A DNA stretch of 64,000 nt. Origin: Lepidodermella squamata. Its lineage: Eukaryota; Animalia; Gastrotricha. Under the pieces are notes generated by a model that was given only the letters and a program-made list of their open reading frames with translations, searched no databases and was not told the DNA's origin. The stretch lies in assembly GCA_047495785.1 (NCBI GenBank), contig JBLDXI010000054.1, forward strand, positions 1,736,001 through 1,800,000, read 5' to 3'. Below, piece by piece: positions 1 to 64,000 of the stretch. The number at the start of each line of letters is the position of its first letter. The first letter of the stretch is position 1. A program made the position numbers and the translations under genes.

Positions 1-2212
1 GAAAGCGTTTCTTCGTTCTCATTTGATCTCCAGCACTTGTGAACTTGGCCATTAATCCCAGTTGAATCAGGCACAAGCCCCACCATACCAACACAGCTGT
101 AGTCGAGCATCTCACAGACGAATCTTCGATGGATACCAGAAAATTGTTGGAAATCAGCAGGAAAGCACCGAGATTCAGCATAAAGTCATCCGGCCTATTC
201 ACAATCACCTTTCCAGTTTTTATCATGAAGAAAGAAGGCGGAATCAAAAGCAAGAATGACGTTACTTCAAAAAGCGAAAACAAAGTTTTAATTAGTTCAA
301 TAACAAAATCGACTTACCGCAGAAAAACAGGGTTGCCTCCATAGGTAGAATTCGTACTGGCATTACTCGGCTCTGAATCGTATCTTTGGGGGGCTTTCCG
401 TCTTTCGTGCGCCACTTAATCTTATTGCTAAAAACTACCATCGAATCATTCGGCTTGAGGTTGGATTTGTAAAAGCCGATCATTTCACGGCTTGACGTAT
501 TGTGGCGTACGATAATTTGTTGGAAAATTATTGGCATGCTGCCCGAGGACCAAGACGTGTTTCGATCGAATGAATACTCGCCTCTGAGGCCAGTCATTGA
601 GAATGCATATATCTCATTTTCTAGAATTGACAGGATTTCCGCCGGATTTGTGCGGTAATTTTCAGAGCTTGTGAACCAGTCTGACAGCGTCATGTTTCCT
701 AACAAATTTCGGATTGAAAAGCAGTTTGTAAATAAAGTTTTGCTCACGATGTTTCAGGTGAGCTTCAGTTGAGTTGAGAAGAAGGCCGATTGCAACGTAC
801 TTATCATAAAGCACCGGAATCCAGTAATCATATCCTTCAACGTGACTGGGCATTTTGACTTCATTGCGGATTGCTATATTTATATCATTCAAAGTCGCAC
901 CAGTAACATTATCTCGATGATCAGGTCCGTAAATTTCAGCCAGAGGCGCATCTCCTGCGTAAAAAGCACCGGCCAACACATCTAAAAGCATAGCCTGATT
1001 GCACCAACTGCTCAAATGAGGCGGCATTGCGTTGCTCTCATCGATCGAGTTCCACATGAACAAAAAAATAACATAACCAGGTCCGTATAAGCCATATTTA
1101 TGCAAGTAACAACCGATTGTTGGGCTGTCGGTGTTCATTGATAGGATTATTCGCGGGTCTCGTAGTTTTAGCTCAGAAAACATCGAGTCGAGCTCATACT
1201 CATCGCGAGTTGACGCCCTCAGTTTACCCATGAACGCCAGGCTTATATTTAATTTATCCAGGTTTCGTAGTAAAGGTGGTTCGAGCTGAAATAATAATAT
1301 CAAAACATGTTTGCATTATAGTGAAGGCCCTTCTCGGCACGACTATTCATTATTCCCAATTCGTAATTAAACTTTAGGAAAATGATAGGCCAAGAGTAGG
1401 GGTTATGGTTAGGGTTGGAACCCAATCCTATTCCTAACTAAGGTAGAGGCTAGTGCTAGTGTTTGAGGTGTGGAGCTAGGATTAGGTTTGGGGTTAGGGT
1501 TACCAGTGGAGGATGGATTGGGGTTAGGAGTTAGTTGGGGTAAGGTATGCATAATTACCAGATCGTTGAATCTCAGGTTGTCGGTGATAAGAGATACCCT
1601 CGTCCATCCAAGTTTGCTAACCATCCTCGCCAGAGCTAGGGTGTAATAGTCTGTACTCTCGCCTAAGAAGTAGTACGGTTGACTCGTTTTCCGTTGCTGG
1701 TAAAATGTGATATCGTTCGGAAATGCCGAGAGTGCAATGACATTGTTTGGTCGGCTTGCGTAAGCAGAAATCCGCTGAGCCACTGCAGAGCAATCCGATG
1801 AAGCGACAAGCGGGAATATTGCTTCAGATCGACCGAGACGATCCAGTTTTTCCATCAAGCTCTTCGTCACAGTTTCTGCATTGCACTGTACAAAATGTGA
1901 GCTGAACCTACATAATTGATAATAAATGCTCCTGCTCACGTTATCTCGAATCAGTTCGAACACAACGTTGTAGTTTTCCAAGAAGTTTGGCAGGGCATTG
2001 AGACGTTCAAGGGCAACGTTTACTACAGCTGTGCTTGTTGGTCCAAGGCTGTACAAACCCATGTAAATTGTATGCGCCAATATTCGAACGTCTTGCTTTT
2101 TCGGGCATCTATTCTCGAGGCTTACAAATGGTGGCATTGTAACGTTCATTTCCAACTTGCTGAATACTGTTGGAGTAAATGTCAGGGCGAGAAGAGGTAG
2201 AAACACAAACAT
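1..2212 (-). CDS. GABA-B-like class C GPCR (VFT + 7TM), intron-containing, 3' end runs off the left window edge
   Basis: Signal peptide MFVFLPLLALTF and VFT-like motifs (ALERLN..NFLENY, LGWTRVSLI). Linker W..KDGKPPKD. GT-AG introns 1886-1939, 1286-1558, 699-747 and 265-317 join the ORFs in frame. Last exon gives TM1-TM3 (RCSTTAVLVWWGLCLIQLGLMAK). Confidence 0.8.
1390..1545. repeat. Degenerate TTAGGG/GGTTAG-like simple repeat inside intron 1286-1558
   Basis: Repeated ggttaggg/ggattagg units. Explains the PNPNP tail of ORF 1409..2212. Confidence 0.7.
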
Positions 2213-2871
2213 TATTTTTACACTTATGCTAGCAGTTTGGAATTTTATGTGAGTATATTTGCAGAACTCTGGGATAACGCAGTAACTCCTAGGAAAGCTA
2301 ATTACTCAACATTCTTGCCCTCAGCGCGGCGATTTCTGTCATGCTTCCACGCAGCAAACAGCCGCTGTTATTGCCTCAATTAGATGAAAGCGGGGTTGGC
2401 AAAGGGTCTTCATTTTCATGCTGTACGTGACGATGATGAAAGCTATGGCTCTGCCAAATCCCGGGTGATTGAAGTGACGATTCATGAACCCGATACCGAT
2501 AGTCAATTTGGCTAGACTTAAACAACATGAAATCGATTTTCAGAAACCTGGGAATTATTACACCAATTCATGAATTGTGAGACATTTTGGTTCAAAAACT
2601 CAGATGTGAAAAATGGGACATTTTGAGTGTCAGCATACTATGATTCTTCATTTCATCCATCGGCAAAGCCTTCCTCGTTTCATTATTTAGGCTGAGGCGA
2701 AACATCTCATGTCTGAGAGTTCCTTCGTTTTAGCCCTTACTCGCTCATTTTCCAAGCCTTTGATACTATGCTGTAACCACCTCTAAGGTTTGCGTAACCG
2801 TGTAGAAGAGGTAATGCTACAACACAACACACAAGTTAAGAAAAAATCCATCCTAAAATAAATTTGAGAAC

Positions 2872-5444
2872 ATGCTATCTGCTCAGAATTATCTAAAAAC
2901 CCAGCAACTCAAGCCCACGATGGCTGCCCTCATTCCCGATAATCCTGAACTCGTTTCGGCTCGTTCGCCAGACGCGATGAAGTCCTTTGGTTTCTACTGC
3001 GTCGCTTCCGCTAACAATGCCAGGATAGGTCACATTTCTGAGTGGAGTGTTACCGCATTCGCCGACTCAAACGGTTTACGTGTGTTCCACTGCACGCGGG
3101 GAGATAAATTCGCCGCTTTTGCTAGTAACGCTAGAACAAAGCTCATGTTGGAAAACCATGAAATCCATTTGATCGCCGCTTTTTCCTTAGATGATAGCCG
3201 CCAGAATAGCCCTAAAAACGTAATTATCACTCTACCTAGCCGAGACGAAGCATTGGAATTCTTTCGAAAAATCACCGCGTTTATTGGTCCAATTACAAGC
3301 AGATATTGCTTCGCTTCCTTCCACTCTGGTCGAAGGCGAGTTCCGAAGACTGATGAGTTCAACGACGAGTCGTATTTCAGACGGATAACCGCCTCAAATT
3401 GGGTTCCGGGTGGATGGGCGCCAATTTCAGAATTCATAAAATTACCCCACTTCCCTTCGGAAGAAGTGATACTGGAACAGGTGATTCAAACAATTCTAGA
3501 GGGTGGCAGGTGCTATCAGCACGGAAAATCTTGGCAACAGCACGACCATCCCGTATCAGTCAAAACCTATTGCGATCTGAACGACCTCGCAATCGAGCGA
3601 CTAGTTAAGCGGAGCAACTTAAACCTACATGATATAACCGTACATTTCGAACAGCCTTTCCACATTCCCCACTGCCTTCGAGGCAACGATGGGAAAGCAC
3701 AAATCCTGTATCAGTTTAACCGACATTTTCCTGATTTAACGGCCTTACTTATGATGGACAAGTTTCGAGAAGTAACAATTGAGGTTTTCCATCACTTCAT
3801 GATGTCACGACTTTTCTATCTACCCGGTGTTTCATGGATCAGTGGCCACCAATCTGAACCGGTCTGGTGTTACAACCTGTCTGAAGAAGAAGATTCGGTT
3901 AATGTTTTGACTCAGAGCCTGATCTTCCTCCCGAATAATTTGATGCAGACAGAACGGGGAGTTCGAATGTTCTTGACCGTTGGCATAATCATGGAACAAT
4001 CAGCGAACTCCATGTCGGATTTGATGGCGAGAATCGTGGATTTGCTCGTATTCACGACGGAATCTAATCGAGGCGCTGAGCCACCTTTACCTCATTCCAG
4101 ATGGCTAAGAGCTGTTGAGTTGGGCCGACCAGTCGGGGAGAGAACGGGGAGGTTTGACATAACGAATTCAAAAGTTCATTGGTTGCTAGCAGTTGACGTC
4201 AAGTCGACTGCCCTCCAAGCCGACCATATGCATAATCGAAGAGTAAGCTTTTTCATTGTTTTTTCCTTATAACCAGCCTTGTTTAGGTTATTGCTGAGGC
4301 CTCGGATGTAGCTGTCCATGGGGTGCCCGATACTTGGGGCCACATTCAGGAAGTTCGCACAACCCTGCCTCCTTTGAACCCGCTTCTGATACGCGCAAAT
4401 GTGCTAGTCACCTCGGACAACATGGGGAATCGAACTCTTCACCTTGAGCCAACATTCAAAAGCAAAGACGTCAGCCTTAATATTGTGAAGCTCAGTTATG
4501 ACCTTGACCCTGGTCGTTGCCGTATTCTGCCGGCTAATGGCATGTCAAATGCTGTACAAATCTGTTACATTGATCACAGGGAGCAAGCGGAAATCACGCC
4601 GATAATAGGCTTGGCTTTCAAATCCAGTAATGAACTAGCCTTGTTTCTTCGAGAAATCAAAGGATTCATTGGCCAGTTGGACTATCGAAGCCCTGATAAT
4701 GTGGTTGGATTTTGTGAGCCATTCAATAACCCGCCGACACCTGTGGATCCCAACTTTGAAGAACAATTGGAAATTGGCGGTTTCATTGGCTTCAAAGAGG
4801 CCGAGAGGATCATTAAGGATTTGATCGGCGACATAGGCCTGCAGGACAATCCCTCTTCAATTGAGATGTTTTGGCGAATGAATGATGCTGATATCATTGC
4901 AACTCATCGGAGCTCGTCTCTACGCCTGAGAATCAATTCAGTGTACTTTGAAGCCCCGTTCAATAAACCCCATTACTATTTCCAAGGGTTACTTGATCCC
5001 ACAAGCAATTGGATAGGTCCGGTTGTAAGCGAAACTACAGACGTCACGTCGGAGAATTTGAAAGCCTTGAAAACTAAACTAGCGTCCGAGGCATCAGATT
5101 TTCCAGCATTACTAGCTACAAATCCAGAGGCTGTCCCCGCATGGGCTGTCACGTTTACAACTGAAGTTCGAAGTGGAAAGCGATTCATCAAACTTTCGCC
5201 TCTTGTAGTCATGATCCCATTGAAAGAAGCTAGGCGAGATACAATTTGCATATTCAAAACAGCCATTCTCGAATTGCTTCCAGACTACGACGGTGGTTTC
5301 AAATGGGCCTCGAAAGAAGTTGTGCTTGCTTTCACGCAACGAGATTATGGTAAGCTGAGCTTGAAATACCGCTGGATACGGCTGATCGATAATGATTGGA
5401 ATGCTCCAAGTGTTGACTACGCTCTATTGCTTATTCCAGAATAG
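2872..5444 (+). CDS. Uncharacterised ~840 aa protein made of two diverged internal repeats, each possibly starting with a PH/EVH1-like domain
   Basis: ORFs 2872..4272 and 4323..5444 join in frame via phase-0 GT-AG intron 4243-4286. The halves share motifs (HFEQPFHIPH/YFEAPFNKPH, RWLRAV/RWIRLI). Confidence 0.7.
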
Positions 5445-5899
5445 AAAACATCTACTGTAAAATGTGCTCATTTTCTATTAAAATAGGGTAAATTTCGCAA
5501 TTGGATCATTTTTGATAAGGTAATAGATTATAGGTTAGGTTATAGGTTAAACGGCATGAAAACAAAACAAGGATGCCCTAACTACCTATTTTTCAAATTT
5601 GATTTGAAGTAGCGACGATTCGAGCCTATCCTTTTTGAGCATCATTTGCTTTGGACTCTTCAGCTCTAAAATATATAAACTTTCGCTACCCCCTAAACCT
5701 AGGTAAAGCTTCTATTGAAAAACTGAAAAATCACCCTTTTTTGCTGCGAGTTGATCAAATTTCCGATTGCCGATTAAGACGTAAGACGTGGTGCAGTTCT
5801 TTCTCTTCAACCTCGGCTCGTTTTTTGAAGTCTGTCAGCTGTCGGCAATAACAGTTGATGCAAACTGCTCACATCGCATGGAATAAGAATGCTATTCAT

Positions 5900-6035
5900 G
5901 AGACACCATGAGATTCATAGCATGATAACTTTCAACACAGAACAATGGGAATAATGCTTAAAAGAACGGTTCCGAAGATCAGTTTTCCATCCCGAAAATC
6001 ATGTTTAAAATAAATGAATCCTGATTTTCCCATTT
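5900..6035 (-). pseudogene. Remnant of exon 1 of the Ly6/three-finger gene (copy of ~18790-18935)
   Basis: caccatgagattc.tagcatga... aligns to the intact gene but carries a frameshift and stop, and exon 2 is missing. Confidence 0.65.
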
Positions 6036-6258
6036 TTATTCATAGCATTAGGTAGATATTTGATCATCAGATCAAGAGTTTTTCCTTCTCCTTTAACCCA
6101 CAATATCATGAGGGGTTGGTCATTCGGGAAGGTAAATAAAGTAGGCCGCAAGCTTCCGCCGAATCCCCAATAGGAAAGCGTCGATAATGTTTCTTGTTTG
6201 GATTGCAATTCATTTTTCATTTGATTTTATATGGAAATGGGCGAAAGACAGCCCTTAT

Positions 6259-7558
6259 TCAAACTGACGTTCTGTTCGCGTCTATATCCAAGCCACTGAA
6301 CACCCGACTCTTCTCACCAGCCGTGTAATCGATTAATATCAGAAAATAAGTCATTAGAGTCGCTAAAAGCTGTAAAAATTAGACAAAAGTTAGACATCAT
6401 TTCAGGACGAAAAAAATGACTTACAGCAAAGACAATTTTCCGCCTGAGTTTGATCAATCCGACTAGTGTCAGACAAACATGGTTACTCTTGACTTGATGC
6501 AATAATATCGACAGCTGAAGCAGAGTTGGCGTATCTCTTGTAAGGTAACGCAGCCGGAATAATTTGGTTCTAACGCGTTCCGATGAGCGCTCAAGGTATG
6601 AAGAAGGGCCCAAGATTAGATAAAAAGCCAATATCGATGTAAATGCCCAGATTGCCTCAAAAAACTTGAGCAAAGGTGTCGAAGCCATGACAATACCATA
6701 AATGTGTTTCAGAGTGCCTAAAAAGCCGAAGCCAATTGTCAAAAAAGTCGCAGGGTGGATAGCTCGATCTAAATGGCGGACAGTTCGCATTAATTCACAG
6801 TGCCTAGTCTGGATTGTCTCGATCAGCCAGATGTCCGTATTTTTCTTCGCTATGTCGAACAAATCGCCTTTCGCGAGTTTCGCTATGAAATTCCCCAGTG
6901 CGACGAACTTCCACGCAACGAGAATTGCACATGCCGATATTGTAAAAAGTGAGAAGACTAAACCGGTATCAGAAACGAAGCTGAAAGCAACCCATGAAAC
7001 ACTGAGAATGTAGTAAAGATCGGTGCGGTTTCGCGGAATCAGCATATCTAGAGGGGTAGACCAACCGGGCACAGCTGATGGCTTCAAACCGAGCGCTGTA
7101 GCTACGAATATAGTGTTTGACCCATACAAAATCCAGCCGAAGAAGAAAGCTAGAATGAAGAGTCTGTTGCGTCGTTTAAGGTACTGCTCAGCGACTTCTG
7201 GTCCGAAAATGGCGGCATCGATAGTTTCAAACACAATTGGCTGAAATTTGTTACGCAAAGACCCAATAACCATTACGGTCCTCACGGTTGCACAGGCAGT
7301 GTAATGTGTTGTCAAAACTATCAAAGTGAACGTCATTTCTATGCTGCTGGAATGTGACGTTTCACTTGCGTAGGGCCATGCAAGTGACGAAGCTATCCGC
7401 CCGGCATTCAGCCAGGCAATCAGGATGAGGATGATGCAGTAAGCCTTGTAGTAGGTTCCGCAGCTTTTGTCTGGATCTCGGTTCCAATTTGGCGCCAAAC
7501 CAAGATATCTGCAACAGATGAGGAAAGGCTTCAGGGTCAAGTCTGACAGTTCAGACAT
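6259..7558 (-). CDS. Gustatory receptor-like (GRL / 7TM ion channel superfamily) protein, ~414 aa
   Basis: Multi-TM ORF. Phase-0 intron 6370-6424 gives C-terminus ...LTLVGLIKLRRKIVFA|LLATLMTYFLILIDY, matching the TM7 TYhhhhhQF signature of insect Gr/GRL. Confidence 0.85.
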
Positions 7559-7872
7559 AATATCCGCTTTAAATTTTGTCCGAAATTCGAAAATTCGAAA
7601 CACTTCTCTTCGCGCCTATGTCGTTCACATCGTCAAAAGACCGTTAATTATTTACTAAGAGTATTCTAGCTTTTCAATAAGTGCGTGCACGTCGCCAATT
7701 AATGAAGGGCTAAAGTGGGGGTGATGATGACTGTGTGCATGTGCGGCATTTTCACGTGAAAGATAGCAAACACTAATAGTAGGCTTGATCCCCCTCATCA
7801 AGGTGGCTATAATAGCTAAGTGTGATGAAATTTACGCCCCACACCTTAATGTTGGCACGAAAAATCGCTAAA

Positions 7873-9475
7873 ATGAAAATTGAAATTCTCTATTTTACAA
7901 TAACTATTATTGTCTTCGATGATAATCCGAGTAAAGCGGATGATGACTCATCGGAGTATGTGAGACAGTTCGAGCCTCATTATTGCAAGTAGCGAGAAAA
8001 AACCGAACATCAAGATTTTTCGCTCTTCCGAACGAGTTTCCATGGACGGTAGGACTTCATAAATGCATGGATTTTCTCATTTCTCATTGATTAAGGCTCG
8101 CTTGGAAACATTTTTTCCCGACACTCAAACTCGGCGGTTCTCTGAGGGAGTGCTAATATCGCCTTGTTGGATCCTAACAGCAGCCCATCCATGAATGGAT
8201 CCATGAAAACATCGGCTCTTTCCCTATAACACTCATGAGAGATTCGAACAGGCACCAAGGTAACACGCCGCTATTCCATAACGTTCAATCCTAATTTTGC
8301 TTTTCAAAGAGTGCGGATCGTACCCTCTGGTGTACAATGGTGTTGTTACAGCTTTTGGCAACGCTTCAGGCTGGCAGGTGAAATGTGACAATGGATTTTT
8401 TACTACGGCCGGGTCATCATACGGCTGGCTTGGATGTGTTGGTGGGGTACGGCGACAAAACAGCAACTTCGCAGAACAGCAAACGCGACAAAACAGCAAA
8501 TTTTTTATTTCGCGACAAAACAGCGAAAACTTCTGTGCAAAAGATGCACCGTGTTTCTGCTGTTATGTCGCAAGTTGTAAAATTTGCTGTTTTGTCGCGT
8601 TTGCTGTTTCGGGTATTTGCTGTTATGACGGTCTGCCGTTGGTGGCATTTGGGTCCAAGATAATCCTTGTGTTCGAAAAATTGAGCCTAACTAGTTCCGA
8701 GGCTCTTCTTTATTGAAAAATTCCGGATTCTAATTCTGTCCAACTGGCCACTACGATTGAAGTGGTAATTCATTCATAACTAAGTTTTTTGATCTTTCGC
8801 CTTGATCACTCAACCTTTTTAGGATCACCAGGAGCTGAGGCGTTTATTTGGCGAGGCTTGTGTTACTGGAGACATTACCAGTTTCCAAAATGTCTACGCC
8901 CAACTAAGAGCCGCGGAACCTGACATGGGGAAACTAATTCGTTGGCGAGACCCTGCAATAAACTGCTCCTGTTCAATCTGCCTACAGAACTCTACTTTCC
9001 TCCTCAAAACCCTCCAATGTAACGCGCAGGATGTCGACGTAATTGCCAGCCTCCTCATTGACCTCGGAGTCGATTTCAATGTCCCAGAGGCCTATTCCAA
9101 CAAAACAGCTCTTATCTTCGCTTCTCAGTTGGGTAGGGCGGATGTAGTTAGAATTCTGTTGAGAAAACGGGTCAATATCGCACATCTACGGCCTTTCTGC
9201 TCTGATCTACGCCACGAGGCAGGGTTTCATACAAGTTGTCAGATCTCTGCTATCATCTGGCGCGAATGCGAATGAAATCATTGTTGGAGGATCGACTCCC
9301 CTAATCATTGCTTCGGTTAACAATAGGACATCGGTCGCAGAGATTCTACTTCAAAACGGGGCGAGAAATACAATTGATCGACTAGATGAAATTTTCGGGA
9401 AAAGCGCGCTGATGCATGCTGTTAGCGGAAAATTCTTTGATCTGGCGCGAGTTTTACTTCGAAATGGAGCAGCAA
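7873..9475 (+). pseudogene. Pseudogene copy of the trypsin-like/CCP/ankyrin gene
   Basis: Relative to 20722-23014: frameshift in exon 1, most of the protease domain deleted at ~8190, MITE inserted in the CCP exon, frameshifting deletion at ~9185, truncated at ~9470. Confidence 0.85.
8446..8637. mobile_element. Palindromic MITE with 8-bp TSD (Merlin- or MULE-like)
   Basis: TSD gttggtgg at 8438-8445 and 8638-8645. Imperfect TIRs GGTACGGCGACAAAACAGCAA / revcomp GGCAGACCGTCATAACAGCAA. Internal cgacaaaacagc repeats. Absent from the paralogous site at ~21880. Confidence 0.85.
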
Positions 9476-9523
9476 TACCCGTAAATATTATTTTATTAAT
9501 AATAAAAGTCTTTCTATTCACAT

Positions 9524-10695
9524 TTAGGCCATCATCAAGCTTACTATGATAACATCGAAGATAGTCATGATTATACTGATTGCGATGAAAAATGCTCTGT
9601 CGATGAAAATCAGGCCGCATATTTTGTTTCTGGAACAGTTTTGAGCTGTTAGGCATAACATCACCAGGCTATAGATTGATATTAAAAACCCTGCGAGAAA
9701 TTGAACGAGGATGAAAATTGTAATGTAAGACACCTTAGCAGTTTCTGGTAAGAGGCTCGAGATTGTGGTTTGAAGGAACAAATCCGTGAGCAGCACTAGT
9801 TCAAAAGACTCGTAAAGAGATTAAACTGAGCTTGATAAAAGAACTTACAAGTGACACTGTAGATAGCTCTTTCAGTATCATCATGACTGATTAATCCAGT
9901 CATGCATTGCAGAATCTGAAGAGCAAACCATGGTATGAAGATGTTCGCGACATATGTTGTACTTTTTCGCTTGAAACTGAACTCTATTATGACTCGGCCG
10001 AACTTCTTTGAAGATCCCGGCATTTCGACGGTGTTATTTCTGTAAGTTAGACTGATCAGTTCCCAAACATCAGTTTTACCAGTGAAATTTCCATTAGCTA
10101 TCCAAAGAGAGTCGGGATTCATGTGAAAATTGAAGCGATTCGTATTTTGAGTCGACTCGAAAATAATTTCGCAATTCTGGGTATCAAAGGGGAATTTCAC
10201 AAAATTCATCTCGCATATAGTGCTGAATTCTTTAGGGATCATCCAAGAAACACTTGCGTCGGAATAAAAGTAAATATATGTTGACTGCTGAACAGTCTCG
10301 AAGGGCATTAAATCGGTTGCCCCATTGATCAGAACAATGACTGGATGCCATAACTTGCTTGCTTGGAATCGGACACAGGAAACGTCTCTGTGTATTGGAT
10401 CATCGGACCAGACAGTGCACGGATGACTCCATTTTATCTCCACCCTTGCCGTAAATATGAAAGTCTCATCGCGATCAATGAGGCTGCGGAACTCAATTGC
10501 GGTGAACATCATATTTATGTCGAGTGGAGTGCTGAAATTCAAGGATGGGCGAGATTGGCTTAAAAGATCGCATTTCTGAGTGAAAAGTTCCAACAAGTAC
10601 CCCTCATGGGACTGAAATGTTCTCTCCGGTGAAAGACTACAACATATTCCAGTTGAAAACGCAATATTCAAAGCAGCAATTGCAACGAGATGCAT
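9524..10695 (-). CDS. Atypical Cys-loop ligand-gated ion channel subunit A (~372 aa)
   Basis: Signal peptide, Cys loop CEMNFVKFPFDTQNC, intron 9796-9848 inside M2, four TM helices with a very short M3-M4 loop. Confidence 0.9.
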
Positions 10696-11264
10696 TGTTA
10701 AAATCAGAGGTATGTCTAGTATGTGGAAGCAACCTATTAGGTGCCTATCAGCCGCTGCAGATATTTCACAATATTTCGAGCTGTTCTTCATTTCTGACAA
10801 CTCGGAAATGAGGTGGTCATATGTTTCTTTTGATGTGAGCATGTCAAATAAAAATGAGTTTTGTACGTAGGCCCGACGTTCAAAACTAATAATTATTCGT
10901 CGGGGAATGACTCCAGGATGTTAGCTCAATGATTGAATCTACAATAGTGAAATCGTCTGAGCTTGAAAAAAGCAGGTCACAAAATCTCTGAAGGTTAAAT
11001 TCGAAGTTATAGGCGGCATAGTGATGGAGAACCAATTACATGATTCCTATGTTACTGGCGAGCCAAATACCGCTTAATACTGAGAACTGAGAAGTGGCGG
11101 TAATTCAGTCGCTAATTCGCAAGTTTTTATGAGTAAACACCAGTGCTTTGGATCTGATTTGAGTTGATTTGATTTAGACCATATTTTCACTGATTTAGAT
11201 TTAAAATGATTGATTTACGCGGGGAAGCATTTTGATTTACCCCTTGGTCATGCAATCGAAAAAC

Positions 11265-11342
11265 TTGAGACAATCCGATCCTCATTATTGCAAGTAGCGA
11301 TGCTAAACCGGACATCAGGATTGAGTTCCCATGGACGGTATG
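11265..11342 (+). pseudogene. Small third fragment of trypsin-like gene exon 1
   Basis: ttgagacaatccgatcctcattattgcaagtagcg...ccatggacggta matches ~20803-20895. Confidence 0.6.
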
Positions 11343-12216
11343 ACGTTAAAATTTCGTGGATTTTGTCATTTGTAATCATTCACCCTCTATAACCGCGGCA
11401 TATAGATATCTTTCCGGGAAAATTATTCTGACTTAATACTTAATATGTTGACTAACATTAATACGTAGATCAGGAAAACTAGTAAAAATAAGGTATTAGC
11501 TAGCAAGACTAGCTAGCGGATAGCTGTCGAATTTACGTCATTTGTCATCGACTTGTACCGAAAAGTCAAAAATGCATCATGTCGGTACAAGTCGATACTA
11601 GTTATCGTTCGCTGGGTTATGCTGGATATTCTCGGGTTTTGATCCAGCTTCGACGACCAATTTTGCAATCAACAGAGCTAAAACTTGCACAGGGGACCCT
11701 TTGCTTTCTTCGGCTAGGTGCTAGAACCTTGTTAAAAAACACCTCAGCTCCCGGATCCTACTTCGCACACTGCTCGCAATATACCAACGACTTGTGCGCG
11801 AACGAATGCTACTTTACTTTCTAAACGAGGAATATCGGGAGGTAAGCGACAGGTAGACACGAATTACTGAAGAGATGAGAGGTAACTCGTCTAAAACCAG
11901 AACTTGGACTTCACACTACTAAACCCACTAGAGCATGGCGTGGGAAGGTTTCCTATCTCGGAGGGGGGTTTAGCAGGAGATGCTCAACCACGCCTCACGA
12001 TTTTCCATGTTGATAAGATGACTCATACGTTAGCAACACCCATTTTACAATACCACAATATCACAGCATAATATCTACTGACACAGTATCAGTAACAAAT
12101 GGTCTGTTCTTATTCAAACATATGGAGGCTATAGATAAGCCCCGCCTAAAATAGGCTATATAAAGGAAGCTGAAACTAGGTAAGAAGCAGCTATATATAC
12201 CGCAACAAGCGATATC

Positions 12217-14138
12217 ATGATCGCGAAAATTCTCTTCCCGGCTCTACTTGGGCTGATTTATGCTCTTCATTTCTCTGCCGCGTTTAAATCGTTCCAGTCA
12301 TCTATACCGAACGGAGACCAAGTGCCAGATCCATGCGAACCTACCTCGATCTGGCAAGGCGTAGGACATGAGGATCCTCGCGGGGCTGGTCCAAGGAACC
12401 CGTTTGGCTCTGATTTCTTCAAAGCCGGAAAGGTCTGGACCCCTGAACTTTGCAACCTTGACAGCGATGGAGATGGGAAGACAAACGGTCAGGAGCTTGG
12501 CGATCCTAACTGTGTTTGGACGCCCGGCTCAACCCCAGCAGTAACAGACCAGAAACAGCTAGGCCACCCTGGAGTGTGCGAGCCAATAGATTCGCCGCTA
12601 TGCCTTGCGAAAAATACGTTTCTTAAAAGCTGTACAGCTTTGGGAAAGACAACGCCAGCGCCTTTAGCAGGTTGCCCAAGTCTTAGCGAACCTGGGGTTT
12701 ATGATAAAATCATCACGTTCGACAAGGCAAAGTTGTCGGACGAAGAAACGCAATACATTTGCCAAATTTTTGACATTCCATCCGATGAAGAATACGAGAT
12801 TATCGCGGTAAGCCATCGATATTACAGTTTTCTCACCTTAGTAATAATCGATTCTTTAATGATTAGTGGGAACCGATTGTCGATAATCGAGAGATCCTGC
12901 ATCATATGATTCTATATGGCTGCGAATACCCGTTTCAAAATCCAAGCGAACTGCCGTTCAAAGAGCCGAAGAAGTGTCGAATGGTTCCCGAATACTGCCC
13001 ATCGATGGTCGTCGTTTGGGCCTACGGCATCGCGGGTCAATGCTATTCCACCGAATTCGGGGCTGCCTTCGGTAAAGGCCACTACACCACGATGACCTTG
13101 CAGCATCACTACAACAACGACCAACGCAAGCCGGGATACGTTGACTCATCAGGCATCAGGATTTACTACCAGAAGAAGAAACGCCCGCAGAATAAGGGCT
13201 TGATAGCTGTTGGCGATATGTTGCTTAAAATCCCACCGAATATGCAAAGCTACCGCGTGACTAGCAAGCTATCGTCAGAATGCACGCGAAAATTGTTTAG
13301 CCCCGACCAGCCTTACCACATGGTCTCCCTTCTGATGCATATCCATAAACAGGGAAGCTACGGCCGTTTGGTGTTGAACAAGAAAAAGGCGGGTTATTCG
13401 ATAGTTCTCGTCGATGAAGCGATCACGTATGACAAGCCGAAAACTGCGCTTTGGACCGGGGACCATCAAGTTATCCTTGAGCCAGGGGATGAGATAACTC
13501 TCACTTGCGGCTACAACACGTTGAACAAGAAGGATTGGTCCTTCTTTGGATCACAAACAGCTGATGAGATGTGTTACTATTTCATCGATGGTAAGTTAAA
13601 AAATTTTCATTAAAATATAGTTGAAACTCGATTTCGTTTGATAGTCTATCCAAGACCTTACAACCTGAACTATATGATGCCGGCGAGTTTGGGCGATATT
13701 GATTTCTGCGAACAATATCCCGCTCCAGGTCAGCCATGGGCAGCGCGTGGGTGCGATTTCAACGTTTTCTACCGCAGATTCGGAGCCACACCAGGGAAAC
13801 CAGTGACTGCGGACCTCGCTGAGGTAATGTCGAATTGCGGTTGCATGGAATCATACCCTGCCAAGGGCTGTTCTTCGAAATGCTACAACACCATGAAAAA
13901 GTACAATTTATTCGGTGATGCGTGCATTGCCAGCGACAATGTTTTCATGATGGGGATGCAGCCGTTTTACGACGACTCGGAAATTTTAATTCGAGCTCAA
14001 TCGCAGATGGATGTATGCCAAAAGCTGGGCTCTGAACCTTTGTCGAGCGAAACATGCGCCTTCCGAAATTCGGCCAGCTCGATGATGCAGGCGTTCCTTA
14101 TTGTTCCAACACTCGCCTTGTTCGCTTCATTGTTTTGA
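12217..14138 (+). CDS. Temptin-domain copper type II ascorbate-dependent monooxygenase (DBH/MOXD-like), no DOMON domain, hydrophobic C-tail
   Basis: Temptin motifs IPNG, WQGVGH, RNPFG, DSDGDGKTNGQELGDPNCVW. Introns 12808-12866 and 13591-13644 restore HHMILYGC, LQHHY, HIH and DEMC copper ligands. Confidence 0.9.
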
Positions 14139-14454
14139 CTTATTTTGATTCAATGATTTGATTAAAAATTCATAATTCTCTGCAATGTGGTCTTGAGCTA
14201 CTGCTGATTCAATATTTCTTCAAACTTTTGATTGATCGCGAAGTTAATCGACTTCTTTAAAGTTAAAGAAAGGGGATTTTGTGTTTTGATTCATGATTCA
14301 TGCGGACTTCGATCCTTATTTTACTCTAAGATCAAAAAGACTTTTCGAATTCTCCTGATTAAAATCTACTTATATTACCCACATTATCTTGATGAGAACA
14401 AGCCGGAGCATGCTATTACTATTACTCTTAGAGAAGGACATTTTGTCTTATTAA

Positions 14455-15704
14455 TCAGCTCGAAACAGCTACTCGAGTGGGAAAAATGTCCCATGCGTGG
14501 CTTATCAACTTTGAAAGAAACTGAGTCACTCTATGAATGAAACCAGGCTTCAAGCTTTGCAAAGCCGGAGCGACTGCCATTTCAAGTGTCAGAACAAGAA
14601 CAGATAATTTGTACAAATCTGAAGATAAAATCAGAGGACCAACACTGCCGAAAAGCGTGAGTAGGATGAAACAGAAAATAACGGGGCCATGGAACAGCGT
14701 GTAGACTAGGAAAAACATCAGAGACTGCTTAGCGAAGAAGGTTTCTCTAGCTATCCAATCGGATTCTCGTTTTTCAGATAGGCTCAACCTTCTTGTAAGT
14801 TGTGTCTGGCGGGGCATTGGATTTGAAGTCCTTGATTTAGTTTCAGCTGTGGATTTCCTTCTGGCATCTCGGATAGCTTTGAAAACCCTCCTTTATTCAA
14901 ATATAACTATACAATGTATTCATCACTGGACTCAAAATTTACCAGTAGTTGCGAGCTAAGATTGCGTCAGGAATAGCGACCACCGCTCCAACAACCAGAA
15001 GACGTAGGAAAGCTGAATCCAAACTTCCAATCAGCCTGTACTCGAAATTTGCGCAGATAGGAACTGAAGACGTTTCGTTCAAGCCGCTGGCATTAACACT
15101 GATCTGGACATTGATATTGAAGGGATACAACACAACAGGGGTGAATACAAAAATGACCACGGCAAACAACAGGAGGGCGTAAATAAGTGTCTGTTGGAAA
15201 TTCATATTACACAATTTTCGGTGATGAATAGAAGGAAACTACCTTTCTTAGACTAAACTGGGCATTCGTGTTCTTCGATGCAACACAAAGCATTCGTTCG
15301 TAACTGATGAGCATCATGATTTGAGGGCTGAAACCTGCTGCGAAGAACATGACAGAGCACAAAACCGTGCAAGACGTACTGCCGAATGCCCAAGAACCAT
15401 CACGAGTGGTTATTGCCATTGCCGTAGAGAAAGAAACGCAGAAAATCGTATTTGTCGCAGCTAGAATCGCAACGAGAGCAAGGAAGTTCGTCCTAACATT
15501 TCTCTTGTAGTAAGCAACGATATTGATGATGTTGGAAACTGCCACAGAGCAAGTTATTATCCAAAACACTGCAGTATAAGCCAATCGGTCTTTATAGGTC
15601 TGAGCCGGGCTGTTGAGACTGCCAATGAAAAAGAATCTGTCCACTTCGTAGCCATGGTCGGGAATCTTCAAAGAAAGCCACGAACTATCGTGGAATGTAC
15701 TCAT
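14455..15704 (-). CDS. Divergent rhodopsin-like (class A) orphan GPCR
   Basis: Introns 15191-15242 and 14891-14942 join three ORFs. TM1 Asn (VSNI), WAFG..C in ECL1, SYERM at the DRY position, TM6 FHGP, TM7 VAP. Confidence 0.8.
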
Positions 15705-16041
15705 TTCATTCAGCTGCAGCTTGTAGTGATAGAATAATCTTAGATACTGCGCACTCTGAATTAGTGTCAGTGCATTGATTTTCATAGTGTTAGAACTACC
15801 CAGCAGGGCATCGATACATGCATAATTATTGAAATTGAACTGCCTCATACAAGTTGGAGATCCAATATCCAAAGTCGCTGTTAATCAATGGCTCTGATAC
15901 GACATTGCACCACCTAATTAGGATGCATTTTATTAGCTCAGAATCGATAATCTTTGCTGCCTGAAAAGCTTAAATTACCAGAATAAGCAAAGTTGCGCGG
16001 ATTTCTTCGAACTGCTTGTGAAAATTGTGGCTGAAATTTTT

Positions 16042-17091
16042 TTAACATTGCTCGCCACTTCTCAAAGGGAGAGTCTCGCTAGGCTCAACGGCGCTTTCTC
16101 GCCTCTTACATCGAGGCCAGTCGATGGATGTAATAAACAATCTGAAAGCATTCAAAAAAGCCATCGGGGTCGATATAAGTAATGAAAGGATGTGCGCTCT
16201 GAAATCAGGCGCAGTTTCCAGTCTAGCCATGAATAGAACAATCATTCCAACATAAAACCCACAATTCACACAGTTTATCGCGAAAATCGACCAAGCCCGC
16301 TGTTTCTCTTCTCTCGTTCTGAAGAAGATCGATCCCCGTCGCTTCACTGACCGGTTTCTCAGCTCAAGGCAGTATTTAATCAGCTTTTTCGTGTAATAAT
16401 TGACAACAAATTGCATGACGATGGTGACTAGCCAGAAGGATGGTCGTTGCGTTCTTCCGATCAGGTAAATTATCGCATTGCAAGAGACTGGGAAGAAGTA
16501 GTGGTACCTGCAAAATCGCTCCGAATTGAAAACTGACCAAGCCTCAATACCTTCGTCGACCACCAACTCATGCCGAATGATTCGATTTTCGATTCTCAAA
16601 GCCATTGCAGCGAATATATAAGACGCGCATCCTGATACAAAGGTCGGGGCAATATTGGCCAAAGCTATGATTTTATCATCGGCGAAATTCAGAAGCAGAA
16701 AGGTTGTGCATTGCAACATTTGAATGTAGGAGTGACGGAAGACTCGACGGGGAATTTCTTGAAAATTCTGATCTTCATCCGGCGTGCAGAGTAGGCAAAC
16801 GTTGCAAGTCCCTAGCAGTATCAACGCGACCAAATGAATGAGCCCAGCATCGAGGTAAAAGCGATAGATCAAGTTTGAATGGCACACATGAGGGTCAATC
16901 GTGAAGTTTTCGTATTTCCTATAGTATTCATGGTACTTCGCGCATCGGATCGATAGCTCGGAAAATTGGGTGGTCACGACATAGGAAGCTGCGTGGCAAA
17001 TGAGAAGAACAAGTGTTAGGGCCGTTGAGGTTACAACGCAGAGTTTGAACTCGCCGATAACAGATTGCCTTGTATCAAGCCGTTCCATCAT
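16042..17091 (-). CDS. Orphan intronless multi-pass membrane protein (7-8 TM), paralog 1
   Basis: 349 aa ORF with ~8 hydrophobic segments. Shares WSVFxSxRFC..H..FP..CNA..Y.IG with its neighbour. Confidence 0.75.
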   Translation of the reverse strand: MMERLDTRQSVIGEFKLCVVTSTALTLVLLICHAASYVVTTQFSELSIRCAKYHEYYRKYENFTIDPHVCHSNLIYRFYLDAGLIHLVALILLGTCNVCLLCTPDEDQNFQEIPRRVFRHSYIQMLQCTTFLLLNFADDKIIALANIAPTFVSGCASYIFAAMALRIENRIIRHELVVDEGIEAWSVFNSERFCRYHYFFPVSCNAIIYLIGRTQRPSFWLVTIVMQFVVNYYTKKLIKYCLELRNRSVKRRGSIFFRTREEKQRAWSIFAINCVNCGFYVGMIVLFMARLETAPDFRAHILSLLISTPMAFLNAFRLFITSIDWPRCKRRESAVEPSETLPLRSGEQC

Positions 17092-17274
17092 ATTTTAGCC
17101 TTGAAATTGGGCAATTGAGACACCAAACTCCGTACAAATAAAAAAACCAGTAATTCGCCGGTTAGCTAATCAAATTGAGGTCTGCCTGCAAAAAAGTAAC
17201 TCCCAGTAGGTCAAACAATGATGATCCAACATTAGACTGAATTATTCGCGAGATAATCATTAGTTTATTTTATT

Positions 17275-18213
17275 CTAGATCATTGGATCTCGTGAAACTG
17301 ATGCGAGGCTCATTGGCCTGAATAAATGGTACAGCATATTAGCGAAAGCAATGAGTGATGTTAATACGAAAACAATGATATGAATCATCGATTCACGTGG
17401 GTCAGAGTTGAATTCAAGCACAAACCAAGCTAAAGTCAGCCCTAGTAGGCTGCAGTGTACCAAATTAACGAGAAACAACATCCAAGACCCGCGAACAGGC
17501 GATTCGTCTGGCTCAGCTCGATTGCTGTTCGACTTGGAGTCGATCAACCGAGTTAAGTAGTAAGCGGCCATAAGGTGGACGAAAACGATAGGGAGCCAAA
17601 ACTTGGCATCTTGCCAATTTCCTATGAAGTACACTGCTGCATTGCAGAAGGCAGGAAAGCACCAGTGTGAGATGCAGAATCGTTTCGAGTGGAAAACTGA
17701 CCAAGACTCCTCCCATTCGTCACCAGTTAATTCTTCACTGATAATCTTGCTTTCGATGTAAAACGCCAAGGTAGCGAAAGTATAGACTGAAAATCCAGCT
17801 ACTATTGCCGCCCCCAAATTCGCTATGAAAACAGTTTGATCTCCAGTGAATGCCGATACCATGTAGCTTGTGAATTGGAGGCTTAGAATGAAAGATTGAA
17901 TGATCAATTGGCAGGAAAATCGACGAATGTCAAACTCTCTCCTCCACAAAAACCGGTACAAAATGACGGATAGATTGATTAGGAAAGCTGTAGTGGTTGA
18001 TGCAGCAGTTTTTAGGTAGAGATAATCGATAGAATTAGCTGTGTAACACCAATCTTTGACAGCTTCACATGTTTTGAAGTATCCAGACAGCTCCGTAGAG
18101 ATGAAGTATGATGGTATCAGGTAGAATAATAACAGAAGGCTGATAACATTCGCGCTGACGAGCGAAGCCTTGAAAACTCTCACGATTTTCTCCTCAAGAA
18201 TGCTCTCATGCAT
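17275..18213 (-). CDS. Orphan intronless multi-pass membrane protein (7-8 TM), paralog 2
   Basis: Likely start MHESILEE. Same motif set and hydrophobic pattern as 16042-17091. Confidence 0.75.
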   Translation of the reverse strand: MHESILEEKIVRVFKASLVSANVISLLLLFYLIPSYFISTELSGYFKTCEAVKDWCYTANSIDYLYLKTAASTTTAFLINLSVILYRFLWRREFDIRRFSCQLIIQSFILSLQFTSYMVSAFTGDQTVFIANLGAAIVAGFSVYTFATLAFYIESKIISEELTGDEWEESWSVFHSKRFCISHWCFPAFCNAAVYFIGNWQDAKFWLPIVFVHLMAAYYLTRLIDSKSNSNRAEPDESPVRGSWMLFLVNLVHCSLLGLTLAWFVLEFNSDPRESMIHIIVFVLTSLIAFANMLYHLFRPMSLASVSRDPMI

Positions 18214-18407
18214 GTTTTTGAATTTCAGGATACAAAAGCGTGTATTAAAACAAAATGTTATACTACTTCTGCGGCATATTATCGATTTTATTATTACAAT
18301 TCTAAACACACAATGCGTATAAGCCAAAGCCCAAATGGCTGAATCATCGATTTTTTCAACTAATCGAGTTTTATTGCTGCCATGAGGCTTTAGGACAATT
18401 TTTGGGC

Positions 18408-18883
18408 CTATTGCATAAGTCGATCGAGTTTTGAATCAACTGCGTAGTATCCCCTTTGGCTTTGAGGAATGAACATGCGCCAGAAGGATTTCGGCCAGAA
18501 AGTCCGCCCACCAATCGGCGGGAGAATATCACGAGTATTGCATAGATCTCCATCGTCGCAGCAAGCGCATCGGCACGGATTAACAATAGAGTCGCAATTT
18601 TCGTTCACCTGTGAGCATTGATCTTCGAAACAACTCGTCTGTTGTATGCACATCGCGATTTCACTGAAAAATTTGACGTAAAATTGGAATTTTGGGGAAT
18701 AACTTCTTACCTTCTACCGCCGTATTGTCTGTCAAAACTGACCCTCAAGCAACTACGACAGTGCGATTCACTTTCGACGATATTACTATCAACACCATGA
18801 GATTCGTAGCATGACAAAGTTTCACATAGAGCTACGGGAATGATGCTTAGCAAAACTGTTCCTAAAATCAGTTTGGTCTGCAT
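18408..18883 (-). CDS. Secreted Ly6/uPAR (three-finger-like) cysteine-rich protein
   Basis: Signal peptide followed by LSCY. Intron 18664-18710. C-terminal CCDDGDLCN motif typical of LU domains. Confidence 0.75.
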
Positions 18884-19120
18884 CCCGAAATTATTGTTTA
18901 AAATGAATGAGACTCTCGATTCACCCATCTTTATTCATATATAGCACTAGGTAAATATTTTGTCATCAGATCAAGAGTTTTTCCTTCCTCTTTAACCCAC
19001 GATATCATTGGGGGATGGTCATTCGGGTGGGTAAATAATGTAGGTCGCAAGCTTCCGCCGAATCGCCAATATCATTCATTTTTTATTTGATTTTATATGA
19101 AAATGGACAACAGAAAGCAC

Positions 19121-20422
19121 TTATTCAACTGACGTCCTGTTCGCATCTCTCTCCAAGCCACTGAACAACCGACTCTTCTCACCAGCCGTGTAATCGATTA
19201 AAATCAGAAAATAAGTCATTAGAGTCGCTAAAAGCTGTAAAAATTAGACAAAAAGTAGACATCGCTTCAGGACGAAAAAATGACTTACAGCAAAGACAAT
19301 TTTCCGCCTCAGCTTGATCAATCCGACTAGGGTCAGACAAACATGGTTGCTCTTGACTTGATGCAGTAATATCGACAACTGAAGTAGAGTTGGCGTATCT
19401 CTTGTTCGGTAACGCAATCGGAACAACTTTGTTCTAACACGTTCCGATGATCGCTCAAGGTATGAAGAAGGACCCAGGACTAGAATAACAGCCAATATTG
19501 ACGTAAATGCCCAGATTGCCTCGAAAAACTTGAGTAAAGGCGTTGAAGCCAGCACAATACCGTAAATGTGTTGTAGAGAGGCTAAAAAGCCGAAACCAAT
19601 TGAAAATAGTGTCGCAGGATGGATAGCTCGATCTAAATGGCGGACAGTTCGCATCAATTCACAGTGCCTAGTCTGGATTGTCTCGATCAGCCAGATGTCC
19701 GTATTTTTCTTCGCTATGTCGAACAAATCGCCTTTCGCGAGTTTCGCTATGAAATTCCCCAGTGCGACGAACTTCCACGCAACGAGAATTGCACATGCCG
19801 ATATTGTAAACAGTGAAAAGACAATTCCCGTATCAGACACGAAGCTGAAAGCAACCCATGAAACACTGAGAATGTAGTAAAGATCGGTGCGGTTTCGCGG
19901 GATTAGCATATCTAGAGGGGTGGACCAACCGGGCACGGCTGACGGCTTTAAACCAAGTGCTGTAGCCACGAAAATAGTGTTGGATCCGTACATAATCCAG
20001 CCGAGAAAGAAGGCTATGATGAAGAGTCTGTTGCGTCGTTTAAGGTACTGACCAGCGACTTCTGGTCCGAAAATGGTAGCATCGATAGTTTCAAAAACGA
20101 TTGGTTGAAATTTGTTACGCAATGATCCGATAACCACTACGGTTCTCACGATTGCCCCGGCTGTGTAATATGTTGTCAAAACTATCAAGGTGAAGGTCAT
20201 CTCTATACTGCTGGCATGTGGGGACTGACTGGCGTAAGGCCATGCTAGTGACGAAGCTATCCGCCCAGCATTCAGCCAGGCAATTAGGATGAGAATGATA
20301 CAGTAAACCTTGTAGTAGGTTCCACTGTTTTTGTCTGGATCTCGGTTCCAATTTGGCGCCAAACCGAGATATCTGCAACAGATGAGGAAAGGCTTCAAGC
20401 TCAAGTCTGACAGTTCAGACAT
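19121..20422 (-). CDS. Gustatory receptor-like (GRL/7TMIC) protein, paralog 2
   Basis: Near-identical to 6259-7558. Phase-0 intron 19235-19288. TM7 TYFLILIDY. Confidence 0.85.
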
Positions 20423-20721
20423 AATATCCGTTTTCGAATCAGTCTGAAAACTCGAAACATTCTTCTGCGCGACAATGACGTTCACATCGCCAAAACACCG
20501 TTAATTATTTACTATATTCAAGCTCTTCAACGAGTGCGTGCATGGCGCCAGTGAACTAAGGGCTAAAGTGGGTGTGATGATGGCTGTGTGTGCGGCATTT
20601 TCACGTGAAAGATTGCTAACTAATAGTTAGCATGATCCCCCTCATCAAGGTGGCTATAATAGCTAAGTGTGATGAAATTTACGCCCCACACCTTAATGTT
20701 GGCACGAAAAACCGCAAAAAA

Positions 20722-23014
20722 ATGAAAGTTGAAATTCTCTATTTTATTCTAATTATTGTTCTCAATGCTCATCTCAGTAAAGCGGATGTTTTGTCGGAGT
20801 ATGTTGAGACAGTTCGAGCCTCATTATTGCAAGTAGCGAGACAAAACCGAACATCAGGATTTTTCGCCCTTCCGAACGAGTTTCCATGGACGGTAGGACT
20901 TCATAAATGCATGGATTTTCTCATTTCTCATTGATTAAGGCTCGCTTGGAAATATTTTTTCCCGACTCTCAAACTCGGCGGTTCTGTGAGGGAGTGCTGA
21001 TATCGCCTTTTTGGATCTTAACAGCAGCCCATTGCCTGTCCGACGGACGTGGAGCTAATGCCTCATTTTGTATCGTTCATCTCGGAAAACACGACCTTGT
21101 TAAACAGAGAGAAACCGGAGAGATGCGACAGCCTGCCGAGCAATATTTCATCCACCCTAATTACACCCCGAACCGGCTGAATTACGACTTCGCTTTGGTC
21201 AAAATGAACTCTCCTGTTCGTTACTCGAGAGCTGTTGAGGCCATTGAGTTGCCCGATTACGCTTTTTGTTCGTCAAGGTACGATTATGGAACCAGACCGC
21301 CTTTCATCGATGGCGGGTGTATATTCGGAGTTTCAAGCGGCTGGAGCCAATCTGCAACAGTACTCCAAAAATCGTTTCTACCTCTGAATCCATTTTCTTT
21401 TTGCCTGAATTCATTCCAAAATGATTCAAGGCACTACTCTGATTCGAAGCTATGCGCTGGTGGGGTTAGTGCAGCTGAGGATCCGTGTAACCGAGATGCT
21501 GGCGGGCCGCTAATGTGCCAAGGCTCAGATTCCAAGCTTGTTCTCATTGGCATTTCTTCCTACAGCGACACGAGGGGCTGTGTCATGAGCAAACCTACTC
21601 CGACTATTTTTGCTCGAGTTTGCAAAGCGTTAGAATGGATTCATGAAAACATCGGCTCTTTCCCTATAACACTCATGAGAGATTCGAACAGGCACCAAGG
21701 TAACACGCCGCTGTTCCATAACGTACAATCCTAATTTTGCTTTTCAAAGACTGCGGCACCTATCCTTTGGTCTATAATGGAGTTGTTACAGCCTTTGGCA
21801 ACGCTTCAGGCTGGCAGGTGAAATGTGACAATGGATTTGTTACCACAACCGGGTCATCTTATGGCTGGCTTGGGTGTGTTGATGGTATTTGGGTCCAGGA
21901 TAACCCCTGCGTTCGGAAAGGTGAGCCTCGCAATTTCTTGGGCATACCTTTAATGAAAATTTTCAGATTCCAATTCAGTCCAATCGGCCACTACGATTGA
22001 AGTGGTAATCCATTGATGACTAGGTTTCTGGATCGTTTGCTTTTTTGATCGCTCATTATTTTTCAGGATCACCAGGAGCTGAGGCGTCTGTTTAGCGAGG
22101 CTTGTGTCACTGGGGACATTACTAGCTTTCAAAATGTCTACGCCCAACTTCGAGCCGCCGAACCTGATATGGAGAAGATAATTCGTTGGAGAGACCCTAC
22201 GATCAATTGCTCCTGTTCAATCTGCCTACAGAATTCTACTTTCCTTCACAAAACTCTTCAATGTAACGCGCAGGATGTCGACGTAATTGCCAGTCTCCTA
22301 ATTGACCTCGGGGTCGATATCAACGCCTCAGAGGCCTATACCAACAAAACAGCTCTTATCTTCGCTTCTCAGTTGGGCAGGGCAGATATAGTGAGAATTC
22401 TTTTGAGAAAACGTGTCAATATCACCCATCGGGACATCTACGGTCTATCCGCTCTGATCTACGCCACGAGGCAGGGTTTTCTACAAGTTGTTAGATCTCT
22501 GCTGTCATCTGGAGCGAATGCGAATGAAATAATCATTGGAGGATCGACTCCGCTAATCATTGCTTCAGTTAACAATAGGACATCGGTCGCGGAAATTCTA
22601 CTTCAAAACGGGGCGAGAAATACAATTGATCGACTAGATGAAATTTTTGGGAAAAGCGCGTTGATGCATGCTGTTAGCGGCAAATTCTTTGATCTGGCGC
22701 GAGTTTTACTTCGAAATGGAGCTGATCCTGATATTAGAGCTGAGAACTGTTTGAACCGAGGCTGCAACTGGTCGGGTTACACTGCCCTCATGTTTGCAGC
22801 AGAAGCTGGAGAGGTGGTAATGTCTCGCCTTCTTTTGGATCGTGGGGCTGATATTGACGTGGTGACGTTGTCGCAAGACGGGAAATTACAACCATTTACA
22901 GCTTTGGTCTTAGCTGCTGCGAATAACCATGTCGAAATGGTGCGATTGCTTCTTCGCAGGGGAGCTTCAAGGCTTGGCTGTATGAACCACATCCTTTGTA
23001 AAATGACAATTTGA
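20722..23014 (+). CDS. Signal peptide + inactive trypsin-like domain + CCP/sushi + ankyrin repeats (~695 aa, 5 exons)
   Basis: GT-AG introns 20893-20939, 21700-21749, 21921-21966 and 22005-22066 keep one open frame. TAAHC and DFAL are present but GDSGG has become RDAGG. Four-Cys CCP exon. TAL/TPL ankyrin repeats. Confidence 0.75.
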
Positions 23015-23076
23015 AACTCAGCATATCACAACAAAAATATTTTATTAATAATAAAAGTCTTTCTATAAACATTTAG

Positions 23077-24265
23077 TCAGGCCATCATCAAGATTACAAT
23101 GAGGAAATCGAAGATAATCATGATTATACTGATTGCGATGAAAAATGCTCTGTCGATGAAAATCAGGCCAATGACATTGCCGCATATTTTGTTTCGAGCC
23201 CAGTTTTGGGCTGATAGGTATAACATCACCAGGCTATGGATTGAAATTAGGAACCCCGCGAGAAACTGAACGAGGATGAAAACTGTAATGTAAGACATCT
23301 CCGCGGTTTCTGGTAGGAGGCTGGAGATTGTGGTTTGAAGGAACAAGTCCGTGAGCAACACTAGTTCGATTGACTCGTAAAGTAAAGTGATTTAACTGAG
23401 CTTGATAAAAGAACTTACAAGTGACACTGTAGATAGCTCTTTCAGCATCTTCATGACTCATTAGTCCAGTCATACATTGCAGAATCTGAAGAGCAAACCA
23501 TGGTACGAGGATGTTAGCGACATATGTTGTACTTTTTCGTTTGAAACTGAACTCTATAATGACCTGGCCGAATATCTTTGAAGATCCCGGCGTTTCAACG
23601 GTGCTATTCCTATAAGTTTGGCCGATGAGTTCCCAAACATCCGTCTTGCCTATGAAATTTTCATTTGCTATCCAAAGAGAATCGGGCTTCATGTGGAAAT
23701 TAAAGCGATTCATATTTTGGGCCGACTCAAAAATGATTTCACAATTCTGGGTATCAAACGGGAATTTCATGAAATTCATCTCGCATAGAACGCTGAATTC
23801 CTTCAATATCATCCAAGACACACTTCCGTCGGAGTAAAAGTAAATATATGTTGACTTCTGAACAGTCTCGAAGGGCATCAAATCTGTTGCACCATTCTTA
23901 AGAACTATAACTGGATGCCATAGCTTGCTTGCTTGGAATCGGATGCTGCTAACGTCTTTGTATACAGGATCATCAGACCAAACTGTGCATGGATGGTTCC
24001 ATCTAATCTCCGTCCTCGCCGTAAAAGTGAAAGTCTCATCGCGATCAATGAGGCTGCGAAATTCGATTGCGATGAAAATGATATTCATGTCGAGTGGAGT
24101 GCTGAAATTCAAGCTTGGGCGGGATTGGCTTAAGAGATCGCATTTCTGGGTGAAAAGTTCCAACAAGTAACCCTCCTGGGACTGGAAAGTTCTCTCCGGT
24201 GAAAGATCACACCATATCCCAGCTGAAAACGCAATATTCAGAGCAGCAGTTGCAAGATGATGCAT
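23077..24265 (-). CDS. Atypical Cys-loop LGIC subunit B (~376 aa), duplicate of A
   Basis: Cys loop CEMNFMKFPFDTQNC. M2 intron 23361-23418. Confidence 0.9.
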
Positions 24266-25090
24266 GATCCGTCTAGATTTGTCTAGTATGGGAAGCAACC
24301 AATTGGACAATATTGGCAGATATTGGACAATATTTCGAGCTGTTCGTAATTTCCGGCCTATCTGATCATCTCACTGGTTATATGTTTGTTTAGATGTGAG
24401 CGCGTCAAATAGCTGCGAGCTTTGCATGTCGGGGAATCCTTTCTCCAGGATGTTAGCTCAATGATTGAATTGACAATAATGAAATCATCTGTGCTTATTG
24501 AAAAAAAACGATTCACGAAATCTCCGGAGATCAAATTTGAAGTTATAGGCGGCATAGTGCTGTAGAACCAAATACATGATTCCTATATGTTACAGGCGAG
24601 CCATATACCGCTTGATGCTGAGAAGTTACAGAGTGTGAGTTGATTCCGGGGGTTTACACCAATATTTAATGGTAACCAGAGAAGAGGGCATCAGATAGGA
24701 AATTATCATATGGGAAATTATTCCAGCGAAAACAAATGATTTAAAAATGGCATACTTTAAATTTTTACAGTTAGGCCAACTCTTTTGATTTTTTTGATGG
24801 TCACATTCTGTGAGCAGAAACTTGAGTTACCTCAGTTTTATCTTCACGACGACTTTACTATGGCAGTTTAATGAGAAGGTCGTTGCACTCTAGCCGTCTG
24901 GTTAAGATTAGAAATATATGAGTTTAAGCTAAGGCCATTGATAAACTGGCATTCGGCATGAAAAAATTATTTCTGCACGCGTCTGTGAAAATAGGATCAT
25001 ATCAAAACAACCAATATTGAGACGCCCAATTCAAATATTATACACAAAAAATCAGATTTACGAGAAATTATTTTTTGAATCGCAGAGGCA

Positions 25091-25898
25091 ATGAATGAAA
25101 CAACTGCTAATTCAAGTGTTTTACAGCAAGAGCTTGAAAAGCTGAAGCAAGACTATGGCTTTGCCGAGCCGAATCGTGGCAATCTTGACGATCCATCGAT
25201 TAACTGGCGTCATGGAAAACCTAACTACACCAAGGCCAATCTTGAGTTCTTCAAAGGTAACCCTTTGTTGCAAAGATAAATTCATAGAAATCAAGTATTA
25301 TTCTCCAGGGCGAAAAATGAACCACAAAGCTGGTTCTCTGCGGCAAATTGTTGAAGACCTGGTTAAGACCTGGGAAATGGAGGCGAGTCATAAAGCTGAA
25401 TACAATCAATGGACAACTATCGACCACGGCAACTACATCGTCAGTGCCAATGGTGGCCGCGTCTACTCGGGGGTTGAAGCTAAAGAAGCCGGCAATTACA
25501 ACTGGCTGCTCGATAGCTGCCCGAAGTTGTTGTACGACAGCAGCGTGGAATCTTTCGATTCTTCCCACGATTTATTCCGAGGCTCTTTCACCGATGGGTT
25601 CCCGTGGGAGGTGATCGAAGTCTTCTCAGGCCCGCCAAAGGTTACATTTACTTGGCGACACTGGGGCCGCTTCAACGGGTCGTATCGCGGCATCAAGGGT
25701 GAAGGACAAACGATTGAGATGTTTGGCTTCTGCTACGTGACTGTCACCGCGGAGCTGAAAATTCAGAATATCGAGGTGTATTACAAGCCGAATGAATTCC
25801 TAGAGGTGCTTGAAGGAAAGCGATCGAATGAGGACATTGCTAATGGAGCTCAGCTGGTTGGCCCAACCTGCCCATTCATCAGCAAATTGAGAGACTGA
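25091..25898 (+). CDS. Pathogen-related protein-like (SnoaL/NTF2-like fold)
   Basis: Intron 25257-25308. Motifs WRHGKPNY, LVKTWEMEASHK, GFPWEVIEVFSGPPKVTFTWRHWG characteristic of the plant 'pathogen-related protein' family. Confidence 0.85.
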
Positions 25899-25969
25899 TG
25901 ATTTGTGTTGCTCTAAGCTTGAGACTATCTTGAATTTATTCTTCTAATTCAGTAAATAAAACACATGCA

Positions 25970-27313
25970 CTATATTTTGTACTTTTTCAAATGTTCGTAG
26001 TAAGGCATGCATTCTTCGATGCACTGAAGCACTTTGGCCGGCAGTTTGCTCGTAGCTCGACCCTCGCTGTTGCCAGTCAAAGCTATAGGTGTCATCGGCA
26101 GGGTATGATCTGGGTGTGAAGCAGGCGGAGCTGGTAAGTGGAATGCTCGGAAACTTGTCGACGACAGTACGCCCTCAAACCAAGGCCCCCAGCCTCGGAA
26201 GATCTGCGGCGCCGTTGACATTTGCTTCTCAGCTGCCGCTTCAATACCGACTGGAGCTTGCTTCTCCTGGTTTGTGATATGGCTCAGATCCTCAGTGGCA
26301 ACACCACTGATCTCAATCGGGGCAGCGTCATTGCCTTCGCTGGGGGAGGTTAGGCTGTAGTCAATAGACTTCCAAGAAAGCATTTTATCGGAAAATTCTA
26401 GACCAGTTAGTTGGCAGTACTTGATCAAAACTTGTCCTAGTTCGAAGACATGGAATTAAAGCCCCAAAATAGCCAAAGAACCTTTCGACTTACTTGGGCT
26501 GTGAATCAAATCATCTGCATCTACGACAATAGCCGGCTGTCGTAATTTTTGAGTAACATAAATAAATCTGTAACGAAACGTGTGATTTCAAAGAAAACAG
26601 AAGGTTCAAATTACAAGTCGTAGAGCTCTTTGAAACCAGCCTCTGCCGCATTGAACCAGTCCCAGCCCGTTCGTTGCTTGTCAATCGACAACCGGTATAG
26701 CGAAGCCACCGAAGCCTGAGGCTTTCTGATCAGGAAAGTATGAACATAGCCCTTCGGCAGTAGTTTGGCGAAGTTTGCTGTCTGGGCCTTTGAATCACCA
26801 GCTGTGAGGTAATAAGCCATGTCTTTGGAAAACACGCTTTTATATCGCGTGTAGGGTTGTTCATAGATGTGGCGAATGTCTTCGAAACGACAGGTCGGAG
26901 TTGGGGGTCGGTCTGCATATCGAACTGAAATACGCTCCTCGCCGAAGTAGTAAGCATTGGAAAACGGCTCCAGCAAAACTTTGATCTTCGCTCCCTGGAA
27001 ATGATGAAACGTGAATTGTCGCAATTTCAAGGTTAAAACTTGCCTCCATTATAGCTCTGAAGAAAGCTGTGGATATGGATCGAGGTACAGCCCATAGCAA
27101 TACCCTGGCCTGAAGACGGCATTGTAAAACATCGGGCAAGGCATTACTGGCTAGTAATAAAGCATCCGTGTCTCTTCTTTTCACAAGAGCCCGGGGTTGG
27201 GGTTCTTCATTGTTGATCAACTCCTCTTCTTCATCCTCGCTAGAACTCGAGGTCAACGAAGATGCTTTAGCTAGTACTGGCCTATAAGTTGAAGCATCTG
27301 ATTTTTCATTCAT
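25970..27313 (-). CDS. Sulfotransferase-like (P-loop) protein homologous to the N-terminal domain of BCAT-like proteins; multi-exon
   Basis: Motifs LWAVPRSISTAF, LEPF, KDMAY, HTFLIRKP, IVVDADDL, ML.W, W...V..STSF spread over ORFs separated by short introns. Exact junctions not all verified. Confidence 0.75.
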
Positions 27314-27609
27314 TTCTACGGCGAAAATTGTCAAGAACAACTTCTGATGATGTAAAAATTCCAGATACCGGCTATCGATCGACTTATCAAGTGCACACTC
27401 TGCGGCTGCTAAATCCTGCGCGTCTGAGTAAAGCAAAGAAGCGCGTGTTTACTCCGAAAATACCTGCAGCGTTTTGTTGTAAGATGTGCTATTATTATGT
27501 AAATTACCGACGCTTTTTTCAATGTTTGCCCAGAGGGCTGTCAAAGATTTACTGTCTTTATCACTTTAATCGATAAAACAGCCCTTAATTCATTAAATCA
27601 CACACTTTT

Positions 27610-28892
27610 TCACCAGTAAATTAAAGCGAATGTAATAAAATCAGCCGAGAGTAAAGCTACCAGAGCAAACGGGAAAAAAGCCACATCGAATGCCCGAATT
27701 TTCGTTATCCGGAATTTGCGTAATTTTGCATACTTAATTCCCTTAGTTTCGTAGCGTACAGCTAGTTCGCAGGTGATCATTGCGTAGAACGTGATGAAGA
27801 AACTAGCAATCAACTGCATAGCGAAAAAGATGACGACATAAGCAATTGTCGAGGACTTTGGGATAGATTCAGTGACCGTCGATAGCAAAACCATATAAGA
27901 CAGCATTACTAAATAATCTTAGTATAAAATGTGTTCAAAATTCTGAATTCGGTATCGATACCTGTGATGCAGTAAACTGGCCGATCTGGAAATTGAGCCG
28001 GCATGAATCCAGCAGTTACCATAAGCATTTGCAGCAGGAAACACGGTAGAAATATGTTAGTCATATAAATCCTGTGTTTCCGTCTCAGGACAAAAGTTAC
28101 GAAAACGTCATCATAAACGTCGGGATCGTTTGGGTAGGGTCTAGTAAAATTTCCGACATAGCAAGTGTCTATGCCCCAAACGTCGCCAGGCGTGATGAAG
28201 CGTTCAAAATTGATGCTTGGGAAGTTGTTAACTAGCGATAGCTTCACCTTGCGATTGTTCTCCCAAGATTCCAATTCCAGAGTACAGATTTGAACGTCGA
28301 AAGGAAATTTTTCGAAGTTGAGAGGGCACTTGAATGTAATCGTTCCAGTTACTGGGTAGAAAACAGATCCGTCATTGTAGAATTATACAAGCTGCTTAAC
28401 AGCCATTCTGAAATTGGAAAATCACAAATTGTATTCAAAATAAAATTGGAGAATTGAAGGATGAAGAGCTCACTCTTGAAATTCAAAAATTCCAGTAATT
28501 CCACTCCAAATACTGATTATAGGCGTGTAAACATCAGAAGCTGGTATTTTGACATACGTCAGATCTTCATATGAGGTATTTGTCCAGATCGTGCAAGGAT
28601 GCTTCCAATTCAAGTCGATTTCAGTTGATAGCGAAAACGTTTGCTCAACATCTTCCAGGCCACGAAAATTGAGCGGTGCGAACCTGATGGCAATATCAAG
28701 AGAATCGTTCCGCCTGGCCACCGGGCGATATTTGTCAGTTAGGTAGCATCGCCGTTTTAGAAATTCAACGATATAAGCTTCATCAGGTCTATAAACTTCC
28801 TGTTGCTCCCAGCTCACAGAGCTTTGATTCTGAAGCGTTAGATCCATGCAACTGGACAAGGCCAGGTTCAACGTAAAAAGGATTAGTATCAT
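27610..28892 (-). pseudogene. Atypical Cys-loop LGIC subunit C with single in-frame nonsense codon (TAA 28383-28385)
   Basis: Spliced model reads EMAVKQLV*FYNDG, then an intact Cys loop CPLNFEKFPFDVQIC and 4 TM. Otherwise undisrupted. Confidence 0.75.
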
Positions 28893-29758
28893 CACTGAGG
28901 CTGGACAGGTTGAAAAGTGGCCTAAAGCAGGGGAATAAATACCAATAGTTAATTCATCGCGGATGTTCCCAAGGGTATGGATTGATCGGATTTGCGTTTG
29001 ATTGGCGAAAAACGTCAGATTTTTGCGTCAGATAGATGATTTATTCATCAAATGAGCGCGTTCGTTATTACCTTCGCGCATCACCTGTTGATGTCAATAT
29101 TCGCTGAGCTATAACATATACTTGGAATATTTGAATCCTAGGATGAAGCCGAAGGGATTAGAGCGGACAATCAATACTGTCTGAAAATGTGTCTTCCATT
29201 TCATGGATTCCTACGCTGTAACACAGCATATCTTAAGAATGCCGTTTACTTCACTCCCAATTTTGAAGCTACCAGTAAGTTGACGAAAAATGGCAATATG
29301 AGCGGATGGCATTAGAATCGTCAAAAACCGTGAATCTATCGCTCTCATTGCTGCGGTGCGACCATCTACGAGATACAAGAAAAGCGTATCTCAATGTTTC
29401 TGGATTTTTCCAAACGAAGTGCCACGCACTTCGCACGTAACTATAGCGCACGTAACTATAGGTTACACCGTTTCGGCATTGTGGATAATGATAGATGTGA
29501 GCAGTTAACAAAATACAGAGAGGAATGTGGTTATCGTACCGCGTTTGAAAACACGATAATTCCTCAAGGCGGAACCTTTGTCCAACAATTCTGCAAAATC
29601 AAATTTTTGCCCTAGAGATCCTTTTAATTTGACTGGATTTGTCGACGTCATTCATTTGCTACTCAATCGCGCGGAGTTGTTTACGTATATTGAAGTGCTT
29701 CCTGAGCTGTGGTCCCATCTCTCTTTGAATCAACAGGAAATAAATCCAATTGATTTAT

Positions 29759-31016
29759 TCATAACTCCCAAATAGAGCTAGCAAGATAAACTACGCAGTC
29801 TGTCAATACAAAGCACACAGCCATGAAAGAGTAAAAGATTACATCCAGGAATTTCAGTCTATCAATCTTAGATTTCGACCCAGTTGCAACGATTTCGACT
29901 TTCTTGAACCATCGGCGTTCGGACAGCTCGCAGGTTAGCATAGTAAAGCCTGTGAGAAGAGAACTGAGACCCATCTGAATCGCCAGGAATAGGACGATAT
30001 TAGCAATTTGGGCCGATTTTGGGATTTCTTGAATTATTATGGTTTGAAGAACTACAAATGACAGTAGAACTGAGATGCAAAAGACTGGCCTGTCGGAAGA
30101 ATGGGCCGGAATCCAACCCGACCCTAAAGCCATGGCTTGCAGAATGATACACGGGATGTAAATCGTGGTTACGTAAACTCGAAACTTCCGTGCCAGATCA
30201 AACGTCACGACTACTCGGTGATAGTCCCAATCACTATCCGGGTAAACATGCTTTTCCTTTACAACAGTTGCGTTTATCAGTCGCCAAATGTCGCCGTCAG
30301 ACACAAATTCGTCCATTCTAATAGTCAAGCCATTGTTTCTGAGGATGAAATTGATGCGATTGCTGTTTTCCCACGATTCAAAGATGATTTTGCAGTGTTG
30401 TCGATCCATGGGAAACTTCCTAATGTCCATTTTGCATATTGCAGAAAAAGTGGTCATGACAGGCCATAGAACTCTTCCATCGGCGTAGTAGTACACTCGA
30501 GTGACCTTAGAAAGGCTGAAAATGGACTGTTTTTAGGGATTTAGGAAAAAGGAAGTTTTCTAACCTTTCAAATGGTGCCATGTCAACCCCATTTGGCATG
30601 ATAAGTTGTGGGTACCAAACATCCTCAGCCATGACTTTAAAATAGTCGACATTGAATCGAGGATTACCTGACCAGTTCGTGCAAGGATGACGCCAGCCAA
30701 TGTCGATTTCCATGTTAAGCGACAGACTAATATCAAACCGACAGGAATACATCAAAAGTACAGGTGAAACAGTTATTTACGTTTCAGTCTTATCGACCAA
30801 ACTGCGAAAGCTAATTGGGATTATCTCAATTGAGACGTTCAGTCTTTCGCTGAACTTGGCGAGCGGCCGGACCTTAGCGCCTAGATTGCAGTTTTTGAAA
30901 ACTTCTTCGACGAGAACCGCCTCTTCAGCGCGGAATTCAGGTATGGTAGTGTTATACTTATCACAGTGTGTCACCGTTAGTATGTTAAAACAGAAGAAAA
31001 TCAGCAAAATCAACAT
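29759..31016 (-). CDS. Atypical Cys-loop LGIC subunit D
   Basis: Introns 30727-30780 and ~30516-30564. Cys loop CKMDIRKFPMDRQHC. No M2 intron. Confidence 0.9.
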
Positions 31017-31176
31017 TTTAATGTTTAGTCAATCTATAGTGGTTCTCTCACTGTATTGATAGCCAGCGACATGATTATTTAAAGCATACGATGCTGGCAA
31101 AACGCACATTCTGTGCCATGAATGCTCTTAGGACACGAATATTGCGTGATCGATTCAAGGTCAACATTTATTGCTA

Positions 31177-32494
31177 TCACCATGCTATTAATCCTATAAT
31201 GATTAAATCTGAAATAGTCATAATAAATGCTGATATTCCGAAGAATTTGATGTCCCAACTCCGAATTCGCGTCATTGGATATTTGCCATAGGAAAATCTG
31301 AACAGAGTGTCGTGTTTAACCAAACGCTGAAAGCTATCTCTATAGCCCAATTCGCATGTTATCAAGGTGTAAACGGTGACAACGAAGCTAGCGCACAGTT
31401 GGAAGCCCAGGAAGACTATGACATAAGCAACGGTCGACGATTTCGGGATCGAATCTGTGATTATTGATTGCAATACAACATAAGCCAAGAGAGCTGAGAA
31501 GAAAGGTTAAAATTGAACTTCTTGATTTTACAGCATACCTGTGGTGCAGAAAACTGGTCTATCAGGGTGATGAGCAGGCATCCAGCCTGACATGATTATC
31601 AAAATTTGAAGGGCGAAACAGGGTAGAAAAATGTTGCTCATGTAAATCTTGTTCTTCCGGAAAAGAGTTATTTTGAGTGCACAATTATCATATTTATCTG
31701 GATCCCCTGGGTATTCCGCGGTGTAATTAGACACAGAAGCTCCCTTAAGGTCCCAAATTTCGGCTTCGCTGATGAATTTTGATAAATCAATGTCTGGGGA
31801 CTGGCTTTTGAGAAGCATTCTGACCATCCGTCGATTCTCCCAAGATTCTAGCCTCATTACGCAAGTTTGCTCATCAAAGGGAAATCTTTCGAAATTTAGT
31901 GGGCAAAAGAAAGAAATTGTTGTCTGAATAGGCCAAAGGACCGAGCCATCAGAATTATAGTAGATGTTCAACTTGTCACCCAAACTGAAAGAAATGCAAA
32001 CTCAGGAAGAGGTTGGTTGCTTCTTCAGACTTACTCGTCGAATGGAAGAGCTCCTCCAATAGCATTGCCGATGAGCACTAGTGGATACCATACTTGCGAA
32101 GGTTTTAGCTTGAAATACTTGATGTAGAAGAATTCTGAATCCTCCCAATTTACGCACGGATGGCTCCATTCGACATCTATCTGAATCCATAGCGAGAAAC
32201 TGCGGGAACACCAGAAAAGTTATTATTATTCATTGAATGATTGTTCCCTTACATTTGATCCTTGTCAACTAATCCTCGAAAATTCAAAGGAGCGAATCTC
32301 AGTTTGATTTCGAGTGCATCTGTGTAGTTTCTGACCGGCCGAACCTTTGCGTTGAGGTTGCATTTTTTCACCATCCAATCAGCCAGGACTGCTTCATCAG
32401 GTTGAAAATCCGATTCGATCACATTTTCTTGGGAAAATTCAAGGAATAACAGGATTACCACGGAAGTTATCTGATAGGAAATGGAGTATAACAT
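31177..32494 (-). CDS. Atypical Cys-loop LGIC subunit E
   Basis: Four exons with phase-compatible GT-AG introns. Cys loop CPLNFERFPFDEQTC. Confidence 0.88.
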
Positions 32495-33135
32495 TCTATA
32501 CGCAAATTTTACGATAATAAGCCCCACAGTAAGGTGTATCCAAGAAGTGCCTTTAGGAAAACGGTATTATTGATCAGCTCATTAAATATTCAAAATAATC
32601 GGCTTTATTGCTTTACTTAACGGGATGTCAATACTTGAAGGACATTTTAAGACAACACCATTCGGTTTACCCTGAGCTAAGAGGCGCAAGCTAATAGGTG
32701 ATTACGACAGGATAATTCTGTAAATGGATGATCTAAGGCTCATCTAAAATTCGATAACACACATATTTTCTAAGAAACTTCATGGTTTCATCGGTTAAAG
32801 AAAATCATTTCTCCCATCGCATTTGTCGTTTCTTGTAACATATAGTTGAAGTGATCTCGCGTGATTGAGGCCTGTTACCAAAGCTCAGAAATATACTTTC
32901 GTCTGTTGTAGACACTTTTCGCGACTGATTCAGCAATTCAGACCCCTTTGACTTCACAGGTCTGCCTTTAGCTCCGGTAGGCATCTCTCTCAGATTTCAT
33001 TTTTTACCCCGATTGAGATTTGATTATATGCGGTCCGTTTTACAGCTGAACCAATTTACTTCCCCATAAATGAAGTACATATAGAGCAAACACAGATGAT
33101 GCATCGATATTTTTTATATCCGTACATTAGCACTT

Positions 33136-34558
33136 TCAGTTATGAACGATGCTAAGCATCAAGATGAGAACATCGCATAGAATCATCACAGCAGCGACTG
33201 TTCCATATACGCTAAGATCTGCCAGCCGGATCCTCGATATTTTCCGATTGACTCCAGTGATTGTAATCACAGCGGAGTAGTAACTATCATGAGCGAGACT
33301 ACTAGCCACCAATGTATAGACGGTTAAAATTGAACTAAACAGCAATTGTAGACCTATAAATACGACGATGTAGGCTATTTGGGCTGTTTCTGGGATTATC
33401 AAAGAAATCGACGACTGAAGCACAAGAAATGACAGAAGAACTGAAAAAAGGAAAAATCCGTCTTAGAATCGAAAAATGAGCAAAAATACATACCTGTAAT
33501 GCAAAATGAACATTTTTCGCTGTTTTCAGGTGGAATCCAGCCTGACATGAGTACTACAACTTGGAGGATAAAGCATGGGGCGTAGATTCCCAACATGTAA
33601 ATCTGACATCTTCGCCTGACCACAAAGGTAAGTTTGACTTGGTCGTATTGCCTCATATTACTGGCATGTTTGTATTTCCCACGTGATATGTCGATGCCCT
33701 CAAGAGACCACACATCGCTATCGCTGACAAAAGCTGGGTCCAGCGAAATTTCGCTTGTGGCTGGTAGCAAATTCATACGGCGGGTACTCTCGAATGACAT
33801 CATCTCGTAGACGCAAATTTGCTTATCGAATGGAAAATTGGAAAAATCCATGTCGCAATAGAAATCAAAGGCTGCGATGGTCGTCAAATGAATGTTGCCA
33901 TCAGAATTAAAGTATGCCGTACCAGCCTCGGCCAATCTATTAGAAAATTAGAACAAAATAAAGCAAATCCGGAGAAGGTTAGGCAGAAAGGGACAAGTTT
34001 CTTGAGAAAGGTCTCTGGCTTATTCAAGTTAAATTGGACGGTGAAAGGTGTGATCAGGAGACGCGATAAAAGAATTGGCGATAAAAGAATTGTAAGAATC
34101 CCTTCGACAGGGCCCTTCGACATTTGTTTCATCCTATTCAAAGTTGTAACAGAAACATACCTCTGAAATGGCATGGTTTCTCCGACCCCTGACAACACCA
34201 CAATTTTAGGAGTCCACAAATTCTTTGCACTGGCCATGAAATATTCTGTAGAATTGAATCGACTATCTGTCAACCAATTTGCGCAAGGGTTCAGCCATCG
34301 GAAGCTGGCTTGTGCCATGAATGAAAACGTTTGCTTTTGACTGTCTATGCCGAGAAATCGCATAGGCATGAGATCTACAGTTACGGTCATGGTTTCATTG
34401 AATTTCTTAACAGGTCTAAAATCTGATAATAGATTGCATCGTTTGACCATTTCTTGATAAATCAGAGCTTCATCGGTCATAAAAACGGTTTGGTCGGTCG
34501 CTCCAGCTGTTACTCCTGAGACTGCCAAGAACCAGAGCAAATCGGCGATATCAATCAT
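33136..34558 (-). CDS. Atypical Cys-loop LGIC subunit F
   Basis: Intron 33937-34160 plus M2 intron. Cys loop CDMDFSNFPFDKQIC. M2 SEKCSFCITVLLSF. Confidence 0.9.
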
Positions 34559-35167
34559 TATGGGAACTCCTATTGTAAATTCGCAAGTAATTTAACAAAC
34601 GATTTAATTTGCAATTCATTCGTAGTTCTGATTTCACATGCAAATATTGAATCAGACAGTGATGTATTTACTCGACAGACTCGTATGGAACGAGGACTAG
34701 GCTATTTTTAAGATGTGGAAACCAGATAATTTCTGTTCTGGTATTCGAACAGATTGGGCGATATCTTAAGGGCTTTTTATCGTCGAAATTATAGCTCTTA
34801 AACTGCCAGGCGGGACATCACCTATTGATAACTATTCAGCTATCAAAGTTTTGGCACTCAGGATAAGCGCAGAATGGCATCAAGCAAATACTGCTCGCTA
34901 ATGTATTTTTATTAGATACCGGAAATGCGTCAATGAAAAATCGAATGTATTTTTTGGAAAACTTGAAACCAATTTCATCACGGCAATTATGCATTTTTGG
35001 ATGACCAGTAATTAAGGAGATCCCAAATTGAAACTAATGGTTCAATTTTATGCTACGTAGCTGGTACCAGTGGAAAGAGTGATGTAGACCCACCAGGAGA
35101 ATTATTTATATTTAACCGATTTTTAAGGGGGGAAATGCGAACAAATTAAGGTAGGTTTTATTTTCAA

Positions 35168-36472
35168 CTAAGGAATTTGTGTGGAAAATATAAATAGAGC
35201 GACATCACCGATAGCAATCACGAAAGTCATAATCAAATAGAACACGATGTCCATTATCCTGATGCATTTCATGCGTTTCTTCCCTGAAATTGCGACAAAA
35301 CCACCAAAATAACGTTTTGCAGACAAGCCACAGGCAACCAATGTGTAAACTGTTACAACAGAACTGGTCAACATTTGAACCTCTAGGAATATCGTAACAT
35401 AAGTGAACTGGGACGTTTCAGGAATCGACTGCGAAATGGAGGACTGGAGAACCACGAAAGCCAGTAAAACTAAACATAAGAATACTGAAAATGGCTTTAA
35501 TCTCGCAATAGTTCGAAACTAACGTGTAACACAAAATGAGCATCGTTCTGCATCTCTCGGCGGAATCCATCCTGACATGACGATAAGGACTTGCAATATG
35601 AAGCACGGCGATAGGACATTGATTAGGAATATGCTGTATTTTCGTTTCAAACCGAATCTGACGATAACTCTATCGTAGGTCTTCTGAATATTCTTATAGA
35701 CCTTCGAATAGGACTCAACTTCGATTTGAGTGACGTCCCAAACTGCTGCTTCGCTGATGAAATCACTTTCCACTGTTATGTTGGGAGTAAAAGGCTTCAA
35801 AGTCAGCATTTTGATGTTATCCCATGCCTCCAGGCCAATGGTGCAAATTTGCTTATCGAATGGGAAATTGGTAAGGTCAAGATCACAAGTTAGCGCCATG
35901 TTGATTAGAATAGGCATTCGGGCAACTCCATTAGGACGGAAGTATACCCACATCCTGCTTTCAAGGCTGAAAGAAAAATGATAATTTGATGGTGGAAAGG
36001 TAATTTTTCGATGATTTTACTTATTGAATGGCAGACTATCATCCACCGCATTGAATACGATCACTTGCGGGTACCAGGTTTCTGAAGCTTTGATTGAGAA
36101 CTCGCCAACTCTAGCCATAGCTACGTCACTCTGCCATTTCGAACACGGATGGTTCCAGAAAAGATCAATTTGACACATTATTGAGAATCTGATAGAGTGA
36201 TTCAATTGTATATCAAGTTACCTCTTCGCGGTTTCTTACGTTTCTGTCCTCTCGTCAAGGCTAAGGAAGCGTATTGGGCTAAAGTTCACTCGGACATCAA
36301 TCACATCGGTGTAGTTTTGTAGCGGCCGAACTTTCAGATCGAGACGGCATTTTTTCGTGATGAAATCAGCAATAGCGGCTTCTTCAGGGTAAAATTCTGC
36401 TGGAACATCGCCAGATTCAACTGGTAGGAGGAAACAAATCGCTATAATTAAGGCTGCTAGTCCTATTGGCAT
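35168..36472 (-). CDS. Atypical Cys-loop LGIC subunit G
   Basis: Four exons. Cys loop CDLDLTNFPFDKQIC. M2 AERCSFCVTLLLAF. Confidence 0.88.
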
Positions 36473-38120
36473 GACATCTGTGAAATGCTCATCGCGTGCA
36501 TTTTGATATCTCAGATTGATGAGTGCTTGCACAGCTGAACTAATATGGCGCTACCAACATTGCGTGGGTATAGCAGTTAAAGTGGCTGTTTTTCAAAACG
36601 ATATTTGTATTTTTGATGCTTCCAACTTGATAACATTTCCTTGCATGATTAATGATTTCCCATGAGCGCACGTTGCTTGTTTACGTAAAAAATCTATATT
36701 GTTGGGCTAATACAATGCGCATGTATAATGAAGCTTAATGGGCGATGAATTTCCTGGCATAAATCTTGATTGATTAATTGATTTAAGGAGAGGGCCATTT
36801 AAAAACCTGGAATTGCTGGCTCGACGATTGTTTGTACTAATTAGCAAACACAGATGGACCAAAATCGATGATTTGATGAATTCATATCGCTTTCACACCG
36901 TCAGCATCGAAGAAGTAGTTGCATGGCGGGATGCAACTTATCGAAAAAAGCCAGAAAACAAAGATTGCATTGGAAAATCTGAAAGGCAAACATTTTAGAG
37001 TTCTTCTGTTCGATTTGTCCATGAGGCTTCAAAATAACAGTTGCCACTGCAGATCTTATTTCCAAGATTTCTGACAATGAGGTTTGATCTTACTTCAGAT
37101 AATGTCTCTTTTGTCGCGATTCAAAATGTGAAATGCAGAACGCGGGGTTAAAGCTCTAATGATGATGCCTATTTCGCATGGCATAATCATTCGCATGTCC
37201 TTGCATACATACACATCTAGCTGTTTTCTGTAATTCGGTCTTCACCCCACAAAGAACGTGATAAACTTCGATATCATGACCATCGAGTCATGGAAAGAAC
37301 ACGCTTCGTCAGGCGAATATCTGCAAGGCGGTGGATAGACTTCCCGCTTCCCAGAGATAAAGTTACAACTTCTCTCCTGTTTCCTGTTTATTTGTATCAT
37401 GGTCTTGCAGGCGACAGCGGAATCCCTTAATACAACGACAAGATAACCCCTGCAATTTTAAGCAGCGTCACGTCCTTACAATAATATTAAATGAGATAAA
37501 GTAACGCCAGCAATGCTCCGACATTTTTTACCCACCTTTTCTACCTCGACTTCAAAAGTCTGAGGGGCCATCAATAAACGCTGAACCTCTTCAGATTATT
37601 CACCATACGATGAAATTATTTACCACGAACATAATTTTACAACCTTTTGAAACTACATTCTGAAATAAGCGAGGTGAGAGTTTCAAGATCAATATTTCTG
37701 AGCATCCTAAAAACTAACGTAGCGTTAGTGAAACTTTTGATAAGAGATATACTCATCCCCACCATAGTTCGTTGTTTATGCCTAACCACCCGGGCATCGT
37801 TCAATTTCTCATTTTACAACTCAGCCAAGCGTCGAATCTTCATAGATTTTCAACACCAATGCATAGATTCGCCATAAGTCAGCGCTTTGTCCTCCTGGAA
37901 ATTCCCAATTTGTGGAAATTCCCAATTAACTTATTAGCATGTTGTTGACCTCATTAGCCTTCAGGTGTCAGGTTGAATGTATATAGGTTTCATAATTCTG
38001 AGCTGTTATCCCTGGCCACTAATCTGAGTTGAAATATGGTTTAACTGCTCAATGTATAGTTGCTGCTATATGACTGCTGATGCTTGGTGTTTGCCTTTTA
38101 GATATCATTTTTTATTCCCC

Positions 38121-40373
38121 ATGCATATCGGTAAAACTACGAAGGAGATCCTTGCTATCTCCTTAGCCCTCATAATTGCGGCTACATCTGGGTTGAAAGA
38201 TAACACGCTGAAGATGCTGGCCCTCGTGCCGCGAACGGGTTACTTGCCTAGAGACGGCCGCATGTGCATGGCAGCAATGAGAGTTGCAATCGACGAAGCG
38301 AATAAGAAGCCCGATATATTACCAGACTACAAAATCGAACTGGTCGTAGCGGATGAGGGTCCTGGAAGCCTCTTCAGCCCGAGAAATCTTATCAGCTTTA
38401 TTGAATCTCCGAAGAATGGATCCACATTCGTTTCACCAATCATATATGGGAGTTATTATCAATGTCAAACCTTTCACAGCGTGGCCCGTGAGTTAAAAAT
38501 GGCTATTTTGAGCCCGGGATGTTCAGGCTACGCTCTTCTCAACCGCCAAAAATTTCCCAACATCTATCGAACAATGCCTCCAAGTGATCAAACTGGCCCG
38601 GTGAAAGTTCAGATTTTGAGGCATATCGGAAAATGGCATCAAATCGGAATAGTCGTCAATGTAGTGAATCCAAACAGTTTCGCCACCGCGAAATCGTTCT
38701 ATAACGATGCAGTCAGGTCTGGAGTAAGTATTGTGTATTTCACGTCAGTGACAGACTTTTCTGAAGATGATATCGATGACTTGATGGCCAGTGGGGCGCG
38801 AATTGTTGATCTGCTGATGGTTGAGACTTTACTCATCGTTAAATTCCTCTGCTATGGCTATTTACGCGGATTTAGAGCACCGAGGTTCCTGATTCTTACA
38901 TTGACCTCGAATTTCATCGATCCAGATTCATTCAACCAATTGCCACAAGGGTGTTCAAAGGCTATTATTGCTGAGCAGTTGAAGATAACTATTTTCTATG
39001 GAAATTCACTCACACCCGTGAAGAATTTTGGAGAAACCTATCTCGGCTACGATTTGACTGGATACATGGCTCGATTGGATAATCTCACGAACGGCACCAG
39101 ATCGCCGGATTACGAGCAAAGTTTCTCTTGTCACGACTCAGCTATGCAGGCTGTCGTAGCCCTCCACCAATCAGAAATAACTCTCAAGTCGAGAAACCTC
39201 TCACTGAAAAATTTCGACGGTTCACCCGGTAAAGTTTACGAGGTTGTTGAGAAGCACCTGCGCGAAACAGACTTCATGGGAATTCGAGCTGGGCGTGTAA
39301 AATATTCGACTCAGGTAGAATTTGATTCTGAGGAAAACTATGCCATACAGAGGCATGATAACCAGATGCGCTATGTAGCAACATTCAGCTTGAAACCCGG
39401 TTCCTTTAATGAATATACCTACACGCCACTGTCAAACCCGATTTGGCAGACTTCGAGTGGAACACCTCCGAAAGATTTATCCAATATCACTATTATTAGT
39501 GTAAAAATACAGTTCTTCATTCAACCTCTTTTCATAACTCTGACCGGTCTGGTGAGCATTGGGCAGGTTTTCTTTCTTTTCTGCAAGTTTCCCCTCTCGA
39601 AAGCGGCTCGAATATTGGATTCCAGCTTTTTCATTGGCTGTTTGTTAGTGAACGCTTCGGCCATCTTCCAGATAGTTGCTCCTACAACGGCCATTTGCAT
39701 CGGCCGTGAGTTTTCAATTATTGCTGGAGCTTCGATTTTGAACGCTGTTTTGCTGCTCAAAATTTGGGAGCTCAGGCATTCGAGACAAAAATCTCTGTCG
39801 CGAGCTATAATCGAAGAATTTCACGATTCGAACGTAGCTGGGATGTACAGGCGAACCGTGGCTCGAGGAGTCGTAATTATTTACAACTTGCCACGGGAAC
39901 GGAAAACCTTGTTTGTTGTATTGCTGCTTGTCCTAAACATTGCGCTGTACGTGGTAAGGTGTTTTGTCGACGAACCTTTCGTAGACCTATCAGTTAGGCC
40001 GGTATATTACGATGAAAGCGCAGATGAATACGTTCAGGTCAGAATCAACTCCTGTCGGTCGGTAAATGAAGCGGCATGGCTTGGGGGATTCGCTCTTTTG
40101 CATTTTCTACTGATCGCTGGGATCAGCTGTTTCCACCTGCAAAGTGCTCACGCGAAGATATCGGAAGAAGACGGTCAACTTACGAACAAGAATTTGCGCG
40201 CTGATCGGCTAACTTCTTGGAACTTGTTGATGCTATTCGTCTTTGCGGCGTTACTTGTGTTTATTTTACCGAATGATGTTTCGGTTCGAGCAGGATGCTT
40301 TAGCGCTGTCCTCATTGCGATTTCATTGTCTTCAATGACCTTGTATTCAATTTGGAAACTCCCGTCGTCGTAA
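38121..40373 (+). CDS. Intronless GABA-B-like class C GPCR 1 (VFT + 7TM, no CRD, no C-terminal tail)
   Basis: Signal peptide, AMRVAIDEAN..DILPDY, FPNIYRT, W..SGTPPKD linker, 7 hydrophobic helices with TM3 Cys/KIW and ECL2 Cys. Confidence 0.88.
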   Translation: MHIGKTTKEILAISLALIIAATSGLKDNTLKMLALVPRTGYLPRDGRMCMAAMRVAIDEANKKPDILPDYKIELVVADEGPGSLFSPRNLISFIESPKNGSTFVSPIIYGSYYQCQTFHSVARELKMAILSPGCSGYALLNRQKFPNIYRTMPPSDQTGPVKVQILRHIGKWHQIGIVVNVVNPNSFATAKSFYNDAVRSGVSIVYFTSVTDFSEDDIDDLMASGARIVDLLMVETLLIVKFLCYGYLRGFRAPRFLILTLTSNFIDPDSFNQLPQGCSKAIIAEQLKITIFYGNSLTPVKNFGETYLGYDLTGYMARLDNLTNGTRSPDYEQSFSCHDSAMQAVVALHQSEITLKSRNLSLKNFDGSPGKVYEVVEKHLRETDFMGIRAGRVKYSTQVEFDSEENYAIQRHDNQMRYVATFSLKPGSFNEYTYTPLSNPIWQTSSGTPPKDLSNITIISVKIQFFIQPLFITLTGLVSIGQVFFLFCKFPLSKAARILDSSFFIGCLLVNASAIFQIVAPTTAICIGREFSIIAGASILNAVLLLKIWELRHSRQKSLSRAIIEEFHDSNVAGMYRRTVARGVVIIYNLPRERKTLFVVLLLVLNIALYVVRCFVDEPFVDLSVRPVYYDESADEYVQVRINSCRSVNEAAWLGGFALLHFLLIAGISCFHLQSAHAKISEEDGQLTNKNLRADRLTSWNLLMLFVFAALLVFILPNDVSVRAGCFSAVLIAISLSSMTLYSIWKLPSS

Positions 40374-41070
40374 ACGCGATCTGAAATAAAGTAGTTCGTC
40401 ATCAGATTTTCATAATCCGTGTGCATTTTGAAATTGGAAAATCGCCGAAAATTATTCATAGGAATGTGCTAAATTATTGCTGGCATCAAATTAATCTATA
40501 TAAAGCCGTTGAAACTGGCCACAACAATATTTCACAGGGGAATAACCTTCTTGCAAAATCTAGAACGACGAATCATCCGTCGGTTTGCCCAGTAAATATT
40601 ATACAGTTTAACATAGCCTCAGACTGTTAAAGTAGATGACTCGAAAGTTCTCGAATTCAGTACCATAAAATATTCCTAAAAAAGTCCGAAAAGGTTGTTT
40701 CTTTTTCGTCGCAATCAGCCATTTTTGCGTCACTCCTACTTTATTGCGGTTCCAACTGGCAATTCATCCTGAGAATATTCGCCTCAGTTTAATTATCTTA
40801 GTTTAGATTCAAAAACATATTATACCGACTAAAGCTTCAAACTTCTCGTTTTAATATACAGTATCAAGTGGCACCTCGTAATAAAAATGCCCGCAAGTTT
40901 ATTTTATTACGATTTATTATGAATTTCCATCCTACAATGTGTTCCGAGCAAATCGAAAAACTAAAGCCGGAAGCAAAACTTAACTATTCACTATTCATCG
41001 CACTATCATCCACAGAAAAACGAAAAACCTGATAACAAGCTATAAGTAATTCTTATAAGCTATCGGTGAA

Positions 41071-42256
41071 ATGCATCGCATTCGTGATGTTTTAATGCTC
41101 ATTTTGCCTCTAATAAGCTGTGATTTGTCACCCGAACGGATTTTTCAGGCGCATGAGGCCAAGTTGCTTAACCTTTTCAGTCAGAGGTGCGATCTCTCGG
41201 CCAACTCCCGTCCATCCTTGAATTTCAGCACACCCATAAACGTTTACGTGGAATTTACCGCCATCGAGTTTCGCAGCCTCGTCGACCGTGATGAAACGTT
41301 CACTTTCACTGCAAGGACCGAGATCAAATGGAGCCATCCGTGCACTGTTTGGGCAGATGTACCTGTTTACAATGAAGTAGTCAGTTTCCGATTCATTGCT
41401 AATCAGATCTGGCATCCACTGATCTACCTTAAAAACGGAGCAACCGATTTAATGCCGTTCGAGCAGCTGAAGGAGTCAACGCCAGTCTACTTTTATTCGG
41501 ACGGCAGTGTCTCGTGGACAATTTTGCGCGAAATCAGCGTCTTGTGCGCGATGAATTTCATCAAATTTCCTTTCGATAGCCAATCTTGCGATATTGTCCT
41601 AGAAGCTGGCCAGATCACAACTCGTTTCACCTTTTCCATGAGGCCTAATTCTCTGCGGTTTGCAGACGAACGCTTATTCCTTGGTAGCTCGGATGTTTGG
41701 GAGCTGACAAGCCTAACTTACCAAAATAAATCAGCTCTTGGACCGCCGGGATCAATGAAGGTATTCAACCAGGTTGTCATCGCATTTGGTTTCAAGCGAA
41801 AAAGCGTACCTTATGTTACGAATATTCTCGTACCATGGTTTGCACTGCAGGTCCTACAGTGCATGACGGGATTCATAGGCCATCAGGAGGTTGACCGAGC
41901 CATCTACATTGTCACATGTGAGTAAGCTATTATATCCTCTGGGCTATAATAATTATGTTAATTATAACACAGTGCTTCTTACTGATCTATTTCTACAAAC
42001 GACCATCTCGAGCCTGCTGCCAGATACGGCCGAAGTGGCTTACATCACCATTTTCATCTTGGTTCAATTCCTGACTGGGTTCATAATTACTGTCTACTGT
42101 CTTGTAGCACTTTCTCTTGGACAGCAGAAATGGGCTCGACAGAGGCTGTATGGCGAAATTTCTCGCATGGCTTTTATTGATAAGGCGTTCTTCATCGGAA
42201 CAAGTGCTTTGACGATTTCCTTTGATTTTATAATCGTTAGCCTGATGATGAACTGA
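41071..42256 (+). CDS. Atypical Cys-loop LGIC subunit H (A/B subfamily)
   Basis: Cys loop CAMNFIKFPFDSQSC. M2 intron 41918-41972. Confidence 0.9.
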
Positions 42257-42749
42257 ACAATAGCAGCTTGAGAATAGGGTGGCGATGATTGTTTTTTACG
42301 AGCACATTAAATGTGGGAGCACCGAAAAAGCTGAATTCGTTTCAAATTAATAGCATCGCCTTTATTCTTTGGGAGGGATTTCGGCTTAGTTGAGAACATT
42401 GGGCATAGTGCATAGGTAATCTTTTTCGTTCTATGATTTAACAGCAGTCTCACTATGATTCTGTGTTTACCAATCGAGGCAATTTTTGTATTTTTCGGCT
42501 TTCTACGAAACTTAAATTACACGTATTTATATATTACATTTTACATCATTCTACGCGAATCGTTATTTTTATTAGACGATCATACTTTTCATTGTCAGCT
42601 TTCACTGGCGTCGTATTACTACTTTTATACATCCATATAATGAGATGTGATTGATTTCCAGATCAAAATAGTGACTTAAGAGAACTTGACGAGGGAAGTC
42701 GATGCTTCGAACCTAAGTTTTCGAAATAAACTGAAAAGGAAGAATTGGT

Positions 42750-43303
42750 TTGCATCACCAAAACAACAGGTTAGATCACCTAATCTAAACTGTCAAAAAC
42801 GATCACCAAAACGACGTGTTAGATCACCAAAAGGCAGTTTGCAACACCAAACTTGAAAATGGCTCATTTTGCAACACCGCTATGCTCTGATGGGTTGGGC
42901 AACTGGATTGGGCAATTGCGAATTCGGTTGTTCCACAAGATGCCAATCAGCCATTTGTGATTGGCTTCCATGTAAGCGACGAATCCAGCCGAGACTACCA
43001 GATTGCCGTGTCGTCCAAAACTTTGCTGAAGAAACTTTCGTTCGGAAAATGCCTGCAAGTTGACACCACCTACAGACTGGTCTGGGACGTCAAATTCTCA
43101 TCAGGTATTCCATGGTCAAATTCCATCCATATGCGTTGATGCTGTCACCTGGCGAAGGTACCGTCGAGTACTGTCGACTCTTTGAATTTATCAAGAAGGC
43201 TTGGCAGGCTCACGTGCGAACATCCGACGATGACGATGAGTATTACCCTGAGGTGGTTATATCCGACGCGACGAAGGCGATTTCAGAAGCGATCATTTTG
43301 TAG
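42750..43303 (+). mobile_element. Degenerate MULE transposase fragment with upstream caccaaaa repeats
   Basis: CLQVDTTYRL and PEVVISDATKAI motifs in shifted frames. Short tandem caccaaaa repeats at 42756-42850. Confidence 0.7.
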
Positions 43304-43756
43304 CTTTTTTAGCCTCAATAATTTTTCTGCAAAAATGCAACATCCGTTTTTATGCAAACAAACTTATGCCATGCAAATAGATGACTTTTAATTATATTGT
43401 TTTTCCTTAATTCGCAGTCGAATAATTTATTTTCAATTTTCAAATGCATTATCAGCCTGTCACCCGATAAGCCTAATCACAAGTTTAAGCCTATTAAATC
43501 CAAAGTCTGCGTAATTTACCGAGAAGCACACCACCAAACGCAGCTCATTAGCATATTCTTGTGATAGACCGAATAACCCCTCAACTTCGCTTTTCGCTTT
43601 TCGATGGGGCTATTCGGTTTCAATTAATTTGTCGAGGTAGCTCCCTGCAAAAATTAATCGAATTTGACTTCATAGTTTTTGATTAAGCCTCAATCTACTA
43701 ATTGAACAAACTTTTCACGAATAGCCCCGTATCCTGCGATAGCCCCGAATGACGGT

Positions 43757-43858
43757 AATAAGGATCGCATGCCAAAGGACAACGTATAGACGGTTAAACT
43801 TGAGTTGAACAGCATCAGCAGCGCAATTAGAACCTTAATTTCGGCCGTTTCGGTTATT
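43757..43858 (-). pseudogene. Remnant of a 12th pLGIC (M3 exon, F/J/K subfamily)
   Basis: gtatagacggttaaa..tgaacagcatc.gcagcgcaat.agaacc matches the J/K last exon, with deletions. Confidence 0.7.
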
Positions 43859-45003
43859 ATATTATGAATTATGAAAAATCCACTGTTTTCCGTAGTTTGA
43901 AATCAGGTTTTTAGTTCATGCAGCTCAATATTTGATTGAACTAACATTTAGTGATTGCGCGAACCAACCCGATAGGGTCCCCCTAGCAGCGGAGCCGCAA
44001 CCAGAACCGGAGGTCCAGCGCCTGTCTCTCAAGTTCACCGGTCGAGGCGACCATGGTAGAGGCGTTTTGCGCTGGACAAACAACGAAACTGGGGAAACGA
44101 ATTTTAACGATAGAAATAAGGGAAAATAAGTCTTAGATAGATCTTGCTTCAAACCTATGGGAAAAGTCTTGTTAGCTAAGTTTCACTGATCGGCTGATTT
44201 TTGGCGATTTTTTATTCATGATAAAATGGCTGCTAATTAATATTCATGACCTGCTTACGACGCCGTCTGGGTCACGGTGCCGGCACTCGGCACCCTCATG
44301 TTTACCGACATTTACCGCACCCGATATTTTTTAGATAGGCACAACCAGGGCCTGCCTCCATACTTCTGGAATTGATCCTTGAACGAAAGTAGCTTCAAAA
44401 ATCAGTCTGAGTGGTAGACAAGCTGTATGATGAATCATCTTGAGCAGATACTGCGAAATCATGTCCGGCCCGGCGCCGAATGCCGATGGCGCTGACTATA
44501 GACTATATTACGAAAGCAATGAAAGGCCTGCATGAAGGAGCAGAGATCGATGTGCTGGTACCACGTGTCGGCCAATGTCAAGAAGTTTGAGGAGTCCCAG
44601 TAAGGCATCACCTGTGTGAGTTGCTAAGGTTGGAACGGCGCTTCGGGTCAACGGTTAATGAATGGGTCAACGTTTCGGGTCAAAGTTCCAGCGCTGGAAG
44701 TGACCGAGAGACTAGAGGCGGCCGTGATTCCAGCGGTGTGCGTGGGCTCAGTTGTTATAACCGGCGATCGTGCTCTCGGCTCGGTCGGAATCGCGGCTAC
44801 ATAATTTAATTCCCGACAAAGGCTTAGTTTGCCGGATAAAAAAGTCACTTAATTCGCAATGTCAGATGTTTTTAGTCACATAGTTGGTTCTCGGATGAAA
44901 TAAGGCATTGGTCGGATGAAAACAGTTGTCACCTGAATATCGAGCAAAATCTCCGTAAGCAAGTAGAAGCAGCGTCAGAAGCGTCCGAAGCGTCATACAA
45001 CGG

Positions 45004-45035
45004 CATACAACATACATACACATACATACATACAA
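45004..45035. repeat. (CATA)n microsatellite
   Basis: catacatacatacataca... Confidence 0.8.
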
Positions 45036-45635
45036 CGGCTATCACAATTTTTGAATTCAAACAGGACAAATTTTCAGCTAATTAGGCACACAAAGATTCT
45101 CTAACTGCTCACAGCGTCTAGCTGCTTGCAAGATGCTTACTCGAATCTTCTACGCAGTTCTCGTCTAATCTTAAGTGCTAATTTTAACGCGAATGAAGAT
45201 TTTGGCAGTCTAAAGTCTAAAAGTCTTCGCTGATTGCGCAGAAGTTAATGTCAAGACTCAGTGGCAAGAAGGTATTTAACATATTTGAGACGCCAGCTTT
45301 TCAAGTGTTGGGAAACTCGGACTTTTCTCGATCAAATACCTTCAATCTTTCAACAAGTTACATGAAGCTACTAACTACTTATAGGAAGCAATCATCGTTG
45401 AAATATATCCTAGAGATCTATAACATTTCTTCGCAGTGGTTTCTCAGGTATCTGGTTTCTAGTATCTGGTGGCTGGTGGACAGGCTGTATACTTACAGCA
45501 TTTTACAGTTCATATCCATGTTCACGAAGTTAAAATTCGATTTAATTGCAGATTCTGAAATGCTTCATTTATTGCTGCTTAAATATGACCGAACGTGCTC
45601 GATTTTTGCTTTTTAGATAACATTTTTGATTCCAC

Positions 45636-47758
45636 ATGCATCTCGGTAAAACTACGAAGGAGATCCTTGCTATCTGTACAGCTCTCACAATTGCGGCTAC
45701 ATCTGGGCTGAAAGATAACACGCTGAAGATGCTGGCTCTTGTGCCGCGAACGGGCTACTTGCCAAGAGACGGCCGCATGTGCATGGCAGCAATGAGAGTT
45801 GCTATTGACGAAGCGAATAAGAAGCCCGATATATTACCAGATTACAAAATTGAACTGGTAGTCACGGATGAGGGTCCTGGAAGCCTCTTCAGCCCGAGAA
45901 ATCTCATCAGCTTCATTGAATCTCCAAAGAATGGATCCACATTCGTTTCGCCAATCATATATGGGAGTTATTATCAATGTCAAACTTTTCACAGCGTGGC
46001 TCGTGAGTTAAAAATGGAATTATTGTCAATGTAGTGAATCCAAACAGTTTCGCTACCGCGAAATCGTTCTATAACGATGCAGTCAGGTCTGGAGTAAGTA
46101 TTGTGCATTTCACGTCAGTGAACGACGTCTCCGAAGATGAAATCGATGATTTGATGGCTAGCGAGGTTAGAATCGTTGATCTGCTAATTGTCGAGACTCC
46201 GCTTGTCGTCAAATTCCTTTGCTATGGCTATTTTCGCGGATTTAGAGCGCCAAGGTTCCTTATTTTGACTTATACAACGAACTTCATCGACCCTGACTCA
46301 TTCAACCAATTGCCACAGGGGTGCTCAAAAGCTATTATTGCTGAGCAGTTGAAACTAACTATTTTCTACGGGAATTCACTCACGCCCGTGAAGAATTTTG
46401 GAGAAACCTATCTCGGCTACGATTTGACTGGATACATGGCTCGATTGGATAATCTCACGAACGGCACCAGATCGCCGGACTATGAGCAAAGTTTCTCTTG
46501 TCACGATTCGGCAATGCAGGCTGTTGCGGCTCTCCACCAGTCAGAAATAACTCTCAAGTCGAGGAACCTTTCTCTGAAAAATTTCGACGAATCACGCGGC
46601 AAAGTTTACGAGGTTATTGAGAAGTACCTGCGCGAAACAGACTTCATGGGAATTCGAGCTGGGCGTGTAAAATATTCGGCCCGGGTTGAATTCGAAACGG
46701 AAGACTTTTATGCTTTCCAGAGGCATGGCAACCAAATGCGCTATGTAGCAACATTCAGCTTGAAGCCTGGTTCATTCAACGAATTCAATTACATACCACT
46801 GTCCAGCCCCATATGGCAGACTTGGAGTGGCACACCCCCGAAAGATTTATCCAATATCACCCCAATTATCGTGAAAATTCAGTTCTTCATCGCACCTTTT
46901 TTCATTACACTAACTTGTCTAGCGAGCATTTTGCAAATGTCTTGTCTTTTCCGCCAGTTCCCAGTCTCAAAGGTAGCGCGCATACTGGATTCCAGCTTCT
47001 TCATTGGCTGTTTTTTTGTGAACGCTTCAGCAATATTTCAGGTTTTTGACCCTATAAAGGTCAAAAACCATTATAGGCCGTCTGCATTGGCCGGGAATTA
47101 TCTCTTATTATTGGTTTCTCGATAGTAAACGCTGTTTTGGTGCTGAAAGTTTGGGAGCTCACAAATTCGAGACAAAAGTCACGGTCACATGCCAGCATAG
47201 CAGGATTTCGAGATTCGAACCTAATAGACGCCACAAGGCGACCTGGAGCTCAAACAATCGTAATCATCTACAAAATGCCTGAGGAACGCAAAACGTTGTT
47301 CATTATTCTGCTAATTTTCTTAAATATTGCATTTTGCAGTAAGATGGTTTGTCGACCAACCTTTCGTAGAACAATTCGTTAGACCTGTTTATTACGACGA
47401 AAACGCAGATGAATACGTCCAGGTCAGGATTGACTCCTGTCGGTCGCATTATGAAGTGGCATGGCTTGGAGGGTTCGCTCTCTTGCATTTTTTACTGATA
47501 GCGGGGATCAGCTGCGTTCATATACAGAATGCTCACGTGAAGATAGCGGAAGAAGACGGCAAATTTACGGCTATGAATCTGCGTGCCGATCGGCTGACTT
47601 CTTGGAATCTGCTGATGCTATTCGTCTTCGCAGCGTTACTTGTGTTTATTTTACCAAATGATGTTTCAGTTCGAGCTGGATGCTTTAGCGCTGTCCTGAT
47701 CGCGATTTCATCGTCTTCAATGACCCTGTATTCGAGCTGGAAACATCATTCGTCATGA
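45636..47758 (+). pseudogene. GABA-B-like class C GPCR 2, pseudogene
   Basis: Paralog of 38121-40373 with ~145-bp frameshifting deletion at ~46017 and further frameshifts at ~47070 and ~47335. Confidence 0.85.
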
Positions 47759-47919
47759 AAGCATTCTGAAATGACTGACTTGTGTAGTTTTATTTCTCCA
47801 TTTGGATTGCTGGATCGAAAGAAAAATGTGAATGAGCACAGAACATGCTGACACAAATATTTGACCGCTTTTTGGGGCTTTGCATCAGTGCGCGATGTAA
47901 GATTCTCGAACTTAGTAGT

Positions 47920-48030
47920 ATTTTCGGGCCCCAAAGGTTTATGACCAAAGGTTCCACCTGTGGTTTTTTGGGGTTTTTTCCACTTTGGCCTGCCGAACTG
48001 GAGGATGAGAAGGAGGAGGGGTAACGATAC
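47920..48030. repeat. Dispersed short repeat, related to 52604-52710
   Basis: Shared ggccc..atgaccaaagg..cctgtgg..ttttgggg tttt..gaactgg..gagggg..acgatac. Confidence 0.6.
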
Positions 48031-48435
48031 GTCTCATTAGAAAAAAAATCGATTGCTCTTGTGCTGTTGCCTTTTCTTCGCCGTTCTAATTTAAACTAAA
48101 AAGCATAAACGGAAAACCGTCGAAACAACTTTAGGCTCAAGCTAAGAAAACAAATCGGGAATAACAGGGATAACTTGATCGCGAGAATATTTCGCTCGAG
48201 GGCGTCTTCTTGCTAAAACTAGGACGATCAGGTTTTGCCTCACGCACGCCATAATGGTAATGTCAATATAGGTTATATGCTATTTGGAACCTACGATGTG
48301 TTCCGAACAAATCGAAAACCAAAAGCCGGAAATTCGGTAAACCCCTGCTATTTCGCCCTTTCATCCACAGAAAAACCTGATTAGAAGGTGGAATTCTACA
48401 TTCATCTGCGGAAAATTCTGGATTCATCGGCGAAG

Positions 48436-49612
48436 ATGTTTTTAACTCGAGCGCTGTTACTGATACTTTTGCGTCAGGTAAGCTGTGATTTGTCACCCGA
48501 ACGGATTTTTCAGGCGCACGAGGCCAAGTTGCTTAACCTTTTCAGTCAGAGGTGCGATCTCTCAGCCAACTCCCGTCCATCCTTGAATTTCAGCAAACCC
48601 ATAAGCGTTTACGTTGAATTTACCGCCATCGAGTTTCGCAGCCTCATCGACCGCGATGAAACGTTCACTTTCACGGCAAAGACGGAGATCAAATGGAGCC
48701 ATCCGTGCACCATTTGGTCAAATGAACCTGTTTACAATGAAGTTGGCAGTATAGTATTCCATGCTAATCAGATCTGGCATCCACTGATCTACCTTAAAAA
48801 CGGAGCAACCGATTTAATGCCGTTCGAGCAGCTGAAGGAGTCCACGCCAGTCTACTTTTATTCGGACGGCAGTGTATCTTGGACTATCATGCGGGAAATC
48901 ACCGTTATGTGCGGGATGAATTTCATTAAATTTCCCTTTGATAGCCAATGTTGCGATATCGTCCTAGAAAGTGGCCAGAATATAAATAAATCTACCTTCA
49001 CAATGAAGCCTAATTCTCTGCGGTTTGCAAATGACGGCTTTCTTGGTAGCGCGGATGTTTGGGAGCTGACAAGCCTGACCTACCAAAATAAATCTTCCCT
49101 TGGACCGCCGGGATCGATGAAAGTATACAACCAAGTTGTCATCAAATTTGGTTTCAAGCGAAAAAGCGTACCGTATGTTACGAATATTCTCGTTCCATGG
49201 TTCGCACTTCAGATACTTCAGTGCATGACAGGGTTCATAGGTCACCAGGAGGTTGACCGAGCTATCTACATCGTCACATGTAAGTAAGCTGATATTTCCT
49301 CTGTGTTAATAATTTTTTCGTATCGCAGTGCTTCTTACTGATCTTTTTCTTCAAACGACCATCTCGAGCCTACTGCCAGATACAGCAGAAGTCGCCCACA
49401 TAACCGTTTTCATCTTGGTTCAATTCCTGACTGGGTTTGTAATAACTGTCTACAGTCTGCTAGCGCTCTCTCTTGGAAAGCAGAAATGGGCTCGACAGAG
49501 GCTGTATGGCGAATATTCTCGCATCGATTTTATTGATAAGGCATTCTTCTTCGGAATTAGTGCTTTGACGATTTCCTTTGATTTCATTATTGTTAGCTTG
49601 ATGATGAATTGA
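48436..49612 (+). CDS. Atypical Cys-loop LGIC subunit I (duplicate of H)
   Basis: Cys loop CGMNFIKFPFDSQCC. M2 intron 49280-49328. Confidence 0.9.
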
Positions 49613-49709
49613 ATAATGGCTAAGGGGTAGCGATAATTTTCTTATTCTACGAGATCATAAAATGTGCTCTGGTTAATTTGGACCTGGATCATAGATGAAG
49701 TAATCAAAT

Positions 49710-49881
49710 CGTTAGCGTCGTTGAAAAACTCGGACTAAGGCTTGTGTTCATTCATTTCAAGGTGATGGGTGACAAGTGAAAAGCGGCTTTTTAACTGAAA
49801 CAGAAGGCTTTTTACTTGTCACCCATCACCTTGAAATTGATGTAAACAAGCCTTAGTCCGAGTTTTAAAACGACGCTAACG
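49710..49881. mobile_element. Fold-back MITE with 4-bp AWWT TSD (Sola1-like)
   Basis: Long TIR CGTTAGCGTCGTT..AACTCGGACTAAGGCTTG. TSD aaat on both sides. Confidence 0.8.
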
Positions 49882-50353
49882 AAATCATGATGAACTGTTC
49901 ATAATCAGGAAAATTAAAAAATGTGATGTTTATTGTGCATTGACGAATGGAGTGAATTGGTAGGGATAATCCCCTATCCCCTATCCTTCGTTTCTTCACA
50001 CCTGTAACAAGAGCGTTCCCATGTTTCCACAGTTATGAAAACCACAGCAAACCTCGATCAGAAATTTCCCAAGTCACCACGTGATATTTTATTATTGGGA
50101 ACAAAAGGGTGTATTTCATCCGCTCACTGAAAAATCATATTATGATGATGAGGTTTGCTGATTGGGGATTTGCTGATTTGCTGAATGAGAATGCACAATT
50201 GAATATTATTCAATTGTGAATTCCCATTTTATTCAATTTAAAATGGAATTTCACAATAAAAAAAACAATTTTTCCGCGAGGAGATGAAAAATAGACTCAA
50301 ACATATAACCGAATTGTGTTGAAATAATTATCTTGATATATTATAGCTCTCTG

Positions 50354-51614
50354 CTAATTGTGACCTACACTCAGCGACAGGATCAGAAAATCACAAAGAA
50401 GCATCATAGTGCCCATTGCACTGTAAACGCTGAGATCAGCTAGTCGAATTCTGGATATTTTCCAATTTGGTCGATAAACAGTTATCACATCCGAGTAATA
50501 CGGGTCGCAGGCGAGAGGACACGCCAATAGAGTATAGACGGTTAAAATTGAACTGAACAACATCTGCAGCGCAATAAGAACCACCACGTATGCGATTTGG
50601 GCCGTTTCGGGAATTACTTCCGAAAGAGATGACTGCAGCACCAAAAACGACAATAAAACTGCGAATAAAAGATCGAAAATTTTAGATCTTGGAAAAAATC
50701 AGGAATAACTTGCCTGTTATACAAAATGAACACTTTTCGCAGTTTTCTGGCGGAATGCAACCTGACATCAGAATTACAAATTGAAGGATGAAGCAAGGCA
50801 AGTATATGCCAATCATGTAGATCTGGCATCTTCGGCTGACCACGAATGTGAGCTGGACTAGATCGTATTTCTTATTATTTTTCACATGAATATGATATTC
50901 GTGTGACATGCTAATATTCTGAATAGACCAAACGTCAGCATTGCTGATGAACCCTGGAGCAACAGGTATGTCGCTACTGGCAGGCTTCATATTCACCTTG
51001 AGAGTATTTTCGAATGACACGATGGCATAAACACAGGTTTGCTGATCGAATGGGAAGTTGGTGAAATCCATATCGCAGTAAAATTCTAGCGTTGCGACCA
51101 TCGTCAATTGAACTAATCCATTTGACGAGAAAAGTGCCCTGCTTTTCGATGCCAATCTGCATAGAAATTCAGATATTAGATAATTTAAGTAGCCTTGTGG
51201 TCTCATAATATCTTACTTTTGAAACAGCATGCTGTCGCCGACAGCTGATGTTACTACGACAAGAGGTATCCAGATATCGCTGCCTCTAACGGAGATGTAT
51301 TCAGTCGAGTTGAATCTAGCGTCTGAATACCAAGTAGTGCAGGGATTCGTCCATCGAAAGGTGACATGGGCTATAAAAGAGAACGTTTGCGTTCGACTAT
51401 CTATGCCCAGAAATCGCACGGGCAGGAAATCGACGGTAATATTGAGTATTTCTTTGAATCTTTTTACTGGTCTCACGTCTGACAATATATTACATCGTTC
51501 GACCATTTCTTGTTTCACTAAAGCTTCATCAGCCATAAACACCTTCTCCTCGGTCACGTCGGTTGCTGTAGCCGAGAAAACCAAGGGCGAGAACAATAAG
51601 GCGACCACGATCAT
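50354..51614 (-). CDS. Atypical Cys-loop LGIC subunit J
   Basis: Cys loop CDMDFTNFPFDQQTC. M2 intron 50659-50713 has a GC-AG donor (AG|GCAAGT). Confidence 0.88.
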
Positions 51615-51700
51615 AGCTATCTAAAATTCGCTCCCTCAAATATTCTGGCGATGTAAGTAGTCGAAGAATGTTCAAAGGAAAATTCAATGCAAAGCAATAT

Positions 51701-51881
51701 CGTTAGCGTCGTTGAATAACTCGGATTTACGATAGTACACGTCAGTTTGAAAGTGAGCGGTGACAAGTAAAAAGTCTTTTGTTTTTGTCTCTTCATTCAT
51801 ATTAAATTCATTTTTACTTGTCACCTGTAATGTAAATAGATGTAAAGAAGCCTGAATCCGAGTTATTCAACGACGTTAACG
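51701..51881. mobile_element. Second member of the Sola1-like MITE family
   Basis: TIR CGTTAGCGTCGTTGAATAACTCGGATT. TSD atat on both sides. Confidence 0.8.
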
Positions 51882-51944
51882 ATATGTACAGGAAATTCAT
51901 AATTGAAACTTAAATAAATGCGCTAGAAATTGCAATGGCAAATA

Positions 51945-52528
51945 CAGTGCTCCTTCGTTAGTGGCACCATCGTTAAAGTACTCCCTCGTTTGTAGACCGT
52001 AATTTGGGACCCCGTAAAATAAAACAGTTGTTAGTTTTTAATTAAACAAAACATAATTGTCTGATAAATTTAAGAAATTGAGTGTGAAAAAATGTGCGTC
52101 CCTAGAAACCTAGCGGCGACTTGTCGTGGTTTTTAAGAGATCCCGTTATTTCAAGTTCAGTAGAAACAAGTTGAAAGATCATCAGTGCATTAGACCGTTC
52201 TTCTGACTTAAAAAGACTTTGATTATGCAACAGTCGTCCTGCTTTATTTAATTAAAAATCTATCAAAAATGTCGCCAGTTCATCAGAAATAAGTTCAATT
52301 CATTTCAATAACTTTCAAAATGCCCGTCTATCTTTTATCTTTTTGATTTGCAGACTTGCTTTTCTGTCCGACATAACTGACTTTATCCGTTTCCGTCTCA
52401 TTCAGCGCGCTGCCATTGCAACTGTCTATTTTTAGCTCCTCCATTCAATTAGAGCCCTCGTTGTTGCTTTCCCTTGTTTAAAGATCGGGTTTGGCTCCAG
52501 ACCCAGTGCCTTTATCGAGGGAGCCCTG
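51945..52528. mobile_element. Non-autonomous Tc1/mariner-type element related to 58358-58548
   Basis: TA|CAGTGCTCCTTCG ... CGAGGGAGCCCTG|TA. Its 3' ~60 bp resembles that of the 58358 MITE. Confidence 0.6.
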
Positions 52529-52889
52529 TAGTACAAAATCAACCTATGTGTTGACTGCAACTGGAATAAACTTCCGCTGTGCGCGAAGTAGAAGGCTCGA
52601 ACTAGGGTATTTTGGGGCCCAACTTCGATGACCAAAGGGTCCCTGTGGTGTTTTTGGGGTTTTCCAACTTCACCCTGTGAACTGGGGGAGAGGGAGGGGA
52701 TACGATACCCAATTTTCCGGCAAGAATGGCGAGACTTGACTGATATGGAAACCCAGCCCTGGGTACCAAAACTCCGAAGTCTTAAATATAATCTTCAAAT
52801 TATATAGGAGAAACGCTGTTTCTTGATTTGCAAGGAGTTGCCCGAACAAAAATCAATATCTTCATCAAATTTGGTTTATGTGAAATCTG

Positions 52890-54139
52890 TTAGTTGTAAG
52901 CAACACTCAGCACCAGAATGAGGATATCGCATAGGACCATCATAGTGCCCATTGCGCTGTAAACGCAGAGATCTGCTAGTCGGATCCTTGATATTTTGAA
53001 ATTCGAGCGATAAACAGTTATCAGATCAGAGTAATATGGATCGCAGGCGAGAGGGCACGCCAATAAAGTATAAACGGTTAAAATTGAGCTGAACAGCATC
53101 TGCAGCGCAATAAGAACCATCACGTACGCAATTTGGGCCGTTTCAGGAATTACTTCCGAAAGATATGACTGCAGGACTAAAAATGACAGCAAAACTAAGG
53201 AAATGCATCTTAACTTTGTGAACTTACAGAATTCAGTATAGAACTAACCTGTTATGCAAAATGAAGACTTTTCGCCGTTTTCTGGCGGAATGCAAGCAGA
53301 CATCAGAATTACGACTTGAAGAATGAAACAAGGCAAATAAATTCCCAGCATATAGACCTGGCATCTTCGTCTGACAACGAATGTGAGCAGGACTTCGTCG
53401 TATATCAGATTATTAGTCATATGATGGTATTTTCCTTGTGACAAGCCAATATCCTCAAGTGACCAAACATCAGCATTGCTGATGAAATTTGGATCTACGG
53501 GTATGTAACTACTAGCCGGCTGCATATTAACCTTGTTAATACTGTCGAATGACATGAGTGGGTAAACGCAGGTTTGCTTATCGAATGGGAAGTTGGAGAA
53601 ATCCATATCGCAGTAAAATTCAAGCGTAGTGGCAATTGTCAAATGAACGGCTCCATTGGACATGAAAAGTGCCCTGCTTTCTGCGGCCAATCTGCAGATT
53701 GCAGAGATGCAGATAAATCCAAATCATGTGGGCAAATAATGATGGCTTACTTTCGAAAGGGCATGCAGTTGCCAACTGCTGAGGTTACTACGACAAGGGG
53801 CGTCCAAACACCACTGCCACTTATGGTGAAATAATCTGTCGAGTTGAATCTGGCGTCTGAAGACCAAGTAGTGCAAGGATTAGTCCACCGGAAGCTGACT
53901 TGGGCTATAAAGGAGAAAATTTGCTTCTGGCTATCTATACCGAGAAATCTCATGGGTATAAAATCCGCTGTTATATTCAGTATTTCGTTGAATTTTTTGA
54001 CTGGTTTGAATTCTGACAATAGATTGCATCGCTTGACCATTTCTTGGTAGACTGAAGCTTCCTCACTCAGAAAAACAGTTTCCTCGGTTGCTGTAGCCGA
54101 ACAAGCCATTGACAATAACAATAAGGCGACTATGATCAT
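52890..54139 (-). CDS. Atypical Cys-loop LGIC subunit K
   Basis: Three exons. Cys loop CDMDFSNFPFDKQTC. M2 GEKSSFCITVLLSF. Confidence 0.9.
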
Positions 54140-54386
54140 TGCTCTGAAAAATTCCAACGTAAAGTAGGTACACGGACAACGCGACTGTCGGGGATGTGTC
54201 CACAAAAACAGCGACGCGACAAAGACAGATACATACTCACGCTTGAATTCTGCGACTTGAATTCTGTCGCGCGGGACAAACTGCTATTGTGGCTCAACAG
54301 GCTCCGTCCGAACCCCAAGCGTTGGCCGCGCAATCGCGGGTAAAAGTGGCATAAAATCATGAAAAATTACAAATAATTAGCAAAAT

Positions 54387-55138
54387 ATGTTTAGCACGGA
54401 ATTACAAGCAAAATGCTGTGACGAAAATTTACAAGGTGAAGTTCTTTATACAGCTGCGAGACGAAACCACCTCGAGATTGTTCGATTCGCGGCTGAGAAG
54501 TGGCCGAATTCGATTGAATATGTTGATGAAGAGAGAATGAACGATATAATGTTCGCAGCTCGTTATGGTCACATTGAAGTTTTGAAGTATCTTGTCACTA
54601 AGAACCCAAGCCAGGTCACTAAGCAAGACAATGAAACGTATGGTTTGTTCGCCTATGCAGTTAGAGGTGGATCGACTGTGTCAAGTTTCTAGCTGAAACT
54701 GTGCCGGAAATTGTTAGGCAACTCCATGAAGACAGAGGCTCTGCTTTGTCATTAGCTGCAGGCGAAGGGCACATGGAGGTCGTCAAGTACCTGATCGAAA
54801 TAGCCCCAGATATAGTGAAAGTACAAGGCGCACATGGCGAAACTGCGCTGGCAAATGCTGCTCGATGGAACAAAATTGAGATGGTTAAATACCTTCTGCC
54901 AAAATATGACAAAGCGGATGTTTTCATCGCATGTTTAATGGCGGCAAGTCTGAGTGCCGTCGACTGCTTGGGCGGTCATTTGGAGGTGGCGCAGTTCTTA
55001 GTGATGAAGGATCCTGAAATGATCAAATGTATCAATGATGATGGCGACACTGCCTTGACACTAGCTGAAAAGGCGGGGCATGTTGCCCTAGCGCAATTTC
55101 TTAGAGAAAACATTTCCAACTCGAGTGAAAAATATTAA
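54387..55138 (+). pseudogene. Ankyrin-repeat gene with apparent frameshift at ~54670 (pseudogene or sequence error)
   Basis: AARYGHIEVLKYL, AAGEGHMEVVKYL and GDTALTLA repeats lie in two frames with no convincing intron between them. Confidence 0.65.
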
Positions 55139-55359
55139 TAAAATCCATGTATTTATCGAAAATCAATAGTTTTCCGAATGGGATTTGTTTGAATAACGCT
55201 TTTTCGTGTTATGGGTTATAGCAGTAAAGATTGGTACATAAGGAAGACACTTTCGATACCTATGAAGCGTTCTATACCTATGAAAGTTTACTCGAAATTG
55301 ATGATATTGAGTAGTTTGAAAGTGATAAGTTTAAAGATTTTCGACCAAATGATCAAATA

Positions 55360-56065
55360 CCGTAAATGTTGAAATATTAGCCCGGGCCTCTAGATTTTCA
55401 ATGTCCAAAAAGGGTGGAAAACTGGGCTTATATTTGTATGGTATGACATGAGTAAAACGTTTATATCTGTACGGAGCCGCCCGAGATTTACGAGTCGGAA
55501 CGAGCCGGAGGCGAGTTGCGAAGAGTAAATCGAGTGCGGCGAGTTCAGATATGAACGATTTACGAATGTTATACCGTAAAATATCGAATTGTCATAGCGA
55601 CTCGACATATATTTTTGACGACAATTCTATATTTGAGATGGGTTAATAGATACAAGGAAAGAGCAAGCATTCTAACTTTATTCGTCCTCCAGAAAAATTT
55701 CTGCCTCATCATCACTGTAGTCACTATTAATCATGGGCTCGCCTTCATCATTTGAATCATCATTTTCATTTTGCTGAGATTCAGCATTGACGAAAAATGA
55801 GTCAACAGAGTCTATTCTTTCCACCTTCACAGCCACCCCGCTGACCCCTTGAAAACAGTTTACGGCTTCTGATGCTCCTTGACCAGCTGTACCGCTTTAC
55901 GCATAATCATGAGACGTGTCACCCGCGCGCGGCGGCGCCGCAATTCGCGGACGTAGCTATCCAGCTGATCCTACGGGCTACTATTCGAGATGGGCTTCTA
56001 GGTCAATGTATCGTTGCTTGGGTGGGCTACAATTCGCGAATGGGCTAGTATTTGAAAATTTACGG
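55360..56065. mobile_element. Non-autonomous Tc1/mariner-superfamily element
   Basis: TA TSD. 24-bp TIRs CCGTAAATGTTGAAATATTAGCCC / revcomp CCGTAAATTTTCAAATACTAGCCC. Subterminal gggcta repeats. Confidence 0.75.
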
Positions 56066-58357
56066 TAATTTACGTCCTCCGTATGCATGAAAATATGATG
56101 TTATTATTAGAGAAAAGAAAAAGCCTTAACCGTGAGGGTTTGAGGGCTGACGACAGGCGATCGGCTTCAGAGGCCGACAGATGTTTTGGATAATTTTTTG
56201 CTGGATCGTTGCATTTTCTGATCGCAACGTCAAATACCTTTGTGATATGACCTTTTGTATTCTGTCAAACTTCACGACTATGAGCGTTTATAATCTTACA
56301 CCCAAGGGTTGCTGATCAGCTGGATCGATGGTGAAGTTATCAGAAGGAACCAAAAATGGAAGGCATCTCGCACGACTGATATCAACCTCGTCCTAACGCC
56401 CATTGATTTATCAGAGAGTGGTTTAGAGAATTTTCGATCTGGCGATGCTATAAGGTCAATCTCACTAATGAAGATGTCTCTCAATCGCTCGGGGCGCGGC
56501 GTTCTGTGTTTTCTGCAGTTCTGCCTCCTCCTTCCTCCTCGCTAAGAACGTGATGAACTTCCCAATAAGTTGAGGAAAGGAAAGGATATCTTTGGATCGT
56601 CTTTGCGGTGATTGAAGTTTCAAGTTTAAACGTCTCCCCGTTGATCTATAACATATCCAAGCGAGTGCCTCCCCCATGCCTCTCCCTATAGCAAATATGC
56701 GCAACGTCACGTTCTAACTTAAGTATAAAAATGACATAGAGTAAAACCAGCAACTCACCAACATTTCCACCCACACTCTCTACTTTAACTTCAACAGTCT
56801 TGAAAGGCTTATAGTGCGTCCGGTCCGGATTCCTTGAGCGACATTTTCTAAGGAAATTTTAGGGGTATCAACTATTTCTTATAGGCATTCAAACGGTATA
56901 AGATATGGGAGAATCTGAGCCGAAATTACTGCGCTGTGAATAAATAAAGTCAGCTCAATATTTATAACCAATACTGTATGAGACGGTTGTATTAAGACAG
57001 CGGTTTTCAAACTTTTCGTCTCGTATGACACAGTAGTGGTACCTAGAATGGCTCATAGGCTCATTCCCGAAATGAATGAAGTTCGGTTGGGAATTGGTAC
57101 CATCGTATGAGCTTCAAATTTATAATTCATTGCTTGTCAGCATTGGGTTTTCGGCAACCTTGCTCAAAAATAAAAAAAGCCACGTGAATTTTAATCGTGT
57201 AAGTAATCGTGCGAGCGAAGCGACGTCTGACCTTTTAAAAACGAGACAATACCTCGGGGGTTTCCTAAGAAATTCATTTCTGATTATTCGTTCGTTTCTA
57301 TTAAATTTCAATTAATCATATCATCAGGTCCAGTCTGTAACGCGCTTTATTAGCAAGGGACATGGGTCGGTTTCATAAATTAATTCGTCTCGTAATCAGG
57401 GGTCGGGGAACACAGTGGCGCATTGGATCCAGCGCACCCTCATCATGATGAAGGTCATGCGTTCGATTCCAGCTGCCCACAGAGCAACATCGAAAAGGTG
57501 TTGCGGCCTCGAGCAATATTCGCTTCGCCCCAGCTCCCGAACCCGGACATGCAAAGTCTGTTTATGCGCATCTACCTGTGTTAGGCAGTATAATGCCCAC
57601 TCCTTAATTACATAAAATTATTTTTAATCAGATGCTTTCATAGATATGTACTAGCTCTAGCTGACGGTTCTTATTCCGATTTTGAGTCTGAAAATGCTTC
57701 AGAAATGCCTTGTTTCATACCGTGGATCTATTTTTTCATTTTGTCATTTTCAAACCCATAGGACACAAATTGTCGTACGGGACACTTACAAGTTCGTATA
57801 TTACACGATTGTCGATAGGACATGGTTTGGGAAACGCTGTATTAAGATACACAGTGATGCTGAGGCAGTGCCGAGCTTCAACACAGCGTCGCGCTGCGTT
57901 TGAAAGGTACCGCAGTGTTTTTATTACTCCTTCAAAAGACTATGAAATCGAATTCAGCCCAAAATTTATATCGCCATGCTCCTCTCGATGGTATAAACAT
58001 GATTACTTTCGAGGCCATTCAAACCTTGATTATTGATTATATTCAAATGGTGTATCCTTTATATTATCGCAGCAAAATGACATCAATTTTACTACTCTCG
58101 AAGACAAAATGCGTGCAGTGGGAATCAGCTAATAAACTGCCATTATTTTATTCATCTAATGTTTTTCGCTCAGACGATCATTTCGAAAGCGGCCACTTTC
58201 TAACGCATAACACGACGACGGTAGCCTTACTTTAGATCTTTAAAGCAACCTATAGCGCTAATTTAGAGCTCGAGTACTAACATGTTCCTCTGTTTGTCTA
58301 TGCGTTACCAATTAGCGGAGAATTAACTTTCATAACATGTGTGAGGCTCCAATTGTA

Positions 58358-58548
58358 CAGTACTCCCTCGAAAGGCACCCTTTTTATAAGAGCGTTTTCC
58401 TATCGAAGGCTGTATACGATAAGGAGAGGATTAGCGCCCGGATGCTGCCAATATCTCGTAATAAATGTACGGCGACTTTGATAAAAACACCCCTTTTTAA
58501 AAGAACGGGTCTGGCGCCTAACCCCGTGCTTTTATCGAGGGAGTACTG
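58358..58548. mobile_element. Tc1/mariner (pogo/Tigger-like) MITE upstream of GPCR 3
   Basis: TA|CAGTACTCCCTCGA ... TCGAGGGAGTACTG|TA perfect 14-bp TIR. Confidence 0.85.
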
Positions 58549-58714
58549 TATCAGGTTAAATTAAAGTAGGTTGAACAATTCCAAGCCATCATGTTTGGTC
58601 GCTTTTCCAAGTTGAAATGCGATGTTATACTGTTCAATGATGGAGGCTGCTATATATATGTTTATGACTAATGATGTTCAATGTTCGCCTTATAGATAAC
58701 GTTTTCGATTCAAC

Positions 58715-60991
58715 ATGCATCTCGGTGCAGCTACCAAGAAAATTCTTGCTACATGCGTCGCCCTTACAATTGCGGCAACATCAGGGCTGAAAGAAAGCAC
58801 GCTGAGGATGCTGGCTCTCGTACCACGAACCGGTTACTTACCCAGAGACGGCCGCATGTGCATGGCAGCAATGAGAGTTGCAACTGATGAAGTAAATAAG
58901 AAACTCGATATATTACCAGATTACAAAATCGAACTGGTAGTGATGGATGAGGGTCCTGTAGGCCTCTTCAGCCCGACGAATCTCATCGGCTTTATTGAAT
59001 CCCCGAGAAATAAATCCACTTTTATTTCGCCGATCATACTTGGGAGTTATTATCAATGTCAAACCTTTCATAACGTGGTCCGTGAGTTCAAAATGGCGAT
59101 GGCGAGTCCGAGTTGTACAGGCTTTGGCCTTCTCAACCGCCAAAAATTTCCCAACATCTATCGAACATCGCCTCCAAGTGGTCAAACTAACCTGGTGAAA
59201 ATTCAGATTTTAAGCCATATCGGAAAATGGCGGCAAATTGGGATCGTCGTCAATGCTGTGAATTCGAACAGTTTCGCTACCGCGAAATCGTTCTACAACG
59301 ATGCAGTTAGGTCTAATGTAAGTATTGTGTATTTCACGACGGTTACGGACTTTTCGGAGGAGGAAATCGATAATTTGATGGCAAGTGGGGCGAGAATAGT
59401 TGATCTGCTAATTGTTGAGATTCCGCTTGTCGTTAGATTCCTCTGCTATGGCTATTTACGCGGATTTAGAGCACCGAGGTTCCTGATTCTTACGCTGACT
59501 ACGAATTTTATTGACCCAGATTCATTCAGTCAATTACCACAAGGATGCACGAAGGAGATTATTGCCGAGCAGTTGAAAATTACAATTTTCTATGGGAATT
59601 CATTTACACCCGTGCAAAACTTTGGAGAAACCTACTTGGGCTACGACTTGACTGGATACATGGCCCGACTAGATAATCTCACAAACGGTACTCGATCGCC
59701 GGATTACGAGCAAAGTTTCGCTTGTCACGATTCAGCGATGCAGGCTATCGCAGCCCTCCACCAGTCAGAAATTACTCTCAAGTCGAGGAACCTTTCACTG
59801 AAAAACTTTGACGAATCACCTGGCAAGGTTTTTGAGGTTATTGAGAAGCACCTTCGCGAAACAGACTTCATGGGAATTCGAGCCGGGCGCGTAAAATATT
59901 CGACCCGGGTCGAATTTGAAACAGAAGACTTCTATGCTTTACAGAGGCATGGAAACCAAATCCGCTACCTGGCAACATTCACCTTGAAGCCCGGTTCTTT
60001 TAATGAATATACTTACACGCCACTGTCAACCCCGATTTGGCAGACATTTAGTGGTAAACCCCCGAAAGATTTATCCAATATCACTCTCATTGTCGTCAAA
60101 ATACAGTTCTTTATTCAACCAATTCTCATAACTCTAACCGGACTAGTAAGTATTTGGCAAGTGGTCTGTCTTTTCCGCAAATTTCCGGTGTCAAAAGTAG
60201 CGCGAATACTGGATTCCAGCTTTTTCCTTGGTTGCTTGTTAGTGAACGCTTCGGCCATTTTCCAGATATTTGATTCTACAACTGTTGCCATCTGCATCGG
60301 CCGGGAATTATCACTCATTATTGGTTTCTCGATATTAACCGCTGTTTTGCTCCTGAAAATTTGGGAGCTCTCAAACTCCAGAAAAGAATTTCGGTCCCAA
60401 GCCAGCATTAGAGGATCTCGATATTCGAACTTCAGAATGGTCACCTGGCGACCTGGAGCTCGAACTTCTGCAATAATGTACAAAATGCCCGAGGAACGCA
60501 AAACCAGGCTCATTTTCCTGCTAATTTTCCTGAATCTTGCATTGTATGTCGTGAGATGCTCTGTCGACCAGCCATCCGTAGAGATATCCATCAGGCCGAT
60601 TTATTACGATGAAAACGCAGATGAATACGTTCAGGTGAGAATTTACTCCTGCTGGTCGGCTAATGAAGCGCCATGGCTTGGAGGTTTTGCTCTCTTGCAT
60701 TTTCTTTTGATAGCGATTATCAGCTGTGTTCATATTCAAAATGCTCACGTGATGTTAGCGAAAAAACGAGGTCTACTGACGGTTAAGAATTTGCGTGCTG
60801 ATCGACTAACGTCTTGGAATCTCCTGATGCTATTCGTCTTTGCAGTGTTGCTTGTTTTTATTTTACCGGATGATGTTTCAGTTCGAGCAGGATGCTTCAG
60901 CGCTGTACTAATCGCGATTTCATTGTCTTCAATGACCTTGTATTCGAGTTGGAAACTGCAATCAGGAAAAATTCACCCGCAATCACTTTAA
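58715..60991 (+). CDS. Intronless GABA-B-like class C GPCR 3
   Basis: 758 aa intact paralog of 38121-40373. Confidence 0.88.
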   Translation: MHLGAATKKILATCVALTIAATSGLKESTLRMLALVPRTGYLPRDGRMCMAAMRVATDEVNKKLDILPDYKIELVVMDEGPVGLFSPTNLIGFIESPRNKSTFISPIILGSYYQCQTFHNVVREFKMAMASPSCTGFGLLNRQKFPNIYRTSPPSGQTNLVKIQILSHIGKWRQIGIVVNAVNSNSFATAKSFYNDAVRSNVSIVYFTTVTDFSEEEIDNLMASGARIVDLLIVEIPLVVRFLCYGYLRGFRAPRFLILTLTTNFIDPDSFSQLPQGCTKEIIAEQLKITIFYGNSFTPVQNFGETYLGYDLTGYMARLDNLTNGTRSPDYEQSFACHDSAMQAIAALHQSEITLKSRNLSLKNFDESPGKVFEVIEKHLRETDFMGIRAGRVKYSTRVEFETEDFYALQRHGNQIRYLATFTLKPGSFNEYTYTPLSTPIWQTFSGKPPKDLSNITLIVVKIQFFIQPILITLTGLVSIWQVVCLFRKFPVSKVARILDSSFFLGCLLVNASAIFQIFDSTTVAICIGRELSLIIGFSILTAVLLLKIWELSNSRKEFRSQASIRGSRYSNFRMVTWRPGARTSAIMYKMPEERKTRLIFLLIFLNLALYVVRCSVDQPSVEISIRPIYYDENADEYVQVRIYSCWSANEAPWLGGFALLHFLLIAIISCVHIQNAHVMLAKKRGLLTVKNLRADRLTSWNLLMLFVFAVLLVFILPDDVSVRAGCFSAVLIAISLSSMTLYSSWKLQSGKIHPQSL

Positions 60992-61440
60992 ATAGGCAGC
61001 TGAAGCCGCTTGACCTGTGGCCACAGAGCTAGTTTTAAGGTAGAGGTCCTACTCCTGGCGGAGCGTGCAATTCCGGGCCCCCCTTAGTTCCGTGCAGGGT
61101 AAAAATTCAAAAAACGCCTATTTTGCGCGTTTTCTTCACGCAAGTATAATAAAAATGATAATTTATTTATAAATAAACGTTTTATTTATTTTATCACGAA
61201 AAATGGAAGCCATTACTGTATTATCACGTGATGTAGAAAAATGCGGTTCCCGCGGACTGCGGTTCTTAGCAGAAAATCGCTGAGTGCTGAGTGTTAACTG
61301 AAGCAAGGTTGTAGCTGCAGTTAACACTTGTGACTTGTGACCAGTAAAACGAGTATTTTGATATGTCTTAGCATCGCGGGGCATTTCTGAAGTCCTCATT
61401 TCACACAAAACTCATGTTTTTATGGTAATTGAGTTTTGGA

Positions 61441-64000
61441 ATGAGTTTACCTGCTGAAGTCGAAGACATCTTTCCTCCGAGCATCGGCTATAATGCTAAA
61501 TCGGTTACCTTTGAAAAAGGAGTCAGATTGGAAGTTGAGATGTCGACTACCTCGCTACGATGTCTACAAACTCGTGACATATGTTGAAAAATCATCAAAA
61601 ATCATCATCAAAAATTGGAAAATCATCAGCGTGGTCTTGCTGTGGCCCCTCCTGTTGTTAATGTTGCCACTTGTAATTCTCCCCCCGTCCTGCCATATTG
61701 TCTGTGTTTCAACCTCCTGCCTCGGATAACTACCCTGTCCCTGATTAACCCCTTGTTTCCCCATTTACTGTCTTTCTTACGCACCGTCGTTGACGAGCGT
61801 AGCTTCATATTGTACACTCGAGCCTGGTCAGATTTTTCTCCTATTGGTACTTATTTTTGTTAGAATGGTTGGACTTTGTATTGTACCAGGACACAAATAA
61901 AGATTTTTATTTATTTTATTCATTGAATTGCCAATTCAAGGAAAATCCTCACCAAAACTTGGACTCTAAAGGTGTTAAGGTATCTTTGCCGAGCTCGAGT
62001 ATTCGAATGACATCGAAGAAGATGATACAATTAATAGGTTGAGACGACGGTGAAACGGGTATGCTGCAGAGCCGATCACAAAACCGGTGAACACAAATCG
62101 AGGGCAGCCAATGCTGAGCCGGGTGCCAAAGCTGTAAAGAAGAACATTGACTCTGACGTCGAAGTCCATCTTCGAAAAATTACTGGCTGTAAAACCTATT
62201 TCAACGTAACTGTTCTACCATCCATAGAAGGATTGGAGAGGCGAGCTAAGAATGAGCGGCTGCGAAGAGACGACTTATACGAAAGTCACCCAGTGTTCGT
62301 GGATGTAAGCTGACTGAACTTGAATTGTAATAATGTTTGTAGTATTTCAATTCACTGATGTAGATAAATTGGTCTCACAACCACTTCGTTTTTGGGCGAA
62401 CAGCGCTGAGATATAAAGATTTGCGAGAAGAAACGAAGAGTCGAATGCGAGCCCTTCTTACTAGCTCAGCGTCTGTGACTCAGGCGGCAATGAAATTCCA
62501 GAACGAGCTAGAACAGCGTTTCCCTGACGTTCACCCCACCATCCTGGCTGCTGATCGTTCTCTTTGTCCGACCACTCGAGAATGGTTACCTCAAAGATCT
62601 TGAAACGATTAGCCTCTATGGCGAGCGTACAGAAGATGCGATGCTGGATCGATTACAGAAATTTGCTAAGGAGCATGCAGATGTTTGCAAATTCCAGGTT
62701 ATTTGGATACATCATGGTTTCTGTGATTTATTACCAGTTTTTGTATTCTCAGGTGTGGCACGAGGATGGGCGGCGTCAGTGGGGTCTGGTCATCAGGACT
62801 CCGTTAATGGAAAGGGTCTTCTCGATGGTGGCTCAGGCAAAGAAGCTGCTATTCTGCGATTCAACAGCTAGTGTGGACCTCACGAACTGCAATTTGACGT
62901 TGCTCATATCAGCCTCGTCAGCAGGCGCCCTACCTTGTGTTGTGGCGATTCACAGCAATCAGGATACGGAGTGCTATAAGCGCGTGTTCAAACTTGCACG
63001 GATATGGTTAGGCGAAAACGTGAAATGTTTCATAACTGATATGAGCGAGGCTGAGCAACAAGGTCTCCTAGCCGCCTTTCCTGGAAGCAGCCTGTTTTAT
63101 TGTGTGTTCCACGTACTACAGGCTGTTTGGCGGTGGCTGATAAATCGGGACCATAGCATTCCTCGCGACTGCTGGTCACGCATTTATGATCGTAAGTTAA
63201 CTGATTTACCGGAATGATGTCTCTTTATAAATAGTTTAAATTTATAGTGTTCCATCGAGTTGCGTATTCTTCCAATTCGGAGGAATTTAAGCGTAACAAG
63301 GATGAGCCACTCGCCGATTCGCTTGTTGCTTGCAATTCAAAGCTGCGCGAATACCTCTTATCACATCTGAAGAATGCTGAGAAATGGGTGGTTGCTTTCC
63401 GGTCTGTGGATTGCGAGGGTCAGATGACAAATAACATCGTGGAACGGTGTGTTGGAATTATCAAAGACATCATCCTCTCTAGAGTTCTAGCCTACGATCC
63501 TGTTTGTCTGGCCGAATTCATTATTGCTGATTTTACCGATTTTTTCAAGAAAAAATTGCTGGATTAATCATCTGGACGTCGAAAGCTAAAAACAGAATGG
63601 CTTTGTCACCGTCATGCAGATATCGAGCATGCCTCTCAGTTTGAAACATACAAGTTCAAAATTACTACCGGAAATGGTGATGTGTACATGGTTGATTTGA
63701 ATTCCTGTTCATGTCCATATGGTCTGAGTGGTCGCATTTGCAAGCATCAAATGACCTTAGCGAAGGATCATGAAATCCCTTTGCCTCTGAACTATATGAT
63801 AATTGGAGAGCCTGAAGTCCTTCAGCTGTTGTCCATTATCGCAACTGGCAGTGCTCCGAAAATCTCATTCTTCGCTGATGAATGCACAACCTACAATATT
63901 GCTGTCACTTCCATTGACAGCAATAATGGTCCCATCTCCGAAGACTGCTGCCTCGACTTGGCTCCAGGTGAAGATACAACTGTTGTAGAGTACGCATCTA
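61441..64000 (+). mobile_element. Decayed intron-containing Mutator-like (MULE) transposase with SWIM zinc finger; runs off the right edge
   Basis: FCDSTAS (D1), FITDMSEAE (D2), CVFH, TNNIVE (E), and CSCPYGLSGRICKH SWIM after an in-frame stop at 63565-63567. Frameshift near 62600. 5' boundary approximate. Confidence 0.85.

Follow-up and report, generated by a model that had tools for sequence, protein, structure and literature searches.

Does the + strand at 20722-23014 encode one exported protein in which a trypsin-like domain and a complement control protein-type (CCP) module are joined to ankyrin repeats, or do two separate genes lie side by side? The question arises in a window of 64,000 nucleotides, the whole stretch of DNA that we analysed, where the ORF track splits the locus into ORFs 20907-21734 and 22169-23014. 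An earlier note on this DNA had proposed that four short GT-AG introns with phases 0,1,1,0 join these pieces into a frame of about 695 aa. We consider it probable that 20722-23014 is one intact five-exon gene, whose product of 695 residues enters the secretory pathway, has no membrane span and belongs to a genome-specific family.

Gene model and the joining of the ankyrin exon

The proposed frame and introns were reproduced: the joined exons amount to 2085 nt, or 695 codons, and stay open in frame when the junction frames are computed. Exon 1 (20722..20892, + strand, as are all features below) holds the start codon, a signal-peptide-like leader of ~21 residues and a pro-region ending in ..NEFPWT. 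Exon 2 (20940..21699) encodes an S1 (chymotrypsin-fold) serine-protease homologue that appears catalytically dead, exon 3 (21750..21920) one CCP (sushi) module, and exon 4 (21967..22004), a mini-exon of 38 nt, a Ser/Thr-rich linker (DSNSVQSATTIEV). A Cys-containing helical N-cap (residues 1-75), six ankyrin repeats, a C-terminal Cys pair and the stop codon follow in exon 5 (22067..23014). The introns measure 47, 50, 46 and 62 nt and are all GT..AG, with the junctions (slash at the exon border) ACG/GTAGGA..TTAAG/G, AAG/GTAACA..CAAAG/A, AAG/GTGAGC..TTTTCAG/A and GTG/GTAATC..TTTTCAG/G.

Upstream lies a probable core promoter with the 5' UTR (20640..20715), including a TATA-like box (CTATAATA, ~20654-20661). 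This block of ~75 nt is identical in a duplicate copy of the locus at 7136-10030, described below. An in-frame ATG further upstream (20632) is TTG in the duplicate, and a 2-nt indel there breaks the frame. Because 20640..20715 appears to be conserved as non-coding sequence, ATG 20722 is the likely start. At the other end, a polyadenylation signal AATAAA (23050..23055) stands 36 nt 3' of the stop codon and is the only one between 20500 and 23300.

The joining of the exons into one gene rests on evolutionary comparison. The frame of this exon contains a TGA six codons before the acceptor 22067, and its first ATG (22169) comes only at residue 35; with the frame closed upstream and no earlier ATG, the ankyrin exon must be internal. 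Comparing the 34 codons before this ATG (22067-22168) with the duplicate gives 11 synonymous changes and 1 non-synonymous change (dN/dS 0.02), distributed 3/0/9 over the codon positions (p = 7e-7), which suggests strong purifying selection in frame. The earlier note had named an ankyrin ORF with a promoter of its own as evidence against the fusion; the codons upstream of ATG 22169 instead appear to be coding and contain no ATG. Residues 1-31 of exon 5 form confident cap helices in a structural model, and 21 paralogue sequences have an N-cap that aligns with them. We used this family alignment because matches to repeats swamped a BLAST comparison of the individual exons with four paralogue ORFs. 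Finally, four paralogues (L013, L014, L015, L016) each contain trypsin, CCP-like and ankyrin parts within one unbroken ORF, 700-881 aa long; the three searched with Pfam (L013, L015, L016) all match Trypsin and Ank, and L016 matches Sushi as well.

These data bear directly on the possibility that two genes lie next to each other, one for a secreted pseudoprotease with a CCP, ending by read-through at a TGA near 22000, and one for a separate cytosolic ankyrin protein, starting at ATG 22169 and perhaps trans-spliced at 22066 in an operon-like arrangement. The split in the ORF track, the short gap between the two ORFs, an AATGAA variant signal at 21952 and the normally cytosolic location of ankyrin repeats all speak for it. 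We nevertheless regard it as highly improbable, since the codons that it would leave untranslated evolve as coding sequence and encode structural cap helices conserved across the family, since all 20 of the paralogue N-cap exons examined open just past a stop and without an ATG, and since the continuous-ORF paralogues prove that the fusion exists. We also found no AATAAA in the interval from exon 3 to exon 5, so a canonical poly(A) signal is absent between the two parts. The claim that this is one gene was therefore upheld.

Within a fused gene, the mini-exon may be questioned. A single intron of 156 nt from donor 21910 to acceptor 22067 would place the last CCP Cys directly before the ankyrin N-cap; this join is open and in frame, and it gives exactly the five-residue spacing from Cys to cap seen in the continuous paralogues L013, L015 and L016. 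We think it unlikely. Its donor, TGC/GTTCGG, is weak, whereas the mini-exon has strong splice sites on both sides, and the intron would be three times the size of the others in the gene. In the duplicate, the mini-exon is conserved (34/38 identical) and its two flanking introns are not (74/108; Fisher p = 0.01). Paralogue L033 also contains an equivalent mini-exon of 32 nt, encoding PLTTTPITTTT, between a phase-1 and a phase-0 intron as in the 20722-23014 gene. We therefore retain the five-exon model with its mini-exon, although the two splice forms may occur side by side.

A probably exported chain of three domain types

The leader provides the only window resembling a transmembrane segment (19-residue Kyte-Doolittle average 1.68), with an h-region of 10 residues (ILYFILIIVL) and a likely cut after LSKA, judged by hydropathy and the -3/-1 rule. 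All other windows stay below 1.5, the highest (1.46) being the buried TAAHC strand. The join between exons 1 and 2, PWTV/ARLEIF, matches the continuous PWMVRLEIF of paralogue L002, and leaders are also present in the paralogues. In exon 5 there are 9 Cys, five of them in the N-cap (exon-5 residues 13, 48, 50, 53 and 66) and four in the pairs 228/233 and 305/311. The exon also has 7 N-glycosylation sequons where 2.3 are expected (p = 0.009). Trypsin and CCP folds require disulfides. Considering the leader, these folds, the excess of sequons and the leaders of the paralogues, the protein is predicted to be exported with the ankyrin part in the same chain, in line with the earlier prediction of secretion and no transmembrane helix.

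The N-terminal hydrophobic stretch could also be a signal anchor or go unused, leaving the protein tethered as a type II membrane protein or in the cytosol. Translation from ATG 20632 would favor the anchor by placing the stretch 30 residues in; this ATG, however, lacks conservation and falls out of frame in the duplicate, in a stretch whose conservation is promoter-like. The hydrophobic core is moreover just ~10 residues long, with a cleavage motif of small residues after it, and the trypsin fold and CCP module, which depend on disulfides, are incompatible with a location in the cytosol. Membrane tethering or cytosolic retention is accordingly quite improbable, and export remains our reading.

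The trypsin-like domain had been described as keeping His and Asp, with the catalytic Ser changed to Ala and no IVGG start; Pfam and alignments with protein C and L002 agree. PF00089 (Trypsin) matches exon 2 at 4.1e-35 and covers 197/220 profile positions, and 30 proteases in the PDB match at E<1e-20, with protein C and kallikrein the best (~1e-25). The closest trypsin domain is that of L002 (45%). Aligned with protein C, His57 (21030-21032) and Asp102 (21186-21188) are present, and the position of Ser195 is occupied by Ala (GCT, 21498-21500, in the motif NRDAGGP), a codon found in all read contigs that cover the site. Gly193 is replaced by Arg and Asp189 is kept. The activation site lacks IVGG, reading QNR/TSGF here versus SSR/IVGG in L002. 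The domain belongs to S1 by fold and sequence, while the complete catalytic triad and the zymogen activation site (R/K then IVGG) are missing; given Ser195 to Ala and Gly193 to Arg, it would be a non-peptidase homologue and not an active S1 member, with neither activation nor catalysis expected to be possible. It nevertheless seems to be under constraint, as 10/11 variants at 21029-21278 in other contigs of run X1 (genomic DNA) are synonymous. The domain contains an odd number of Cys (11), as does the ankyrin exon.

Exon 3 was claimed to encode a single CCP module, and three lines of evidence bear this out. The four-Cys and Trp pattern (C..C..C..W..C) spans 53 residues, CCP chains of complement factor H match at 1.7e-6, and a profile built from CCPs of the same genome scores 16.9 bits, versus 13.9 for the best of 1000 shuffles. 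The exon thus has the features of a CCP or sushi module (four Cys and a Trp, ~60 residues, a profile match). Pfam reports no Sushi on this exon at E<0.1, which indicates that the module is divergent. Versus the duplicate it shows 19 synonymous and 4 non-synonymous changes (dN/dS 0.04).

Exon 5 was said to carry about seven ankyrin repeats, and we count six TxLxxA repeats and a capping pseudo-repeat. Pfam Ank matches six stretches at 1.5e-39. The AlphaFold (AF2) model has a pLDDT of 92.5, with residues 2-31 forming two helices at pLDDT >93, and in Foldseek ~300/315 residues align to DARPin and ankyrin-B solenoids with probability 1.0. These results fit tandem 33-residue helix-turn-helix repeats forming a solenoid. 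A large profile-free search with the exon was uninformative, its best 150 matches being giant ankyrin proteins ranked on summed repeat scores, none of which covers the N-cap.

A genome-specific family and a decayed duplicate

The N-cap defines a large family. At least 80 N-cap/ankyrin modules are encoded in the genome, and 82 own-genome matches were found, many beginning at query residues 3-10. The N-cap motif of the family is ..L..AC.., WRD, NxT-LLH, C. The 20722-23014 gene belongs to this family, as its N-cap opens an internal exon just past a stop without an ATG, and the trypsin and CCP parts lie upstream in the same reading unit. Among the 20 nearest of 80 N-cap loci, five have trypsin and CCP, two have CCP alone, and at the other 13 neither lies within 5 kb, so the protease appears to be an optional head of the family. 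Loci L013-L016 and L028-L036 have the same N-cap motif and domain order as well as leaders; for L002, no ankyrin part was found in the 3.7 kb examined.

Family members vary in size and in their active site. They have one to three CCPs and up to ~30 repeats, in contrast to the one CCP and ~7 repeats found here. Most of the members with a protease that we examined retain GDSGGP or GDSGSP and are likely to be active, unlike the 20722-23014 gene; L033 also has a dead protease. Judged by its sequence, then, our gene represents a small, catalytically dead member in a large genome-specific family, in which others appear to place an active trypsin-like protease, CCPs or a leader alone before the same ankyrin module.

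The duplicate used as a comparator (7136..10030, + strand) is a decayed segmental copy of 20000-23600, 87-92% identical in four blocks. The copy lacks 1 nt of exon 1, 600 bp of the trypsin exon, 8 bp of exon 5 and 315 bp at the 3' end; its CCP exon has gained an insertion of ~190 bp, and in intron 3 GT has become TT and AG has become GG. It has thus lost both splice sites of this intron. It is a pseudogene, so dN/dS values obtained with it reflect past selection. A search for sequencing runs containing the locus found none from RNA and a single genomic one, X1. Its two joints were considered as splicing and rejected, since 21032>21633 corresponds to the in-window duplicate and 20956>21493 to another deleted version. 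Introns 3 and 4 are 65% and 71% identical to the duplicate and the exons 85-90%. In the 5' third (20000-21750, introns 1-2 included) identity is 90-100%, which gene conversion probably explains. The contrast between exons and introns is consequently valid for the 3' part only, and whole-segment identity alone is misleading. No diversifying selection was seen in the comparison with 7136-10030 (dN/dS ~0.1).

The dead neighbor raises the possibility that the gene itself is a decaying relic, the change from Ser to Ala marking a loss of function on the way to the state of the duplicate. The loss of both the catalytic Ser and the activation site is consistent with this, as is a relaxed dN/dS of ~0.67 over exon 1 together with the 5' part of exon 2, a value based on few sites. 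Decay is still very improbable in our view: all five exons are open, the splice sites, start codon and poly(A) signal are intact, exons 3-5 are under strong purifying selection, and the synonymous bias of the variants extends into the dead protease domain. Inactive S1 homologues are also a well-known functional class, of which L033 gives a second example in the family. We therefore continue to treat 20722-23014 as an intact gene.

Possible role and comparison with known systems

We propose that the product is a non-catalytic extracellular binder or adaptor. In the order of its domains, an S1 homologue that keeps the fold, disulfide Cys, His57, Asp102 and the Asp189 pocket would be followed by the CCP, the Ser/Thr linker and the ankyrin solenoid, and the substrate-binding cleft of the dead protease and the ankyrin groove could each hold a partner. 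Families that include both enzymes and non-enzymes typically mark proteolytic cascades that use cofactors. On a broader and rather doubtful reading, the family would be a large extracellular recognition repertoire built on the ankyrin fold, a counterpart of LRR- or Ig-based receptor repertoires, in which Cys- and glycan-stabilized arrays are fused either to active proteases, the effectors, or to dead ones that serve the same cascade as adaptors, decoys or regulators.

The textbook ankyrin repeat is an intracellular module. An exported ankyrin protein under selection would show that an animal has adapted the fold to its secretory pathway and employs an entire gene family of this kind outside the cell. 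With 695 residues, this compact member is easy to express and suits tests of natural extracellular ankyrin binders (secretion, glycosylation, disulfide caps, ligands). There is also a lesson for annotation, as ORF-based calling cuts such trypsin-CCP-ankyrin genes into two.

The earlier note had called the architecture unusual and the protein novel. The architecture is not a one-off, as there is the large own-genome family. The bare Trypsin+Ank pairing also exists outside this genome, though rarely, with only one contig and one bacterial cluster found. A word search with a continuous paralogue ORF gave no close relatives among 62 matches and Trypsin+Ank in one of them, P0009 (472 aa, Logan contig of ERR1740140). 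Like our gene, P0009 places a trypsin domain before ankyrin repeats in one chain; it differs in its apparently active IVNG/GDSGGP protease, its ~3 repeats and the absence of a CCP and of a Cys-bearing N-cap, and it begins with a Cys-rich module that looks clip-like by eye, with no call from Pfam. The bacterial cluster (ESM Atlas, 53 members) shares the Trypsin+Ank pair and is a feature-level lead only (score 0.90). A word search with a paralogue N-cap found no public protein among those of 245-780 aa compared by shared 5-mers, which is weak evidence of absence. The literature searched yielded nothing on secreted proteins of the trypsin-ankyrin type, and the phrase 'extracellular ankyrin' appeared once, for latrotoxin.

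Latrotoxins and the designed DARPins are examples of ankyrin solenoids at work outside cells. Latrotoxins consist of N-terminal wing and body domains and ~20 ankyrin repeats. They differ from the 20722-23014 product in being pore-forming and in having no signal peptide, protease or CCP; they were absent from the word search, the exon-5 search and Foldseek. DARPins, the best structural matches of the exon-5 model, are synthetic. No sequence kinship with either was found beyond the repeat itself, and no result of the analysis points to the toxin-like role that the earlier note had put forward beside recognition or defence.

On the protease side, the complement-type modular proteases MASP, C1r, C1s and factor C are secreted and likewise combine a trypsin-like domain with CCP modules in one chain. 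Their CCPs are N-terminal to an active protease and accompanied by CUB/EGF, whereas the CCP of the 20722-23014 product follows a dead protease and precedes the ankyrin repeats. Vertebrate haptoglobin is a secreted protein that, like the 20722-23014 product, joins a chymotrypsin-fold domain with Ser195 changed to Ala to one or more CCP modules. It is non-catalytic and acts purely by binding. It differs in that the CCP precedes the protease-like domain, His57 is lost too and there are no ankyrin repeats; specific sequence kinship was not found, the best PDB matches being protein C and kallikrein.

Serine-protease homologues have been surveyed (PMC1761132; PMC10036332). The clip-domain homologues of arthropods (PPAF-II, masquerade) are secreted and share with our protein an S1 homologue without the catalytic Ser and an added binding module. 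They differ in that this module is an N-terminal clip domain instead of a C-terminal CCP with ankyrin repeats, that Ser is usually replaced by Gly, and that as a rule they undergo cleavage at an activation site, one that the 20722-23014 product lacks. Arthropod homologues act as cofactors or adaptors of active proteases in immune cascades. By analogy with them and with haptoglobin, the 20722-23014 product may be a cofactor, decoy or scaffold for its active protease paralogues or their targets.

Gene architecture and the inactive protease domain

The gene at 20722-23014 (+) reads from the sequence as five exons in frame on the + strand: exon 1 (20722-20892), exon 2 with the trypsin domain (20940-21699), exon 3 with the CCP module (21750-21920), a mini-exon 4 (21967-22004) and the ankyrin exon 5 (22067-23014). 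The coding parts sum to 2085 nt, or 695 codons, and the four introns, all GT-AG, measure 47, 50, 46 and 62 nt and have phases 0, 1, 1 and 0. This reproduces the frame of about 695 aa proposed in the earlier note, including its remark that the ORF track fragments the gene: a mechanical ORF list cuts it into four (20632-20934, 20907-21734, 21737-22000, 22169-23014). Between 20500 and 23300, AATAAA occurs just once, 36 nt past the final stop.

Domain searches, run exon by exon, agreed with the proposed inactive trypsin fold, single CCP module and approximately seven ankyrin repeats. Exon 2 encodes a trypsin domain (Pfam 4.1e-35); among solved structures, protein C and plasma kallikrein match it best (~1e-25). 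Aligned to protein C, it retains TAAHC (His57), YDFALV (Asp102) and, at the bottom of the pocket, Asp189, whereas the active-site motif GDSGGP of protein C reads NRDAGGP, with Ser195 replaced by Ala (GCT, 21498-21500) and Gly193 by Arg. The activation site is also gone, with QNR/TSGF in place of the SSR/IVGG of the closest paralogue. Exon 3 shows the four-Cys and Trp pattern of a CCP; Pfam did not report Sushi there at E<0.1, and the exon matches factor H CCP chains (1.7e-6) and scores 16.9 bits with a profile of own-genome CCPs (best of 1000 shuffles, 13.9). Exon 5 is ankyrin (Pfam 1.5e-39), with six TxLxxA repeats and a capping pseudo-repeat; its AlphaFold model, built on a family alignment of 19 sequences, has a pLDDT of 92.5, and Foldseek aligns ~300 of 315 model residues to DARPin and ankyrin-B solenoids.

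Contigs of the genomic DNA run X1 that deviate from the window over 21029-21278 carry 11 differences, 10 of them synonymous third-position changes (p = 5e-6). They do not derive from the decayed duplicate of the gene at 7136-10030, because it lacks this interval. GCT is present at 21498-21500 in every X1 contig covering these positions. The dead domain is therefore conserved as a protein. One X1 contig (depth ~55) links 20956 to 21493 via 8 foreign letters, a deleted version that fits neither the gene nor its duplicate in the window. Because X1 departs from the assembly at 20868, at 22681 and, by a single nucleotide, at 20716, it may come from another individual.

Just 5' of ATG 20722 is a ~75 nt block with a TATA-like box, identical in the duplicate; an upstream in-frame ATG at 20632 is TTG there, and its frame is lost. 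The leader (h-region ILYFILIIVL, then LSKA/D) is the sole stretch with TM-like hydrophobicity (KD19 1.68). As the earlier note held, no TM helix is evident elsewhere in the hydropathy scan, where the next window (1.46) is the buried TAAHC strand. Since trypsin folds and CCP modules are disulfide-dependent, a secretory route is to be expected. Exon 5 encodes nine cysteines (five in the N-cap, the family-specific helical start of the exon, plus a loop-insertion pair and a C-terminal pair) and seven N-x-S/T sequons against 2.3 expected by composition (Poisson p = 0.009). An N-x-T ahead of LLH recurs in most paralogues; this is only partly independent evidence, since the same Thr serves in the TPLH of the repeat. 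We therefore predict that the product is probably exported.

A probable single gene and its decayed duplicate

A search of sequencing runs found this DNA in one run only, X1, which is genomic, and in no RNA run; whether the locus comprises one gene or two was therefore decided from evolution and family anatomy. A separate ankyrin gene would start at ATG 22169, within exon 5. The 34 exon-5 codons upstream of this ATG differ from the duplicate by 11 synonymous and 1 non-synonymous changes (dN/dS 0.02), distributed 3/0/9 by codon position (binomial p = 7e-7); the values are 34 and 11 (0.09) downstream of it and 19 and 4 (0.04) for the CCP exon. Identity to the duplicate is 65% in intron 3 and 71% in intron 4, against 85-90% in the adjoining exons. 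Exon 5 has no ATG ahead of residue 35, and a TGA closes its frame six codons 5' of acceptor 22067. A selected coding stretch without a start codon implies that exon 5 is internal, and because exons 3 and 4 both lack an in-frame ATG, the chain reaches back to ATG 20722. The residues before ATG 22169 form two cap helices in the AlphaFold model (pLDDT above 93) and align to the N-cap motif in 21 paralogue sequences; they are thus predicted to be structural. The independent ankyrin start that the earlier note named as its refutation is contradicted by these selected codons and the lack of an earlier ATG. With the continuous-ORF paralogues described below, they make a single gene very likely.

Enumerating every GT..AG combination left one other sensible in-frame join, from donor 21910 (TGC/GTTCGG) to acceptor 22067, which skips the mini-exon and yields the same distance from Cys to cap as in the continuous paralogues. 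We favour the two-intron model over it: its splice sites are far better, its intron sizes agree with those of the remaining introns, and the mini-exon is identical to the duplicate at 34/38 positions, compared with 74/108 in the flanking introns (p = 0.01). Moreover, the arrangement recurs at the equivalent position in L033, the nearest of the ankyrin-linked relatives, where a mini-exon of 32 nt (PLTTTPITTTT) is preceded by an intron of phase 1 and followed by one of phase 0. With either join, the CCP module is fused to the ankyrin part.

The duplicate matches 20000-23600 and takes in parts of both neighbouring genes. Its protease-ankyrin copy is dead: the trypsin exon has a 600-bp deletion, the CCP exon a ~190 bp insertion, both intron-3 splice sites are gone, exon 1 lacks 1 nt and exon 5 lacks 8 bp, with a 315-bp deletion at the 3' end. 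The substitution pattern indicates that the two copies diverged under constraint before this death. Inverted repeats of the GCGACAAAACAGC type lie inside the insertion (8446-8637), which resembles a small transposon. Divergence is very uneven, with 96-100% identity over introns 1-2 and the promoter (20000-21750) and differences at 25-48% of synonymous sites in the 3' part (21750-22722), which suggests that the 5' part recently underwent gene conversion.

Relatives within and outside the genome

The N-cap has 82 matches in its own genome, many starting at query residues 3-10. All 20 paralogue N-cap exons examined lack an ATG and open a few codons past a stop, as a rule behind an 'FQ' that derives from TTTCAG. 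In four paralogues (L013, L014, L015, L016), a single ORF of 700-881 aa runs without interruption through a trypsin domain, a CCP-like module and ankyrin repeats, so that the fusion exists without any splicing assumption; Pfam called Trypsin and Ank in all three searched (L013, L015, L016) and Sushi in L016.

Among the 20 nearest N-cap loci, trypsin and CCP lie upstream in five, CCP only in two, and neither within 5 kb in 13, some of which have a leader-like ATG ORF upstream. This points to the ankyrin module as the constant part of the family and the protease as an optional head. At L021, L026, L029, L034 and L037, where the N-cap exons have no trypsin or CCP upstream, leader-like ATG ORFs (e.g. 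MKALLLSILVLSAIACAA..) stand 0.1-1.7 kb upstream, which fits leader-only exported ankyrin proteins. Locus L020 (G000:C42:4672865-4679119) has four tandem N-cap matches within 6 kb, three preceded by a CCP module, and no trypsin domain; its CCP would be a different head on the same module.

A second member with a dead protease is L033, which reads TSASC for TAAHC and GEPGSP for GDSGGP and has its own leader and three CCPs; the remaining protease-bearing members examined retain GDSGGP or GDSGSP. The nearest relative of the trypsin domain (45%), L002 (G000:C30:492080-495799), is a predicted active protease with a leader, IVGG and GDSGGP. An ORF behind it encodes CCP modules (two by pattern search) and another trypsin domain, a dead one (GDWGAP), with no ankyrin ORF within the 3.7 kb examined.

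Beyond this genome, a word search that took the ORF of a continuous paralogue as query returned 62 matches. Just one of them, P0009 (472 aa; 1520-nt Logan contig of ERR1740140), has both Trypsin and Ank. Its complete ORF encodes a trypsin domain, predicted active, then about three ankyrin repeats, an independent public example of this order; its Cys-rich N-terminal module is clip-like by eye and was not called by Pfam. The ESM Atlas holds a bacterial Trypsin+Ank cluster of 53 members (a lead only). A word search with a paralogue's N-cap (proteins of 245-780 aa, shared 5-mers) matched no public protein, matches in a library-wide HMMER search with exon 5 were swamped by giant ankyrin proteins, and our literature search found no paper on trypsin-ankyrin proteins of this kind. 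The claim of an unusual architecture therefore holds in part: the Trypsin+Ank pairing, found in P0009 and the bacterial cluster, seems rare but not unique, while the full order of trypsin, CCP, linker and Cys-capped ankyrin was found by these word, N-cap, ESM Atlas and HMMER searches only in its own genome.

Neighbouring genes and possible role

The neighbours are receptor genes with long open exons at 19244-20485 (-), 23234-24310 (-), 38052-40373 (+) and 58715-60991 (+), namely a 7tm_7 gustatory-type receptor, a Cys-loop channel ligand-binding domain and two class-C GPCRs (ANF_receptor + 7tm_3).

What is new here is the architecture, for which the single-gene case appears unusually well supported; its parts (S1 homologues, CCP, ankyrin) are known. 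The earlier interpretation is right on architecture, and export is probable, as predicted from the leader, the disulfide folds and the sequons; its recognition, defence or toxin-like role is a putative one. Nothing suggests a toxin. The ankyrin part is conservative relative to the duplicate (dN/dS ~0.1), so there is no sign of diversifying recognition in this member. The protein would lack enzyme activity and bind through three surfaces: the dead S1 domain, with the Asp189 pocket and most of the cleft retained, the CCP module and the ankyrin groove. Since the same ankyrin module is joined to active proteases in relatives, a role as adaptor, decoy or regulator within that extracellular system would be the most economical reading. 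The closest working analogies are haptoglobin, a pure binder that combines CCP with a Ser195Ala S1 domain, and the arthropod serine-protease homologues, cofactors of protease cascades.
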